Shown here piece by piece: positions 1 through 64,000 of a stretch of 64,000 bases of DNA (position 1 is its first letter; each line of letters begins with the position of its first letter). The translations under genes and the position numbers were made by a program. The notes under the pieces were generated by a model. The model saw only the letters and a program-made list of their open reading frames with translations, ran no database searches and had not been told where the DNA came from. The DNA lies in the IMG/VR virus record IMGVR_UViG_3300016744_000005, positions 1 to 64,000 of that record. One strand, written 5' to 3'. This DNA comes from a virus. Taxonomy: Duplodnaviria; Caudoviricetes.

Positions 1-343
1 TTTTTACACTGGGATCCCCATGGTATGTAAACTCCGTGTGCCGATCCAGATCGACCCAAACGATCCTGGACCCAGCCGCTGGGTAAAACCCCCACCCCGA
101 CGGTCGGTCAACCGAACCGGCGGTCTTGATCCCCGAATTCGAAAACACGTAATTTTTTACACGGCAGGGCCATGGTATGTAAATTACCCAGTCCGATCGA
201 TCCGACCTCCCGGTCAGCGATCCCGACGACCCAACCGGAAAATCCAAACGTGTAAATTTTTACACTGGGATCCCCATGGTATGTAAACTCCGTGTGCCGA
301 TCCAGATCGACCCAAACGATCCTGGACCCAGCCGCTGGGTAAA
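1..343. repeat. 87-bp perfect direct repeat (1-87 = 257-343) plus a degenerate core copy at ~153-183
   Basis: 1-87 and 257-343 are identical. Core TTTTTACAC..CCATGGTATGTAAA also occurs at 154-183, and CCATGGTATGT recurs at 1191-1201. The array may continue left of the window. Confidence 0.95.
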
Positions 344-1815
344 CACCTGGCCCAGAGCCAGGAGCTCGACTCGGATCACTCCGGGGCTGTGCAGGACCCC
401 TGAGGTCCAGCCGAGGGCAGCCGGTCCCCAGGGACTGGATCTAGACCCCAGGGCTACGGCCCTGGCGGTTACCCAACCGACCGAGAAAACCACGATTCGA
501 ATCCCAATCCGCCGAAATCACCACGATTTCGAGTAGATTATTTTCGACAAACCCAGTAAATCCAAGGGTCCGTGATTTTTTCCCGGAAAGTTTGTGAATA
601 CTATGCACCGAAATTTGCGTTGAAAAATTCAAACTCGGTACACCGAACTCCGACGACCTGGCTCAGCCAGACCGCCGAGTACACCCAGCCCGGTAACCCG
701 TTGCCCCACGGCACTGGTCGTCCTGGTTGCGGTGACGCTGGTTGATCGGCCCTAGTCCGTGACAGCACCTGGTGACAGCCCTAGGGCTGCCGCTGACATC
801 GCCCAGCAGAGCTGGGATACTCCACCAGGCTTGACCTGGCACTCGATCCCGCCGGTAGCCCCGGCTAGTGATCACCAGTGGTTTCGGCCACAGCGTACTG
901 GCTCCGGCCAGTAGCGCTACACAGTTCTGGCTGGCCGAAAGGTCCAGTTGGATATTACACCGCCTAGCGGCTGGTCTTCGGACTGGCGGCACTAGGGGTG
1001 GCTATACGTCGTCGCTGTAATCGACGACGTGATCTGACGAGTTTAACTCGTTACAACCGCTAGGCTCCTGGCACTACCGGTTGGTCCACAGCAGAAACAC
1101 CAGAGCGCCTCCGTGCTTGGTTAGCGAATTGGATGATCATCGAAGTCTAGGCGCGTCGGTCTCCGACGCAGTATTCACCGGAATTGAATCCCATGGTATG
1201 TGACCAGTGCACACTCGCTGATTCACCGTACACAACCTCCCGTGTTGTTACGTACTTACCCACCGCTCAGCACACTGCAGCCGCTGTGCTGCTGAGCACT
1301 CCAGCAGCAGGTTTACTCCTTCACCTCGTCGTTGGTAAACCAGTGGGTAGCCCATGGCTCAATTCTGTGGAATCTCTCAAAGTCAGTCCCTTTGAGAGCG
1401 GTATACTGGATGCGGATACAGTATATCAACCTGGCCAGTTGTCCGTGGAGTCATTAGACTCTGTAGATCGCCGTGAACGATCTTTCGGACCTGCTAAATC
1501 CATCACTGTCGGGTAGACAGTGATCTCGATGGGACTATCGAGATGATGACTAACGTCATCAAACGAACCACCCCTGATGGGTTATCCACGCCGGTGTGTA
1601 GGCCGGTGACATCAGAGCTTCGATGACTGTCAGACATTGCCTCCTCTCAACGTCAGATAGAATCTTCGTATTACGATCGAGGTTTGGTTCGCTGCAGTGC
1701 CCGGTGGCAACACCGGGCCATTCTCCTGCTTTGGATTTTGCAGTAAGTCTAATCATAGTTAGACTGTTCATAGGGTAACTGGCTAGGTAGGCTTCGGCCT
1801 ACCTAGCTCTTTTTT
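340..1815 (+). ncRNA. candidate large structured non-coding RNA(s), family unknown
   Basis: No credible ORF. GC-rich relative to the genes. Many stems with UNCG/GNRA loops and G-U pairs that work on the + strand (448-465, 878-891, 929-949, 970-987, 1699-1718). Ends at a + strand terminator. Boundaries approximate. Confidence 0.55.
1782..1815 (+). terminator. intrinsic terminator
   Basis: GCTAGGTAGGC-TTCG-GCCTACCTAGC followed by TCTTTTTT. Confidence 0.85.
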
Positions 1816-1845
1816 GTGTCTGTACTCGATAGGACATTTTAAGAC

Positions 1846-1879
1846 AAAAAATAACTGGATACCCGAAGGTATCCAGTTA
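1846..1879 (-). terminator. intrinsic terminator for the 3357->1885 operon
   Basis: TAACTGGATACC-CGAA-GGTATCCAGTTA (UUCG loop on - strand) with an A-tract on its left. Confidence 0.85.
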
Positions 1880-1884
1880 GTAGA

Positions 1885-2187
1885 TCAGAAAGGCCATTTA
1901 AAGCCAATCAGAAGTACGCTGACGCAATTGGCAGCTATAACCAAGGCATACCCACCAGTAAAGCCTTTAATTTTAATAGGTGGTAGTACAGGAGCTGCAA
2001 AGCATCGGCAGACGGTAGCATAGACTATGGTGAGTAGTGGACTAAATGCCAGTGCTGCTAACCAGACCGCTTGCAATCTACCGAGTGCAGAGTAGCGATG
2101 CTGGTGATTTTCAGATAAGAGTATTAGTCCAATAATCCCTACTGTGATCTGTTTCCACAGTAGTAGCTGTAGTAATGCGGTAGTCAT
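1885..2187 (-). CDS. small multi-pass membrane protein
   Basis: 100 aa with about three hydrophobic segments; start overlaps the upstream stop. Confidence 0.7.
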   Translation of the reverse strand: MTTALLQLLLWKQITVGIIGLILLSENHQHRYSALGRLQAVWLAALAFSPLLTIVYATVCRCFAAPVLPPIKIKGFTGGYALVIAANCVSVLLIGFKWPF

Positions 2188-2585
2188 TAAGGTGTCTCCA
2201 GTGTATAAAGAAACTCACCAGAATCACCATCCGGTTGAATCGTAATAGGTCGTTCACCCACGAACCAATGACCATTTTGTTCGTAGAGTAAGCCGATATC
2301 CAGGATCAATAAACCCTGTGGATGCAGAGTATCTTTTAACGCAGATTTGATCATCCGTCGATTGAGCGTTTCAAACTCATAATCTGAGGTAATCCGCATC
2401 AGTTTGCGAATATGCATCCCGTCACGTTTAGTATGCACACAAGCAACGATATCACCGAGAGTTACATCGTTATGTAATCCGATCAACTCCTGATGCCATG
2501 CACAGTCGGTGATCGAGACACCACCAGTGTCTAATTGGGTGAGGATCCCCATGGAGATCCGGGTAATAGGTAAATCCATAGCCAT
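2187..2585 (-). CDS. hypothetical protein (start revised to MAMDL...)
   Basis: AAGGAG SD upstream of the ATG at 2585; operonic position. Confidence 0.7.
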   Translation of the reverse strand: MAMDLPITRISMGILTQLDTGGVSITDCAWHQELIGLHNDVTLGDIVACVHTKRDGMHIRKLMRITSDYEFETLNRRMIKSALKDTLHPQGLLILDIGLLYEQNGHWFVGERPITIQPDGDSGEFLYTLETP

Positions 2586-2595
2586 ATCCGGCTCC

Positions 2596-3357
2596 TTAGT
2601 TGGCAATTGATATGATAGCAGGTGAGCTAAAGTTGTTGATACGATCACCTGGTGTAAAGACGGTATATTGAATCGTGGCTTGTTTACCAGCTAATTGATG
2701 GCGATAACGGTAGTAATCACGTTTCAACCAGCTGGGTGCTGCAGTGATCTTGATGTGGTGTTTACGACCTTCGTGCTCCACTTCACAGATAAACGCTTTG
2801 ATAGAGTTAGTGGTGGTAGTTAATACTGATAGAATCGTGGCAGTGACGTAACGATTCGGTAGTAAGTGATATCGACGCATACCCATTACGGCTAACTCAG
2901 CATCGATATACAGTCCATCAAACTCCAGTGATTTAGAACATAAATCAATCGTGGATTTTAATTCACTATGTTGTAAAGTAAATGGTTCGAGTTTAGTTAC
3001 ACGTATCCGGCCAGGTGTACCTGGATCGCCGAAAGTATAAACCCGTATCACATCTAACCACTCAGTAGGTTCTTCTTTACCCAGGTTGTAAGTTAACCAA
3101 CGAGAGACTGCACGAGTGATAGTCGGATGATGTATAATTACATCACCAGTTACACCTTGCTTAACTAACTCAGCTGATAATGCATCGTTAATCAATCGTA
3201 CATCGCCATTGAATAGCTGTGTGCAATCGCCGTCTTGAACTACTTGACACAGTGCACCGGTCGGTTTCCGCCATGCAGTAACTGCATGGGTAGACTCCAC
3301 TGAAAACATGCCGTTGTTGTAATGGGTGTAAAAATCACCTTTAGATAGAATTTCCAT
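2596..3357 (-). CDS. ATP-dependent DNA ligase-like protein, apparently degenerate
   Basis: WRKPTG resembles motif I (KxDG), FDGLYI resembles motif IV, and the C-terminal GKQATIQYTVFT..NFSSP resembles the ligase OB fold/motif VI. Confidence 0.4.
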   Translation of the reverse strand: MEILSKGDFYTHYNNGMFSVESTHAVTAWRKPTGALCQVVQDGDCTQLFNGDVRLINDALSAELVKQGVTGDVIIHHPTITRAVSRWLTYNLGKEEPTEWLDVIRVYTFGDPGTPGRIRVTKLEPFTLQHSELKSTIDLCSKSLEFDGLYIDAELAVMGMRRYHLLPNRYVTATILSVLTTTTNSIKAFICEVEHEGRKHHIKITAAPSWLKRDYYRYRHQLAGKQATIQYTVFTPGDRINNFSSPAIISIAN

Positions 3358-3408
3358 TGTGAGTATTCTCCGTGAGGATATGTTTATTTAGTTGGGTTAA
3401 TAACACAA

Positions 3409-3420
3409 GATAATATATAT
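3409..3420 (-). promoter_or_regulatory. putative phiKZ-type early promoter
   Basis: ATATATATTATC on - strand, close to the phiKZ early consensus TATATTAC, ~55 nt upstream of an operon start; same motif at 6769, 19133 and 60529. Confidence 0.65.
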
Positions 3421-3447
3421 TCTAGATCCCTTTAAACCGAGGTTAGT

Positions 3448-4755
3448 ATGCCTTTTCAATCACTTTTACATGTTACCACCGATAGGCTATTTAAAACATC
3501 GTCTATAGTGGCCCTAGAATCGTTTGTAAGCAATTCTAACGACTTTCCTATACTCACGTCAGCCTTTACGGCTGCTGCTGGTAATATCGAGCCTACGCAG
3601 CGTTTAGCGCGTGCCATCAGTAGTTTCTTAGTAAGACTCCAAACTTGTAATGATGACCACATCAACTTCTTTGGTGGTAATCTGTTAGGTACCGACCGTA
3701 TCAGATTCTTAGATACCGATCGGGCTAAATGGTTTGATGATATCTTACAGATCGATGAAGACTATTTACGAGAGTGTGTACATGCAGTACCTTATATCGA
3801 TAAAGACTGGAAAGTTGGTGCTGATGTATTTAACTTATCCTGTGTCTGGGTAGTACATCAGTTCTATAAATCACCACATGCGAAAGATCCGGTGATCTAT
3901 CAGGCGATGATTGATACGCTAGTAATCCTACAGTTCCGGTTTATTAGTTCGATCTACTCTCAGTACTTTCCACGCCTAGTAGATAAAGCTGCCGCAGAAG
4001 CCACCTACGCGGCCTTTACACTGAAGTTCAATATCAAGCGTATGGGTTCCTGGGGAGAGATCCTCCGTGATCGTGCAGAGTCATTCATTAACTATGAATC
4101 ACCACACGTACATGCACTCAAGACTTTCCAACCAGATGACAAAGTCGTCTATATCGTAACCGATATGCAAACCCGTACTCGTAAAACGATCAAAGATCAG
4201 TACAACGTCTTAGATAAAGTCCGATCAGGTAATCTACGTATACAGACTACTCAATCGACTTTAACGATAGATGGCGATAAAATCATTAAAGATCATGTCA
4301 ATGTCTTTAATAATGCCAAACAGTATTTGTTTGATGTATCGGGTAATGAAGCGAGTTTCATTAAACGTCCATTGGTGGATGTGATACTGAACCTGATGTC
4401 CACTACTTCAGAGCAAGCATTTTTAGATATCTTAAAGATGATGTGTAATGAACCAGTAGGTACACACAGAGATGAAGTCGAATGGATGCTCGAGCATACA
4501 CTGATCCATGCATTCGATTACATCGCCCGTAATCGTATCCGTTTTAATGACGTAGGGATTATCCTGGTGAAACTTCGAGCCATGTATATGTCGTCGAAGT
4601 CGACTGATCCGATCTTGTTAGAACTACGGGAACGTATTGAACGTTACGCTAAAGCGAATTCTCATTTGAAATCGCCAGCAGCATTAGCTTCAGTACGCAC
4701 TGCGATTATGTTGTACTGTTTACTACGTGCCATCTCGTCTAATCAATACAGATAA
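3448..4755 (+). CDS. conserved-looking jumbo phage protein, function unknown
   Basis: 435 aa ORF, GAGG SD, followed by a hairpin. Confidence 0.8.
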   Translation: MPFQSLLHVTTDRLFKTSSIVALESFVSNSNDFPILTSAFTAAAGNIEPTQRLARAISSFLVRLQTCNDDHINFFGGNLLGTDRIRFLDTDRAKWFDDILQIDEDYLRECVHAVPYIDKDWKVGADVFNLSCVWVVHQFYKSPHAKDPVIYQAMIDTLVILQFRFISSIYSQYFPRLVDKAAAEATYAAFTLKFNIKRMGSWGEILRDRAESFINYESPHVHALKTFQPDDKVVYIVTDMQTRTRKTIKDQYNVLDKVRSGNLRIQTTQSTLTIDGDKIIKDHVNVFNNAKQYLFDVSGNEASFIKRPLVDVILNLMSTTSEQAFLDILKMMCNEPVGTHRDEVEWMLEHTLIHAFDYIARNRIRFNDVGIILVKLRAMYMSSKSTDPILLELRERIERYAKANSHLKSPAALASVRTAIMLYCLLRAISSNQYR

Positions 4756-4780
4756 AAAAAAGATCAATTAAATCAACCAG

Positions 4781-4810
4781 TTAGAGTAGTCCCATATGGG
4801 ACTACTCTAA
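4781..4810. terminator. hairpin between convergent genes
   Basis: TTAGAGTAGTCCCATATGGGACTACTCTAA perfect palindrome. Confidence 0.75.
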
Positions 4811-4817
4811 TGGAGAC

Positions 4818-5309
4818 TTATGCCTTTTTAGCTTCTTTTACTGGTTCAGCCACTGGGACTTCTACTGTGTTATCTACAGGAGTACTTTTATCACCAGCAA
4901 TCTTGCTAGCTTTCCAACCTTCGCCGGTACGTACAGTGTGATATTCCTCAGGTTCTTGACCTAATTGGAAGATAACACCATCGATCTGATTCAACCCCAT
5001 ACATTCTTTCACCAACATAACGACTTCTAAGTCATTATGTTTTGGAATGAAATAAATGCCGTCATCAGCTACAGTAACTTCCAGTTTAAAATCCTGAATA
5101 ACATGCATACGGAAAGGAGCGGTTGAAATGGTGTTCAGTTGTCCATTTAACATATAGACATCTGATTCAGATGGTTCAGTCGCTACACCTTTGATCAACG
5201 ACACTTCATACGTCTTAGAGTTTTCACGACGACGTAGTAATTCACATACTACCCCACCACCTAGTACTGCACCAGTTACTAACAACAAACCTGCTTTTAA
5301 TATAGACAT
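4818..5309 (-). CDS. N-terminally membrane-anchored protein
   Basis: 163 aa; N-terminal TM (AGLLLVTGAVLGGGVVC) followed by RRR; GGAG SD. Confidence 0.8.
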   Translation of the reverse strand: MSILKAGLLLVTGAVLGGGVVCELLRRRENSKTYEVSLIKGVATEPSESDVYMLNGQLNTISTAPFRMHVIQDFKLEVTVADDGIYFIPKHNDLEVVMLVKECMGLNQIDGVIFQLGQEPEEYHTVRTGEGWKASKIAGDKSTPVDNTVEVPVAEPVKEAKKA

Positions 5310-5337
5310 GATTTTTTACTCCAGTTAAGTTATTTGA

Positions 5338-5541
5338 TTAAAAACGTTTTTCAATTAATCGCCACATGCGTTCATTTTTACGATGTTTGCGATCTAAATG
5401 ACGATACAGCATATGTCCGATAGCAGCTACTGCTACTACTGCCCAGAATCTTCCAGTGGTACAGAAACCCGTTTCTAACATAGTGATAAACACAGTTAGT
5501 ACTACTGACATTACCCAATCATATTTGTTTAATAAAGACAT
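5338..5541 (-). CDS. small two-TM membrane protein (start revised to MSLLNK)
   Basis: GAGG SD before the ATG at 5541; two hydrophobic segments and a basic tail. Confidence 0.7.
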   Translation of the reverse strand: MSLLNKYDWVMSVVLTVFITMLETGFCTTGRFWAVVAVAAIGHMLYRHLDRKHRKNERMWRLIEKRF

Positions 5542-5542
5542 T

Positions 5543-5716
5543 TTATTTACCTCGTGCCATAGCTTTAATAGGAGTAGTATCATTAGAGAATAATACTACT
5601 GAACCGATTGTGATTAACAATCCAGCGAATGCAATCACCGGTGATTTGAGAACCATCGCAAATATAACAGCAATGGCGATTAAAGAGATTAATGCTACTT
5701 CGATTAATTTGTTCAT
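5543..5716 (-). CDS. 57-aa two-TM membrane protein (not in ORF track)
   Basis: Hand translation MNKLIEVALISLIAIAVIFAMVLKSPVIAFAGLLITIGSVVLFSNDTTPIKAMARGK; AGGT SD; fills the operon gap. Confidence 0.7.
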   Translation of the reverse strand: MNKLIEVALISLIAIAVIFAMVLKSPVIAFAGLLITIGSVVLFSNDTTPIKAMARGK

Positions 5717-5774
5717 GATTTATACCTATTAGCTAACGTTGATAGTAGGTGGACCTCGGTCCACCTAATGATAT

Positions 5775-5915
5775 TTATTCAGGTTTGTTTTCTTGATCAG
5801 TATCTTTCGGCTGCTCATCCTGCGGAGTAGCCTTAGCATCTTTCACAGTCATATAGACGCCAACTGCCATTACAGTGACAATCCCAACTACGAATCCACC
5901 AATAAATTTACCCAT
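5775..5915 (-). CDS. 46-aa single-TM protein (not in ORF track)
   Basis: Hand translation MGKFIGGFVVGIVTVMAVGVYMTVKDAKATPQDEQPKDTDQENKPE; AAGGAG SD. Confidence 0.7.
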   Translation of the reverse strand: MGKFIGGFVVGIVTVMAVGVYMTVKDAKATPQDEQPKDTDQENKPE

Positions 5916-6141
5916 GATTTTGCTCCTTGTTTACTACGTTTGCGGTTACATCAGATTCTTCACAACCTGATATAGTGATATTTACAGTAGCGCCTTCTTC
6001 GGCACCTTGTCGTGCTGCATCGCGGAGTATACCCGCTTGTGCAGCTACCCCAGCTTTAGCCCCAGCACGCGCTGAGACATAAACTAGACCACACAGAGTA
6101 GCTATACCGGCTACTCCTAATCCGATTAATTTGAAGTCCAT
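5908..6141 (-). CDS. small single-TM protein
   Basis: 77 aa, N-terminal TM ending LVYV; AAGGAG SD. Confidence 0.75.
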   Translation of the reverse strand: MDFKLIGLGVAGIATLCGLVYVSARAGAKAGVAAQAGILRDAARQGAEEGATVNITISGCEESDVTANVVNKEQNHG

Positions 6142-6262
6142 GATAGTACTCCTTATGCAAACATTGAATGATGTTCTGCTAATGTATCGACGTAATGAGT
6201 GTGTAAATGCTCAATATACATTTGACATACGTTGCTCCATTAGCTTGCGTTGGTTGTGATAA

Positions 6263-6448
6263 CTATTTAATTAATTTAGATGCCAGATTGAACAACGTCC
6301 CGACAGTTTCACCATCAGTATGACCTTTACCATAACCTACTTTATAACCAATGTATACTGCAGCAGATACTACGGCTACACCAGTCACGAATCCTGCAGC
6401 TACACTAAGTTTATAACCTAAAGTAGTTTTATTATTTTTATTACTCAT
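6263..6448 (-). CDS. small single-TM protein
   Basis: 61 aa, basic N-terminus, TM, then VYIGYKVGY. Confidence 0.75.
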   Translation of the reverse strand: MSNKNNKTTLGYKLSVAAGFVTGVAVVSAAVYIGYKVGYGKGHTDGETVGTLFNLASKLIK

Positions 6449-6497
6449 GATAGATCCTTAGTAGTAGGTAGTCTTTCGACTACCTACTGACTAGTAA

Positions 6498-6701
6498 TTA
6501 TTTACGGAAGAAGTTACCTCCAGCTTCAATGCCATCACCGATAGTGGTCACTACAGTTTCAGCACCATCTGCGATGGTTTCTGCTTCGTCAGGAGTAATG
6601 ACTTCCTGATCTTTACCTAAACGGTAAACACAGTAAACTGCGGTGGCGGTTAATGCTACTGCTGCGGTAACTTTCAATGCGAATTTAGTTTTGTTTTTCA
6701 T
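6498..6701 (-). CDS. small single-TM protein
   Basis: 67 aa, basic N-terminus, TM, then VYCVYRLG; first gene after an early promoter. Confidence 0.75.
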   Translation of the reverse strand: MKNKTKFALKVTAAVALTATAVYCVYRLGKDQEVITPDEAETIADGAETVVTTIGDGIEAGGNFFRK

Positions 6702-6768
6702 GATATATTTCCTTAATTAATAGTAGATTTGAAGTAGACTAAGCAGGTTATCCTACTTAACTTCACTA

Positions 6769-6781
6769 GGTAATATATATC
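6769..6781 (-). promoter_or_regulatory. putative phiKZ-type early promoter
   Basis: GATATATATTACC on - strand contains an exact TATATTAC. Confidence 0.7.
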
Positions 6782-6838
6782 TGAGTATTTTTTTATTCGA
6801 GGTTAGAATAAACCTAAGGTTTGATTAAACAGCATAAG

Positions 6839-6874
6839 GCGTAGTACCTACTGGACATCCAGTAGGTACTACGC
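6839..6874 (-). terminator. hairpin ending the terminase operon
   Basis: 17-bp inverted repeat GCGTAGTACCTACTGGA/TCCAGTAGGTACTACGC. Confidence 0.75.
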
Positions 6875-6879
6875 ATATT

Positions 6880-7080
6880 TCACGATATTTGGGCTAGGTG
6901 TACTACAAGGCTATTAGTAATGCCAACCAAACTAGCGGCACTAGCCATTACACCACCGCGGTAATATGTTAATGGTATTGCTGTAACCCAACCAGAGGCT
7001 TTACTCATAGCGTAGCAAATGAGATGGCGACACATAACCAACATGATTAGATTCACCAACACAATAAAGGCAATTAACAT
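6880..7080 (-). CDS. small hydrophobic protein
   Basis: 66 aa; start overlaps the terminase stop. Confidence 0.6.
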   Translation of the reverse strand: MLIAFIVLVNLIMLVMCRHLICYAMSKASGWVTAIPLTYYRGGVMASAASLVGITNSLVVHLAQIS

Positions 7081-9191
7081 TAAGAGTACCTCGATTTTAG
7101 TTTTTCGTTACGGATCAAGTCTTGGAGTTCCCCTAATGTAGAGGCTTGACTGGTATCCAGTTTCAACCCCGCTAGCTTCACTCGCAATTGTCGTTCCAGG
7201 TTCGTTTTAATGAAAGGATTACGATTCTGCGTAATCTTCGAACATAGTTCGTCTATTTCATCGCTCAATGCACGTTGTTCTTCATCCTCCATCATGATGT
7301 CTTCGAGTTCTTCTTCAGTACCGGCTGCCCCTAGGGCCTGTCGACGCATCAGCACGCGGTTATTCACCCCGTAGAAATCAAGACGCTTTCCATAGAACAT
7401 AAACCAACACGCTAATAACCAGGCAATAACGCAGTCATCGTGTCCAGAGGCTTTGTGGTCAATACGTCCGTCTTTTACGACCAGTGCTAATAACTCAGAC
7501 GCCAGTCCTTTATCACGGATTAATCCTCCACCGATTTTCACACCGTTCTTCAGTGTATCGCTATATAAGCGATCACGTAATGGACCAGTGGTTACAAACC
7601 CGAAGTACTTCCGGTAAGTATCATAGAAGCGATCATCCCGCGCCCCTCTTAACCGTTTAAATGCTATCAGGTCTTCGTCATCATTCTCTCTGGTTTGTAC
7701 GATCGCATTGAACATGCGTTGTGCTGGTTCTATACCGTTGGCCGGGAGTTTTAATAACAGAGCATCAATCATCGTTGGTGCTGAGGATTTACGCTCAATC
7801 ACTAAAATAGTACTAGGGTATTTGATCAAAAGATCAGCTAACCAGTTAGCGTATGTAACTAAGTTACTTTCATTGACGATAGATACGGCTGCTGTTTCTA
7901 ATGTCTCTGAATTAAGAATAACCAATGAGATATTATCACGACCTACCGCATCTGAGGTATCTAACCCGATGATATGTTTAACTTGCATCTTATTAGCAAT
8001 ATCGACTTCATTACGATAGTACCAATTCAATACATAGTTATTAGGGAATATCTCGATGTAGGCAGGATCAGTTTTACTATCACTGATGACTTTCGCTTCA
8101 TCTACCGTCAAAGGAGACATCAAACTACCCGCAGTCCATTGTAGACCGAAGTCACGTAACTGCTCTTCTTTGGTACCGCCGGCATTCGCCATCGCCTTAT
8201 ACAGGTCTAAATCAGTTAGTCCTAATTGACGATGGGTAAATGGTGCATGAATCAGAGTACGGTCACCTTTGGAATTGGTGTTGATTAACTGGATCAGCTC
8301 CTCACGAGTAGGCACATCCAACAACGCTTCTTTCCAATAGAAACCATTATGAAACATTGTGTACACAAAATTACCATCAGGTTCATCACGCTTACCTGGG
8401 GTGGTGGTAAACAAGTTACCGTAGGGTATCCCATGTTCTTCTGCAATCCGTCGAGCAGTAGTCCCGGCCGCTAGGGCTGCGGGTAACATAATACGAGCGA
8501 ATTTAGTAAAGGCAGTTTCGTCTGAGAACAACCGTGCTGTAGTAATACCACGACCTGCATTCAGCGCGGACTCTTTTGAGTTCTGGGCAATACAGGTCAG
8601 TAGTTTATTGCTACGTGCGTTATAAGTGAAGATCTCAGTATTGTCTGCATCAAATCGATCATGTTTCCACAAATACTTAGGATAACTATCCCGTACTTGT
8701 TTCATCTTCGAGATGGTTTCTGTACGTAGATCACTCCCGCGAGTTAACAGGATCGATCGTGAGTCCTTTAAAATACGCTTTAGATGTACTAGCAAACACA
8801 CTACTGCTACGGTTTTACCCTGTTGTCGAATCATTAACAACGCTAAGTCGATATTGTTAAAGAAGGTCCAGAATAACGCAAAGCTGCCCCGATTGATTCT
8901 AAAGGGGACTGGGTCAGTACCATCTTGCGGTACTTTACAGATCTCTCTAAAGTGAAACCACGGGTTATCCATCATCTCCACCGCGATCCCGGCTTTCTGT
9001 TCGATGGTTAAACCGGTCCCATGGGGATTAACTCCAGCTAAGGTAGGGTTATGTAATGCCAGTGAGATAAACCAATGTTTAACACCCAACTCTTTGTGGA
9101 TAAAAGCTAATTTTAAAAAACTCTTATTAGGTGTATTATAGTCAATCACGGCGTTGTCATAGTAACCCCAATCGTCTTCTCGTAAAATCAT
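7080..9191 (-). CDS. terL: terminase large subunit (phiKZ gp25-like); start revised to MILREDDW
   Basis: Walker A IRQQGKT, Walker B LFSDE, RNase H-fold IGLDTS and HDDCVIAW. The longer ORF start overlaps the upstream gene and a hairpin. Confidence 0.92.
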   Translation of the reverse strand: MILREDDWGYYDNAVIDYNTPNKSFLKLAFIHKELGVKHWFISLALHNPTLAGVNPHGTGLTIEQKAGIAVEMMDNPWFHFREICKVPQDGTDPVPFRINRGSFALFWTFFNNIDLALLMIRQQGKTVAVVCLLVHLKRILKDSRSILLTRGSDLRTETISKMKQVRDSYPKYLWKHDRFDADNTEIFTYNARSNKLLTCIAQNSKESALNAGRGITTARLFSDETAFTKFARIMLPAALAAGTTARRIAEEHGIPYGNLFTTTPGKRDEPDGNFVYTMFHNGFYWKEALLDVPTREELIQLINTNSKGDRTLIHAPFTHRQLGLTDLDLYKAMANAGGTKEEQLRDFGLQWTAGSLMSPLTVDEAKVISDSKTDPAYIEIFPNNYVLNWYYRNEVDIANKMQVKHIIGLDTSDAVGRDNISLVILNSETLETAAVSIVNESNLVTYANWLADLLIKYPSTILVIERKSSAPTMIDALLLKLPANGIEPAQRMFNAIVQTRENDDEDLIAFKRLRGARDDRFYDTYRKYFGFVTTGPLRDRLYSDTLKNGVKIGGGLIRDKGLASELLALVVKDGRIDHKASGHDDCVIAWLLACWFMFYGKRLDFYGVNNRVLMRRQALGAAGTEEELEDIMMEDEEQRALSDEIDELCSKITQNRNPFIKTNLERQLRVKLAGLKLDTSQASTLGELQDLIRNEKLKSRYS

Positions 9192-9241
9192 AATTATAGT
9201 CCATGGACATAAGGTTAGGGGAGGACGAACCTCCCCTAGTG

Positions 9242-10915
9242 TTAAGTTTTCTGATGTGCAATCATTGAAGACATGCCTAAACACAGATCATCTGCAGGTG
9301 TACGTGCAATCCATTTAATCAAGACTTCTTCTGTGTCATTTACTTGGAAGTCAATATGGAATGGCGATAACCATTGATCAATCGTGCGTAGATAACTCTT
9401 CGTCTTGGTAACTACTTCGAAATGAGTAGGGGTAGGTGCACTAGATTCTGTCCGACGATCGTATAGCGGATAGATCTTCCAATACAATAAATCCAACCAC
9501 TCTTGTTTCGTTTTAGCACCACAGGCAATATCCAACATCCAGAAAGTGATGTTGTTGTAGTAGAACTTAGCCCAGACACCATCACCATACTCAGGTTGGT
9601 TCTGAGTATATTCCAGTTTGAAGTTAGCAGTAGCTACTGTAGCAGCACTCATTAGAGACACTGCAAACGATTGTACGTGAATGTGAGGCGTATAGATAGA
9701 GGATACTTTAGACATATCTACAGTCACCGCTAAACGCTGTTTAACGCCGTATAACAGTGGGTCAAATACCGCAGAGTTCACAGCTGGATTTACCCATGGT
9801 GTTGCGTAGAAAACATTACCTCGATCTAAATCATACAGATAATATTCTAAACGATATCCACGGTAAGCATCTAACCATTTTGGAACTACGTACAGTTTAA
9901 CACTATAAGCACCATCGACATCTAACGTAGTCGCTTGATAATCTTTAAAGATTACCCCAGACTGCATATCCGCACCATAATACGTTTCATCAGAAGCTAA
10001 ACGATATGATAGTAACAAGTCTAAAGTCTGCCCAGCGATAGTACTGATGTAATAGGTGTCATGTGCACCAGAGTTACGTAAACCATCTAATCGCAGTCGG
10101 GTACCGTCCAGTGGCACTGATCGAGTACCATCGTTATACACGATTTGACCAGACATCGGAATATCGTCCAATGGGATATTCACTGGTAACTGTAATAGAT
10201 GATCATCACCTGGCGCTAAGAATGGTGAAACCAGTCGAATATCCAAGATCTGACGAGACGGTGAGTCAGCAGCTAATACCATGTTCGTTAATACGACATA
10301 AGCAATTGCCACACACGCTACTTCATCAGTATCAGAATAAACCACGATCGTCACCATCTCACCATCGGCAGGTAATTCACGACACGCACCAGGTACTGGG
10401 TATTTAACCGTTTTATTGGTAACACCATCGATAGTAGCTAACTCTAGAGGGATACTAGTACTAACCAATTTACCATCTATAAAGTAAGCAGATAATACCA
10501 CACCATTAGTAGTGATGTCACGGCCTTTAAAGACTTTGATATGATCTAAATCCATCCCACTGAATTTCAACCGTGGATCTACCCGCAGGGTATATGGATG
10601 TTTAGATGGATCCACATACACCCGGAAAGTATCGGATGACGACGGAGCACATCCACCGATCTCTGCAGTATCGTTATAAATAGTCACAGGTTTATACAGT
10701 GATTTAGTAAACGTCAATGCAGAGTAATCAACTTCAGTAATACGCCACATGCAGTTTAACGGATAATCAATAACCAAGTCATTGACATTAGGTACATATT
10801 GCCCAGTACCAGTGGGCCCAGTATACAATTCATCAATATACCAGACGGTAAACCGTCTGGCGATATCAACTAATGGTACACCAATGCCGGTTGTATTCGA
10901 GCTATCGGTTGCCAT
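9242..10915 (-). CDS. virion structural protein (phiKZ gp26-like)
   Basis: 557 aa, beta-rich; synteny between terminase and sheath. Confidence 0.7.
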   Translation of the reverse strand: MATDSSNTTGIGVPLVDIARRFTVWYIDELYTGPTGTGQYVPNVNDLVIDYPLNCMWRITEVDYSALTFTKSLYKPVTIYNDTAEIGGCAPSSSDTFRVYVDPSKHPYTLRVDPRLKFSGMDLDHIKVFKGRDITTNGVVLSAYFIDGKLVSTSIPLELATIDGVTNKTVKYPVPGACRELPADGEMVTIVVYSDTDEVACVAIAYVVLTNMVLAADSPSRQILDIRLVSPFLAPGDDHLLQLPVNIPLDDIPMSGQIVYNDGTRSVPLDGTRLRLDGLRNSGAHDTYYISTIAGQTLDLLLSYRLASDETYYGADMQSGVIFKDYQATTLDVDGAYSVKLYVVPKWLDAYRGYRLEYYLYDLDRGNVFYATPWVNPAVNSAVFDPLLYGVKQRLAVTVDMSKVSSIYTPHIHVQSFAVSLMSAATVATANFKLEYTQNQPEYGDGVWAKFYYNNITFWMLDIACGAKTKQEWLDLLYWKIYPLYDRRTESSAPTPTHFEVVTKTKSYLRTIDQWLSPFHIDFQVNDTEEVLIKWIARTPADDLCLGMSSMIAHQKT

Positions 10916-10918
10916 GGA

Positions 10919-13459
10919 TTACACCTTCACACGTAAGAGTTTGTTTAATACTACCTGGTTTTTCAGATAGCGGAAATTAGCCCGCTCGACCATAGCGTAT
11001 TGAATCGGAGTTAATTCGAGTACCTCATAGGTATTGTGAGGATGTATCTCGACGTATTTAGTATCTACCCCTTGGGTAACTGGATCGAAGTCCACCAGAT
11101 ATTCGTAATTCGCCATCAATACATCAAACTGCTGTGTACTGATATAGTTACGTTCATCATCTTCCACTGGCAGTAATAAACCTTTTAACAGATCGTTAAT
11201 AAGTTTCTGTAATAGAGGACTGTATAACTGATGTTTATCCGTAATGACGTTTTCGGTAGCGACTAGCGGTGTAGGATATCGTACAGACATATACGACTCT
11301 ACTCGAGCATCGATATCGCGCGCTTTATCACGCAGGGTATAGGTACTGCCAGTGATTATCTGACGCAGTGGGATTGTCGCATCATCAATTAGATACGGTT
11401 TACCATTCAACCCATTATCCACAGCAATAGATAAATCTTCACGGAAGCTTAAATCGTCACGGGTCTGTAACTTACCATCTACAACAATACGCACGACTTT
11501 ATCATCACGCACATCGAATAATCGATTGTTACTCAGTAACCCATTTACCACAAAACCATATTTAGGTACTATGAGTTGATCTGAGACGTTACGTGCACGC
11601 ACAGTAATAGCTGGGTTAACTACCTGCTGATCATTAATAGTCAGGTAAGATTTACAGCATATTACTACCTGTGGCCATTGTACGAAGTAATCTAAGTCTT
11701 GAATCAATGGTCTACCGTTTAACCACAGCTCCAGTTTCTCAGGTTGGAACTCTAGCGGTAGATCAGCATTCAAATCTGCCCGATGATGTGTGATACTGAA
11801 TTTCAATATCCCGTCTGTGACTGCTTCAGTAAAGCTATACGCTAAGAACCGTTTATCTGACCACACTACCGGACGACGTCTGGTTTGATCCAGGTCCCAA
11901 GTAACTACCCCATTATCATCGATGGCATACGCATCGGTACCTGTGATATCCGTATAGTTGTGAGTTTCTACCCCACTCAATAAAGTATCATGATAGAAGC
12001 GATAATTTAATCCATCTTCCACCTGGTACAGTGCAGCATTCCAATTGATATCTAAAGTACGTGTACCTATACCTTCAATAGCTTCGATAGTAACACAGTT
12101 AGCATTCTTACAATAGTAAGTATCGGTAGGGTCACCAGTAGTACTGTAATAGCCTAACAACCACCCAGCAGCATCATACTCGTATACCGTGCAGTTTTGC
12201 GCTAACAGTGGAGGTAACTTAACCAGTGTTTGACCATTGTCGATCACAGTCCGCTGTGGCGTACTAGCAACCAAGGTAGAGATCGAATTATACCCATATC
12301 CAGAGGTGCACAATGCATTGGTGATATTAGGGTATTTAGCCGCCATGATTTTCAGATAATCTGACCGTTCTAAATTAGCAGCTTGCCATTCTGCCAATAA
12401 TGAATCCATACCAGTCATTGCTGCCAGTATCTGACTATCGCTTAGTTTATACAACTCATGTATACGATGCTCTTCAAAGATCAGTGGACGATCTAAACCA
12501 CTACGACGTATAGTCAGTTGTAGTTTTAAGTTATCTACACCAACCCAATCTGGTTCATACGCAGTATATCGCTGTACATCAGCAGTAGGAATCACGAAGT
12601 CACGATGGGTTAACTGACGTAATGATTCACTACGATGCGTGGTGAAATACCGACCATCAGTTCCATCGAATAAATAGATCTCTACATCGTTATTGAAATC
12701 GATGGTATCTGTTTTCTTCGGTGGATGTAAGATGTATTTGCGCTTTTGATCTAATGTACTGGTAAACGTAGGTAATGTCTTAACGTTAAAAGTTACGACC
12801 TCTTTCACTAATCCATCGTGGAAGAACTCCACGTAATCCCAGATTTTGATATTATCTAGCGTGAGATTAGTTACTGCGTGTCCATTAATCCATGCGTAGG
12901 TATAACCAGCCATGGCTTTGGCTTTCTGATATTCAACAATGAAATTAAAGATCTGCTCGCCATTACGCATTATCGCACTTTGAGTAAAGCTTTTATAAGC
13001 ATCGAGATAGTCGGCACTATATTTGAATTTACCATCGTAAAAGCGAACATAGAGATCCTCTTTAGAAAAATCTGCCTGCAGGTCATATCTCTCTAACGCG
13101 ATGATTACATTGTTGTTTTCTAATACCCGCATGTACGCCAAGCTCAGTGGCAGCGTCCTGCCATGGATGTTGTATAACATGATGTGGGTATTGTAAGTAT
13201 TGCATAGTACATCGAGTTTAGCCCAACCACGCCAAGGCTGTGTAACTCCAATGCGACTTAAATCAAAATTACCTATCTGGAAGACATGATACCAGGTCTC
13301 CTCTTTCGGCAACCGAATACTGTGTTCAGAGACAACCATACCGTACACCTCTCCCTCTGGTGGGGAGAGGCGGGCAGGTCGGACTAAATAACGAGCATCG
13401 ATTGACGGCTGACACCATACGTTATTAATCGCATGATCAACTAACCAGCCATTCGTCAT
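10919..13459 (-). CDS. virion structural protein (phiKZ gp27-like)
   Basis: 846 aa; N-terminus LVDHAINNVWCQP; synteny. Confidence 0.7.
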   Translation of the reverse strand: MTNGWLVDHAINNVWCQPSIDARYLVRPARLSPPEGEVYGMVVSEHSIRLPKEETWYHVFQIGNFDLSRIGVTQPWRGWAKLDVLCNTYNTHIMLYNIHGRTLPLSLAYMRVLENNNVIIALERYDLQADFSKEDLYVRFYDGKFKYSADYLDAYKSFTQSAIMRNGEQIFNFIVEYQKAKAMAGYTYAWINGHAVTNLTLDNIKIWDYVEFFHDGLVKEVVTFNVKTLPTFTSTLDQKRKYILHPPKKTDTIDFNNDVEIYLFDGTDGRYFTTHRSESLRQLTHRDFVIPTADVQRYTAYEPDWVGVDNLKLQLTIRRSGLDRPLIFEEHRIHELYKLSDSQILAAMTGMDSLLAEWQAANLERSDYLKIMAAKYPNITNALCTSGYGYNSISTLVASTPQRTVIDNGQTLVKLPPLLAQNCTVYEYDAAGWLLGYYSTTGDPTDTYYCKNANCVTIEAIEGIGTRTLDINWNAALYQVEDGLNYRFYHDTLLSGVETHNYTDITGTDAYAIDDNGVVTWDLDQTRRRPVVWSDKRFLAYSFTEAVTDGILKFSITHHRADLNADLPLEFQPEKLELWLNGRPLIQDLDYFVQWPQVVICCKSYLTINDQQVVNPAITVRARNVSDQLIVPKYGFVVNGLLSNNRLFDVRDDKVVRIVVDGKLQTRDDLSFREDLSIAVDNGLNGKPYLIDDATIPLRQIITGSTYTLRDKARDIDARVESYMSVRYPTPLVATENVITDKHQLYSPLLQKLINDLLKGLLLPVEDDERNYISTQQFDVLMANYEYLVDFDPVTQGVDTKYVEIHPHNTYEVLELTPIQYAMVERANFRYLKNQVVLNKLLRVKV

Positions 13460-13464
13460 ATCTA

Positions 13465-14361
13465 TTACTCCTTGTCGTAATTAGCCGTGATATGTGCCAA
13501 CTGTCGAATAAATGTAGCATGGGCATTCTGGCGATTCGCTTTGTCTACTCGCTGACCAATACCTGAGCGTTTATAGACAGTGAACTGTGTAGCCATATAT
13601 ACCAGCGATGCAAATGCAGGTGGATACTCTACTGCCAAACTCACGATCTGCAGATGATTTGCATTCATGAACCAGCTACCAGATAACATGTTAAAGAACA
13701 CCAATCGATTGAACTCTTTCAAACGTGGGGAGATCTCTAACCGTTGTAATGCTTCAATGAATTCACTGATATCACGCGGGAAATTATTTTCCAGTGTCTC
13801 AGCTACTTGTACTACTGTAGTAGCATCGAGTAGATACTGACGTGAGATCATCTGCAGATAACGATTGATCGATAGTTCATCTTCGATCGAGTTGAAATAC
13901 TGACCAATAATAAACATCGCAGTTACTGTAATAACTTTCACTTGCTGTACTGGCGTTAAACCATAACGATGTGAGATCGTTTCACTGATCCATCGGGTAG
14001 CGATTTGATTAGGTAATTCTAAGGCTGAGTAAATATCAGTGCGGTCTTCTAACTGCCAGGCTAGTTCTAACTTCGCCCGCATAATCGATAACTGATAATC
14101 ATACTCACTACGAATCTTTAATTCACCACCACGATCAACTGAAGTAAAACCACGTGCGTCTACATAGACGATCTGTTTTTCACGATCGTAAATAGGGTGA
14201 ATAAATAACGGTACTTCCGTTTGTTCTTCGGTAACGAATTTGATATGATCATTAAACTGTTTCAACGGAGACAGTAATGCACTTTTCTTAATATCCAAAA
14301 CGATCGCCGAAGTTTTAACTCCAGTGGTAATTATGGAATCGTAGGAATCCTGTAACGCCAT
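13465..14361 (-). CDS. virion protein (phiKZ gp28-like)
   Basis: 298 aa; divergent from the sheath gene. Confidence 0.6.
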   Translation of the reverse strand: MALQDSYDSIITTGVKTSAIVLDIKKSALLSPLKQFNDHIKFVTEEQTEVPLFIHPIYDREKQIVYVDARGFTSVDRGGELKIRSEYDYQLSIMRAKLELAWQLEDRTDIYSALELPNQIATRWISETISHRYGLTPVQQVKVITVTAMFIIGQYFNSIEDELSINRYLQMISRQYLLDATTVVQVAETLENNFPRDISEFIEALQRLEISPRLKEFNRLVFFNMLSGSWFMNANHLQIVSLAVEYPPAFASLVYMATQFTVYKRSGIGQRVDKANRQNAHATFIRQLAHITANYDKE

Positions 14362-14445
14362 TTTTGAATCTCCGTTAAAAATTAAATTAGTCCTTATTAT
14401 GACAACTATGTCAGATAAGTCGACTTATTGATAGGGGTTACACAT

Positions 14446-16500
14446 ATGGCCACCGCTATATTGCGCAACGGTGCCCCACAACCGGTTTTCTACGGTACAG
14501 ATGATCAATCGATCCCTGCTCTCGTACCAGAACCAGTGGTATCACCGATCCACCTGCCGCTGATCTTTACTTTTGCGGAGCGTGGAGATCATAAAAACGC
14601 CTACGTAGTGTCAGGCGATAGCTTATTCAGTATGTACGGTACAAACGTAGCGGACCTGGATAGCGAGTACACTACATTTAACACACCGTTCTTGGAGTTG
14701 TTCAATAGCCAAGCTAACGCGGTGATGGTTCAACGCGTATTACCTGTAGATGCTAAACAAGCAACCCTGCGTGTTTATGCTGAAACCTACGTTGCTAAAG
14801 TTCCAGTATATCAACGTGCTGCTGATAACTCAGTAGTATACGATCCTGCCACTGGTAAACCAGTACAAACTGGTACTACTACTGGTAAAGCGATTATTTG
14901 GCGTGTGGGTGAAATTCAATCCGCTAACCCAATTCGTCAAGGTGTGATTTACAACGGTTCGATTACAGGCTCTGATGGTGTAACTTCACAGATTTATCCA
15001 ATCATGGATCTACCTGCTAGTTTCTTCGGCAAGAAAGGTTCTGATATCGGATTCCGTTTGAGCTGTCCAAATGCGAAGTCTTCGACTCCACTGGATACTT
15101 CAATCAGCACTGCGATTGGTGCACGTATTCTGACCATGCAGTTCGTAGAACGTGATGAAGATACATCTTCACCTACTATTACACGTACTCTGGATGGCGC
15201 TGCGTCTGTGAGCTTCTCTATGAAGCCAGGTGCATATTACCGTGATATGCGTATGAACTTGGATGTGAATAAAGTCCTGGTTTCTGCTTTCCGTAATATG
15301 AATCCTGATTCAGGTTTACCACCTGATCTAGGCCCAGTATCTGAATTGTACATCTACCAGCAGAATCTAAGTCAAATCCTGACCGACGCACACGTAGCGA
15401 TCGGCGAGACCTTCGGTACAGACATCCACATGGTGGACATCTATACTGGTCTGGATACCGACGGTAATCCATATAATGGTCTCATGGTAGATGACGGTTT
15501 ACTGGGTGGTGAGATCTTCACAGAAGCGCATACACACTACCTGGAAGGTGGTTCTAATGGTACTATGTCCAATGCTATTTTCGATGAGTTAGTTCTCACT
15601 GAAATGCAAGCATTCGGTACTGGCACTGTAAACTATCTGGATATTGCGAAATATCCATGCTCGTATTTGTGGGATTCTGGTTTCTCTACCAATACCAAAA
15701 AAGCACTGTGCCGTTTCATCGGCGAGCGTCCAGACACTAATGTCGTGCTGTCTACCCACGTCTACGATAAAGGTCAGAACGATGCTCAAGCTGAAAACTC
15801 CATGAAAGTGGCGTTAGTAAGTTATGCTCGTGCTTACCCAGAGTCACAGCGTTACGGTACAGCTACGTGTCGTGCTTCGGTAGTCGGCCACAGTTTCCTG
15901 TTGAATAACTCACAGTACACTGAATATGTACCTGCGTCTTACTCACTGGCGAAGATGACTGCACGTTATGCTGGTGCTGGTATTGCGAAATTCAACTCAG
16001 CGTATCGTTTCGATCGCGGTGAACTCGCAGTAATCGAAGAAGGTTATGATATCAACCTGACTTACAAAACCCCAGATGGTTATTCGTCTGATTGGGAAGC
16101 CGGTTTGATCAATATCCGTTCATTCGACCAGTATCGTTATTTCTTCCCAGCACTGCAGACCGTGTACAACAATGACCGTTCAGTACTGAAAGGTTATTTG
16201 GCTGCCATGATCATCGGTGACCTAGAACGTATCGCACATACTGTATGGCGTGAAATGTCTGGTGCCTCATCTCTGACTAATGCAGAGATGATCAAGATGG
16301 TTAATGAGAAGATCGTCGAGAAAACCGAAGGTCGTTATGATGGCGTAGTGGATATCGTTCCTAACGCATATTTCACCGCACAGGATCTCTCTAATGGTTA
16401 CTCCATTACTGTAGATATTAACCTGTATGGTCAAGTCATCAAAACCGTTCACAAATACACTATCGTCGCACAACGTCGTGCTGATAGTGCAGCGGCATAG
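14446..16500 (+). CDS. tail sheath protein (phiKZ gp29-like)
   Basis: ~684 aa; PIHLPLIFTFAERG, LEGGSNGT, WDSGFS; directly upstream of the tube gene. Confidence 0.88.
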   Translation: MATAILRNGAPQPVFYGTDDQSIPALVPEPVVSPIHLPLIFTFAERGDHKNAYVVSGDSLFSMYGTNVADLDSEYTTFNTPFLELFNSQANAVMVQRVLPVDAKQATLRVYAETYVAKVPVYQRAADNSVVYDPATGKPVQTGTTTGKAIIWRVGEIQSANPIRQGVIYNGSITGSDGVTSQIYPIMDLPASFFGKKGSDIGFRLSCPNAKSSTPLDTSISTAIGARILTMQFVERDEDTSSPTITRTLDGAASVSFSMKPGAYYRDMRMNLDVNKVLVSAFRNMNPDSGLPPDLGPVSELYIYQQNLSQILTDAHVAIGETFGTDIHMVDIYTGLDTDGNPYNGLMVDDGLLGGEIFTEAHTHYLEGGSNGTMSNAIFDELVLTEMQAFGTGTVNYLDIAKYPCSYLWDSGFSTNTKKALCRFIGERPDTNVVLSTHVYDKGQNDAQAENSMKVALVSYARAYPESQRYGTATCRASVVGHSFLLNNSQYTEYVPASYSLAKMTARYAGAGIAKFNSAYRFDRGELAVIEEGYDINLTYKTPDGYSSDWEAGLINIRSFDQYRYFFPALQTVYNNDRSVLKGYLAAMIIGDLERIAHTVWREMSGASSLTNAEMIKMVNEKIVEKTEGRYDGVVDIVPNAYFTAQDLSNGYSITVDINLYGQVIKTVHKYTIVAQRRADSAAA

Positions 16501-16517
16501 GCCAGGAGTAGATAACT

Positions 16518-17375
16518 ATGGCTCTCTTAAAAGACCGCTTGCTTGACTCGTCCAATGCATTCGTGAACAACACTGCTCGTACACCAGTCGTGAATCCATT
16601 CGTCGGGGCCCAGAACGGCCCCGTATTGAATCTGGGTCGTTATACCAATAACGCTGCCTATATTTCACGTCCTGTTATCTGCCGTGTAGTTGAATTCCCA
16701 CGTTGGATCAACTACATGTCTGATCCAGCGGTGTTCCGTAAAGCCATCAAAACGTTCTTCGAAGTTCAAACGAAGATCGATGGTTTACAGAAAGGGCTGA
16801 ATGCTGAGTTCAACGAGCAGGAGATTGGTCCAGCAGGTCATCGTCAATTTGACCTGACTAAGACTACGATCACCCAGTCTGACCTGACGCACACTATGAC
16901 CGATAAATACGGGTTGCCTTATCAGAACCTGTTTACGATCTGGATGCGTTACGGTATGATGGATCCGGAATCAATGATCCCATTGATTACGACGCTGTCT
17001 ACCTCAGTCACTGATATGTTGCCTGACATGTACTCAGTTACTTGTCTGTACTTCGAGCCAGATCCACGTGGTTTGACTGTACAGAAAGCGTGGCTGATTA
17101 CTAACATGGCACCACGTAACAACGGACAGGATGAAGGTCGTCGTGACCTGACTGCCCCTGGCCAACCATTGGAACTGGCGATCCCGTTCACTGGCTTACA
17201 AGATACTTCTTTGGGAGTTATGGAGTTTGCACAGGCAGAACTGGATAAGATGAACCGTGAAGGTCTGAACCCAATGACGCGTAAAGCATTTGTGTCATCT
17301 ATTGACGCTAATGTCGCTGCGACTGCCGGTGGTTACATGGAACGTGCTGCGGAAGCAGCATCTGAACAGATCTAA
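16518..17375 (+). CDS. tail tube protein (phiKZ gp30-like)
   Basis: 285 aa; YFEPDP..KAWLITNMAPR; follows sheath; AGGAG SD. Confidence 0.82.
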   Translation: MALLKDRLLDSSNAFVNNTARTPVVNPFVGAQNGPVLNLGRYTNNAAYISRPVICRVVEFPRWINYMSDPAVFRKAIKTFFEVQTKIDGLQKGLNAEFNEQEIGPAGHRQFDLTKTTITQSDLTHTMTDKYGLPYQNLFTIWMRYGMMDPESMIPLITTLSTSVTDMLPDMYSVTCLYFEPDPRGLTVQKAWLITNMAPRNNGQDEGRRDLTAPGQPLELAIPFTGLQDTSLGVMEFAQAELDKMNREGLNPMTRKAFVSSIDANVAATAGGYMERAAEAASEQI

Positions 17376-17384
17376 CATAATACA

Positions 17385-17414
17385 CCTAGGTAGAGGCTCA
17401 CGTCTCTACCTAGG
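17385..17414. terminator. hairpin between convergent genes
   Basis: CCTAGGTAGAGGC-TCAC-GTCTCTACCTAGG. Confidence 0.75.
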
Positions 17415-17424
17415 GTTTATGCTG

Positions 17425-17700
17425 TTATGATTTACTGATCTTTTTAATCGCGTCGATACTTTGTTGTATTGCCGCTTCTTTTGCAGTCTCTAACGTTTGT
17501 TTTGCTACACGTTCTGCTGCTTGCTGTACTACATCTTTATTGATCTTTTCTACTGTATTGCTGACTACTGCTTTAGTTTCTTTGATCTCTTTTAGAATCG
17601 CTTTAGATGATTCCATATTGATACCGATTTGCTTAGCTATTTCAGTTTCCTGTTTATCAATACCTAATAGGTTTTTGATACGCTGCCATAAACTTGCCAT
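17425..17700 (-). CDS. hypothetical helical protein
   Basis: 91 aa; amphipathic N-terminus LWQRIKNLLG; AGGAG SD. Confidence 0.7.
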   Translation of the reverse strand: MASLWQRIKNLLGIDKQETEIAKQIGINMESSKAILKEIKETKAVVSNTVEKINKDVVQQAAERVAKQTLETAKEAAIQQSIDAIKKISKS

Positions 17701-17705
17701 TAGAT

Positions 17706-18002
17706 TTACTCCTGTATTGGTGGTGGTAATGGATCTTCGATTGGCACAGTAGTGCTAGTCTCAGCTGGTTTATTATCTGGTATGATAATATCGATTACTT
17801 CTTTTACGATATCAGCAACATCGCCTACCAGTTCTTGCACATCGTCGATAACTTCAGCTAATTTACCAGACAACGACCCTACGTGTCCAGGCATATCGCT
17901 AGCTGCCTTTAAAACAGTCTCTGCAGTCTCTACAGTAGAGTTATGCACTACCTTATTTACTGCACCATCGATAACTTGATCTGTTAATCGCTCAATGGAC
18001 AT
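17706..18002 (-). CDS. hypothetical acidic protein
   Basis: 98 aa; AAGGAG SD. Confidence 0.7.
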   Translation of the reverse strand: MSIERLTDQVIDGAVNKVVHNSTVETAETVLKAASDMPGHVGSLSGKLAEVIDDVQELVGDVADIVKEVIDIIIPDNKPAETSTTVPIEDPLPPPIQE

Positions 18003-18097
18003 ACTGTACTCCTTTAAAAGTTATAGTACATCAAATGAACAAAAAATAAAACCATAGACAGCATAGACTACTAGCTACCCCTAGGGGTAGCTAGCTA

Positions 18098-18403
18098 TTA
18101 TTTACGACGTCGGATATTATTCTGACCAATGAACTTCGCAAAAGGATGACGATATTCAGCACATGCAGTACTCTCACGGATATCTGCCTGTCGTTCAAAG
18201 GTTACTGATAGATTGGTCGCCATCACAGTATTAAAGCCTTTCTGGATCAGTAGTTGAGTTACTACTCGCCAGTCGATGCTACCGCCTACATGATCCACAG
18301 CTAATGTGATATCTTGCTCGTAACGAATACCTTCAATCGTGAACTGCAATAACACACCGCTTGGTACTGATTTGACATTACTGGTAACGTATTCGGTCCG
18401 CAT
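18098..18403 (-). CDS. hypothetical protein
   Basis: 101 aa; AGGAG SD; hairpin downstream (18071-18094). Confidence 0.7.
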   Translation of the reverse strand: MRTEYVTSNVKSVPSGVLLQFTIEGIRYEQDITLAVDHVGGSIDWRVVTQLLIQKGFNTVMATNLSVTFERQADIRESTACAEYRHPFAKFIGQNNIRRRK

Positions 18404-18582
18404 TAATATCTCCTTCTATTACGTGCTTTAAACTTCGAACGTTTAGGACGTTCATGTAATGGTTTATAACCACGATGATCTTTAAAGTCTATGGCCGCTT
18501 GCCAGACATCAGATAATTTAACGGTAGTGATGACTGGTGTACCAAACGTACCCAGAGCTACTACACGTTTGTTAATCGCCAT
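18403..18582 (-). CDS. small basic protein (start revised to MAINKR)
   Basis: AGGT SD; the longer start overlaps the terminator hairpin at 18607-18626. Confidence 0.55.
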   Translation of the reverse strand: MAINKRVVALGTFGTPVITTVKLSDVWQAAIDFKDHRGYKPLHERPKRSKFKARNRRRY

Positions 18583-18634
18583 ATTAGCACACCTACAAAA
18601 AAAGAGAGTACCCCGAAGGGTACTCAAAGGCGGT

Positions 18635-19063
18635 TTACTCCCACAGGCCAGCTAATTTCTTAGCCACGCCGGCAACAGATTCATTGCATTTCACACGGTT
18701 GTAAATAGTAATACCAGCTTCTACTAGCTCAGGTGTTACTTTCTGGTTTTTCTTAACGACTGGACGGGCAAAGCCTGCGCCGAAATCCACATCGTCAGTT
18801 TCCAATGTATGTTCCAAGTTAGCGACATCTTCATGCGCTTTAGCGTATTGTACAATCGCTGCGCCTACTGCATCACCATACGCAGTAGTAAAGTCTTGGC
18901 GATACGATGCCAGTGACTTAACGATATCGGTAGTAACACCTTCAGGCAGATTTTCTGTCCAGATTTTACCACCATCTTTCAACGTCACCTGATTCTGATC
19001 GTTTACCGATACTGCCGCAGCCAGAGTAGTGGTCAGTGTTTCGATACGGTTTGGTTGAGTCAT
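18635..19063 (-). CDS. paralog family member 1 (LP[DE]G[VLI]T motif)
   Basis: 142 aa; IWTENLPEGVTTDIVK; early promoter upstream. Confidence 0.8.
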   Translation of the reverse strand: MTQPNRIETLTTTLAAAVSVNDQNQVTLKDGGKIWTENLPEGVTTDIVKSLASYRQDFTTAYGDAVGAAIVQYAKAHEDVANLEHTLETDDVDFGAGFARPVVKKNQKVTPELVEAGITIYNRVKCNESVAGVAKKLAGLWE

Positions 19064-19132
19064 TTGTATTACTCCATCTTAGTACATTAATAAAAAAGTA
19101 TGAGAGGCGGATTACTCTCTTGGTTTGCAATA

Positions 19133-19143
19133 GATAATATATA
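19133..19143 (-). promoter_or_regulatory. putative early promoter
   Basis: TATATATTATC on - strand, 70 nt upstream of 19063. Confidence 0.6.
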
Positions 19144-19244
19144 CGTTAAAACGCTTTAAATCGAACCACACAGCATAGTAGTCTATAACTGATACGATGA
19201 TAAATCGTATCAGTTATAATGCAATACAATGCGTTACACGAGGT

Positions 19245-19691
19245 TTAATCAGTGGTTACAGTGGTGTCTTTAGTAGTAACGTCATCCCACAGGCTTTTCA
19301 AACGATCATAGCAAGCGTTCACGGATGTTACTGGCATCGGTACTGTTATCTCAGCAGTGGCCACTACTGGATTAGTTTTACCGCCAATGTTAATCCCAGT
19401 AGTAAATCCACCTACTTTAAAAACCACATCAGGTGTAGTGAATGTCACATCAACATTACCATACTTTTCAGCGTATTCTGGCGCTTCTACGATTACCTGA
19501 TCCATGATCTTAGACCGAATCATCGCTTCGTGAAACTGTTCACGGTACTGTGTATTCAGTTTAACAACATCTACTGTTAAGCCATCTGGCATATGTTGTT
19601 CGTAGACTTTACCTAAAGCTTCATTATCCAATTCACTCAACTGTGTGAATGGTAACGCATTGATGGATTCAACTATCTCATTTACAGCCAT
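19245..19691 (-). CDS. paralog family member 2
   Basis: 148 aa; VYEQHMPDGLTVDVVK. Confidence 0.8.
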   Translation of the reverse strand: MAVNEIVESINALPFTQLSELDNEALGKVYEQHMPDGLTVDVVKLNTQYREQFHEAMIRSKIMDQVIVEAPEYAEKYGNVDVTFTTPDVVFKVGGFTTGINIGGKTNPVVATAEITVPMPVTSVNACYDRLKSLWDDVTTKDTTVTTD

Positions 19692-19706
19692 GTGACACTC
19701 CTTTTA

Positions 19707-20156
19707 TTACATGTCGTCGAAGCTACTGACTTCTGGAGCTTTTACGGAACCAGACTCCCACTCTTCGCCAATAGCGTCTATTTCAGCACGCATATTACCC
19801 CAGACGTTCATCACTGAGTAGATTTTGCGTTCACCATCTTTCTTACTACGTTTTACTACACCTACCGAGTAGTTAACCATAGGTGTTTTAACCACTACAC
19901 TGTCAGCTTCCAAGATACTGGCCTTACACTGTAGTACTACTGCTCGACCTACAGAGGCAGTGATAGCACGCCCCATTAGTTCGTTGTGTGCTTTGACATC
20001 CAGTAAGGTGTCTTCGGTAATACCATCTGGCAGATTTTCCATGTAGACATGTTCTGCTGCCGCTTTCCAATCTGACTTAGCTGGATTACCCAATGACTGC
20101 TGGTTAGCGCGGTCAGTGATCTCCTGCGCTAACTCAGTTACTGATTTCACTGACAT
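19707..20156 (-). CDS. paralog family member 3
   Basis: 149 aa; VYMENLPDGITEDTLL. Confidence 0.8.
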   Translation of the reverse strand: MSVKSVTELAQEITDRANQQSLGNPAKSDWKAAAEHVYMENLPDGITEDTLLDVKAHNELMGRAITASVGRAVVLQCKASILEADSVVVKTPMVNYSVGVVKRSKKDGERKIYSVMNVWGNMRAEIDAIGEEWESGSVKAPEVSSFDDM

Positions 20157-20412
20157 ACGTTACTCCTGGTAATATTAAATATCTGTGGTTAGTTCAAATG
20201 ATACTACACACAGTTAAATATAAGACATCTTGAGACACTATGAGACTAGATCAGACAGCATAGAGCCATTAGGAGGAGCCGAAGCTCCTCCTAACACCTG
20301 ACGTTCATGGTACGATAGAAATAAAAGTTATAGGTTAAACTGTGTTGAACTAATCTCGTTAATAGGTATAGCTTCTAAGCACATTAATACAAACACTGCT
20401 TACCCACCTCCT

Positions 20413-20730
20413 TTATCTCTTATCGTATTTCAAGATCTGGCAGATCCCCCGCGCATACGACGTATTCAATCGTAAACTATCACTCACTGATAAATCTACA
20501 CGCAATTCCGTTAAACGATTATTAAAGATAACCAAATCCTCTTCCCGTACGATACGCAATAAAGCACGTGCCGTTCTTTTAGCATTAGAGTAATCTTTAG
20601 CCAATACTTCACTGATATGATCTAAGGTTACTTCGCCAGCTAACCCTTTGATTACCAGATCCTGTACTACATTGACCCCTAACCGCAACAAAGTATGTGG
20701 TATAGGGAGATTGAAACTTTGAGTTGCCAT
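20413..20730 (-). CDS. hypothetical protein
   Basis: 105 aa ORF in operon orientation. Confidence 0.6.
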   Translation of the reverse strand: MATQSFNLPIPHTLLRLGVNVVQDLVIKGLAGEVTLDHISEVLAKDYSNAKRTARALLRIVREEDLVIFNNRLTELRVDLSVSDSLRLNTSYARGICQILKYDKR

Positions 20731-20781
20731 TGAAACCGCCTATAATTTCTTGCAACAGAATATAAGCGTCGATATCTACAC

Positions 20782-21474
20782 TTACGTAGCCTCGGCGCGT
20801 TCTTTCGCCACGGCTCTCAGTTTCGACAGTGCGTTGTTCCATTCACCAGCACTTAAAGTTGATAGAGATTGCACTGGGGCCATCGCTTTTCCGTTATAGG
20901 CAGTTAGTTCACCCATTAACTCAAAGCTATAAAACCCTGGAGTGAGATTTTTATCAGTAAGTTTAAACGCTGCATCGACTTTTAAGTAGAACACGTTTTT
21001 AATACTAACATCACCATTGACGATCGTAGAACTCGTCGAATGGAGTAATACCGTGCCTACGCGACTAGGGACGATCTCATACATCTCTGGCGCATACGGT
21101 ACTACCCATATCTCACCGGTTTGTGGTCCATCTGGCACCAAACGTTTCGATGGTTTAATCACTGCTTCTACTGGCATTTTGTAGACAGCGAATAATCCAT
21201 TCCACGGTTTACTGACATCATAACTACCGTAGTAATCAACATAGGAGTCTCTTACTGCAGTGTGACCATAAATACAGCCAATGAGATTAGAGGCACCGCA
21301 GATGCGCGGAATAGTGCGATCTTCAACTTTCATTTGTCGAAAACCGATCCGTGGTCGCATCTTTTTAATGGCTTGATCGGTAGAGATGTGTAGAAAATCC
21401 ACCCCTTTTAAAACCGTCATGCTCTTTCGCATATCAGGTAACTGATTTGCAAGCCATGTGTCTATTTTAGCCAT
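20782..21474 (-). CDS. hypothetical protein, possible ADP-ribosyltransferase-like fold
   Basis: FLHIS...PRI...EDRTIPRICGAS...TGEIWV motif spacing; GGAG SD before the ATG at 21474. Confidence 0.45.
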   Translation of the reverse strand: MAKIDTWLANQLPDMRKSMTVLKGVDFLHISTDQAIKKMRPRIGFRQMKVEDRTIPRICGASNLIGCIYGHTAVRDSYVDYYGSYDVSKPWNGLFAVYKMPVEAVIKPSKRLVPDGPQTGEIWVVPYAPEMYEIVPSRVGTVLLHSTSSTIVNGDVSIKNVFYLKVDAAFKLTDKNLTPGFYSFELMGELTAYNGKAMAPVQSLSTLSAGEWNNALSKLRAVAKERAEAT

Positions 21475-21489
21475 GTCTCCACCCAACCC

Positions 21490-22272
21490 TTACCATTTCG
21501 TTAAGGCTGCTGGACGACCGAAGGTCTGCGCATTCTGACGGATGCGTTGCAACGCTTCATCTAATCCTTGACCTTGGTTTGATTCCATCCCCAAACCAAT
21601 ACCATTTGAACGTTTGTAGCCTGCAGCTACGTTCTCCAGTACAGCTAATGGGATGTCTACTGATGCGTGATCTACACCCACACAGAACGACTCTAATCCA
21701 GGGGCATTGAATTTATGTGCTTTCGAAATACCTGGCTCAACGACCCAGTCAAACGAAATTAGCTCTTGGATACTACGCATGATAGTAGAGCCCACACGGC
21801 GTTCTTCTACCAAACTACGTATACTAAAGCACACATTTTGATTCGGGTTTTCTAAGGCGGCTTTTAACAGATGTCCTTTTTCACGATCAGGTTTTACCCA
21901 ACCGTAAATAACACACACCCGTTTACCATACGCACCTGACTCCTCCATCACTAATTCGATTTCACGGATGTGTGCACAGATGTTGTGCCCATCAATATAT
22001 CGAATGCGACGTACGTAGTCGTCGATAGACATACCCGGAGCCCATTCCGGGTGTTCTACTTCACTGTATAGATTACCACCTCGAATCCGCCGCATGAAAG
22101 AGGAGCTCTCCTCAAACACTGCTTTGGAACTATCGTAGTCGTAAAAGATACCCGCTGCATTATGGAAATTCAAAGCACCAAGAATAAGTTTGTAATACCC
22201 ATGTTCATCTGGTTTCAGGATACCGGTTTTATTGGTCCCTGCCAATGCAGTACATGTAAACTTAATGCTCAT
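21490..22272 (-). CDS. prohead maturation protease (phiKZ gp175-like)
   Basis: EVEHPE (His), FSIRS (Ser), SFDWVVEPG (Asp); C-terminal GLE/GME sites fit the S/A/G-X-E cleavage rule; synteny with vRNAP genes. Confidence 0.88.
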   Translation of the reverse strand: MSIKFTCTALAGTNKTGILKPDEHGYYKLILGALNFHNAAGIFYDYDSSKAVFEESSSFMRRIRGGNLYSEVEHPEWAPGMSIDDYVRRIRYIDGHNICAHIREIELVMEESGAYGKRVCVIYGWVKPDREKGHLLKAALENPNQNVCFSIRSLVEERRVGSTIMRSIQELISFDWVVEPGISKAHKFNAPGLESFCVGVDHASVDIPLAVLENVAAGYKRSNGIGLGMESNQGQGLDEALQRIRQNAQTFGRPAALTKW

Positions 22273-22280
22273 GTTAAGAC

Positions 22281-23003
22281 CTATTTAATCAGTAATTCCT
22301 CTAACGGTTCACTACGCTGTGGTTCGGATAGTAACGCAGATTTAATCCCACGTTGTAGTTCAGAACCATTCAGTCTCGCTAAGTTAGAAGTAGTGTTGAT
22401 GGCGATGTCACGTAAGGGAACAAAGCGAGGTTTCCCAGTAATCTCACCTTCCGTGGTAATCGCATGACGGTAGTACTCCCGTACGTTTTTAGGGTTACGT
22501 GAAATACCTGCCACGATAATATCTAATACTGGCTGACCTTGACCCATACGCATGTTGTTGTAATACCGAGATTGACTGAATAACTCTGCCAAATCCTGGT
22601 AATTCATAAACCACGGCGTATGTCCGTAGTCGATGAAATAGTCCATGATGTAGTTAGTTAATTTTTTATTCTTAACTGACATGGTATTCTGTATTACTAC
22701 ACTACCTGGATTAAATGAGAATTTAAAGTACTCCTCATCATCCATCTGTACCGTGTTGATCTGATCAGGACTGATCGTCAACATACAAGTAGCATTAGAG
22801 ACACAATACGTTACATCATCGATAAAGAGCGCGTATACGCCCAATATAGACACCTCTGACGTAATCACTGCCAACCCTTTATCAGTATAGTTAGCAGGTA
22901 CATAAATCGTACAGCCAGATTTAGTGATTAGCTGATGATCTGGTGTCTCTACCAGTGTGCTACGCACTCGTGCAGCATCGCGCTTGAGTTTTGAGGTGTC
23001 CAT
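22281..23003 (-). CDS. virion RNAP beta' C-terminal-like subunit (phiKZ gp176-like)
   Basis: C-terminus FVPLRDIAINTTSNLARLNGSELQRGIKSAL parallels the beta' C-terminal conserved region; synteny. Confidence 0.65.
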   Translation of the reverse strand: MDTSKLKRDAARVRSTLVETPDHQLITKSGCTIYVPANYTDKGLAVITSEVSILGVYALFIDDVTYCVSNATCMLTISPDQINTVQMDDEEYFKFSFNPGSVVIQNTMSVKNKKLTNYIMDYFIDYGHTPWFMNYQDLAELFSQSRYYNNMRMGQGQPVLDIIVAGISRNPKNVREYYRHAITTEGEITGKPRFVPLRDIAINTTSNLARLNGSELQRGIKSALLSEPQRSEPLEELLIK

Positions 23004-23015
23004 ATTCTACCTTAG

Positions 23016-24467
23016 TTATTTTGCCACAGTCACTGAACCAGCAACCCAATCCGTGATGTACTCCACGACTGTCAATGTCGCTGCTTCTTCACCAGTATAC
23101 CCTTTCTCACACAACTCACTGATACGAGTCAGGATATATAAAGCTGGTGTGTGTTTGAACAGGATATGCGAGACCAGTGTCAAACAGATCTGACCGAGTT
23201 CAGCCGTTTGATAATGACTGATCTTACTGATGTGTTTTTTCGCTTCATCCATCATCGCAGATTTATTTGCAGTAGGATGTAGCAAACTAGGATTGATCTC
23301 TTGGATCTCTCCACAAATCACTGTATACAATGCATCACGAATACGTGCCAGATATTCACTGTCTTGTTTAAAACGACGTGCAGTATGGAATCGTGCCCAC
23401 GCTGCTTGATAATCAGCAGATTTAGTCAGTAAGTTATCAAACTGCAATCCCACAACATCACCCTGCATGATCGCACCGTATACTAACTCAGGTGTACCGC
23501 CAGCATCAATGAACTTATCGTATACCACACCGTTTAAATAAATGGTACCGGTGTTAGATTGATAACCCAGTAACAGACGTTTTCCAGCCAGATCATCCGC
23601 TTGTTGTCCCAGTGCCGCTACACATGCACTACCGGTCGCCACTGAGAGTCGAGTCATCAGCGTTTCCCAATCCGTCAACGACATACCAGAGTTAGCCACC
23701 GGCTTATCTGCTAATACAGTACACATCAGGAATTGTAACAACATCAAATCCAGATCATTCCAGTACTGTGCACGATACCCACCAATAGGATCAGTCGATA
23801 AGAATAACGAAGTCCATACCATACCAGCAGTCAGATTACGATCTTTCAGGGTCATCTGTATCAGTGTGTCTAATTCAGCACTACCTGTCACCAGATACTC
23901 TGCTGCCAGATTTTCAGGCATTGGAATCTGTGGGATTTCATTACGTGCCACACTGGTAGGTTTCTGGTAATGTTTAAATCGACCCAGGGTATTCAGTACG
24001 ATACCAGATTGCCAGATCGCTGAATTATACAGCGGTACGATTTCATACGGCTCTACGACCGTTTGTGCTACTTCTAAAGAGTGTTCTACTTTAGATATCA
24101 CATCGCTAACTAACGGTTTCACGACATTACGAGCAAAGCCTAATGCACGGATCACTGAGTCAGCTACCAGATTAGTTGCTTTATGCATAGTCTCGTTGTG
24201 TACCGATACTGGTACATGTACTACTTGACCATCATCCGTATCCAAGATCACCGCTTCATGCTTACCGTAGATCGGGTCTGCTTGCAGTGATTCTAACCAG
24301 TGTTTTTCCCAACCAACTGCATCGCCATAGATTTCAGTTAATGGAGTATCTGCTGCTACTACTAATGCACCTAAAATACTGTTACCATCGGCACCCAGTC
24401 GAACACCACCGGCGTTAACTTGGTCTACCAGCGGATAAACTGCATTCAGGGAAGTTTGACTAATCAT
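23016..24467 (-). CDS. virion head protein (phiKZ gp177-like)
   Basis: 483 aa; synteny between protease and vRNAP. Confidence 0.6.
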   Translation of the reverse strand: MISQTSLNAVYPLVDQVNAGGVRLGADGNSILGALVVAADTPLTEIYGDAVGWEKHWLESLQADPIYGKHEAVILDTDDGQVVHVPVSVHNETMHKATNLVADSVIRALGFARNVVKPLVSDVISKVEHSLEVAQTVVEPYEIVPLYNSAIWQSGIVLNTLGRFKHYQKPTSVARNEIPQIPMPENLAAEYLVTGSAELDTLIQMTLKDRNLTAGMVWTSLFLSTDPIGGYRAQYWNDLDLMLLQFLMCTVLADKPVANSGMSLTDWETLMTRLSVATGSACVAALGQQADDLAGKRLLLGYQSNTGTIYLNGVVYDKFIDAGGTPELVYGAIMQGDVVGLQFDNLLTKSADYQAAWARFHTARRFKQDSEYLARIRDALYTVICGEIQEINPSLLHPTANKSAMMDEAKKHISKISHYQTAELGQICLTLVSHILFKHTPALYILTRISELCEKGYTGEEAATLTVVEYITDWVAGSVTVAK

Positions 24468-24471
24468 GGCC

Positions 24472-24666
24472 TTAAGCTCCCTGGTTCATACGTACTTGTG
24501 ACGCTAAACGCGCCACGACCGCGTCTGCAATGATCTGACGTGTTTGTTTTACGCCACCTACTTCTTTCGAAGTATCATTACCCATAACCTGCATAACTGC
24601 TTCGGTGATTAACTCTACCGCATTGCTGGCCACTATTAAATTGTGACGCTGTTGTGATATGTGCAT
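24472..24666 (-). CDS. small hypothetical protein
   Basis: 64 aa; GGAG SD. Confidence 0.65.
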   Translation of the reverse strand: MHISQQRHNLIVASNAVELITEAVMQVMGNDTSKEVGGVKQTRQIIADAVVARLASQVRMNQGA

Positions 24667-24723
24667 ATAACGCTCCGGAGAATATGAATTATACTGGCGA
24701 GGTAGCGACCCTCGCCAGCTAGA

Positions 24724-27279
24724 TTACTGTAATACTGCTCGACATTTTTCAGCGATTAAACGACACAGTGTATTAGTAGTACCGATTTTGTAACACGATA
24801 ATACGATACGCGCATCCACTGAGACTTTACCAAAGACCGCATCGATCTTACCACCATCTTTGGATACATTACGTCCAATCAATACACGACGAGTCGTGGT
24901 TTTCAACTGATTCGCAAAGACGAATTTATCCCCACCGATTGAACCTACATGTTTACTGATATAGATACGGATCACCACTGTGTCTAATTCGACTGGTTTC
25001 CCATCAATACGTAAACTACTATCTACACGTCCATGATCAGCCATTAACTCAGGTGATACTGCTGATTCACGTTTTCGATTACGATCACCTTGATTTACTA
25101 AAGCTAAAACGCTCGGCGACATATCTTCTTTGACCCCATTGTAGAAAACTTCAATACGGTCAATCACCCCTTTCATTTTAGCTTTAGGTACTTGGTTACT
25201 AATCGCTTGTAACGTATCCATGGATAAATCGGTAAAGACGTCCGAGGTTGCCGTGAGGGCATCCTCGATCGTACATAAGATAGTTTCTGGGTCGACTAGG
25301 TCTCCCTTTTGAACTAAGTTATGTACTGCTTGGTCAAAGCGTACAGTAACAGTTTTGGTTTTGGTTATTTCCGCTGTCAGTTTCAACGCCAGGTCTTCAG
25401 AGAGAGCATTAGTATCTTCTAAAGTATCCACCCCTTCGATTAGTGCAGTACGTGCGATTACCCCCGCTTTCCAGTTCACCTGTTTCGGATTGATCAGATC
25501 CGGTTCAAAGAACTTGGAGTTGTAGGTCAATACATCGTTAGCTTTAATCGTATCACCTGCCTTTACATTCGCAGTGATATCGTGTGGGTAGATAGACCCT
25601 TCATGTCGTCCAAAGTAGCGTCCTACTTTATACGATTTAACATAAGAGTTACCAGTCACCGGCGTATACTCTACTGTGACTAATTCTTCAGTAGCCACTA
25701 ACACACGACCATCAGCTTCTGCTGTTACCGCTTGGTTATCATTAGTACGGTGTGCTACGACTTTTTCATAGCCAGTACGTAACCCAGTAACCTCATAACC
25801 CACTGCTGCAATGCCTGAACCATGCTGCGTGTTAACGAAATTTACGCGCTTTGAATCATCAAACGTTGATCCTGGTGCCAGTGCAGCATAGCTACTCAGC
25901 ATTTGATTTACGTCTAGTTGATCCTTCGGTATCGGTTTAACCATCCCATCCACATCATCGAATACTGGATTAGATGTTAGATACGCTGTGATTGCCACAT
26001 CTCCACTATCTACCGTAGCTTCCGATACTACACCTAAATCAGACTCATGATATTTACGTGTCCGTTTTACCATTGATCGTCTACTACGTCCGCCGTTACC
26101 ACCAAAGGTCACTACGTCTGCTTCTTTAATAGACTGTATCGGATTGCCATCTGATGCCGGCATTACTGATGGATCTTGGGTGATGCTCTGCCACACGGCA
26201 TTATTAGGTAACTCGAACTTCTTACGTGTACCTGGTTTATTCCGGTAATCACGTAATGCTCGCGTTAACTCTGTGTAGATAGCTCCAGGCACACGCTGCA
26301 TGCCAAAGATATGCATGTAATTCAAATCAGTTTCTTCAGGATGCTGATCCGTAGTGAGGAGCTCATTCGCTCGTCGTAATAAACCTTTAAAAGTCACTGG
26401 TTCATGCATCTTCCGCAAGATACGCTCGGTAATCGGATCGACAAACAACTGATCCATGTTATCCAACTCATTCAGATAACGCACGGTTAATCCGTTCTTC
26501 TGAATCAGATTCAAATACACATCAGGTTGGTTTAGATCACGTTGTGTGAAATCACGTGCGACTTTCAGATACGGTTCAAAGCCATTAAAGATCAGGGCCT
26601 GTGCCGGGGTATCTGGACTGATGACTAGCTTAGCATCCGCTAGTTTCACCACCAGATCAGTAGGTTGTGTCACTACCCGCTCTGCGGCATCATAAACCCG
26701 ATACGGTGTTTTAAAGAGCTTCAATGCCCCTTCTAATCCAAAGTAATACCCGAAGATCAATCCCAATGGAATTGCTTTACCCATCATGGATAATTCAGTA
26801 AACTCACGCGGTGCACGTGTTAAGTCTAACTGTAACAGCTCTGGTAGAGTACCTACTGGTTCAAACTTATTCGCAGTGCGTCGATAGACCTGACTGGCAT
26901 GGTCCATTTCATACACCGCAGTAGCATCTTTACCCACTACGATAGTCTCCGCTTTAGCCGCGGTAGTCACTGCTTCAGCACCATAGATTTCATCAACCTT
27001 ATTGATGTCAAAGGTAAAAGTGACTTGATTAGCAGTAAACCCACTAATCCGTTGCGCGATAGCTGAGTAATCACGTGGTACTGTTTGTGTAGGGTCAAAA
27101 CAGTTAGCGAATTTCAGATCAGTGATGGTATGGTCCGTGGTATCGATACCACGCATGACTATTTCATTGGTTAACCACTTAGGACGATCGTTAGCGGCTT
27201 TCTCACTACGTCGAATAAAGTTCTTACCATAGAAGCTAGTTAGTGACACGGTATCTGGACTTGTTTTTCGGATGGGAAG
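24724..27279 (-). CDS. virion RNAP beta subunit (phiKZ gp178-like), exon 2
   Basis: VTFGGNGGRSRRSM, SEATVDSGDV, DDSKRVNF, GGDKFVFANQLKT are beta-type motifs; resumes at LPIRK after the intron terminal G. Confidence 0.9.
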   Translation of the reverse strand, partial: LPIRKTSPDTVSLTSFYGKNFIRRSEKAANDRPKWLTNEIVMRGIDTTDHTITDLKFANCFDPTQTVPRDYSAIAQRISGFTANQVTFTFDINKVDEIYGAEAVTTAAKAETIVVGKDATAVYEMDHASQVYRRTANKFEPVGTLPELLQLDLTRAPREFTELSMMGKAIPLGLIFGYYFGLEGALKLFKTPYRVYDAAERVVTQPTDLVVKLADAKLVISPDTPAQALIFNGFEPYLKVARDFTQRDLNQPDVYLNLIQKNGLTVRYLNELDNMDQLFVDPITERILRKMHEPVTFKGLLRRANELLTTDQHPEETDLNYMHIFGMQRVPGAIYTELTRALRDYRNKPGTRKKFELPNNAVWQSITQDPSVMPASDGNPIQSIKEADVVTFGGNGGRSRRSMVKRTRKYHESDLGVVSEATVDSGDVAITAYLTSNPVFDDVDGMVKPIPKDQLDVNQMLSSYAALAPGSTFDDSKRVNFVNTQHGSGIAAVGYEVTGLRTGYEKVVAHRTNDNQAVTAEADGRVLVATEELVTVEYTPVTGNSYVKSYKVGRYFGRHEGSIYPHDITANVKAGDTIKANDVLTYNSKFFEPDLINPKQVNWKAGVIARTALIEGVDTLEDTNALSEDLALKLTAEITKTKTVTVRFDQAVHNLVQKGDLVDPETILCTIEDALTATSDVFTDLSMDTLQAISNQVPKAKMKGVIDRIEVFYNGVKEDMSPSVLALVNQGDRNRKRESAVSPELMADHGRVDSSLRIDGKPVELDTVVIRIYISKHVGSIGGDKFVFANQLKTTTRRVLIGRNVSKDGGKIDAVFGKVSVDARIVLSCYKIGTTNTLCRLIAEKCRAVLQ

Positions 27280-28812
27280 CACTCCCATCATAGTGGACCA
27301 TATATTCATCTCAGCTTTGCTGAGAGCCTACCGTTTCGGGTTTCCCCTACTCTACTCACTTTAACCGCGTTTACACGCAGCCAACTGGCTATTACACTAC
27401 AGTTGTCATTAATCTCCGAAGAGACGTAGCTTTCGATGGCCTCTGAACACATCCCATGGCTTATGCTTTAGGGACTTCGTTGCGCCGATTGTGTCAGCAC
27501 TATACGTTTTTACCATGCCTATCACTTCCATTACTGGGATAGGTATTACACTGCATTTCTACGTGTAAGTGGTAGTATAGTGGTTATAGACAGGTTCCCG
27601 CAGTTAGGTAGGTTTCGCTAGAGTCAACTCGCGCCGACTCAGTGGACCGATTGTAAATGATTAAGCAGAAATAATATTTAGATTAATAAGTTCTTTCTTT
27701 AAATTATCGAATAATTTATTACCGGACAAATCTTTATAGTTAAATACGAGTAAATGCATGTTGTTTTCCACAGCAAATTTAACTTTAACAACATCGTTTC
27801 GTACTGTACATAAGTGATTGTCCCATCCACCAAATCTATCTACTGGCTCATAATGTTGTATACCGTGAAACTCAATTAATACATTATGTTTTGGCAAATA
27901 GAAGTCAAACCTATATCTACTACCTTTAAATGAATATTCTTTTTTAAAAGTAATACCGAATTGATCTAAGTAATGTGCGATCATTCGTTCACCGTAGCTT
28001 TCACGACATCTGGGGCAACCAGACTTATTGGCTATGTGTGAGTTAGGTCTAACGTAAAACTCCCCATGATATTTACAGACTACAGTTAGTTTAGTTTTAC
28101 TATTAACATAAACCGCCCGACTGTAATCGTAAGTATTACCATGGATTTTATTGGCAGTAGTTATAAATTCTTCTAAAGTATTCTTAGTACTTAATATACC
28201 ACATTTTTTACAATTGTGCCCTGCAAGATGTGCACGCGCTGGCTGTTTAAAGTAGCCGTGTGTAGGACATTTTATTTCTACAGTGGCTTGTATGGTATCA
28301 AGTACAACTTTATCATAACCGTATTTATTCCCATGTACTTGTCGTGCTTTATCAATGAACTCATCAGTTGATAGTCGTCTATCAAATGGGGCGCATTTAG
28401 GACACTTACTACCATTATGGTAATGGGTAATGGGTTTAGTATCCCAATCACCATGTATGGGACATGTAATTGTGACAGGTGTAGTAGTGTTAACAAATTT
28501 AACTTTATCATAATTGTACTTGAATCCATGCACATCTATAGATTTTTCAATAAAGTCTTCTTGTGTTAAATTACCACAACATTTAGTACAGCCGCGGCGC
28601 CCACTTATCAAATTACATGGCCATGCAGTATAAATAGTATTGTGGATACTACACTTAACGTTAACACGTGTACGGTTATTTCGATAATCTAAATCTGGAA
28701 ACGAGATACTGTCTCCATAAATTTTCTTTATTTGCGATAAGAACTTTTTAACCCTAAGCTTTCTGTTTCTCATATACGTATACCATGTAATAAAATACAT
28801 AGTATAGTGTTA
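27280..28812 (-). mobile_element. group I intron (1533 nt) in the vRNAP beta gene
   Basis: 5' exon ends in U (GTGGAT), intron ends in G. Core elements P AACUGCGGGAA, R GUUCAGAGGCCAU, S AAUAUAUGGUC. IGS GUCCACU pairs with AGUGGAU. Splicing gives in-frame RKQRVD|LPIRK. Confidence 0.88.
27661..28800 (-). CDS. intron-encoded homing endonuclease: Cys/His zinc-binding repeats + C-terminal Vsr-like PD-(D/E)XK (EDxHD-type) nuclease
   Basis: Four CxxHG...CxxC-type repeats; SYGE...RFDFYLP...IEFHGIQH; AT-rich relative to the exons. Confidence 0.85.
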   Translation of the reverse strand: MYFITWYTYMRNRKLRVKKFLSQIKKIYGDSISFPDLDYRNNRTRVNVKCSIHNTIYTAWPCNLISGRRGCTKCCGNLTQEDFIEKSIDVHGFKYNYDKVKFVNTTTPVTITCPIHGDWDTKPITHYHNGSKCPKCAPFDRRLSTDEFIDKARQVHGNKYGYDKVVLDTIQATVEIKCPTHGYFKQPARAHLAGHNCKKCGILSTKNTLEEFITTANKIHGNTYDYSRAVYVNSKTKLTVVCKYHGEFYVRPNSHIANKSGCPRCRESYGERMIAHYLDQFGITFKKEYSFKGSRYRFDFYLPKHNVLIEFHGIQHYEPVDRFGGWDNHLCTVRNDVVKVKFAVENNMHLLVFNYKDLSGNKLFDNLKKELINLNIISA

Positions 28813-30498
28813 ATCCACTCGTTGCTTACGCATTGTATAATTGATGTCATTGGCAGTCCAGTAGCCTTTGCTATCAATCATCGGTGTGGTGAATCGTAGT
28901 GTCGCAGACTCACCATTTACCGGTGTAACACGTACTGTGTGCATGTATGATTTATTAGCTGCATCCACATACGGTTCTACTTGATAGTCGGTAACGATGA
29001 TACCCGCTTTCTGGATACCCATTACTGCACCAATGATGTCTTTAGGCATCACTCGTTCGACATACTGTTTATTGAAATCAGCGGTAGTGGACTTCACCAT
29101 ATTTTTATCTAATATAGTTACATCATCTAACAGTATTTTAGGTTCTATCACCAATTCATGCGGTTGTACATCCAGCATATCCACGAGTTTACCAGGACCG
29201 AATGGATTGTCCAACTCCTGATATTTAGTAGACAATGCTGTAATACGCTTAAACTCTTTCGTGGTCAACATACCTGCTTCGATAAAACGATCACACGCTT
29301 TTATTACCGCTTTATCTAAAGTCACTGGTTGATCGATGTCGATCTCAGGTAGTTCGACTGGTTTCGCTACCACTACCTCGAAGTTCTCATCTTCGACGAT
29401 CGGTTCTGCATCAAACTGTTCGATCTCAGCTTGGATTGCTTCTTCATCTGAGTCATCAGTATCAGCACGCAGGGCAGCAGCATCTGCGATTTCGATTTTA
29501 GCTGTGCCTAATACATCATTAACTAAGCTATTGATATCATCGGCATCACGTTGTGCTGTGATACCATCGATATCCACCTGAGTAGGTTCGTCATCTACCG
29601 GTGTGCTAACAGGATTAGCGCTGATCGTGGTTTGAGTGGTTACCGCAGCAGTGGTGGCTAGTATAGTTGTGGTTTTATACAGACGTAATTGCATCTGTTC
29701 TGGTTTCACCAGACCTTTACCTTCAGCGTTTTTGCGCCAGTAATTTAACTCACCGAGATTCAAGTTGATAAAACGATCTTTGTACACTAACACAAAGTTA
29801 ATACGTTTTAACTGCTCTTCACTAAAACGCGCTAACATAGACTGATCTGAATGTGGTCCTAACCAAGTCCACAGATCCAGATACATCATGATGTTAGAGT
29901 CATGAAACTCTGTTAACGCGATGTTGTCCCGACGGGTTTCTGCCCGACGGAATTTAACTACTGCTGGGATGATATCCGGTACGTTTAATACGATAAAGTT
30001 TTGACGCTCGTATTTAGCAGTATCTACTAACATCCGTGACATCACGGTGTTGTAAGTATTGTACCAACGATCATACCAACTCATTAAAGTCGTTTGGTAA
30101 CGGTATTTACGTGCCAGTAACGCATAGTTTTCTACCAGTAAGGTACGTGGGTCTTTCTGTACCAAAGCATCTTCCCGTAGTCTACGCAGTTTCTTATTGA
30201 TACGGTGATACTGTACTACATCACGCTCTAACGGCGCAGTTAAAGGAATAGGACGACCGATAGTGCCTTCTGCATACTGGACTACGTGATTTACCAGTAC
30301 GAGCTTCTCGGCTTTGTCAATCATCGGTAAGGTCTGTGATGGACCTACTTCAGTAACGTCAGATGGAATATAATGAAAGATACTCCCACGTGGGAACTCC
30401 ATCAGTGCCACAGAGGCAGTACGTGGAGCACCGAATTGTTGCAGGCGAATCACTGTAAACATTCGGTTAAAGTTTTTAAGTAACATTGACATAGCCAT
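28813..30498 (-). CDS. virion RNAP beta subunit (gp178-like), exon 1
   Basis: 562 codons ending YTMRKQRVD; spliced product ~1413 aa. Confidence 0.85.
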
Positions 30499-30519
30499 AT
30501 TCCTTCAGTAGTTAGGAGA

Positions 30520-30696
30520 CTACTGAGGGTCTCCTAACAGATTATGTAAAGTACGCATGATCGTATCAGTTTCGATATCGATCGTTAAAGTGTTATCACC
30601 ATTTATCCAGTAGCTTGCAGTAGACATTAGTCTGCGATTCTCAGCTAAGGATTCATCGGTATACACAGTATCTGCAGAACCAGTGTCCCCATCAAA
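30520..30696 (-). CDS. virion RNAP beta' catalytic subunit (phiKZ gp180-like), exon 2
   Basis: Begins FDGDT, completing the DFDGD Mg-binding motif. Confidence 0.88.
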   Translation of the reverse strand, partial: FDGDTGSADTVYTDESLAENRRLMSTASYWINGDNTLTIDIETDTIMRTLHNLLGDPQ

Positions 30697-32543
30697 CGGG
30701 TGTTCAGCAAAGACGCAACTCTTCACCAGTTCTCTCCTCTCGTACTCACTACGAGCAGGGAACTTCCCGTCCATTACAGACGGATACCAGACTATTTCTT
30801 CACCCTCCTAGAGGGGCCTTCCACTTCGAACAGTCGTAAGCTTACTGCTCTACTCCCCGCAACGGGATAGTCGTTGAACATTCCGCACGTGTGTTAACAC
30901 CTGAGCGGTTTAGCTGCACTGATTAGCGAATTGTACTCATTTAAGAGCCGACCCTTAGCACCACTCTAACGTGGCTGATTATGTATTAGCATAGGTCATG
31001 ATCAACATTTCTTTCTACCTTTCGGTGACTGTCACGCCCAGTCTTTCGACTCACGTTGTAGTAGTTGAACCTTTACCGCCTTCCTGCAATTCAAAAGGTA
31101 ACCATCTCGGAATTACTCCCGGATAGGACTTCGTAGGAATATATAAAACCGGTTTAAATATAACCAAGGGTGTAATGTTTGTATGGTTTACCGCGACGTA
31201 GGCAATTATTTACCCACGCTTTATCGATACCTAACTCATTTGCAAATTCTTTAATGCTTACATAATCTGTTACTATACCAGTATTCCGATCGGTAACTTT
31301 GATGCGCCTACCCCGCGGTTCGTATTGTAACTCAAACTCACGTAGTTCTTCATCAGTCCATTCGATCCAATCTGTTAAATATACTTTAAACTGAAACTGC
31401 CAACCTTTATAAGGTATCTGGTCACCTGCATGTAATCTTTCAGCTATAATTTTGGTACACGCTTTCAAATAACGGCTCATCGGGTTATATCCAGCAGAGA
31501 TTATTATTTGTTTAGTATGAACGTTTCTAGCTAATACGGTACATATACGCGGATCTGTTGTAATAGGTGTTGGTTTTGGCCTAATTCTAATTTCAGGCCA
31601 CCCAGTTTCATCGTCAGCATATTTAAACTGGTACTTACCATCATAAATGTAGTAATCATTCTTAATACGATTAGTGATAGTCGTTTCAGTTACATTATGT
31701 GCATTACCACATTCAGTACAGCTATAATACTCTTTAACTTCTCCAGTTTCCACATCGCGTACTTTAACACGAATGTTGTCACCTCGAAGACCTGTTTTAA
31801 ATGCGTGAATAATATTCCCGCTGTAATCAGTCCATTCTAGGTTATCTGGGTAGTTATTGTGTTTATCGCCATCTAAATGGTTTACGAGTAAAGAATCTGC
31901 ATTAGCAGGATAACGTAAAAACGTTAGTGCTACTAAACGATGGTGTTGGAAATATCGTTTAGTCCCAGCATCTGTTGTTACCATGGCACGTAAATAGGTG
32001 TTACGTGGTATGTATATAAATGTATTGTTATTTACATCCATAATTTCTAAGGTTTGCTTATTTATAGCGTATTTAGAAAATCCTGGAATGTGATACCATT
32101 CCGAACCTTTGGCAATTGGTATACCTTCATTTGGGTATCGCCATACAAGATTACTAGGATGGACATTTTCACGATTACCATCTACATACATTAACTTAAC
32201 ACGTTGCCATTTACTAAAATCAAAATGTAGTGGCTTATATGCTAATGCGACCAATCGTGTAATTTGATAGAATCTACACGATGTGCCAATAGTGATTTTA
32301 ACAACTTTTCGGTTTCGTTTATCTACTACAGGTGATAGTTGTCTATTCTTCACACAGTCGTAAATTTCACCTTGCTGGTTTATAACATAACGTTTATTAG
32401 CTTGCGGTATAACCATACTTGGTTTATCTATGAAATCTTGTAACATGCCAGACCTCCACTATATTCCACATATAATAGAGACAAAAGCATCAAAATAACA
32501 CTGTAACCCTTGATATTACTGGATTTTATCTATTCACACATTT
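30697..32543 (-). mobile_element. group I intron (1847 nt) inside the DFDGD motif of vRNAP beta'
   Basis: Exon ends GCAGAT (U), intron ends CCCG. P AAUUGCAGGAA, Q AAUCAGUGCAGC, R GUUCAACGACUA, S AAGAAAUAGUC. Splicing gives LGAD|FDGDT. Confidence 0.92.
31154..32446 (-). CDS. intron-encoded HNH homing endonuclease with NUMOD-like modules
   Basis: HRLVALTF...VNHLDGDKHNNYPDNLEW; an earlier degenerate copy (YVDGNRENVHPSNLVW); C-terminal repeats; GGAGG SD. Confidence 0.9.
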   Translation of the reverse strand: MLQDFIDKPSMVIPQANKRYVINQQGEIYDCVKNRQLSPVVDKRNRKVVKITIGTSCRFYQITRLVALAYKPLHFDFSKWQRVKLMYVDGNRENVHPSNLVWRYPNEGIPIAKGSEWYHIPGFSKYAINKQTLEIMDVNNNTFIYIPRNTYLRAMVTTDAGTKRYFQHHRLVALTFLRYPANADSLLVNHLDGDKHNNYPDNLEWTDYSGNIIHAFKTGLRGDNIRVKVRDVETGEVKEYYSCTECGNAHNVTETTITNRIKNDYYIYDGKYQFKYADDETGWPEIRIRPKPTPITTDPRICTVLARNVHTKQIIISAGYNPMSRYLKACTKIIAERLHAGDQIPYKGWQFQFKVYLTDWIEWTDEELREFELQYEPRGRRIKVTDRNTGIVTDYVSIKEFANELGIDKAWVNNCLRRGKPYKHYTLGYI

Positions 32544-33980
32544 ATCTGCTCCCAGCGCTTTGAGATTAGCTGGGTGCGGGATCATGCTCGATACAAACTC
32601 TTCCACGTCCCGTAATGGGAAATCTGTTGCAGGGGTAGCTAGTCGTGTAGACCAGTCTTCTGCTAATTCCCACTCCATTTTAGTACGGACAGTGGTGGTC
32701 AATCTTATAGTGCTCGAATAGGTAGAGCCTTGTCCCGTTACTGGGAATCGCGTGACCAGTGTGAAATAATCATTCCACTTTTCATGCCCACTTAGATACA
32801 GTAACTCGGCATACGTAATTGGCGATACATATTTACGTTGTCTACCAGCGGGTAAATCACGGATATCCGAGAACACCCGGAACTCTTTCCCATCGTTATA
32901 AATTAACGCGAGATAGTGATTACCGATTTTAACTGGTTTATGTCGACCGTCTGGATTACGAAATAGGTTGATGAGTTTCTCAATCCCTTCGTCGGTACCA
33001 AACTTATCGTAGTCGTCTGGTTTGACAAACACGACCTCTTTCTGGTACGTCTTGGCATTTACCAAAAACATCTGTCCATCACTACCAACGATATCGCCTA
33101 AGTATTTGGTGCGTATCGCATGTACTGCAACTGGTAGTAACGATTTCAATCCTTGAAACATACCCACGATGGTATCGGTGGGTTTAACGGCATCTTCACG
33201 TCCCATTACTACCGAGGTAGTATCCATATTGGATAATACGTTACGAGTACCATTGTAGATCTTACGAGCTGCCCATTTACCTCTTAAGAAGCCTTTCTTC
33301 CCTTCGAGCATATCGAAGAAATACTTATAGATCTCGATAAACGATCGCTGCATTGCCCAGCGAGTACTATCCAGTGTCTGGAGATTACTGGTACCAATAC
33401 TCGGTACGATACGAGAGGCTGAAATCAACTTACGGTACATACCGTTAATTTCATTCTCCTGTTCACGTCCGTCTGCAGTGACTTCCAAGTCACGTAATCC
33501 AGCCGGTAATACGATTACAAAACGCGACAGGGCAATATCACGGAACTTATCGATCAGATCGATGGATTGTTGCCGAATCAAACTTTCTGTTTGCTTGGGC
33601 TGGAGTTCATTCCAATGACTAATAAAAAAGCTATAGCCGGTACCAGCACCCTGATCAGTTGGGGAGGCTGGGATAAAGTCTTTTTCTTTTGTATCCCATA
33701 TCGCGTAGCGTGCACCTGACATCACTTCACGATATAACTGTTTTAATTCAAATAACGTAAGGGCTACTACGGGGGAGATAATTTCGATCCCGAGGTCGAT
33801 ATAAGAGAAAGTCGTATCACGACGCTCTGAACCAATCTGACCATACGTTAGTAATGAATACAAACCATCCTCGTGGAAATCTTTGGTCGCACCATGAAAG
33901 GTGTCCAGTGAAGTAGTCGGTCGCAGTGTTTGCACTAAGCGCCGATCTACGTTAAGCAGATAAAAAGATAACCAATTCAT
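32544..33980 (-). CDS. virion RNAP beta' catalytic subunit (gp180-like), exon 1
   Basis: VLPAGLRD, KKGFLRGKW, TRFPVTG, HPANLKALGAD; spliced product ~537 aa. Confidence 0.9.
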
Positions 33981-34002
33981 TTTTTAATTTCCGAGGTTAA
34001 AA

Positions 34003-37000
34003 ATGGCTAAAAAACGCGATGAAATCGATCTAAGCGAGTTTGACCTCGATGACGACTTAGACTTTAATATTGATTTCGACCCACCTCAAGCACCCGTTCC
34101 AGAGGGACGTGATGCGATATTATCGTTACCTAAACATCTGGCGAAAGGCGCATTAAACGCTGCTCGTAGTCCAGGTAAACGGGATGAGATCATACGTAAC
34201 TCACTCCCGAAAGAATATAAAGCTGCATATGAAGCATATGATAGTCTAGCAAATCAAGGTAACAAAATTCTTGGTACTGCCAGAGATGAATATCGTAAAA
34301 CCAAGCAGGAGTTAAAACGCACTGGACGTGATGTTTTACCGGCTATCAAAAACTTCATGCCGAAGAAACTTTACGATAAACTTTTAGAATCTACCAAAGA
34401 ACATAAGTACCAGGAATTCGATGCGCGCTTAGCCGAAATCGAAGGTACGACAGCGAATATCTTCGATCAAGTAAAATCTCAAAACCAGCAACCTGATCGT
34501 CGGATGGTGGATGCAGTTTTACAAGAACGTGCTGAGAAAGAGCTCCGTGAACAATCGAATGATATCAAGCTCAATCGGTTAGTAGATTTAGTACAAGGTA
34601 TCGGACACGATACCGGCCAGGTAGTAGGTTATCAAAATACAGTTACGACCGATTATCGTCGTAAGATGTTAGAGTTAACCTATCGTCAGTATTTTGCTAT
34701 GACTGATCTGGTAGAGGTAACTAAATCCACTGCTGAACGTTCTACCGCAGCATTAGAGACCATCGTTCACAATACTGCATTGCCAGATTATGCCAAAGAA
34801 GAGTTTGGTGAAATCACTGGGGCTTTATTGAAACGTCGTATCGCAGAAGCTATCTCACCAGCTAACCTCTTTAAAGATTATATCAATAAAGTTGGTGAGA
34901 ATATCCAATCGAAGTTTAAAGGGGATCTTTGGCGGTACCCGTGACGCGATCGGTGCTGCGTCGACTATGGCTATGATGGGTGGGTTGACTGGGGATGATG
35001 ATTCACAGTTATCTCCTGGTCAAAAACGCACTAAAGCTATGCAAGGTGGTGCTGAAATCGCCGGTGGGTTTATCTTTGATAAACTCACTAAGAAATGGAT
35101 CAAGAAAGGTACTGATAAATTCCGTGACTACTTAGGTCAAGATAACGCTGTTGCTAATACCGTCCGTAAGGGTGCCTACAACTTAATGAATCTACCCCAG
35201 ATTCTAAATACGTATGCTAAAAACCCATACTACGATGGTGCTGAGGCCGGTGTTATGGGACCGATGGCTAATCTCCTAGGGGATATACTGCCGCAGTTTC
35301 ACGGGCCCAAAGCTAGTTTATCTGATCGTGGCGTAGGCGTTGGTAGTAAACCAGCACCGTGGACCTCTCGTAACGATATGTCCATCAACGAGATCATCCC
35401 AGGTTGGTTGGCTAAGATCAATCAATCTATTCGGGTACTATCGGGTAATGAATCACCATTAGAGCAGTATGATCCAGAGACCCGCTCGTATATTAATACC
35501 AAAGAGATCTCTGGTCGTATACGTAAAACTGTTAATGCTGAACAATCGCGTAAGTGGATACGTCAGCGGGGTAATGAGATCGTTGATAGCTTAGATCCAC
35601 AGAAAGTATTATCTGAAGATGAACGTAAAATCCTGCAGCGTGTAATCGATGAGAAAACACGTAAGGGTGAGAAATTCGATATCCGTGATTTGGCGAACGG
35701 CTTTGATGGATATGGGCAGGCGGGTAATGGGAAAGATCTCTCTAACTTGCAATCTCATTTCTCTAAGATAACGCAAGATGAAGCCAATCTGTATAAACTC
35801 AATATCAGTGCCTCCAACGGTATGAACCGGATGCGCTCTGAGATGGGCTATACACAGCAGTATATCGATGAGATGGTGGATCGCTACGGCGAGGATGCCT
35901 TAGTCCGTGCGAATGTATTCGTCCGTGAAGGTGATCGGTTAGTACCTAATAAAGATCTGTACGATCAATACAGCTCCGTAAAAGGTAATGCCCGCAAAGA
36001 CCCTAATGCTAAAGGTAATATCCATAGTACGTTAAATGCTTTTATACAAAACGGATTTGATCCATCTAAATTCCCACCGGCTAATCCTAACGGACTACAA
36101 CAGCAGTTAAAGCTCACTGAGGACACTGTCCGTAATGGAGTACGGGCTGCGTTCTTTACCGATGAGTTACCGGATCTAGTATCGATCTTAAACAAAGCTA
36201 AGTCAGATACTACCCAAGTAGACCGTGATGATACGTTAACGCCATTAGTCACGAAAATCCACGAGCAGTTAATCGCTAATAACTTATCTGCTGAAGTAGA
36301 ACATATCCTATCGATCTTAGAACTCATCGCTCAGCAGCAGGCGTTAGGCGGCGGTGGTCCAGGTGGTCCTGGTGGTGGTGGTGGTCCATTGCCTAATGGT
36401 GCAGATACACTGTGGGGGCATGCCAAACGTTTAACAGGATTAGGCTTAGCAGGTTTACGTCGTGGTGGTAAAGCATTAAATAGTACCGCTAAGAAAGCAC
36501 GGGATAATTTCCGTAACTCTATTGGTCGTTTATGGCGTGCTACTAATCCACTCGGTGTCGCTCGGTCACTATTCGATACTGCTGGTAAAAGTGTTAAAGC
36601 ACTAGGACAGGGTTTATTAGGACAGTTTGATATCTACTCTGCTGAAGGACAGTTATTACTAACTGCTGCTAAACTAAAAGCAGGTGAGTATTACAACGCC
36701 CGTGGTGAAGTAATCAAATCGATTAAAGATATCGTCGGTGCAGTTTATGACGCCTCTGGTAACGTTATTATCTCTGCAGATGAGTTATCGACTAAACTAA
36801 AAGGTCTGAAGTATCATACCGCGAAAGGCTGGCAACGGTTGATCGTGGGTATCAGTGGATTAATGGGTACGTCTATTAATCGATCGCTAAAGATGCCTAA
36901 GACTGGCTTACAGTTTTTACAGCAGATCGCTAGTAGTGTTACTGGGCACGTAGTAGCTAACCAAGACATTTATGTCAAAGGTGAACGTACCCCTCGGTTA

Positions 37001-40000
37001 TACCATACGTTAATGGTACGTGGACAATACATCTCCCAGAAAACAGGGAAGCTCATTCGGACGATCAAAGACATCGATGGCCCAGTGATTAACCCCCAAG
37101 GTGAAGTCGTTATCTCAGCTGAAGAGATGGCCAAGCCTGATTTCCAACTGGTGGATGTTAAAGGCGTCGCATCACGTACTAACTTTAAGATCCTGGCAGA
37201 TGGGGTAGCTAAAACTGCACGTGCAGCATGGGGGTTAGCGAAACTCCCTTTAAAGGCGATGTTAAAAGGTGGTGCGTTTGCTCGTGATGTATTGATGTCT
37301 GGTGGTGAATGGTTCGCCAAGCTGGTATCTGGGAAAGTCGATTTCTCAGTATCATTCGGTACCTCTAAGGTAGTAGATCGGTTAGATCAGATTTATAAAC
37401 TCTTAGATGATCGACTGAAAGACACCAATATCGATGCCAAAGAGCGTAGTCTAGCTGGTGACGACGATGGTGATGGGGAACGGGATAATAGCTTCCGTGC
37501 GATTTTCAAACGTCGTCGCGAGGCACGTAAAGCTGCTGCTGATGCTAAGTCGGGTACTGCTGGTGTAGCTGGCGATGGGAAAGATAAAAAGGGTAAAGGA
37601 TTATTCGGCTTACTAGGGATGTTGGGTGGTGGACTAATGACTGTCTTTGGCGGTATTAGTAAAACCATGGGCCGTATCTTTATCGATGTTATCGGTAAAG
37701 GTCTAGGTGCAGTGTTCACTAAAGTCTTATTCCCAATCTTTAAAGCCGGTGGTGAATTACTGGGTAACGCATTTACCAAAGTACTGGGTCCGTTAGCTAA
37801 AGGATTAGGTGCTGGCGCTGCTGCGTTAGGTCGTGGTGCACTCGTAGCCGGTGGAGCTGTCGCTAAAGGCGCTGGCAGGGCCATAGCGTGGACTGCTCGC
37901 AACGTCCTATGGAATGGGGCTCGTACAGTGGGCATAGCTGCTATCGGTGCTGTATCAGCTCCTGTGGCGATTGGTGCTGGTATTATCGCTGGTGTGACAG
38001 CGCTAGGCTACGGTGCGTATAAACTCTCACAGCGTAAGTTCAATACTGTTTTAGACCAAATACGTTTTGCGTATTACGGTACTGAGGAGTATGAACGCGG
38101 TGATAATGATGACGCAGCTAAAATCCGTTATCTGGAAAATGAGTTCGGTAAGTTCACCACCTGGGATGGTCAAGGTATCGCTGCCTTGAAAGGGATGTCA
38201 CGTGAGATCATCTTAAAGATCGCCGAAGGTGTTGAGATCCCAGTCAATGACGAAGAAACTAAGACTATGTTCGAACGCTGGATCTTAGGTCGTTTTATCC
38301 CAGTGTATTTGTTGTGGTCTACTCGTGTACGTCAAGTGTTAAATGGCGGTACACTGGAGTCTGTAGCGAAAGAACAGTTCCTCACTCCAAAAGAGCGAAT
38401 GAAATTCATTGAGAAGATCGAACTACCGAAAGATCACCCGATCTATAACGTAGCATTAGGTCCGTTTGAAGATGAAGATCTAATGACCGCTGATGATGTC
38501 GAGTCAATGACCAAAGATATCAAAGATGACCTGAAACGATTAGTCGCAGCCCAGATCACTCCGGATGATGCCAAAAAAATAAAAGAGTCAGGTGGGCAAC
38601 CACTGTTCATGCAATCGGATTTCGGTAAAACCCCGGCCATGACTAATCTCATGGGTGGCACTGCCGTTAAACCGAAAGCTCCTGAACAGAAAGCAGTAGA
38701 CACTAACTCTGTTATGTCACAGACTGGACCTAATAGTTTAGATCAAGCTAATCCTACCATGACCACGGTGAAAACTGGTGGATTGAAAATGGGTCGGCAT
38801 GTCGATAACATCGTCAATGCCTTGGATTCGATACGGTTGAAAACCTATGGCCTAACTACTCTCACGGAAGATCGTTTGCGTCCAATTTACGAATTAGAGG
38901 AGGCAGTATATCCTTTTATTGTTAAAGAGAACGCCGCGTATAAATTCAAAGGGGATCTACAACGTATCTCTAATGACTTCCAGTCGAAGTTTGGTTATCC
39001 GCCAGCTGCTAACACAGTAGATGCACCACCTACTGAATTTACTTTGTGGTTAACCAGTCGGTTTATCCCCACACTAGTACAGTACATCATGCTGGTGCGT
39101 ACACTGGTGCCTAATGCGAATCCGTTTGGCTTAGTAATATCGTCAGCCACTGGTGGTCTGTATGATATCGGTATCGGTACGCGTGATACCAAATACGAAG
39201 CTGATAAAGATTTCATTACCGTGTGGTCAGTACCATCTCGACCATTTGCAGATATGCCGAGTCCTAACAACGATCCACGCTCGTGCGATGGCAATATCGA
39301 TTATTTACTGCGGTTACGTAAAGAGTTTGAACTCAAACAACAAACCTCCAGCGAAGACAGCAATAAAGTCGTATTGATAAACGACCTGAATAAAGCTACA
39401 GATACTTCTAAACGTGGTATGGGTAGTAACGGTTCCTTTGGTACTGATTTAGGTCGTTCAGTGATGGGTGATAAACGGTATGATGGTTCTAGTCAGGGTG
39501 GTGGGTATAGTGGTGCTACGGAAGGTGCTGCTGAGTCGGTGAACATGGGTGGGTATGTGGATTCGCCGGTGGGTGAGCGTGGCGAGGGTGGTTATTATGA
39601 CATCCGTGCTAAGGACAAATCCAAAGCATCGATGGTGGAGGTGATTAAGCAGGTCGCTAAACTCACAGGTGTCGACGAGGGTTTATTACTATCGGTGGCC
39701 ATGGCTGAGTCATCACTGGACCCGAATGCGGGGGCTAAGACATCATCAGCTAAAGGGTTATTCCAGTTCTTATATGGTAAACCTAACTCTACTTGGCAGT
39801 TGATGATCAATAAATACGCCAATGAATTCGGTATCCCAGCTAATGCCTCACCGATGGACCCAGTAGCTAACTCGATACTGGGAGCGATGTATATCAAGGA
39901 ATCGATAGAGTCTGCTAAATCGGTGAATGGTGGGAAAGGTGTTACTCCAGCAGATATCTACTTAGGTCATTTCCTAGGTTCCGGTGGACAGCGTAAGTTC

Positions 40001-40810
40001 TTGAAAAACCTCTACGCTAATCCAAACCGAATCGCTGCGGCAGATTTCGGTGGCTTTGCACCTAAGACTCCATCAGGTGCTAACCGATCGATCTTTGCTG
40101 CCGGTAAAGGTGGGGAGGGCGAACCACGGACCTATGCACAAGTGTATAACTTGATGCAGAAGAAAATGCGTAATAACAACAGTATGATCGCTGACCTCGG
40201 TGGATCTACGCTGAGTACTGCTACTGGTAGCACTCCTGCTACAGGTGATACTGCAACGGCTGGTGCACCTACGGATAAAGGCTTAGATAAAGCACCATCT
40301 AATGCCACCGTGTCTAATGCAGTGACTGCGAAAGCAGCTACTGATGCTAAAGCTGGTGTGAAAGCAGCTAATGTTAACGATACAGTCCAACCATCTGGCA
40401 ATACCGCAGTGGATGATAAACCGTATGTTAACAACGCAGTCTCGCAAGCACAGAAAGTAGCAGCTGGCACTGCTGATGCCAATACCATGCGTCAAACGAA
40501 TCGAGATGTGCAAACACAAATCGAAGTCGAGAAAGCGCGTGTAGGAGCAAAAGCAGATTCTACCGTAAAACAAGTAGCAGCTAATCAATATCAGCAAGCG
40601 GTCAGTGCTGATAATTATCTGTTGGATCAATGTAAGTCATTGCGGTCGATTCATCAGGTATTAACCGAGATCTCTGCGAAGATCGCGCCAGGTGGTTTAA
40701 GCCCACAGGCAGCGTTTGCAGGTCAAGGTAGTGCAGCACCTGCGGCACCAGCTAATTATGTGGTGAAACATGATCGTGCACCAATCGACGTGAGTCGAAT
40801 TAAGTCGTAA
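34003..40810 (+). CDS. giant tail-associated lytic transglycosylase (phiKZ gp181-like), broken by a +1 frameshift near 34915-34925
   Basis: The 313-aa and 1972-aa ORFs overlap at TTTAAAGGGGATC; joined length ~2270 aa. Gly/Ala-rich hydrophobic middle; SLT motifs AMAESS...AKGLFQF...IYLGH. Confidence 0.85.
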
Positions 40811-40872
40811 ACCAGTAGGGTAGCCTAGGCTACCCTACTACAATCCTTTATAATGTATGCTACGAGGTTTAA

Positions 40873-42969
40873 ATGGCTATTAAACGTAGAGATGACCTCT
40901 CCTGGGTAAGAGGTATGTTTGGTGGGATCCCACTGAACTCAAATCGGCGAAAAATCAGTACCCGTCAGAATACGGTATCTACGTTTAAGTTCGCAGATAC
41001 TACACTCGGTGGTAACCAAGCGATTAACGCTCCGTATCAATTTACCCGATTCGCTGATTTAAAATCTGAAGGCTTACTCGCAGTAAAATCCCTGCGTAGT
41101 CCATCACTGTCCACGAGCTTCTGGGAATCAGACTCCTCTGCAGGTAGTTATTGCATGGGTCGAGTCTACAGTGAAGTTATCGACGATAATGCCCAGTATT
41201 TACATTTACGTTTTGGTGTACCTAAATACACCGGGACGATAGCATTCTTTGCTAACATGTATGACGTGAATGCCGCTAAGCTCGCTAAAACGGGTAACTA
41301 TAGTAATTTCTTACGGGAAGTAGGTAAAGTCATTGGTTTGACTGCGATGTTTGTAGCAGTACCAATGCACGTGTTTTTCCCGATCCTCGCAGTATCGTGG
41401 ATACTCGGTGCAGTACTGGATATGAAACCATCCAAGTACTATTACCTGAAACCTACACCTAACTTGTACTGGCAATCAGTACAAGCGATCTTAGATACAC
41501 AGTTACTACATCACCGTTTAGTACCGATGTGGGATATGATTGGTTCTTCTAATCGGTATACTGACGTTACTGAGAAAGAGAACAAGCTGAACTCGACTAT
41601 GCGACAAGTGTATACGCTATTACCAGATATCTGGAAATCCGATGGTAAGTTTGACGTATACAAAATGATCAACCGCTACACGATCTTAGCTGGCTATCAG
41701 CAGCGTGTATTGAATGATATCTACGCCAACTCTACGGAGAAAGATTTCCAAGCGCGGTTACGTGGCTATATCCAGCAGGCTAAACATAGCCAGCAGATGA
41801 AAGATGCGGTATCGGATAAGGAGTTAAACCTAGAGGCCCTCGCTCGTAAGTATGAAAAGAATCCGTTCTATCAAACTACTGATGAAGAAGAAGCTGCTGA
41901 CTCTGCTGCTTGGCAAAAAGTGAATGATAAGTTCAACTCTGATCACGGGGTATCTGGTGATCAAGTCGCTAGTGAACAATCTCAATACGCGCAGGCCAAA
42001 TCTAATGAGCAGATTACTGCAGAGGCTAATGCCAAAGCAGAACAGACCACCGGTGGTTTCTGGAGTTCCTTTATCGGCGATGCAGCAGAGCAGTTTGTGT
42101 CTGAGTTATATGACGGCGATCAGTTCTTAACTTTCAAAGTAGACGCGAAAGAGACGATCGCTGATTCACTTACTAACTCTACTCGTGAACCTGAAATCTC
42201 TGCTAGTATGAACGGTATCTCCTCTAAAGCACGGTCATTCGATTTCTCTACCTCTAACGGGCATACCGGCTTCGATTTTGTCGATGGTTTAATCTCTGGT
42301 GTGAAAGATGTTATTGGTGGGACGATGGAAGCAGTGCATATGTCGGGACTCGCTGCGTTCTTTGGTGGTTCGATTGTCGATATCCCGGATGTATGGGATT
42401 CATCAGAGGCCTCTATAGGTACAGTGTCTTACACTATACCACTACGATGTCCATATGGTAACGACTTAAGTTTGTTCCAAGATATCATGGTACCGATATC
42501 ATGTATTATCGCAGCAGCTACTCCACTGGCTACTGGTAAACAAACTCATACCTCACCTTTCCTGGTGGAAGCGTACTCACGCGGCAGACAGATTACCCGG
42601 TTAGGGATTATCGACTCAGTCTCGATTACTCGTGGGGTAGGTAATATGGGTTGGCGTTCTGATGGTCGTATGCTAGGATGTGATGTGACTATCTCGATTA
42701 AAGATCTGTCACGGTATCTGACTATGCCGATTCTAAAAGATCCGGGTTGGTTTGATGATGCTAATAAGTACACTGACTATATGGCCACCCTCGGTGCTGC
42801 TGGTATTAATGAGTTGATCTATAACTCTTCCAAAGTGATATTGAACGTGAATAAGTGGAAACAGTCATGGAAATCATTTTTCATGTCTGGCCGTATTACG
42901 AATTCATTATCTGCTACTGGGTTATCACGCGCAGCTTCACTCTTTACTTCTGGTACTTTGTTACAGTAG
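40873..42969 (+). CDS. virion tail protein (phiKZ gp182-like)
   Basis: 698 aa; follows the gp181-like gene; TLGGNQAINAPYQFTRFAD. Confidence 0.7.
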   Translation: MAIKRRDDLSWVRGMFGGIPLNSNRRKISTRQNTVSTFKFADTTLGGNQAINAPYQFTRFADLKSEGLLAVKSLRSPSLSTSFWESDSSAGSYCMGRVYSEVIDDNAQYLHLRFGVPKYTGTIAFFANMYDVNAAKLAKTGNYSNFLREVGKVIGLTAMFVAVPMHVFFPILAVSWILGAVLDMKPSKYYYLKPTPNLYWQSVQAILDTQLLHHRLVPMWDMIGSSNRYTDVTEKENKLNSTMRQVYTLLPDIWKSDGKFDVYKMINRYTILAGYQQRVLNDIYANSTEKDFQARLRGYIQQAKHSQQMKDAVSDKELNLEALARKYEKNPFYQTTDEEEAADSAAWQKVNDKFNSDHGVSGDQVASEQSQYAQAKSNEQITAEANAKAEQTTGGFWSSFIGDAAEQFVSELYDGDQFLTFKVDAKETIADSLTNSTREPEISASMNGISSKARSFDFSTSNGHTGFDFVDGLISGVKDVIGGTMEAVHMSGLAAFFGGSIVDIPDVWDSSEASIGTVSYTIPLRCPYGNDLSLFQDIMVPISCIIAAATPLATGKQTHTSPFLVEAYSRGRQITRLGIIDSVSITRGVGNMGWRSDGRMLGCDVTISIKDLSRYLTMPILKDPGWFDDANKYTDYMATLGAAGINELIYNSSKVILNVNKWKQSWKSFFMSGRITNSLSATGLSRAASLFTSGTLLQ

Positions 42970-42973
42970 ACAC

Positions 42974-43028
42974 AAAAAAAAAACAGTACGCATGTACCCC
43001 TCGGGGTACATGCGCTGTTATGTGTTTT
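42974..43028. terminator. bidirectional terminator
   Basis: CGCATGTACCCC-TC-GGGGTACATGCG flanked by an A-tract and T-rich sequence, between convergent genes. Confidence 0.8.
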
Positions 43029-43617
43029 ACTGAGCAAAGAACTCTAACTCTTGTTGTAATCCATGTGAGAGTAGTTTACGTACTACGTCTAAGAATGGTT
43101 TACTGTAGTGGCGCTTTAATAAATCAGGGGCAATACCGCCTACTTCAGCACGGTAGTAGTTATCGCGTACATAGTCGGTATAGGTAGGGATTGAATCATA
43201 GTCTGGTATAAACCCGACTAATGCTCCACCGTTCTTATAGTGAATACGTACACCTGCTTTACCTGACGGTAACACCGCTTCCAGTGTCTGATCATTCCGC
43301 ATCGATTTGACGATCTCAGCGATATATTCAGCAGCGCGCAATACACGTAGTTCATCACGTAGTCGCGTAGTGTTTAACTGGATACGGGTAGCACGATAAT
43401 CTCTTAGATTAGTGACGGCGGACTTATTGTCTACGTGTCCTAAAGATTGTCGTAACTCAGCAGTTAGTGCATCGGCACGTGGACTACTCCAGCGTAGTGA
43501 TAAACATTGATCTATCAACTCCCGCGCAGTGTGATGACGTTCCAATACATCGAAATAACGTACGGATTGTTTTAGTGTCTTTCGATGATGGGGATTAGTT
43601 AAATGTTTGAATCCCAT
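43027..43617 (-). CDS. hypothetical protein
   Basis: 196 aa, operonic. Confidence 0.75.
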   Translation of the reverse strand: MGFKHLTNPHHRKTLKQSVRYFDVLERHHTARELIDQCLSLRWSSPRADALTAELRQSLGHVDNKSAVTNLRDYRATRIQLNTTRLRDELRVLRAAEYIAEIVKSMRNDQTLEAVLPSGKAGVRIHYKNGGALVGFIPDYDSIPTYTDYVRDNYYRAEVGGIAPDLLKRHYSKPFLDVVRKLLSHGLQQELEFFAQ

Positions 43618-43618
43618 A

Positions 43619-44158
43619 TTAAACTCCGTTAATACGCAGGTCGTTTAAGACCTCACTTAAATCGTTGTAGTGTGGTTTATGGTTGACTGTATTACCATAA
43701 ACGTAATAGTGTGTAAATGGCAGCGTAGATTCCAGAAATGTAATGACATGATTAGAGGTACGGATTTTGTATTTCAATGCCTCTATAAACCAGTCTAGTT
43801 TGATAATCGATGCTGTGTCATCAAACCATACTCCCTGTGTCATCAACTCCTGACGTAGTGTTCTACCTTGATGTTGGGCGTATTTACCATACAACTTACG
43901 CAGGTGTTCTAATTGATCGTGGTTAGCCGCTAACAATGCATCAGCTTGCGATGATTGATGTATTGCCAGTATACTTTTAATGTAGTGGTAATAACCTTCC
44001 AGTGATAAAAACTTACCATGGATAGTTTCAACTGGTGCATATGTAAAGTTAGATAAAAACTTACCTAACTCGGTTTTACCTTGCGAATAAATATTGATGT
44101 GAGTAATTCCATCGTCGGAGAGATTATAGTCGTTACCATCTATAGTAATTTTATTCAT
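43619..44158 (-). CDS. NADAR-like protein (T4 gp30.3-like)
   Basis: HINIYSQGKTELGKFLSNF...GKFLSLEGYYH: the LSNF and S(V/L)E..Y motifs. Confidence 0.65.
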   Translation of the reverse strand: MNKITIDGNDYNLSDDGITHINIYSQGKTELGKFLSNFTYAPVETIHGKFLSLEGYYHYIKSILAIHQSSQADALLAANHDQLEHLRKLYGKYAQHQGRTLRQELMTQGVWFDDTASIIKLDWFIEALKYKIRTSNHVITFLESTLPFTHYYVYGNTVNHKPHYNDLSEVLNDLRINGV

Positions 44159-45038
44159 CGTTATTATCCTTTATGCTACACAGACCATAATGGTATAATC
44201 GATCCATGTCATCGGTAAAATCTGGATTTGGTACCGGCGGTGTGATTTCAAAGGTCGGTGCGAATCTCTGTGCACGTAGATAGGTTAAACATGCCGTATA
44301 ATCCCCCTGTACGACATGCCACGGATGTTCGTGCTTAGTTGGGTAACTTAGTACTACATTAGCCACGGATTCGTCATAGGTGTGTCTCATGGCGTTTAAA
44401 GTACCAAACTCAGTTAAATCTATTAACGGACCCTGTCGACGTATTAACTGTGTTTTCGCTTTAGCCAGTATCATCGCAGATAAATCATTCTCTAACTGCA
44501 TATCTACTACGGGATCATTTACACGACGATCATCTTCCACACCTAACAGTATATGACTACCTAACTCTGTAGACATGAATTGAAGGAGGGCCTTTCGGTC
44601 CTCCTTCGTAGCTGCTACTGAGATTATCGTACTAACTGGCTCATCACCTTGGTAGAGATTACCTGATTGTAATTCCCACCCTGCCGTAACATCAGACAAA
44701 TTAACCACTAACCAACGCTGTAATAAATGCCGATGGCAGAACTCACCATGACCACAATAACAGCCGAGGATTAAATCAGTAGGCTGTAGTTTATCGAGGA
44801 TCTCAGTAAGCTTAGTTACTAGCTCTATTCGGTGTGACTCCAGCATCGCGATGTACTCCACCGTATAGTCTTCCGACGTTAGTTGCTTACGTTTATAAGC
44901 TTGGAGTAAATCCCAGGTAGGAGCTAGATAGTGTTGTGCAAATGGACCACCTGATTTACGCGTCACATCCAAGAACATGACACCTTTACCACGTGGTATT
45001 TGTTTACCCAATGATAAATGGGATGTGTGAATACGCAT
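44151..45038 (-). CDS. DUF488-family protein with a C-terminal extension
   Basis: DVTRK...LAPTWDLL...Y...LILGCYC...FCHRHLL. Confidence 0.75.
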   Translation of the reverse strand: MRIHTSHLSLGKQIPRGKGVMFLDVTRKSGGPFAQHYLAPTWDLLQAYKRKQLTSEDYTVEYIAMLESHRIELVTKLTEILDKLQPTDLILGCYCGHGEFCHRHLLQRWLVVNLSDVTAGWELQSGNLYQGDEPVSTIISVAATKEDRKALLQFMSTELGSHILLGVEDDRRVNDPVVDMQLENDLSAMILAKAKTQLIRRQGPLIDLTEFGTLNAMRHTYDESVANVVLSYPTKHEHPWHVVQGDYTACLTYLRAQRFAPTFEITPPVPNPDFTDDMDRLYHYGLCSIKDNNDE

Positions 45039-45047
45039 ATTCAGTCC

Positions 45048-45761
45048 TTATAGTTTAAAGGTAAAGCCGTTAGCAACACACCAGTCGTGCATTTCTACCG
45101 TACCGATAGGTTGTGCATCAGTGACAGGGAATTCCCACCAATTAACCGCCCCAGTATCAGCCAGATCATATTTACCTAGCAGCAATCCTACTAAGGTCTG
45201 TACTACCTGTGCATATGTGGACATATCACCGTATTGTAGAAAATCGATCTGATCATCTTCGGTAGTTTTCTTCAAACGATCAAAGGTAGTTTTATCACCT
45301 AATATCGTTAACATACGCAGCATTTTGATAATCACTGCTTGGGCATGTGCATCGTAACGTAGTGATTCTCTTACTGCAAAGCTGATCAGTTCAGTACGCA
45401 TTAACTCTTGGTTAGCACGCACTCGCTGCTGATGGATACCGATTTCTACAGTGACAGGATTCTTCAGATATTTCACCATGAAATCCATTAGTCCTGGCTG
45501 TACCACCATCTGGACTTTATCACTGACTGTGTAATCACAGTTAATATCGATCAATGCTGGCACATGATCAAAGTCGGGGTGATATTCTACAGTAAAACGT
45601 TTGCCGTCAAATACGGTTGGATAATCTGTACTATTTACTACCACAGTATCGGTACGTAGTTGATCAAAGACGATTGCAGTACCAGTAGCTTTACTACCCA
45701 TCGCTACTACTTGCATACCTTCTAAATACAATTCCAAATCATGTAATTTTAATTGCTGCAT
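45048..45761 (-). CDS. hypothetical protein
   Basis: 237 aa, operonic. Confidence 0.75.
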   Translation of the reverse strand: MQQLKLHDLELYLEGMQVVAMGSKATGTAIVFDQLRTDTVVVNSTDYPTVFDGKRFTVEYHPDFDHVPALIDINCDYTVSDKVQMVVQPGLMDFMVKYLKNPVTVEIGIHQQRVRANQELMRTELISFAVRESLRYDAHAQAVIIKMLRMLTILGDKTTFDRLKKTTEDDQIDFLQYGDMSTYAQVVQTLVGLLLGKYDLADTGAVNWWEFPVTDAQPIGTVEMHDWCVANGFTFKL

Positions 45762-45763
45762 GT

Positions 45764-46756
45764 TTATAGGTCCGTTAAGTCAGGGAAACTTTCTTTTACT
45801 ACTGCACTGAGTTGTTGTTGTCGTACTGACTCAGCTGCACCAGCAGGTATATATTTAGTTGTGTGTGTTAACACCTCTCGCATACCAGCTGTGGCTTTGA
45901 TGTAATAGCGTAGACTTATTAACTCAGTCTCTGCTGTATCATGATCCCAATTAGGACTGATCCAGTTAAAGAACGCTAAGAACTCCGCCCCGATAATGTT
46001 ATATGCCCGTGTCTCACTAGCGCCGATTTGGTACGAAGCTACAAAGCTACCAATGATATCGTCCATGATCGCGTAGGTACGATCGTGACCCATCTTTTCA
46101 CACAATGATTTACAGCTAGTGAAATTACCATTCTTGGCAGCACGAATAGCCAACTCCTCTAACATCTCATTGAGATCATCGGAGTCTTGCATCTTCTTAA
46201 TGATATCGTCTACTAGGTCAACTAATCCCCAGTCAGTCGCTAACCCTAAGAAGTACCGTAAGCCTGCTGCTTCTGCATCTAAGTCAAATAGGGATAATAC
46301 ACCACTATCCCCAGCTAATGCATTTAAGACCCCTACGATCCCACTGGCGTTATCACTCTCATAACCTTTGATGGCGGACTCTATGCCGTTATACGCGACT
46401 TTGAGTCCTTTCATCCCAGTCATATCTTCTAACCCTTTAAACAGATCGTTTTTCGTACTGTTTGAAAGGTCACTAAGAGTGCCAGGGATGTTTAAGGATT
46501 TCTCGAGTCGGCGTTTTAACACCGACATATCGAGTTTATTACCAGTAGAGGTAGATTTGATCGCATCTTTCAATGCATCGGTAATCGTCTTTGGACTGAC
46601 GTTAGCGTCCGTTAAATACGACGTGGCGCTATCTAGCTCCACAGGATTTTCTTTATACGTGTTGGCTGCCGTTAGGACATCCTCACGATAGACATCTTTA
46701 GTTACCAGTGTGTCTTTCGGCCCACTGGTGTAGATGCCCGGTGTGATCATAGACAT
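45764..46756 (-). CDS. hypothetical protein, possibly virion-associated
   Basis: 330 aa, operonic. Confidence 0.7.
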   Translation of the reverse strand: MSMITPGIYTSGPKDTLVTKDVYREDVLTAANTYKENPVELDSATSYLTDANVSPKTITDALKDAIKSTSTGNKLDMSVLKRRLEKSLNIPGTLSDLSNSTKNDLFKGLEDMTGMKGLKVAYNGIESAIKGYESDNASGIVGVLNALAGDSGVLSLFDLDAEAAGLRYFLGLATDWGLVDLVDDIIKKMQDSDDLNEMLEELAIRAAKNGNFTSCKSLCEKMGHDRTYAIMDDIIGSFVASYQIGASETRAYNIIGAEFLAFFNWISPNWDHDTAETELISLRYYIKATAGMREVLTHTTKYIPAGAAESVRQQQLSAVVKESFPDLTDL

Positions 46757-47199
46757 TATTCATCACCCTCATCCAATATATTCAAACGCTGGTCATCCAT
46801 ATCAGCAGGTAACGAGGAGTCTTCAGTAGGTAGCTCTGTCAGCAGTGATTCAGCTGCCACAGTACGCTGTACCATATTAGGTCCTTGCCAGACGTCGATG
46901 GTGACACGGATACGCCGGATATCTACTGCTTTCAATCCCCGCAAAAACTGCAACCACGATGGATTACGTCCTGTCAGTGCACTGACAAGGTTGTTCCGAC
47001 ATTCGTTACGTCGGTTCGAAGTTTGTTCTGGGACGTTCAATGGATCTCTAACGTATTTATCAAACGTGTGATTCCAGCGAGCGTAGGTAAAGTTATACTG
47101 CGAGACGATCCCCCAGAACAACTTCCCTAACATCCCTTCTGATTTCTTCGCCTGTGCGATTGGATCTTCCAATGCGATTTGAATTTTCTTTTTGCTCAT
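46756..47199 (-). CDS. hypothetical protein (start revised to MSKKKI)
   Basis: GAGG SD before the ATG at 47199. Confidence 0.7.
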   Translation of the reverse strand: MSKKKIQIALEDPIAQAKKSEGMLGKLFWGIVSQYNFTYARWNHTFDKYVRDPLNVPEQTSNRRNECRNNLVSALTGRNPSWLQFLRGLKAVDIRRIRVTIDVWQGPNMVQRTVAAESLLTELPTEDSSLPADMDDQRLNILDEGDE

Positions 47200-47229
47200 A
47201 TATACCTCGATACTCAACAGTACCTGAAG

Positions 47230-47747
47230 TTATAATACGTTTATCAAACTGTCCAATGCGAAATTGATAGACTGATAAACCCGTTTTGGTTTGGTGATGT
47301 AGTATTCCGTAAAATCACGATTATAGTCAGCATTTAAATGTAATAAGATTTGATTTAATACGCACTCGAGTTCACGCACTAATATATCCAAATCCTGGTA
47401 CATTTCATTTTCATCTACTAACCACTCATCTAAACACCATTTACGACTCGTAGCCCGCATCCATTCGGGATAAGTCTCGTAGTATTTCTGATGACGATCT
47501 GTAGACGTGACCGCACTCGCAATCAAACGTAATTCTATTAACAGTAACCCAAAACTACTGGCCGAGGAGTTTACTTTTAAGCGTAAACGTTCCTGGGCAG
47601 TCAGTGTTCTTTCGAATCCTTGATAGCTGCCACTAACCCTAACATCGTGTCCAGGTCAGTCACTATCGGCATTCTATGAGTATCTGTGGCATTTGCATCA
47701 TCAACCGATTGCCATTTGTATAATATATTTCTAAACCAGTTTAGCAT
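47230..47747 (-). CDS. hypothetical ~172-aa protein apparently split by a -1 frameshift near 47620
   Basis: Frame MLNWFRN...AAIK stops at 47601. The -1 frame is open from ~47655 through GFERTLTAQERL... into ORF 47230-47526 with no ATG of its own. Confidence 0.5.
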
Positions 47748-47760
47748 AAAGGTGTCCTCT

Positions 47761-48201
47761 ATGACTACTAAAGCATTCCAAGATATGAACGCAGACGAGC
47801 GCATTGAGCTCACTCAACGCCTACGTCATGACGTGATTACCAAACTCACCACTGATGAAGCTGGTGCAGTAGCAATTCCCCTAGACAAAGATTCCCTGTA
47901 TTTAATCCGTGACTTTTTAGGTGATACCACCAAAATCGAATTGAACAAGAAACGCTTCGATTTGGATACCATGGTAGCTGAGAACGACGCTAAAGCAGCT
48001 GAGCTCCTCGAAACCGTAGTTAGCCAATTCACCTCACCTACTCGTGGTGGTCAGCGTACCGGTAGTGTCCCTAAACCAGACTTATCAATGATGCCTTCGT
48101 TTGAAGTATCTGACGGTGAGAAATCTGATGTTGGCGATACCGTGGATATCGACCAGATTAATGATACAGGGCGTACCCACTTTAAAGGTCCAACTCCTTA
48201 G
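47761..48201 (+). CDS. hypothetical protein (start MTTKAF)
   Basis: 146 aa; AAGGTG SD. Confidence 0.7.
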   Translation: MTTKAFQDMNADERIELTQRLRHDVITKLTTDEAGAVAIPLDKDSLYLIRDFLGDTTKIELNKKRFDLDTMVAENDAKAAELLETVVSQFTSPTRGGQRTGSVPKPDLSMMPSFEVSDGEKSDVGDTVDIDQINDTGRTHFKGPTP

Positions 48202-48895
48202 GGTCCAGCATACAGAACAGTTGCACGTCTAACGCTTCCATAGTGATAAAGGGTGCCATCGTCGCTTTGGCTGTAGTGAATGGATTGGATTTCTCGCGAA
48301 TAGCTTTGTCGATTAACTCTGGGTCTTCTGTATGGATGACCGCTGGATAATTAAACACTACCCGAGCTATTGGATGTTCACCTACTTCTGGATGTACTGT
48401 TAACCACCCAATTAAGTCCCGCGTAAATACCACCTCGTAGCTCTCTTTGATGAGCTGCGGGGTAAGGTCCTGTGTGCTTATTTCAGTAACAGAGACTTTG
48501 ACGCTATCTAAGAGTAATTCCCGTAGTACCGTCACCATCTCACGCTGAACCTCCTCAGAGAGATTATACGGGTAGGTATTGAGGATTAACTCTACTGGTT
48601 CAAACACTGGCGTAGTAACACCACGCATCGCTGCTACACCAACCACTTCCCGGATATTTACCATCAGTTCAGTAGAGACCGCATCATAGAGAATCGTCTC
48701 ATTCCGCCCCTGATATTTCTCCAACCACTCCTCTTTTGGTATATCCCACCGTTTCCAAAAGAAGTCATCCTTCCGTTTACGATAATCACCGATATCTTCT
48801 ACCGCGAACTTCTCTGGCCAATGTTGGGCTAATACTGCCATTGGTGTATCGATCAAACAATCTAACTCAACGAGAATTCTCTGCTTTACGGACAT
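48182..48895 (-). CDS. hypothetical protein, HAD-like N-terminus
   Basis: ILVELDCLIDT resembles a degenerate DxD motif. Confidence 0.6.
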   Translation of the reverse strand: MSVKQRILVELDCLIDTPMAVLAQHWPEKFAVEDIGDYRKRKDDFFWKRWDIPKEEWLEKYQGRNETILYDAVSTELMVNIREVVGVAAMRGVTTPVFEPVELILNTYPYNLSEEVQREMVTVLRELLLDSVKVSVTEISTQDLTPQLIKESYEVVFTRDLIGWLTVHPEVGEHPIARVVFNYPAVIHTEDPELIDKAIREKSNPFTTAKATMAPFITMEALDVQLFCMLDPKELDL

Positions 48896-49358
48896 TTAAG
48901 ATCACCTGTTCGTTAAATTGTACCACAACATCATACATTAGAAAGAATAACATCACTAATGGTGTATGTAGTGCTTGTGGATCAGCACGCTCTTTTATCC
49001 CTACTGGGATTTTTGGATCTTCCAGATAGCGTGTTACTGCAGTACACATCAATGTGACTAAATGATCATAGCCATTAGTCTCTAAGCCATCCATGTGCGT
49101 AGATAGTCCTACTACATAATCAAATAGCCAGAGGTTAATAAACTCTTCCAGTGCTAAATCTTCATCCATGATAGACTCAGCGATCTGGTCGTGGATATTC
49201 GCCATCAGTAATGTCAAAGGTTTATAGCAGAATCTACTAGAGAACATCTGATATAAACTAGCACCCTGTTTGGCACCTTCTTCAGTTAAACGCAGTCGAT
49301 CTACATCAGTAGTTAGACGTTTAAACAAATACGAATGTGCTTCTTTACGTAGATCCAT
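48867..49358 (-). CDS. hypothetical protein
   Basis: 163 aa, operonic. Confidence 0.7.
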   Translation of the reverse strand: MDLRKEAHSYLFKRLTTDVDRLRLTEEGAKQGASLYQMFSSRFCYKPLTLLMANIHDQIAESIMDEDLALEEFINLWLFDYVVGLSTHMDGLETNGYDHLVTLMCTAVTRYLEDPKIPVGIKERADPQALHTPLVMLFFLMYDVVVQFNEQVILNVRKAENSR

Positions 49359-49375
49359 TTTCGTTAACCCTTATT

Positions 49376-50032
49376 TTATTTTAAACTATTACCCAGGTGC
49401 ATGGCAGTAAAGATCGCCCCAGTAGTTTTAGTTGATTTAACACGTGTGTTAGCACTACCTTCAAACTCTTGACTAGAGTGCCCAGTCTGACGAATCTGTC
49501 GGTCTACTACTTGAGCTGCTTTAGTATCACCACCACGAGTACGCATTAACTCTTTTAACGTCGCATCATACCCTTTCGCAAACATAACGTAGGTCTGTGG
49601 GAATGAGAAGCTACTACCCTTGGAATCACCTGTAGGTTGGCCAGTGAGTTTATCGATAGTGCGGTTGTGTTCAGCGATGGAGATCTTTTTATCGATCATC
49701 TGAGATTGTCGACGTACTGGTAACTCTAACAAGATATGCTCATACTTAGTTAATGAGCAAGCACCAGTTTTGGGATCAGTTAACCATAACTGCTGATAGA
49801 AATCATACCCTAACTCTTTACCGATAGCTACGTTCCGACTAGAGTCGATATCTACTGGTGAATTGTTAGGCGCATAAATCATTATCCGCTTTTCTATATG
49901 TTTAACCAGATCGGCATCACTAAGTGTTTTAAATATCTCTTGATACATCTTAGTATTCAGACCAGATGGATCGATCTTACCGACATACTGTAAAATGATA
50001 CCTTCGATCTCTTTACGTTGTTGAGGGGTCAT
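49376..50032 (-). CDS. virion RNAP beta C-terminal subunit (phiKZ gp149-like)
   Basis: LPVRRQSQMIDKK...LTGQPTGDSKGSSFSFP...TLKELMRTRGGD parallels the RpoB C-terminus (QQP..G...TLQE.LT.KSDD). Confidence 0.85.
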   Translation of the reverse strand: MTPQQRKEIEGIILQYVGKIDPSGLNTKMYQEIFKTLSDADLVKHIEKRIMIYAPNNSPVDIDSSRNVAIGKELGYDFYQQLWLTDPKTGACSLTKYEHILLELPVRRQSQMIDKKISIAEHNRTIDKLTGQPTGDSKGSSFSFPQTYVMFAKGYDATLKELMRTRGGDTKAAQVVDRQIRQTGHSSQEFEGSANTRVKSTKTTGAIFTAMHLGNSLK

Positions 50033-50535
50033 GGTTTTGGTCCTATATATCTTCGAGTGACGAATCGGCCGTTTTGACGGGCGAGTTGATACATAGAATC
50101 TGAAAACTTAGATCCCGGTTGATTCAATAAGATCACTACATGCGCTTTTTCCACTAAGGCTAGATTACGTGCTTTTAAACTTAAGGCACCGTAGTCACCA
50201 TCAGTCTCATCTTGATTACAACTCATTACTACGCATTCAATTTTACTATTGCGGGCATAGCGCTGTACAACCGACTCTACCCCAGGTAGATTACCTGTTA
50301 AGATACGGAAGTTATCTCGTAGTTCAAAATAGCGTAAGATCGCTGATAAGTGCCGTGAGATCTGATGTGCGTTAGTACAGGTTTTATCTCCAGAGATTAA
50401 GATATTAACTTTATCCTTAGACTCCTCTGGAATATCCTGTAAGAACTGTCGAGCAGACTCTTCGATGGAGTGGCCAAACATTACCCCACTATCTAATGCA
50501 GTTTCGAGTTTCTCAAATATCATATTGGCCATCAT
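50029..50535 (-). CDS. YspA/SLOG-family protein (start revised)
   Basis: ILISGD...LTG..PGVE...A...ARN..LVEKAHVVI....GSK pattern; AAGGAG SD. Confidence 0.7.
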   Translation of the reverse strand: MMANMIFEKLETALDSGVMFGHSIEESARQFLQDIPEESKDKVNILISGDKTCTNAHQISRHLSAILRYFELRDNFRILTGNLPGVESVVQRYARNSKIECVVMSCNQDETDGDYGALSLKARNLALVEKAHVVILLNQPGSKFSDSMYQLARQNGRFVTRRYIGPKP

Positions 50536-50542
50536 AAACTCC

Positions 50543-50866
50543 TTAACTGCGGTAAATATCCCACGCCACTGGCGCGAACTCCCGCTCGATGTCACTAATC
50601 CAAAACCGTAGGTACTCTTCACTATCTACACAGTCCAATACCTGTCTAGCCCGTGTGATATCACCTTGGTAGTTTTTCAGCCGTACTTGTTGTAATAACC
50701 AGCTATTCAAACGACTATTAATCTGAGTAACTATAGTATCCCAATGCAGTCTATTATCCATACGGTTAACTGATAGATTAACTTCCTGGAAAATGTCCGT
50801 GGTAAATTCTGATCCGTAACGATCAAATACCCTTCTTAATCTGTTGATACAATTAATCACGTCCAT
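50543..50866 (-). CDS. hypothetical protein
   Basis: 107 aa; AGGAG SD. Confidence 0.7.
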   Translation of the reverse strand: MDVINCINRLRRVFDRYGSEFTTDIFQEVNLSVNRMDNRLHWDTIVTQINSRLNSWLLQQVRLKNYQGDITRARQVLDCVDSEEYLRFWISDIEREFAPVAWDIYRS

Positions 50867-50913
50867 ATAAGACTCCTAGAGCAGTGTGGCGAACCACACT
50901 GCCTGTAATATAT

Positions 50914-52359
50914 TTAAGGGTGCTTTTTCAAGACCTTACAGACGTAGTCGCCGCCGGCCATCTGTAACAGCGTCATCGCTGTAATAGTCGGTTTCTTGAT
51001 TACATCTTTCTGATCGACAAAATACCAGTACTCAACCGTATCAGCTAAAATCTCATCCCAGTCGTAGCCCAGCTCTTTGATCTTAGTATACAGCTCAGCT
51101 GGCTGGAGTTTCAGAGCCAGATCCATATCAAACCAGTTGATATGCATGTATGCCAATGCTGCGGTAATTGCCATCGCACGAGCGAACTTCTGATCTTCCA
51201 TTAATAACTTGCGAACTGACTTACGAGTGAAGAATAACTCTGGGTACAAATGCAAAGTAAAGCCTTGGTTATTCCCTTTGACTTCCATCCCGTAATTACC
51301 TGCATATTCACGCAGGTAGTAGAATTCAGTTAAACCTACCAGTAAACCTTCACGTTGTGAGAAGATCAAATCCAGGAATGCCCCAGTCGGACCACCTTTA
51401 CCCCGTAGCTGTTCAAAACGCACCACCATCAAATCAGTATCACCCATAACTTCTGGTTTGATTGGATGTGGGAATAACGGGAGTTTGGTGTTCTTATCCA
51501 GTAAAGGACCAGATGCAGTAGCAATGAAACAACTGTTAGTTAAGAAAGTGAAGTTCTCAGGTACCCCTTTGAGTTTCAAATCCCCTTTCAAGCCAGACAG
51601 CTTTTTATGCGATGGTGCGTACATATCCATTTTAATCTCATCGCCTGCATGGGCAGTGAGATTCATGTAGTACATACTAGCAGCTGCCACTGTAGGCATC
51701 TGTCCCATCATCTGTGATTTAGCGGCACCTGATTTCATTGCTTCGGTGTTCAATGCTGAATCACCGACATTGTTTTTGTCATGCATGTTTTCGACTGAGT
51801 TAACACGCAGACCTGAGAAACTATCGACATCCAGTATCCACGGTGATGGCATTTTACGGCTTTCACCGTTCAATTCCATAAACGGAGTCACACGTAAATC
51901 TTTTTCTTTGATGTTACGACGATTGGTCATCTCATCACGGTATTTCTTCCACCACTCATCCCCTAACTCCATAGACGAGTCAGAGATGTTCCATGAACCA
52001 CCTTCTTCCAGTAGCGATGGAATATCCAAATGACGCGCTTCTGGGATATTCTGCTGGAAGGCTTGTAAACGAGGAATACCACCAAATGAGTTTTCACTGT
52101 CATACGTTTCAAACCACTCAGGCTGATAGCGTACTGCTGCGCGCATACTGGTAGCTTTGGAGGCAGCGGTTTTAAAGGTATTACCTCGACCTGCCCAACC
52201 CATGATATGAGACATACCGCCGTTTAGGTACCATAGACCGTTTAAACCACGGTGGTAAGACCCTGTCATATGGTCTAATAAACTGAAAACGTTAAGCGAT
52301 GGACGTACTGCCGAAGCGCGTTTAGCGCCTGCTGGACCTGCCATGTTTCTATACTCCAA
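50914..52359 (-). CDS. uvsX: UvsX/RecA-like recombinase (phiKZ gp152-like)
   Basis: Walker A GRGNTFKT, YDSE, LDVDSFS, LRGKGGPTG. Confidence 0.8.
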   Translation of the reverse strand: MEYRNMAGPAGAKRASAVRPSLNVFSLLDHMTGSYHRGLNGLWYLNGGMSHIMGWAGRGNTFKTAASKATSMRAAVRYQPEWFETYDSENSFGGIPRLQAFQQNIPEARHLDIPSLLEEGGSWNISDSSMELGDEWWKKYRDEMTNRRNIKEKDLRVTPFMELNGESRKMPSPWILDVDSFSGLRVNSVENMHDKNNVGDSALNTEAMKSGAAKSQMMGQMPTVAAASMYYMNLTAHAGDEIKMDMYAPSHKKLSGLKGDLKLKGVPENFTFLTNSCFIATASGPLLDKNTKLPLFPHPIKPEVMGDTDLMVVRFEQLRGKGGPTGAFLDLIFSQREGLLVGLTEFYYLREYAGNYGMEVKGNNQGFTLHLYPELFFTRKSVRKLLMEDQKFARAMAITAALAYMHINWFDMDLALKLQPAELYTKIKELGYDWDEILADTVEYWYFVDQKDVIKKPTITAMTLLQMAGGDYVCKVLKKHP

Positions 52360-52411
52360 ATTCGACTAAGTTCACAATATTGTATTGTTGGTTTTTTAAA
52401 AGAGGTTTCTA

Positions 52412-53254
52412 ATGGACAAGTTATCCACCGTATTTACTACTCCAATCGGATTGGAGTTATTTGGTCTTGATAAGATCGTCAACTACCTGAAAGACCGACA
52501 GATCTTTACCAAAGCCCGTGGTCTCGTTACGGGACTGTTCAGCGGCTTTAAATCCAACTCGATTAAGATCGAATCAAAACTCGATGTTAAGCTCCACGGT
52601 TGGTTAGAGCGTGAATCGTATCTCGTGTTAGAACACGTAGAGGTGTATATCCCTCGAAATATGTCAGTGCCCTACACACAATACCAGTCAGTGTTATTAA
52701 AAATCGCTAGTGAATTAGCCACCTCTCGCAAAGTATTGCTATCACAAGCGATCGCGACTTTTGGTTATTACATTAATTCACCGGCATCACTGCGTGCCCA
52801 CTCGATTAGACCCGGCGATGTTATTGGTAGTGCATTGCCACCTAAAGCGAATAAATGGTTAACAGATGCCGCGGCACAGATGTCGACTTGTCTATCACCA
52901 GCCCAACTAATGGATACTACTCCATTTACTAAAGCATTTCAACGCAATGGTGAAGTAGCTGAAGTAACTCAGGTAGCGCATGAGTTATATAGTACCGTAG
53001 TACTAGCACAGGCTACACCAATCGAAGATGAAGCGATGCAGTTAATGGATTTAGCTGAGAAGCTCTTTGATATGATTAAAAACGACCCGCTGTATCAAAC
53101 TGTATCAAAACCAGTCATGGATGATTTGGTACATCGTTTACAATGTGCAGCGGAATGGACTGAGTTTTATGCAACCTACGCTCACCAGCTCCAGCAGATG
53201 GCAGTCGCTATCTCTGACACAGTAGCTAAACTGACTAAAATCGCTAAATCGTGA
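52412..53254 (+). CDS. putative virion head protein (phiKZ gp153-like)
   Basis: 280 aa; N-terminal GLE possible protease site; synteny. Confidence 0.55.
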   Translation: MDKLSTVFTTPIGLELFGLDKIVNYLKDRQIFTKARGLVTGLFSGFKSNSIKIESKLDVKLHGWLERESYLVLEHVEVYIPRNMSVPYTQYQSVLLKIASELATSRKVLLSQAIATFGYYINSPASLRAHSIRPGDVIGSALPPKANKWLTDAAAQMSTCLSPAQLMDTTPFTKAFQRNGEVAEVTQVAHELYSTVVLAQATPIEDEAMQLMDLAEKLFDMIKNDPLYQTVSKPVMDDLVHRLQCAAEWTEFYATYAHQLQQMAVAISDTVAKLTKIAKS

Positions 53255-53295
53255 CAAAAAATAAAGTACTTACCTTTCGGGGTAAGTACTTTATT
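53255..53295. terminator. bidirectional terminator
   Basis: AATAAAGTACTTACC-TTTCGG-GGTAAGTACTTTATT between convergent genes. Confidence 0.8.
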
Positions 53296-53298
53296 ACA

Positions 53299-53898
53299 TT
53301 ATGCTGTCTGGACGATAGCTACGTGTTTATCGAGATGCCAGACGATATTCGTGATCTGCCCATCTAACTTAGTTTGTAGTAAGTGTTGGTAGAACATATC
53401 GGCTAAGGTCTGATACCAGGCGAACGGTGGGAGTATCCGCACTAACGCATCCGGTAGTACGTCGTTCAACTCAGTAATACCCGACTCTCGTAACGAGTTA
53501 ATCACGTCTTCAATGACCTGTACGAACATATGTAGTCCAGTAGATAAATCATTAAAGACATCTATAAACAGCTGTTCGAAATCCTGACCTTGTTCCGCAC
53601 ACCACCAACACGCATCTTCGTAGAAATCACCATAACAAACTCCTTCAGACCAACCATCAAAACAGACAGTAGTACATGTATGTTGAAAGTAGGTATGGAC
53701 AAACTCACGGATAAATGTGGGTAATCCAGCTATTTCATATCTAGTATAGGTGTCTTGCCACCCTAGCCTTAAATGCTCCTCAAGCTCCTGAGAGAGCTGT
53801 AGTACGTATCGCATCGAATATACTCCTTCTAATCCAGGTAGAGAGCCGAAGCCCTCTACCTGTGTATTAGTCGTTAAATTTAACGGGGTCTTGATCAC
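53299..53898 (-). CDS. hypothetical protein
   Basis: Acidic ORF of 199 aa; true start may be M at 53812. Confidence 0.65.
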   Translation of the reverse strand: MIKTPLNLTTNTQVEGFGSLPGLEGVYSMRYVLQLSQELEEHLRLGWQDTYTRYEIAGLPTFIREFVHTYFQHTCTTVCFDGWSEGVCYGDFYEDACWWCAEQGQDFEQLFIDVFNDLSTGLHMFVQVIEDVINSLRESGITELNDVLPDALVRILPPFAWYQTLADMFYQHLLQTKLDGQITNIVWHLDKHVAIVQTA

Positions 53899-55483
53899 GA
53901 TCTAGATGTCGGTAATTACGGTAATTCCCACACCACACCCCATAGCTATCATCGGTGATAATGATAAATGCATATCGGAATGTAATTTTAGAGAACCGCC
54001 AGGTTACTGCGAACACCCGTGGGTGATCGTCCGCTAATCCAGCCATCATGTTCCTGGTAGGTATATCGATACCGCGTGCAAAGATAGTAGGTATTAGTGT
54101 ATCCGTGCAGGGATTGGGTAAATCGAGTTTGACCGACTTCGAAGTCATGTTATAAAACTCTGACATCTTCGTCTGACCAGCAGAACCATCTTTCTTCAGT
54201 GCCGTAGTATAAAACAGATCAGTTACTTCTAACGACTGTAGTGCCAGCGGTGTAAAGTCACGACACTCTGGTATCACATGCCCTTGTTGTAACAGATGAC
54301 TGTATAGCACCGTACGCAGTAGTTCCTCCTCCTCCTCTATCCGGTAGGATAAACGAGGTGGCCTTAACATCTTCGAGATGATCTCTTCCCGACGGGTAAT
54401 TAAGTCATTACGAGCGTTTTTGATCCACATCGTTTCTGCAGTACCGTGAAGCTCTTCCCAGATAACTTTAGGTAGTAACAGATTCGAGAGGTTGATCATA
54501 TTGACCACTTCAGACTGATACATGACGTTAGTGGTGGCCCACATCTTAGACTGATGATAATCGCGTAAGCGCTCGATAATCGACACTGGACTATTAGTTA
54601 ACACTAACCCAAACCCAGAGTCTGATTTCTTCTTACCCAATAACTCCACATCATCTTTGGATTTACTGTGGTCACCGACGAAGTAGTGATGGTAATTAAT
54701 ACCGTCAATCTCTGTCTGTCGTGTAGTCCGTCCAGTAAAGCTGTAGCACCATTTCGTCCGTATCGCGTTAGGTATAGGTTTCTCCACATCCCAATAACGT
54801 GCGTCACCGACGATATAATCACGCCAGGTTATATCGGTATCCAAACCTTGGTTATTGATAGCGCGTATTACTCCAGAGGTAGCACATCGATCCGCACACT
54901 CATTACCAAAGTGTTCAGCATGGGCTTTAATCCACTTGAGCTCTAAGCGCCCTGCATATTCAGTACGTACCGCCAGGATACGTTCCCACAAATCACGATG
55001 CGCTACATCATCGCCATCTGACTTACGCCACCCTTTGGCGATCCAGTTATCTAGGTCGTTGTTAAACCCTTTTACCAGATACTGACTATCCGCTTGGATA
55101 AAGTAGTATTCGGCTTTATGTGGGCAAGATTCAAACACTTCTAAGAAAGCTGACAATTCACAGCGTTGTGCTGAGGCAGTTAATCCACGCCAACCGTCGA
55201 CGAGCCGAACTGTATCACAATCTTTAATCACACCCGCATCTTTTAGTTTGATACTGTAATCCCATTTACTGTATTCAGGATTATACTCAGCATCTTTCAA
55301 TTGATCGCCAGTAGGTTTAGGACGATAGCCATCCGGTGTTAATATCACATCAGCATTAGCGTAGCGACAACCAGGCAGCGTATCAAAGAAATACCCATGG
55401 ATACCCCAACCACCACCAGTAACTTCCTCACTGGTACGGTTGCCACCGTCTGTATAGAGTACTGCATATTTAAATGAACTCAT
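53867..55483 (-). CDS. rnhA: ribonuclease HI with a large C-terminal domain (phiKZ gp155-like)
   Basis: LYTDGG, QRCELSA, ADSQY, WIAKGW, WIKAH..HFGNECAD. Confidence 0.9.
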   Translation of the reverse strand: MSSFKYAVLYTDGGNRTSEEVTGGGWGIHGYFFDTLPGCRYANADVILTPDGYRPKPTGDQLKDAEYNPEYSKWDYSIKLKDAGVIKDCDTVRLVDGWRGLTASAQRCELSAFLEVFESCPHKAEYYFIQADSQYLVKGFNNDLDNWIAKGWRKSDGDDVAHRDLWERILAVRTEYAGRLELKWIKAHAEHFGNECADRCATSGVIRAINNQGLDTDITWRDYIVGDARYWDVEKPIPNAIRTKWCYSFTGRTTRQTEIDGINYHHYFVGDHSKSKDDVELLGKKKSDSGFGLVLTNSPVSIIERLRDYHQSKMWATTNVMYQSEVVNMINLSNLLLPKVIWEELHGTAETMWIKNARNDLITRREEIISKMLRPPRLSYRIEEEEELLRTVLYSHLLQQGHVIPECRDFTPLALQSLEVTDLFYTTALKKDGSAGQTKMSEFYNMTSKSVKLDLPNPCTDTLIPTIFARGIDIPTRNMMAGLADDHPRVFAVTWRFSKITFRYAFIIITDDSYGVWCGNYRNYRHLDRDQDPVKFND

Positions 55484-56142
55484 TCTGTATACTCAGCAAT
55501 GACTGCACGTACTTCAGGCAGTACTGCAATCTTAGATAAGAAGTTGTAATAACGCGCACAGTGATATCCCTCTTCGATGGCATCGTGTAACGCGATATGT
55601 TTGTGGTACTGGCCATCAGGACAGATTTGTGCCAGTGTAAAGCCAGAGGCTTGTGGTAAATCCACCGCGGCATAGAAACGATCGATGGTACGAGAGGAGT
55701 CCATCATGCGCATTAACAGTGGATAACGATCATAGCCGTAAGAACGCACGACGTTAGTCATAATCACATAGTCAAAATCAGGACCACGCATAGCGATAGG
55801 CATATTCCATTTCTCACGATCATACTTCGCTAAGAACGCTTCTAACTGATCACAGCAGTCACGTAGTGTAACTGGGTTAGTTACCTGCCAGTTATGATCA
55901 CGTGCTACCAGTGACGGATATTTAGGATCAGAACCAGAGTACGCCCACCACTCGTCAGTACTAGCACCGATGGTTCTATCTGCTTGGGTAGCGTCATCAG
56001 GACCCATTAACCATTCAGCTGAATCTACACGCTGCATAGTCTGTACGTCAAACACGGCAATACCTGCAGCTAATACATACGCAGATGGTAGGAAGTCACG
56101 GGTTTCTAAATCCAGTGACGCAACATAACGTGGGATTTTCAT
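55480..56142 (-). CDS. DEDDh 3'-5' exonuclease
   Basis: LDLET, GPDFD, HIALHDA. Confidence 0.85.
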   Translation of the reverse strand: MKIPRYVASLDLETRDFLPSAYVLAAGIAVFDVQTMQRVDSAEWLMGPDDATQADRTIGASTDEWWAYSGSDPKYPSLVARDHNWQVTNPVTLRDCCDQLEAFLAKYDREKWNMPIAMRGPDFDYVIMTNVVRSYGYDRYPLLMRMMDSSRTIDRFYAAVDLPQASGFTLAQICPDGQYHKHIALHDAIEEGYHCARYYNFLSKIAVLPEVRAVIAEYTE

Positions 56143-56252
56143 AACAGCTGCTCCAGTAGTAATACGAGGTATGATATATATTTATATCACTATACGATAC
56201 GTGCTACTGTCATAAATAACCAGAGGTAGGCCGAAGCCTACCTCTGATTCGA

Positions 56253-56627
56253 TTACGGTTTGTTACGCTTATAAGTCCGTGTAGAGGGACCAGATGGACA
56301 TACTACAGGTGTATCCAAGGCACTTTCTAAGTAACCATTGGTGGCGCGGAGTTTCTCGACCTCTTTTTCTAAGTCATCGATATCTTTATTGAGATCGGCT
56401 AGTTTTTCTTTAGTCGTTTCTAATCGGACGGCAGCTTCGATCTTCTCCCCTTGAAGATCGTACACTTTCACCAGCGCTAACCCCAGTAGTGCTGCTAACA
56501 ATACCGAAGCTAAAAACAGGATTACTCCGCCCGATTTACCCCCCTCCTGTGCACGTTCACTATCGGCCACGTCTTTTAATCGCTCCAATAACCACGGTAC
56601 AAATAGCTCACTAAACAAAGCCATCAT
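56253..56627 (-). CDS. single-TM coiled-coil protein (i-spanin-like architecture)
   Basis: TM followed by a heptad coil and a C-terminal Cys. Confidence 0.5.
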   Translation of the reverse strand: MMALFSELFVPWLLERLKDVADSERAQEGGKSGGVILFLASVLLAALLGLALVKVYDLQGEKIEAAVRLETTKEKLADLNKDIDDLEKEVEKLRATNGYLESALDTPVVCPSGPSTRTYKRNKP

Positions 56628-56711
56628 ATTATCTCCTTGCTCTTGTTTTCATTTTATGTTAATACATTACCATATTACCCCCTAAGTGTCAAATGACGAC
56701 GGAGTCTTAAA

Positions 56712-58052
56712 ATGTACATATTGAAAGGGTTTATTAACATCGATGCGTTAGCCAACAATACCCCGGGCTCTGTGGCTGCTTTAGGGGAGCTTTCGAATGC
56801 ATCGATGACGTACGCTATCGAGAAAGGTTATTACAATCGTGAGAATCTCGAAAATGTAGAGTTAGTATCATTTACTTCCCGCTATGATACTGCCACGACC
56901 ACTGGTCCTAAGATCGCAGTACCAGCTAAATACTCAGATCACGTATTAACCGTAATGCAGTGGATCTTTAATCAATCCATCGCAGATAAGATTAGTAATG
57001 ATGCTGAAGCGTTCCGGACTTTACTCCTAGCCCAATACGGTACTATTATCGATGATTGTGAAATCGGTAAAATGGTAGTTGAGAAAGGGAATTGGTTACC
57101 TTCATATATCGCTTGGAAATTTGATACTGCCGGCGAAGATAATGCTATCCGCATCTGGTTATCAGATGATGCATTTAAAACACAATACGACGAATATCAA
57201 ATCGTAGTGATACCACCGATTGAACCTGTGGATATTTTCCAGCGAGTTAAATCTATCGTCGCGCCTAAATTGGCTGAGTTCACAGTACCTGGATTACATG
57301 TCCGTGTATTAGAGAAAACTAAAGGCGAGCCATATACATATCTGATCTCGAAGGATTACCCGTGGTATGACCGCGAAGATCCTACTGCGACTTTGATGAC
57401 TACTTGGACTGTCGCGATCTATGGTATCGCTGGTAATAACCTCGAAGTTATTAAAGATGCATTAGCTGATTATATCCTGGCTAATTCGACTTATGATCGG
57501 GATGATTGGATTCCGGTGTTCCCAGATATCTTCACGAATACTGAATTTACGTTTATCCCATTCTGGCAGCGTAGATCAGTCGTAGATGAGACCGTACGGG
57601 GCTCCCTATACTCCCCTATAGTTCCATATGATGGTTTACCAGGATTTGCTGCAAAATTCACCAAATACGTGCCAGTAGAGCACTTGCAGAAATATTTAAT
57701 GCTCGCAGGCATCCAATATAAGTCTATTGCCTCAGTAGTAATTGGTGGAAATGAGAATCGTAATAAGAAATACTTATTGACGGATTATTTCCCAGATTAC
57801 GCATTGATCTCCACTACCTCTATCGATTTTAATCGAATGTCAGCATCTACGGTTGAGTTTATTACTAAACTCACTACCGCCGTAATAGCTGCTGAAGAGA
57901 TGGATGAGTATTCGTATATCGGTGCGACTATGTCACGTATTACCCGGGATGGGATTCTCTATGTGGGATTCTCACATGAAGACGTGAGCTTCTTGGTAGT
58001 GTCACGTGGATCACTAGAAAAGATCTTAGCAGCATCGCAGATGCAAGGATAA
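56712..58052 (+). CDS. virion structural protein (phiKZ gp157-like)
   Basis: 446 aa; MYILKGF...NNTPG..A.LGELS; synteny. Confidence 0.65.
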   Translation: MYILKGFINIDALANNTPGSVAALGELSNASMTYAIEKGYYNRENLENVELVSFTSRYDTATTTGPKIAVPAKYSDHVLTVMQWIFNQSIADKISNDAEAFRTLLLAQYGTIIDDCEIGKMVVEKGNWLPSYIAWKFDTAGEDNAIRIWLSDDAFKTQYDEYQIVVIPPIEPVDIFQRVKSIVAPKLAEFTVPGLHVRVLEKTKGEPYTYLISKDYPWYDREDPTATLMTTWTVAIYGIAGNNLEVIKDALADYILANSTYDRDDWIPVFPDIFTNTEFTFIPFWQRRSVVDETVRGSLYSPIVPYDGLPGFAAKFTKYVPVEHLQKYLMLAGIQYKSIASVVIGGNENRNKKYLLTDYFPDYALISTTSIDFNRMSASTVEFITKLTTAVIAAEEMDEYSYIGATMSRITRDGILYVGFSHEDVSFLVVSRGSLEKILAASQMQG

Positions 58053-58063
58053 CGAGGTGATCT

Positions 58064-58702
58064 ATGGCCGAACGTATTCGTAAGTGTATTACTCCGCCGA
58101 TTAATGCGGCGGGGATATTTACTGCTTACTCCCCATTTACCCTACCGATCAATATCGTGTATCGGTGTGATGCCATTCGAACCTTTAAAGAGTTAATCAA
58201 AAAAGGGATCAATGTCTTTACTACCTATTACGAACCGAAAGGGTTATCCGAAGCTACATATCAAGTAGACTACGATTTAAATGCATCGATCGTTACTTTA
58301 GTATCGGGTACTGGTGAGTTTATCTATGTACCTAATACTTATATCGAATCTTACCCTGGCGATGCTGGAGTAGTTTATAATCGTAAAGTATTGGTGATCG
58401 AACTCGGTATGCTACCTACTCAAATGGACGTAGATTATATCTTCCCATTAGTGGAAGACTTAGTACACAAAAATTTAGGGGTCGCTAATACTGCATCGGT
58501 AGTGACTGCACCTTATACTGGAGTAATCACCCATGACCAACATGTGACCCTGGAAGCTTCACGATTAGTCGCTATTCGTGGTTATACGACGATATACGAA
58601 CAGCTATTGGCTACCCAGAAACAGTTAGAGTCATATCGTACCCAAAACGAACAGTTGATGTCAGTAATCGCTGCACACCCAGAAATCGTCACAAAAACTT
58701 AA
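58064..58702 (+). CDS. hypothetical/virion protein
   Basis: 212 aa; GAGGTG SD. Confidence 0.7.
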   Translation: MAERIRKCITPPINAAGIFTAYSPFTLPINIVYRCDAIRTFKELIKKGINVFTTYYEPKGLSEATYQVDYDLNASIVTLVSGTGEFIYVPNTYIESYPGDAGVVYNRKVLVIELGMLPTQMDVDYIFPLVEDLVHKNLGVANTASVVTAPYTGVITHDQHVTLEASRLVAIRGYTTIYEQLLATQKQLESYRTQNEQLMSVIAAHPEIVTKT

Positions 58703-58720
58703 TAGTACACAGACATAAAT

Positions 58721-58752
58721 CTACCCTAGAGAGCGATCGCTCTCTAGGGTAG
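58721..58752. terminator. hairpin between convergent genes
   Basis: CTACCCTAGAGAGCGATCGCTCTCTAGGGTAG perfect palindrome. Confidence 0.75.
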
Positions 58753-58774
58753 TATGCCTTTATGTTTACACGAT

Positions 58775-59614
58775 CTAAACCATCCGTCGACGGTCTAGAT
58801 AACAATCGCCTTTCTCCATCGTCCGTCGTTTTTGTGGTGTCCCATTCGGATCGATGGTAATGAGACGTGTAGTGTGGACCATAGATTCACTCACCACGGT
58901 GGTGTAGCGATCTGGTCGTGGGCACTTGGACTGTGACAAGGCCTGACGTTTCGAGACGTTAGCAATTGTGACAGGTCGCGGTAGATGTCGCTTAACTATT
59001 GGTGAGTATACCGCAGTATTCGCCTTTAGTTTCGCAAAGATACCAGCACGAAAAGCAGCTACTGTTTTAGCTTTACCATTTCGGTGGTAGAACAAATTGT
59101 AATTCGCCGCAGCGAAGTCCGGCATGATCGATGCCGCTGTTCGGTTACTGCGCACGTGCTCTAACTTCACCACCTTTTGTGGGGAGATGATGTGAGCTAA
59201 GTACAAATCACCAGGTGTTACACGTCGAGCTAAGTTCTCATTTAAATAGCGGCGGTTCTCCTTGATATATTCGCCACACATCAGCGCATTTGCATACGCA
59301 TCGGTACGACGAGTGTTACGCGCCAGACCATATTTTTTACCATAAGTTTTGAGTGTAGTACGCCATGTACGTCCAGTAAACTGACACACACCAGATGCAC
59401 TACTTTTATTACTTTTCGCGCGATGATTTAAACCACTTTCAGCGCCACCAAAGCCCGCGAGTATATCAACCGTTACACCGGTGGTCATTGCAGCTTTAGC
59501 AATGAGCTTTGCATTATGATTGATATCAGGAGCTTTAGTACGTTTTGCTTCTGCGTATTGCAGGTGACCCAATGTCACCACGAGCAGTAGCAGGGTAGTT
59601 AAGAATCTATTCAC
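58775..59614 (-). CDS. SLT-family lytic transglycosylase with N-terminal signal peptide
   Basis: GAESG...SSASGVCQF...TW...DLYLAH; n/h/c signal peptide ending AEA. Confidence 0.85.
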   Translation of the reverse strand: MNRFLTTLLLLVVTLGHLQYAEAKRTKAPDINHNAKLIAKAAMTTGVTVDILAGFGGAESGLNHRAKSNKSSASGVCQFTGRTWRTTLKTYGKKYGLARNTRRTDAYANALMCGEYIKENRRYLNENLARRVTPGDLYLAHIISPQKVVKLEHVRSNRTAASIMPDFAAANYNLFYHRNGKAKTVAAFRAGIFAKLKANTAVYSPIVKRHLPRPVTIANVSKRQALSQSKCPRPDRYTTVVSESMVHTTRLITIDPNGTPQKRRTMEKGDCYLDRRRMV

Positions 59615-59830
59615 AGGAAATTACCTCCATCGGTTGTTTGGCGTTAGGTATCACCTTTGTAGTAGCCGTATAAAACCGACTACACGCGATTACCCCTACC
59701 GTTACACAGCCCCCGTTGGTAGCAAGCACTCTCCTAGCTTGCCACAGGTCGAGACTATTAAAAACTAATGTATTACCTCGAAGTCGCACATTAGTAAGGT
59801 TTGGACTGGTCTGGATTAAAAGGAATGATG

Positions 59831-60454
59831 TTATTGCGGAGTAGCAGCCGGCGTTATCGCATGATTGAACTGCCCCACATACATCCGTGGAATTTGAAAC
59901 GGTTTATCGTAAGGTATCACCTCCTGTAATTTACACAGCTTAATCGGTGGGAGATAGCGTAAACAGTAGAGAGGAAAGTCACAATAGCGACCGTCGGCTG
60001 TTACGATATAACCCAGGGTTTGAATAACACTAAACAATGCCCCAATGTGATACACACCACCTGGCACATCACATAAGATATTTTTACCAATCTGATCTGC
60101 AGTTAACGAACACGCCAGCTGTATGGATTCTACGGTAGGACGTGCGATACATTTCGGTGGGTTTTTGGTACCGCGATCGTTATGTACGAATATACGTTCC
60201 ACGCCAGATAGTGTTTTTACTACCGGTGTGATTTCACTGCTGTGTGCATTCACCATATAACGACTAATATACTCGTGATACGCTTTAGAGAAATTCAACT
60301 CCGTGCCATAGATAGGCTCTATAGAGATCAATGCCAGCTGTGGATCATCATCTTTATTGTCTTTAAAGATCGGTACAGCGATCTGAGCGCCGCGTAAGCT
60401 CAGAGTATTTATATCAGGATTAAAATGAGATAATTGTTTTAAGTAAGGATGCAT
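59831..60454 (-). CDS. hypothetical protein
   Basis: 207 aa; GGAGG SD; early promoter upstream. Confidence 0.75.
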   Translation of the reverse strand: MHPYLKQLSHFNPDINTLSLRGAQIAVPIFKDNKDDDPQLALISIEPIYGTELNFSKAYHEYISRYMVNAHSSEITPVVKTLSGVERIFVHNDRGTKNPPKCIARPTVESIQLACSLTADQIGKNILCDVPGGVYHIGALFSVIQTLGYIVTADGRYCDFPLYCLRYLPPIKLCKLQEVIPYDKPFQIPRMYVGQFNHAITPAATPQ

Positions 60455-60528
60455 GTAAACCTCCGCGCTTTAAGCACGAATAATGATTAAACCAATGAGA
60501 GATTTCCGTACCAGACCAGGGTACCTAG

Positions 60529-60541
60529 GATAATATATATC
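60529..60541 (-). promoter_or_regulatory. putative early promoter
   Basis: GATATATATTATC on - strand. Confidence 0.65.
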
Positions 60542-60561
60542 TCTCTTTGGTTACGTTCTAA

Positions 60562-60939
60562 TTAGTAGACCACGTGCTCAGGTAACATCGGGTTACCTAC
60601 AGTATCTAATATACGTTGTAAGTAAGTATCACCGATCAGGTTCTTAGCTGTCTTCGATACTAATACTTCAATGTTATTATCCGTTAATCGTGTACACAGG
60701 TGTTTAGAGGCACTATGCCAGAAATTCGGTTTAGTTGGATGGGCTTCTACAAAGCATAACTCTGTACCGCTATCAGTAAAGATATATAGACGAGGCTTTT
60801 CAGCAGCCCCTGGTGCAAACGACATCGCCATCGGTGTTTTAGAAATCGGTAGATGACTTACTTCGTTTAACAACGCTTCAAAATCACTACGGGTTAAATG
60901 CACAGCACGAGTGTGAGATTTACGACGATCAATTAACAT
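60562..60939 (-). CDS. hypothetical protein
   Basis: AAGGA SD before MLIDRRK. Confidence 0.65.
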   Translation of the reverse strand: MLIDRRKSHTRAVHLTRSDFEALLNEVSHLPISKTPMAMSFAPGAAEKPRLYIFTDSGTELCFVEAHPTKPNFWHSASKHLCTRLTDNNIEVLVSKTAKNLIGDTYLQRILDTVGNPMLPEHVVY

Positions 60940-60952
60940 AATAGAAATCCTT

Positions 60953-63430
60953 TTATTGCATGGTAACATGCTGGTTATAGACAGTAGGTAGTGTTACCCC
61001 ATTAGGGTCGATTACTACTGCCGCAGCATGAGTTAGTTGATAATGAGTAGATGCATCGTGGGATACCATAAATACTGAGGAGTGGTGTCCACGGTCTACC
61101 AGTGATTTAATAAAGTCGATCATCTTTGAACGATGGTATTCATCAAAGCCTGACCCGAGTTCATCTAAGAACAGTGGAAAGCCTTCTAGACCCATCGCTT
61201 TATAGACAGCTAACATAAATACAAAGTTAATAACTTCTTTCTGTCCTTTTGAACCTAAACTAATATCCGGGATTTGAAAGTCAGCATCATTAGCCCAGAA
61301 TGGGAACTTATAATCTAGCTCGCCGTCAGTCACATCACACGGCAGTATACGCATCTCATAACCCCAAATCCGATTTACATAAGCAGTCATGAAATCAGTG
61401 ATTTTAGTGATACATTGATACAGATGTTTAGCGAGGATACCGACATCGGGTGATAACGCCCGGATTATCTTCGATACTGCTGCTTGTTTTACTTCTAACT
61501 GGGTCAGATGAGCCTCTAATCGTACTAACTGTTCACGATCACGTTCCATGTCTTCATATCGCTGTTTGGCGATAATCAACACATCCCATAGTTCCTGACG
61601 ATGTTCTTTGATAGTAATCGTACGAGCCTGTGAGATCAACGTAGCGACTGCTGACTGTCTTTCTGATACTAACTGACCAATCTGTCCATCGATGCGCTGT
61701 AAATGCTCCATACGCTGTTGTGTGTTATCTAATAACGTTAACTGTGCATGTACATCACGTTGACGTAATTGGATTTGCGCTATCTGCGCATCTAACTCAC
61801 CACGTATCACTTTTAACTCACCGATGTTTTCAGTTTGAGTAGCTTGGATTAAACGAATGTCATCATCTAAACGACGACCACGGAACTCCAGTCGTACTAA
61901 CGACACTGCACGCTGTAACTCCTGTCCGAATCGCTGTACTACAGCAATATGCTCGCGTGGTTGTGTGGTATATGCAGCTACAGAGGATAAATGCTCGAAC
62001 AGTACTGTAACAGGACCGGTACTAAACCGTTCCAATTCAGAGAGCTGTCGCATCGTTTCTGTTAAGCCACGATAGACATCAATCTGAGACTGTAACTCAG
62101 CTAACTCTGTCTGTGTTTTACCTAGTAGCTCTCGTCCCTGTACACACTGTTGTTGTAACTGTGCTAACTCGTCAGGACGAACACCCGGTTTAAACTGGTG
62201 TTTACATTGTGGACAATCTACATCGGCGGTATGTCCGATATGTTTTAAGCGATCCTCACGCAGTGCTATCTGATTCGTGATCTGGTTGATACGTTTTTGT
62301 AATTCACCACCTTGAGCCACTAAAGTCTGGTAACGTTCACCGAGATTATCAATCGGGTATTGTCCACCTAACGCCGTTAAACCATCAGTTAACGTATCGC
62401 TAATGTGGCGATAGCCATTGACTGCTGTCTGTAAAGCAGACTCATCGTATTCACGCAAACGTGGGAATTGCCAATCTAATGCTAATAAATCCGACACCTG
62501 GTGGCGTAGATTATTTAACTCTGATTGTAATCCCTCTAAATCTACACGTTCAGTAGAGTCGAATTTCTCGATACGTTTCACGATATCTTCTACTTTAGAG
62601 AGTAAATGATCCTGAGTGGTCTTTAAAGCCACTAGATCGCACTCTAACGCATTTCTATCTATATTGATGAGTGATTTATCACGGTAGACGTTAGATTTCA
62701 ATATCGTTTGATTGAGAGCGTTTAAAGACACATCGATCTGTGCGATAGTATCTAACGATACTGTGCTCTGTTGTGGTGCTCTGGCGATAGCACGATCCAG
62801 TAACCCGATATCATGCTGCAATACCTCTAAACGAACACGCAGTGCATCTCGTTCTTCGGTAGACTCTAATACTTTAGGTTTTAGACTACTGATTTGATTA
62901 CGGGAGTCTTTAATCGCCCCGGTTAAATCGCGGTGACGTATTTTAGCCTGCTGAAAGAACTTTAAAGCGTAGGATAAATCAGATTCTGATAACTGACTAA
63001 ACCAGTAGCGTCTATCTGGTGTCCGCATCTCAGTAAATAGCGTTTTACCCATTAAGATTTCATGCAGGTCTTTACTATAGTGGAATAACTCCTGTATCGT
63101 GGTGTTGAACACCGTCGGATTAGCGTTCTCTACCAGATACTCCATGGTCTCGAGATTCTGAATAGAACACTTGATCCCTTTTTGATTAATACAGGTTAAT
63201 TCATACCGAGTATTCTGGAAGTTGACGATCTGGCGCCACACACCACCCTCGGTGATATCGTTCTTATTCGGGGCCTGTGGCGGGAGCATTGACATCAGTC
63301 GTGACTTACCAGAACCATTACGACCTAATATCAAGGTATATTGACCAATCTCAGTTAATTTAAACCGAGAGATATTATTTAACCGCATACCAGTAAAATG
63401 ATCTAATTGAAACTCTTCGATTGCGTACAT
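60953..63430 (-). CDS. sbcC: SbcC/Rad50-like ATPase (phiKZ gp165-like)
   Basis: Walker A GRNGSGKS, coiled coil, zinc hook CPQC, signature GSKGQ, Walker B FLDE, H-loop VSH. Confidence 0.92.
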   Translation of the reverse strand: MYAIEEFQLDHFTGMRLNNISRFKLTEIGQYTLILGRNGSGKSRLMSMLPPQAPNKNDITEGGVWRQIVNFQNTRYELTCINQKGIKCSIQNLETMEYLVENANPTVFNTTIQELFHYSKDLHEILMGKTLFTEMRTPDRRYWFSQLSESDLSYALKFFQQAKIRHRDLTGAIKDSRNQISSLKPKVLESTEERDALRVRLEVLQHDIGLLDRAIARAPQQSTVSLDTIAQIDVSLNALNQTILKSNVYRDKSLINIDRNALECDLVALKTTQDHLLSKVEDIVKRIEKFDSTERVDLEGLQSELNNLRHQVSDLLALDWQFPRLREYDESALQTAVNGYRHISDTLTDGLTALGGQYPIDNLGERYQTLVAQGGELQKRINQITNQIALREDRLKHIGHTADVDCPQCKHQFKPGVRPDELAQLQQQCVQGRELLGKTQTELAELQSQIDVYRGLTETMRQLSELERFSTGPVTVLFEHLSSVAAYTTQPREHIAVVQRFGQELQRAVSLVRLEFRGRRLDDDIRLIQATQTENIGELKVIRGELDAQIAQIQLRQRDVHAQLTLLDNTQQRMEHLQRIDGQIGQLVSERQSAVATLISQARTITIKEHRQELWDVLIIAKQRYEDMERDREQLVRLEAHLTQLEVKQAAVSKIIRALSPDVGILAKHLYQCITKITDFMTAYVNRIWGYEMRILPCDVTDGELDYKFPFWANDADFQIPDISLGSKGQKEVINFVFMLAVYKAMGLEGFPLFLDELGSGFDEYHRSKMIDFIKSLVDRGHHSSVFMVSHDASTHYQLTHAAAVVIDPNGVTLPTVYNQHVTMQ

Positions 63431-63524
63431 GTGAAAGCCTATCGAGTATAAGTGCTATACGATAGCTATTTCGGGTAAAAAAAAAGAGCCCACTTAAGGG
63501 CTCTAATTAGTTATGCACGATTAT

Positions 63525-64000
63525 TTACGGGATTATCGACTCTGTTAAAATAGCCGCAGGCAGAATACCCATAAAGATAAAATGGTGCATAGTGGATTCT
63601 GGATCTGATATATCAATAATTGCATTGTCATAATTACCGTGTAACAACTCGTGGCACTGATCGATAGTCAACATCGTGTGGAGCGGTGTGATGTTCCGGG
63701 CAATTTTCCGCAGATCGGCGGCAGGAGCAATTTGCCGTAATACATCGGCATGGATAAACCCAGGGTATTGGTAAGTTTTTACATCCCCACAGATACTCAA
63801 CAATTTAACACGGCGTTTATACCCGAACCGATTTAAAGTCTCTTTTAAACGATCCACGCTTAACCGAGAATCAAATTCACTCGGTACAGGTGTATTATCT
63901 ACGGTATCGCCAGTTAATACCGATAAGACTTCTTCATCTGACATAACACTATCTACCATCACACGCGCAGTAGATTCATCTGGGTCAGACATCACTACAC
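63525..64000 (-). CDS. hypothetical protein, possibly truncated by the window edge
   Basis: At least 156 aa; terminator hairpin with A-tract at ~63477-63504. Confidence 0.65.
   Translation of the reverse strand, partial: VVMSDPDESTARVMVDSVMSDEEVLSVLTGDTVDNTPVPSEFDSRLSVDRLKETLNRFGYKRRVKLLSICGDVKTYQYPGFIHADVLRQIAPAADLRKIARNITPLHTMLTIDQCHELLHGNYDNAIIDISDPESTMHHFIFMGILPAAILTESIIP

Follow-up and report, generated by a model that had tools for sequence, protein, structure and literature searches.

A candidate family of large structured non-coding RNAs in a narrow clade of phiKZ-like jumbo phages

Large structured RNAs and the setting of the locus

To our knowledge, only a handful of large ornate RNAs are known from bacteria and phages, each of which has broken new ground in RNA structural biology. 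Cages made of RNA only are formed by GOLLD and ROOL, and large RNAs of this kind are often located near tRNA genes. RNAIII of Staphylococcus aureus is a long, multi-hairpin RNA of 514 nt that also encodes a peptide, and its C-rich loops of the UCCC type are complementary to Shine-Dalgarno sequences.

GOLLD is encoded by phages and prophages; it is very large, adopts an ornate multi-domain fold supported by covariation, is conserved well in its 3' region and poorly in its 5' region, and has been reported to bind ribosomes (PMC12286853). In phiKZ and 201phi2-1, non-coding RNAs of about 100-250 nt, either UTR-derived or intergenic, have been described by Grad-seq and ONT-cappable-seq. These phages belong to the same family as the phage analysed here, and none of their RNAs is a structured RNA of kilobase scale, unlike the one considered below. 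No large structured RNA was found in the published literature on this phage family.

The window is a stretch of 64,000 nucleotides, the initial 64 kb of the 116-kb contig IMGVR_UViG_3300016744_000005, which represents about half a genome according to CheckV. The original prediction, made from the sequence of the window, had proposed a large structured non-coding RNA at its left end, and covariation, strand signal and the lack of an Rfam match support that proposal. In the reading that we favour, with a probability of roughly 0.8, the locus amounts to a gene in its own right, or to several nested ones, encoding a new family of large structured non-coding RNA transcribed from the + strand, from TATG-type promoters to position 1815. 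The RNA would be about 1.2-1.5 kb long, with a conserved body of ~1.25 kb (about 558-1815).

With regard to the known families, GOLLD (RF01998) is the closest in character, being likewise phage-encoded and very large, with its 3' part conserved and its 5' part variable. However, it measures about 800 nt, compared with about 1.25-1.5 kb here, its model does not match the locus, no tRNAs lie nearby, and the host is a nucleus-forming Chimalliviridae-like jumbo phage. ROOL (RF03087) and OLE (RF01071) are likewise large and structured, occur in bacteria or phages, and contain long-range helices and loop-loop contacts, but they come from another taxonomic setting, the RNA here is ~2x their length, and again no model match was obtained. 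The covariance models of GOLLD, ROOL, OLE and HEARO gave no match either at gathering scores or at E up to 10. At gathering scores, the scan of the window against Rfam 15 likewise yielded no family for the locus, and when positions 1-2000 were searched at E up to 10, only terminator-like noise was returned, the best match being the terminator hairpin. It had also been stated that the locus could not be matched to signatures of tmRNA, RNase P, tRNA or group I/II introns, and this agrees with Rfam and ARAGORN, which detected none of these at the locus; ARAGORN found no tRNA or tmRNA.

The proteins encoded next to the locus are phiKZ-like/Chimalliviridae proteins, in line with the assignment to a jumbo phage. 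Among them, a head or virion protein of 435 aa (3448-4755) has matches in 290 Chimalliviridae records, the nearest isolates being Vibrio phages pVa-21 and pVp-JHP1101 (56% identity). Flanking genes include no RNA-related partner detectable by Pfam. In relatives, the full gap is 2.7-2.9 kb without called genes and occurs at the same position in each, although one related contig (L060) covers the right part only. The window carries the right 1.9 kb of this gene-free stretch. Because the contig end falls within the gene-free region, the locus is truncated on its left side, and the window opens inside the gap. On the right, the border of the RNA locus is set by a convergent terminator (1852-1879, - strand), which closes a - strand gene cluster at 1885-3357. 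The GC content of the region is 0.50-0.62, compared with about 0.40-0.45 in neighbouring genes. The left part of the gap, as seen in relatives, contains a well conserved array of small hairpins, an AT-rich palindrome with TCCCnnnGGGA at its centre, and then CCGA-rich repeats.

The region evolves as non-coding sequence. Compared with the closest homologue (L038, 87% identical), mismatches are distributed 77/56/57 over the three codon positions and 16 indels occur, most of them not multiples of three, whereas the flanking 253-aa and 435-aa genes show codon-position mismatches of 16/7/103 and 28/10/126 and 0 indels. The absence of codon periodicity together with the non-triplet indels indicates that the region is not coding. 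This accords with the claim that it holds no credible open reading frame: the longest mechanical one has 110 aa and, like the others among the five longest, has no match in Pfam or PHROGs, and the overlapping frames, whose translation would have spoken for a coding region, are not conserved as coding sequence. Small proteins starting from an ATG within CCATGG were also considered and rejected, as conservation is limited to the first four codons and indels interrupt the frames.

Homologues and conservation of the fold

A blastn search ("distant" setting) with positions 1-2200 against 50,697 phage records gave no match, and a search for related loci using the 435-aa protein found none. Pattern scans of IMG/VR and JGI metagenomes yielded no further homologues, the 18 IMG/VR matches to one 16-mer being due to chance. 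Homologues were reached via the neighbouring proteins and their contigs, giving six further loci (L038, L060, L010, L057, L004 and L039) from sewage and other metagenome assemblies, so that syntenic homologues are available from six related metagenomic phages. L005 and L006 are near-identical copies of L004. L038 is 87% identical across the RNA, and L060 is a mosaic, similar to the window at its ends and to L010 in its middle. The set therefore comprises seven sequences including the window, ~5 independent lineages, all metagenomic.

A covariance model (R1) built on window positions 1365-1573 recovers all homologues with E values of about 1e-60. It gave no match in the complete genomes of pVa-21, pVp-JHP1101, KTN4 (phiKZ type), CR5, pEa_SNUABM_4 and RaK2, and the contig of L013, a relative at 60% identity, was likewise negative. 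The family thus seems restricted to a small clade of nucleus-forming (phiKZ-like) jumbo phages, none of them cultivated. Since the RNA was undetected in phages whose neighbouring head protein is 56-60% identical, it is not a core function of the whole phage family.

Compared with dinucleotide shuffles, the folding energy of positions 1155-1815 has a z-score of -10.0 and that of 620-1160 a z-score of -3.6; the opposite strand folds nearly as well, so the strand is not chosen by energy alone. Covariation among homologues, which the original prediction had named as a test, is strong in both the 3' and the middle domain. For the 3' domain (window 1145-1821; alignment A5, seven sequences, RNAalifold), the consensus contains 137 pairs, 95.3% of the cells are standard pairs, and 44 pairs are compensatory, with both sides changed. 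In controls in which the 3' partners were slid by 1-3 columns, only 3-6 compensatory pairs and 31-39% paired cells were obtained, and the observed values were reached in none of 500 column shuffles. The same picture had emerged from a first analysis with five sequences. The middle domain (558-1201) cannot be aligned between lineages by BLAST, and the alignment of the seven sequences was anchored on collinear conserved islands; it gives 107 pairs with 93.8% of cells paired and 37 compensatory pairs, as against 2-10 in slid controls.

Scoring a consensus fold on the very alignment that produced it may overstate its support. In a non-circular test, a minimum-energy fold was computed from one sequence only (the window or L004) and projected onto the alignment. 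For the 3' domain, 80% of the pairs were formed in the other six sequences (32-41% in slid controls), with 49-52 compensatory pairs compared with 6-21; for the middle domain, 69-72% of the pairs were kept, with 45-50 compensatory pairs compared with 11-20. The 5' leader (283-557), which is weakly conserved across lineages, gave 32 consensus pairs among five homologues, 5 of them compensatory. Good structural conservation accordingly spans about 558 to 1815.

Reading from the + strand, as originally claimed, is favoured by two further measures. G-U cells outnumber A-C cells by 68:12 in the 3' domain and by 121:13 in the middle domain, with near-level counts on the reverse strand, and this large excess indicates an RNA read from the + strand. 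RNAalifold energies of the alignment folds are also lower on the + than on the - strand (-151.9 vs -132.7 and -101.5 vs -78.1).

Architecture of the RNA and candidate transcript starts

The fold would consist of a middle domain and a better conserved 3' domain that is closed by long-range helices and includes the terminator hairpin. At the 5' side, the variable leader (283-557, + strand) carries local hairpins, some of them compensatory and common to the window and L038. It is followed by an AT-rich block (524-640, + strand), which retains 85-88% identity even to the most distant homologues and has a near-invariant core of ~45 nt. A TATG is found at 602-605, with the same GTG-to-TATG spacing as in the upstream promoter units described below; on sequence grounds, the block may be either an internal promoter or a conserved single-stranded segment of the RNA. 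The adjoining hairpin-rich region (640-890, + strand) is lineage-specific, apart from the conserved island CCGCUGACAUCGC (790-802) and the hairpin after it, whose stem differs among lineages.

The conserved middle domain proper (890-1172, + strand; seven-sequence anchored alignment) contains helices at 893-902/907-917, 926-932/947-953, 1054-1063/1074-1083, 1084-1087/1131-1134 and 1099-1103/1117-1121, together with a helix at 1035-1042/1046-1053 in which 7 of the 8 pairs are compensatory and a hairpin at 1151-1159/1163-1172 with 4 compensatory pairs. In the first half of the 3' domain (1145-1413, + strand), an enclosing helix (1174-1187/1359-1371; 5 compensatory pairs) surrounds hairpins at 1227-1252, 1265-1297 and 1302-1335, the last of which presents an invariant 10-nt loop, UUACUCCUUC (1313-1322). 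A further hairpin (1374-1398) has the invariant loop UCAGUCC (1383-1389), and GAUGCGGAUA (1404-1413) is invariant too. A long-range pairing of 591-602 with 1170-1181, which appeared in one alignment fold, was rejected: it has one compensatory pair and competes with the better supported helix 1174-1187/1359-1371.

The second half of the 3' domain (1414-1784, + strand) is closed by a 12-bp helix (1433-1444/1773-1784). It comprises hairpins at 1503-1523, 1545-1560, 1589-1608 and 1697-1719, a hairpin at 1524-1543 with the loop GGGACU (1531-1536) and a stem (1524-1531/1536-1543) in which 6 of 8 pairs are compensatory, a hairpin at 1634-1653 with the invariant loop CCUCCUCU (1640-1647), and a long-range helix (1564-1570/1685-1691). 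The intrinsic terminator (1781-1815, + strand) is formed by a stem-loop at 1781-1808, with a 12-bp stem and a UUCG loop, and a U-tract. It is kept in all homologues, where an additional pair is A-U in L004 and L039 and G-C in L057, and it stacks directly on the helix 1433-1444/1773-1784. As this helix abuts the terminator stem, the terminator belongs to the fold, which would fix where the RNA ends on its 3' side.

All the elements quoted in the original prediction were recovered at their positions, including the UACG-capped stem CCAGGGC-UACG-GCCCUGG (448-465) in the leader, the hairpins GUGGU-UUCG-GCCAC (878-891) and GCUGGUC-UUCG-GACUGGC (970-987), a 9-bp stem (1006-1030), three abutting hairpins (1503-1560), the GCCCGGUG-GCAA-CACCGGGC hairpin (1699-1718), the + strand terminator at 1781-1815, and the long-range pairing CGAACCA/UGGUUCG (1564-1570/1685-1691), in which 5 of 7 pairs are compensatory. 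The GAAA-capped stem at 929-949 is also present, but it pairs only with a bulge or internal loop.

Upstream of the leader, positions 1-343 (+ strand) hold tandem candidate promoter units, with candidate starts at the G of TATG at 27, 179 and 283. Each unit has an AT-rich palindromic element, such as GTGTAAATTTTTACAC (250-265), followed by the invariant CCATGGTATGT. The G of TATG lies ~24 nt past the centre of the AT-rich element, and the units at 1-100 and 257-356 repeat one another almost exactly. There are one or two upstream units per relative and three in the window assembly; two are present in L037, another assembly of this phage. The AT-rich element reads, for example, GTGTAAAAAATTACAC, and in L010 GAGTAAAAAATTACTC, both half-sites having changed together. 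The 11-nt CCATGGTATGT occurs in four copies (at 18, 170, 274 and 1191), all on the + strand; the rest of the 116-kb contig has none. Its internal copy (1191-1201, + strand; G of TATG at 1200) is a possible internal promoter, which is invariant in all seven homologues, lies within the helix 1174-1187/1359-1371 and is without the AT-rich element.

In phiKZ, late promoters consist of TATG with the G as +1, and middle promoters carry AAanTTACc centred near -24, with TATG also present in some of them (PMC4666361). The sequence and spacing of all upstream units of all homologues fit these motifs. In the 116-kb contig the composite promoter pattern was found 7 times compared with 4.4 expected, which is no enrichment, so the promoter class in this phage is one that we infer. 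The RNA would start at locus-specific TATG-type promoters, the candidates being 283, 605 and 1200, and may be expressed by the phage's own RNA polymerase in the middle or late phase; the transcript ends are likewise predicted. The terminator at 1815 is common to the three candidate starts, which leaves the original wording of one RNA of ~1.1-1.5 kb or several RNAs standing. Compensatory helices lie upstream of and across position 1200, so at least one transcript must start further upstream, and nested shorter RNAs besides a longer transcript are possible.

Possible modes of action and their alternatives

Several hairpin loops do not vary at all although covariation is seen in their stems. UCAGUCC (1383-1389) is complementary to GGGACU (1531-1536), and a kissing contact may form between AGUCCC (1385-1390) and GGGACU; AAAUCCA and UGGAUUU are also complementary and constitute a candidate tertiary pair. 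In addition, the loops UUACUCCUUC and CCUCCUCU resemble anti-Shine-Dalgarno sequences, and a third loop is of the UCCC type. Loop 1640-1647 includes CCUCC. Loop 1313-1322 is the exact complement of AAGGAGUAA, that is, of the phage ribosome-binding site AAGGAGU(AA); AAGGAGT precedes about 23 genes of the phage and is often followed by AA. It is thus conceivable that the RNA pairs with mRNA ribosome-binding sites. The RNA itself is free of all seven Shine-Dalgarno-like purine words that were looked for (AAGGAG, GGAGG and relatives). Scanning the 116-kb contig for complements of the conserved block and the loops, as possible targets, returned 11-12-mers at chance level only.

On these observations a stable, trans-acting RNA linked to translation can tentatively be proposed, which would work via its invariant hairpin loops; among the mechanisms considered we put this one first, although it is rather unlikely in itself. 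The loops would pair with mRNA ribosome-binding sites in the fashion of RNAIII, or engage the translation apparatus otherwise. The likeness to RNAIII is a functional analogy that lies in the C-rich loops (UUACUCCUUC, CCUCCUCU and UCCC); there is no homology, and target pairing would follow from sequence complementarity. Since invariant loops cannot covary, chance or an internal tertiary partner remains as an explanation of the anti-Shine-Dalgarno motifs. The functions suggested in the original prediction, namely scaffold, decoy or ribozyme, are conjectural.

The same RNA gene could alternatively encode a self-assembling RNA-only particle or an RNA-protein scaffold of the GOLLD/ROOL kind. This is slightly less probable still; it would account for the traits shared with GOLLD (phage-encoded, very large, conserved 3' and variable 5'), the AGUCCC and GGGACU loops could pair within or between molecules, and the tandem promoters suggest high abundance, but neither sequence nor structure matches the GOLLD, ROOL and OLE models and tRNA genes are absent nearby. 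How many RNAs the locus produces is a related question. A division into several separate RNAs, with an RNA of ~0.6 kb (1200-1815) and at least one more upstream of it, all of separate function, is possible and has a somewhat better standing than the particle. The invariant CCATGGTATGT recurs at 1191, a TATG lies at 602-605 in the conserved block, and the mosaic L060, with its middle from another lineage, implies that the domains behave as modules. However, the helix 1174-1187/1359-1371 and the hairpin 1151-1172 lie across or upstream of position 1200, and no + strand terminator exists between 283 and 1781.

It is improbable, more so than any of these, that the transcript acts in cis, at a replication origin or other genome-level site activated by transcription or by an RNA primer or R-loop. 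In relatives, the RNA gene lies ~0.4 kb to the right of the conserved AT-rich palindrome centred on TCCCnnnGGGA, which is flanked by CCGA-rich repeats and small hairpins, and this left region has the appearance of a site conserved at the DNA level, possibly an origin or control region. The distant Erwinia phage pEa_SNUABM_4, which lacks the RNA, has a similar palindrome in the gene-free region at the corresponding position. Several database records and contigs begin or end in this region. On the other hand, the promoters point away from the palindrome, the 5' end of the RNA is C-rich and not G-rich, which disfavours R-loops, and the dense compensatory change over 1.2 kb reflects selection for a folded RNA, which origin activation does not need. 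The cumulative GC skew of the complete relative pVa-21 has no extremum at the gap and is uninformative either way. The least likely reading by far is that the locus is not new, being instead a divergent representative of a family already described (group I/II intron, RNase P, tmRNA, GOLLD, ROOL, OLE or HEARO) or a coding or DNA-level signal. Self-splicing RNAs do occur in this phage, as an Rfam-detected group I intron is located elsewhere in the window (30767-31144), but the Rfam search up to E = 10 gave nothing beyond terminator-like noise, tRNA and tmRNA are absent, a coding signature is lacking, and the excess of G-U over A-C favours an RNA of one strand over DNA. The reading as a new RNA gene is therefore preferred.

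The covariation-rich secondary-structure model makes this RNA gene ready for in vitro transcription, chemical probing and cryo-EM, and the invariant loops offer concrete mutational targets. Its conserved body exceeds GOLLD in length by about half (about 1.25 kb compared with about 800 nt), in a phage family otherwise known for small non-coding RNAs only, and the locus marks a conserved gene-free control region with an AT-rich palindrome in these phages. It may be, although we hold this combination to be rather doubtful, that the RNA is the largest non-ribosomal structured phage RNA and the first from a nucleus-forming jumbo phage, that it is produced abundantly from the tandem promoters by the phage polymerase, and that it either acts on translation, its anti-Shine-Dalgarno-like loops binding ribosome-binding sites or 30S subunits, or forms a higher-order RNA particle. 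If so, Chimalliviridae would possess a further, new level of host takeover or temporal control.

Sequence signals and ORF-poor stretches of the contig

The phage usually employs AAGGAGT as its ribosome-binding site; across the contig this word occurs in 26 copies, approximately 23 of them ahead of start codons, whereas AAGGAGG occurs only three times. Gene upstream regions in the same contig are enriched in AT-rich words, TATATTA among them, a pattern consistent with phiKZ-like early promoters.

The tandem TATG-type candidate promoters upstream of the RNA gene include an exact repeat, window positions 1-87 being identical to 257-343 (units compared: 1-100 and 257-356). Three such units are present in the window but two in L037, a JGI contig obtained independently from the same phage. 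The third unit lies where the contig begins, and the repeat may have produced it during assembly.

A group I intron, scoring 52.4 bits against Rfam RF00028, was detected on the minus strand at 30767-31144, between the ORFs at 28810-30498 and 31154-32446. In addition, two more stretches of the 116-kb contig (G000:C1) contain no ORF of at least 70 aa, one of 1.3 kb (113961-115246 of the contig) and one of 0.9 kb (window 6142-7079), the latter of which probably contains small genes.

The region around the RNA gene in related phages

The Vibrio phages pVa-21 and pVp-JHP1101 have a gap of approximately 1.5 kb or more where the RNA gene would sit (L002:3575-5097 and L003:2414-5094, respectively). 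No similarity to the RNA gene was found in these gaps, which contain purine-rich and pyrimidine-rich low-complexity tracts and, in pVp-JHP1101, an annotated 380-aa ORF.

On the left side of the RNA gene, the gene-free region contains a perfect palindrome, AT-rich and with TCCCnnnGGGA at its centre, that is flanked by small conserved hairpins and CCGA-rich repeats. It was located in three loci (L010:4130-4230; L038:7140-7230, minus strand; L044:930-1020) and is shared with the distant Erwinia phage pEa_SNUABM_4. The palindrome could serve these phages as an origin, for packaging, or as a control site.

Mosaic structure of an RNA homologue

A homologue of the RNA gene in another metagenomic phage locus (L060:770-2458, minus strand) is 93% identical to the window at its 5′ end and 88% at its 3′ end, whereas its middle domain matches L010 at 86% identity. 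These mosaic identities indicate that RNA domains have been exchanged among lineages through recombination.
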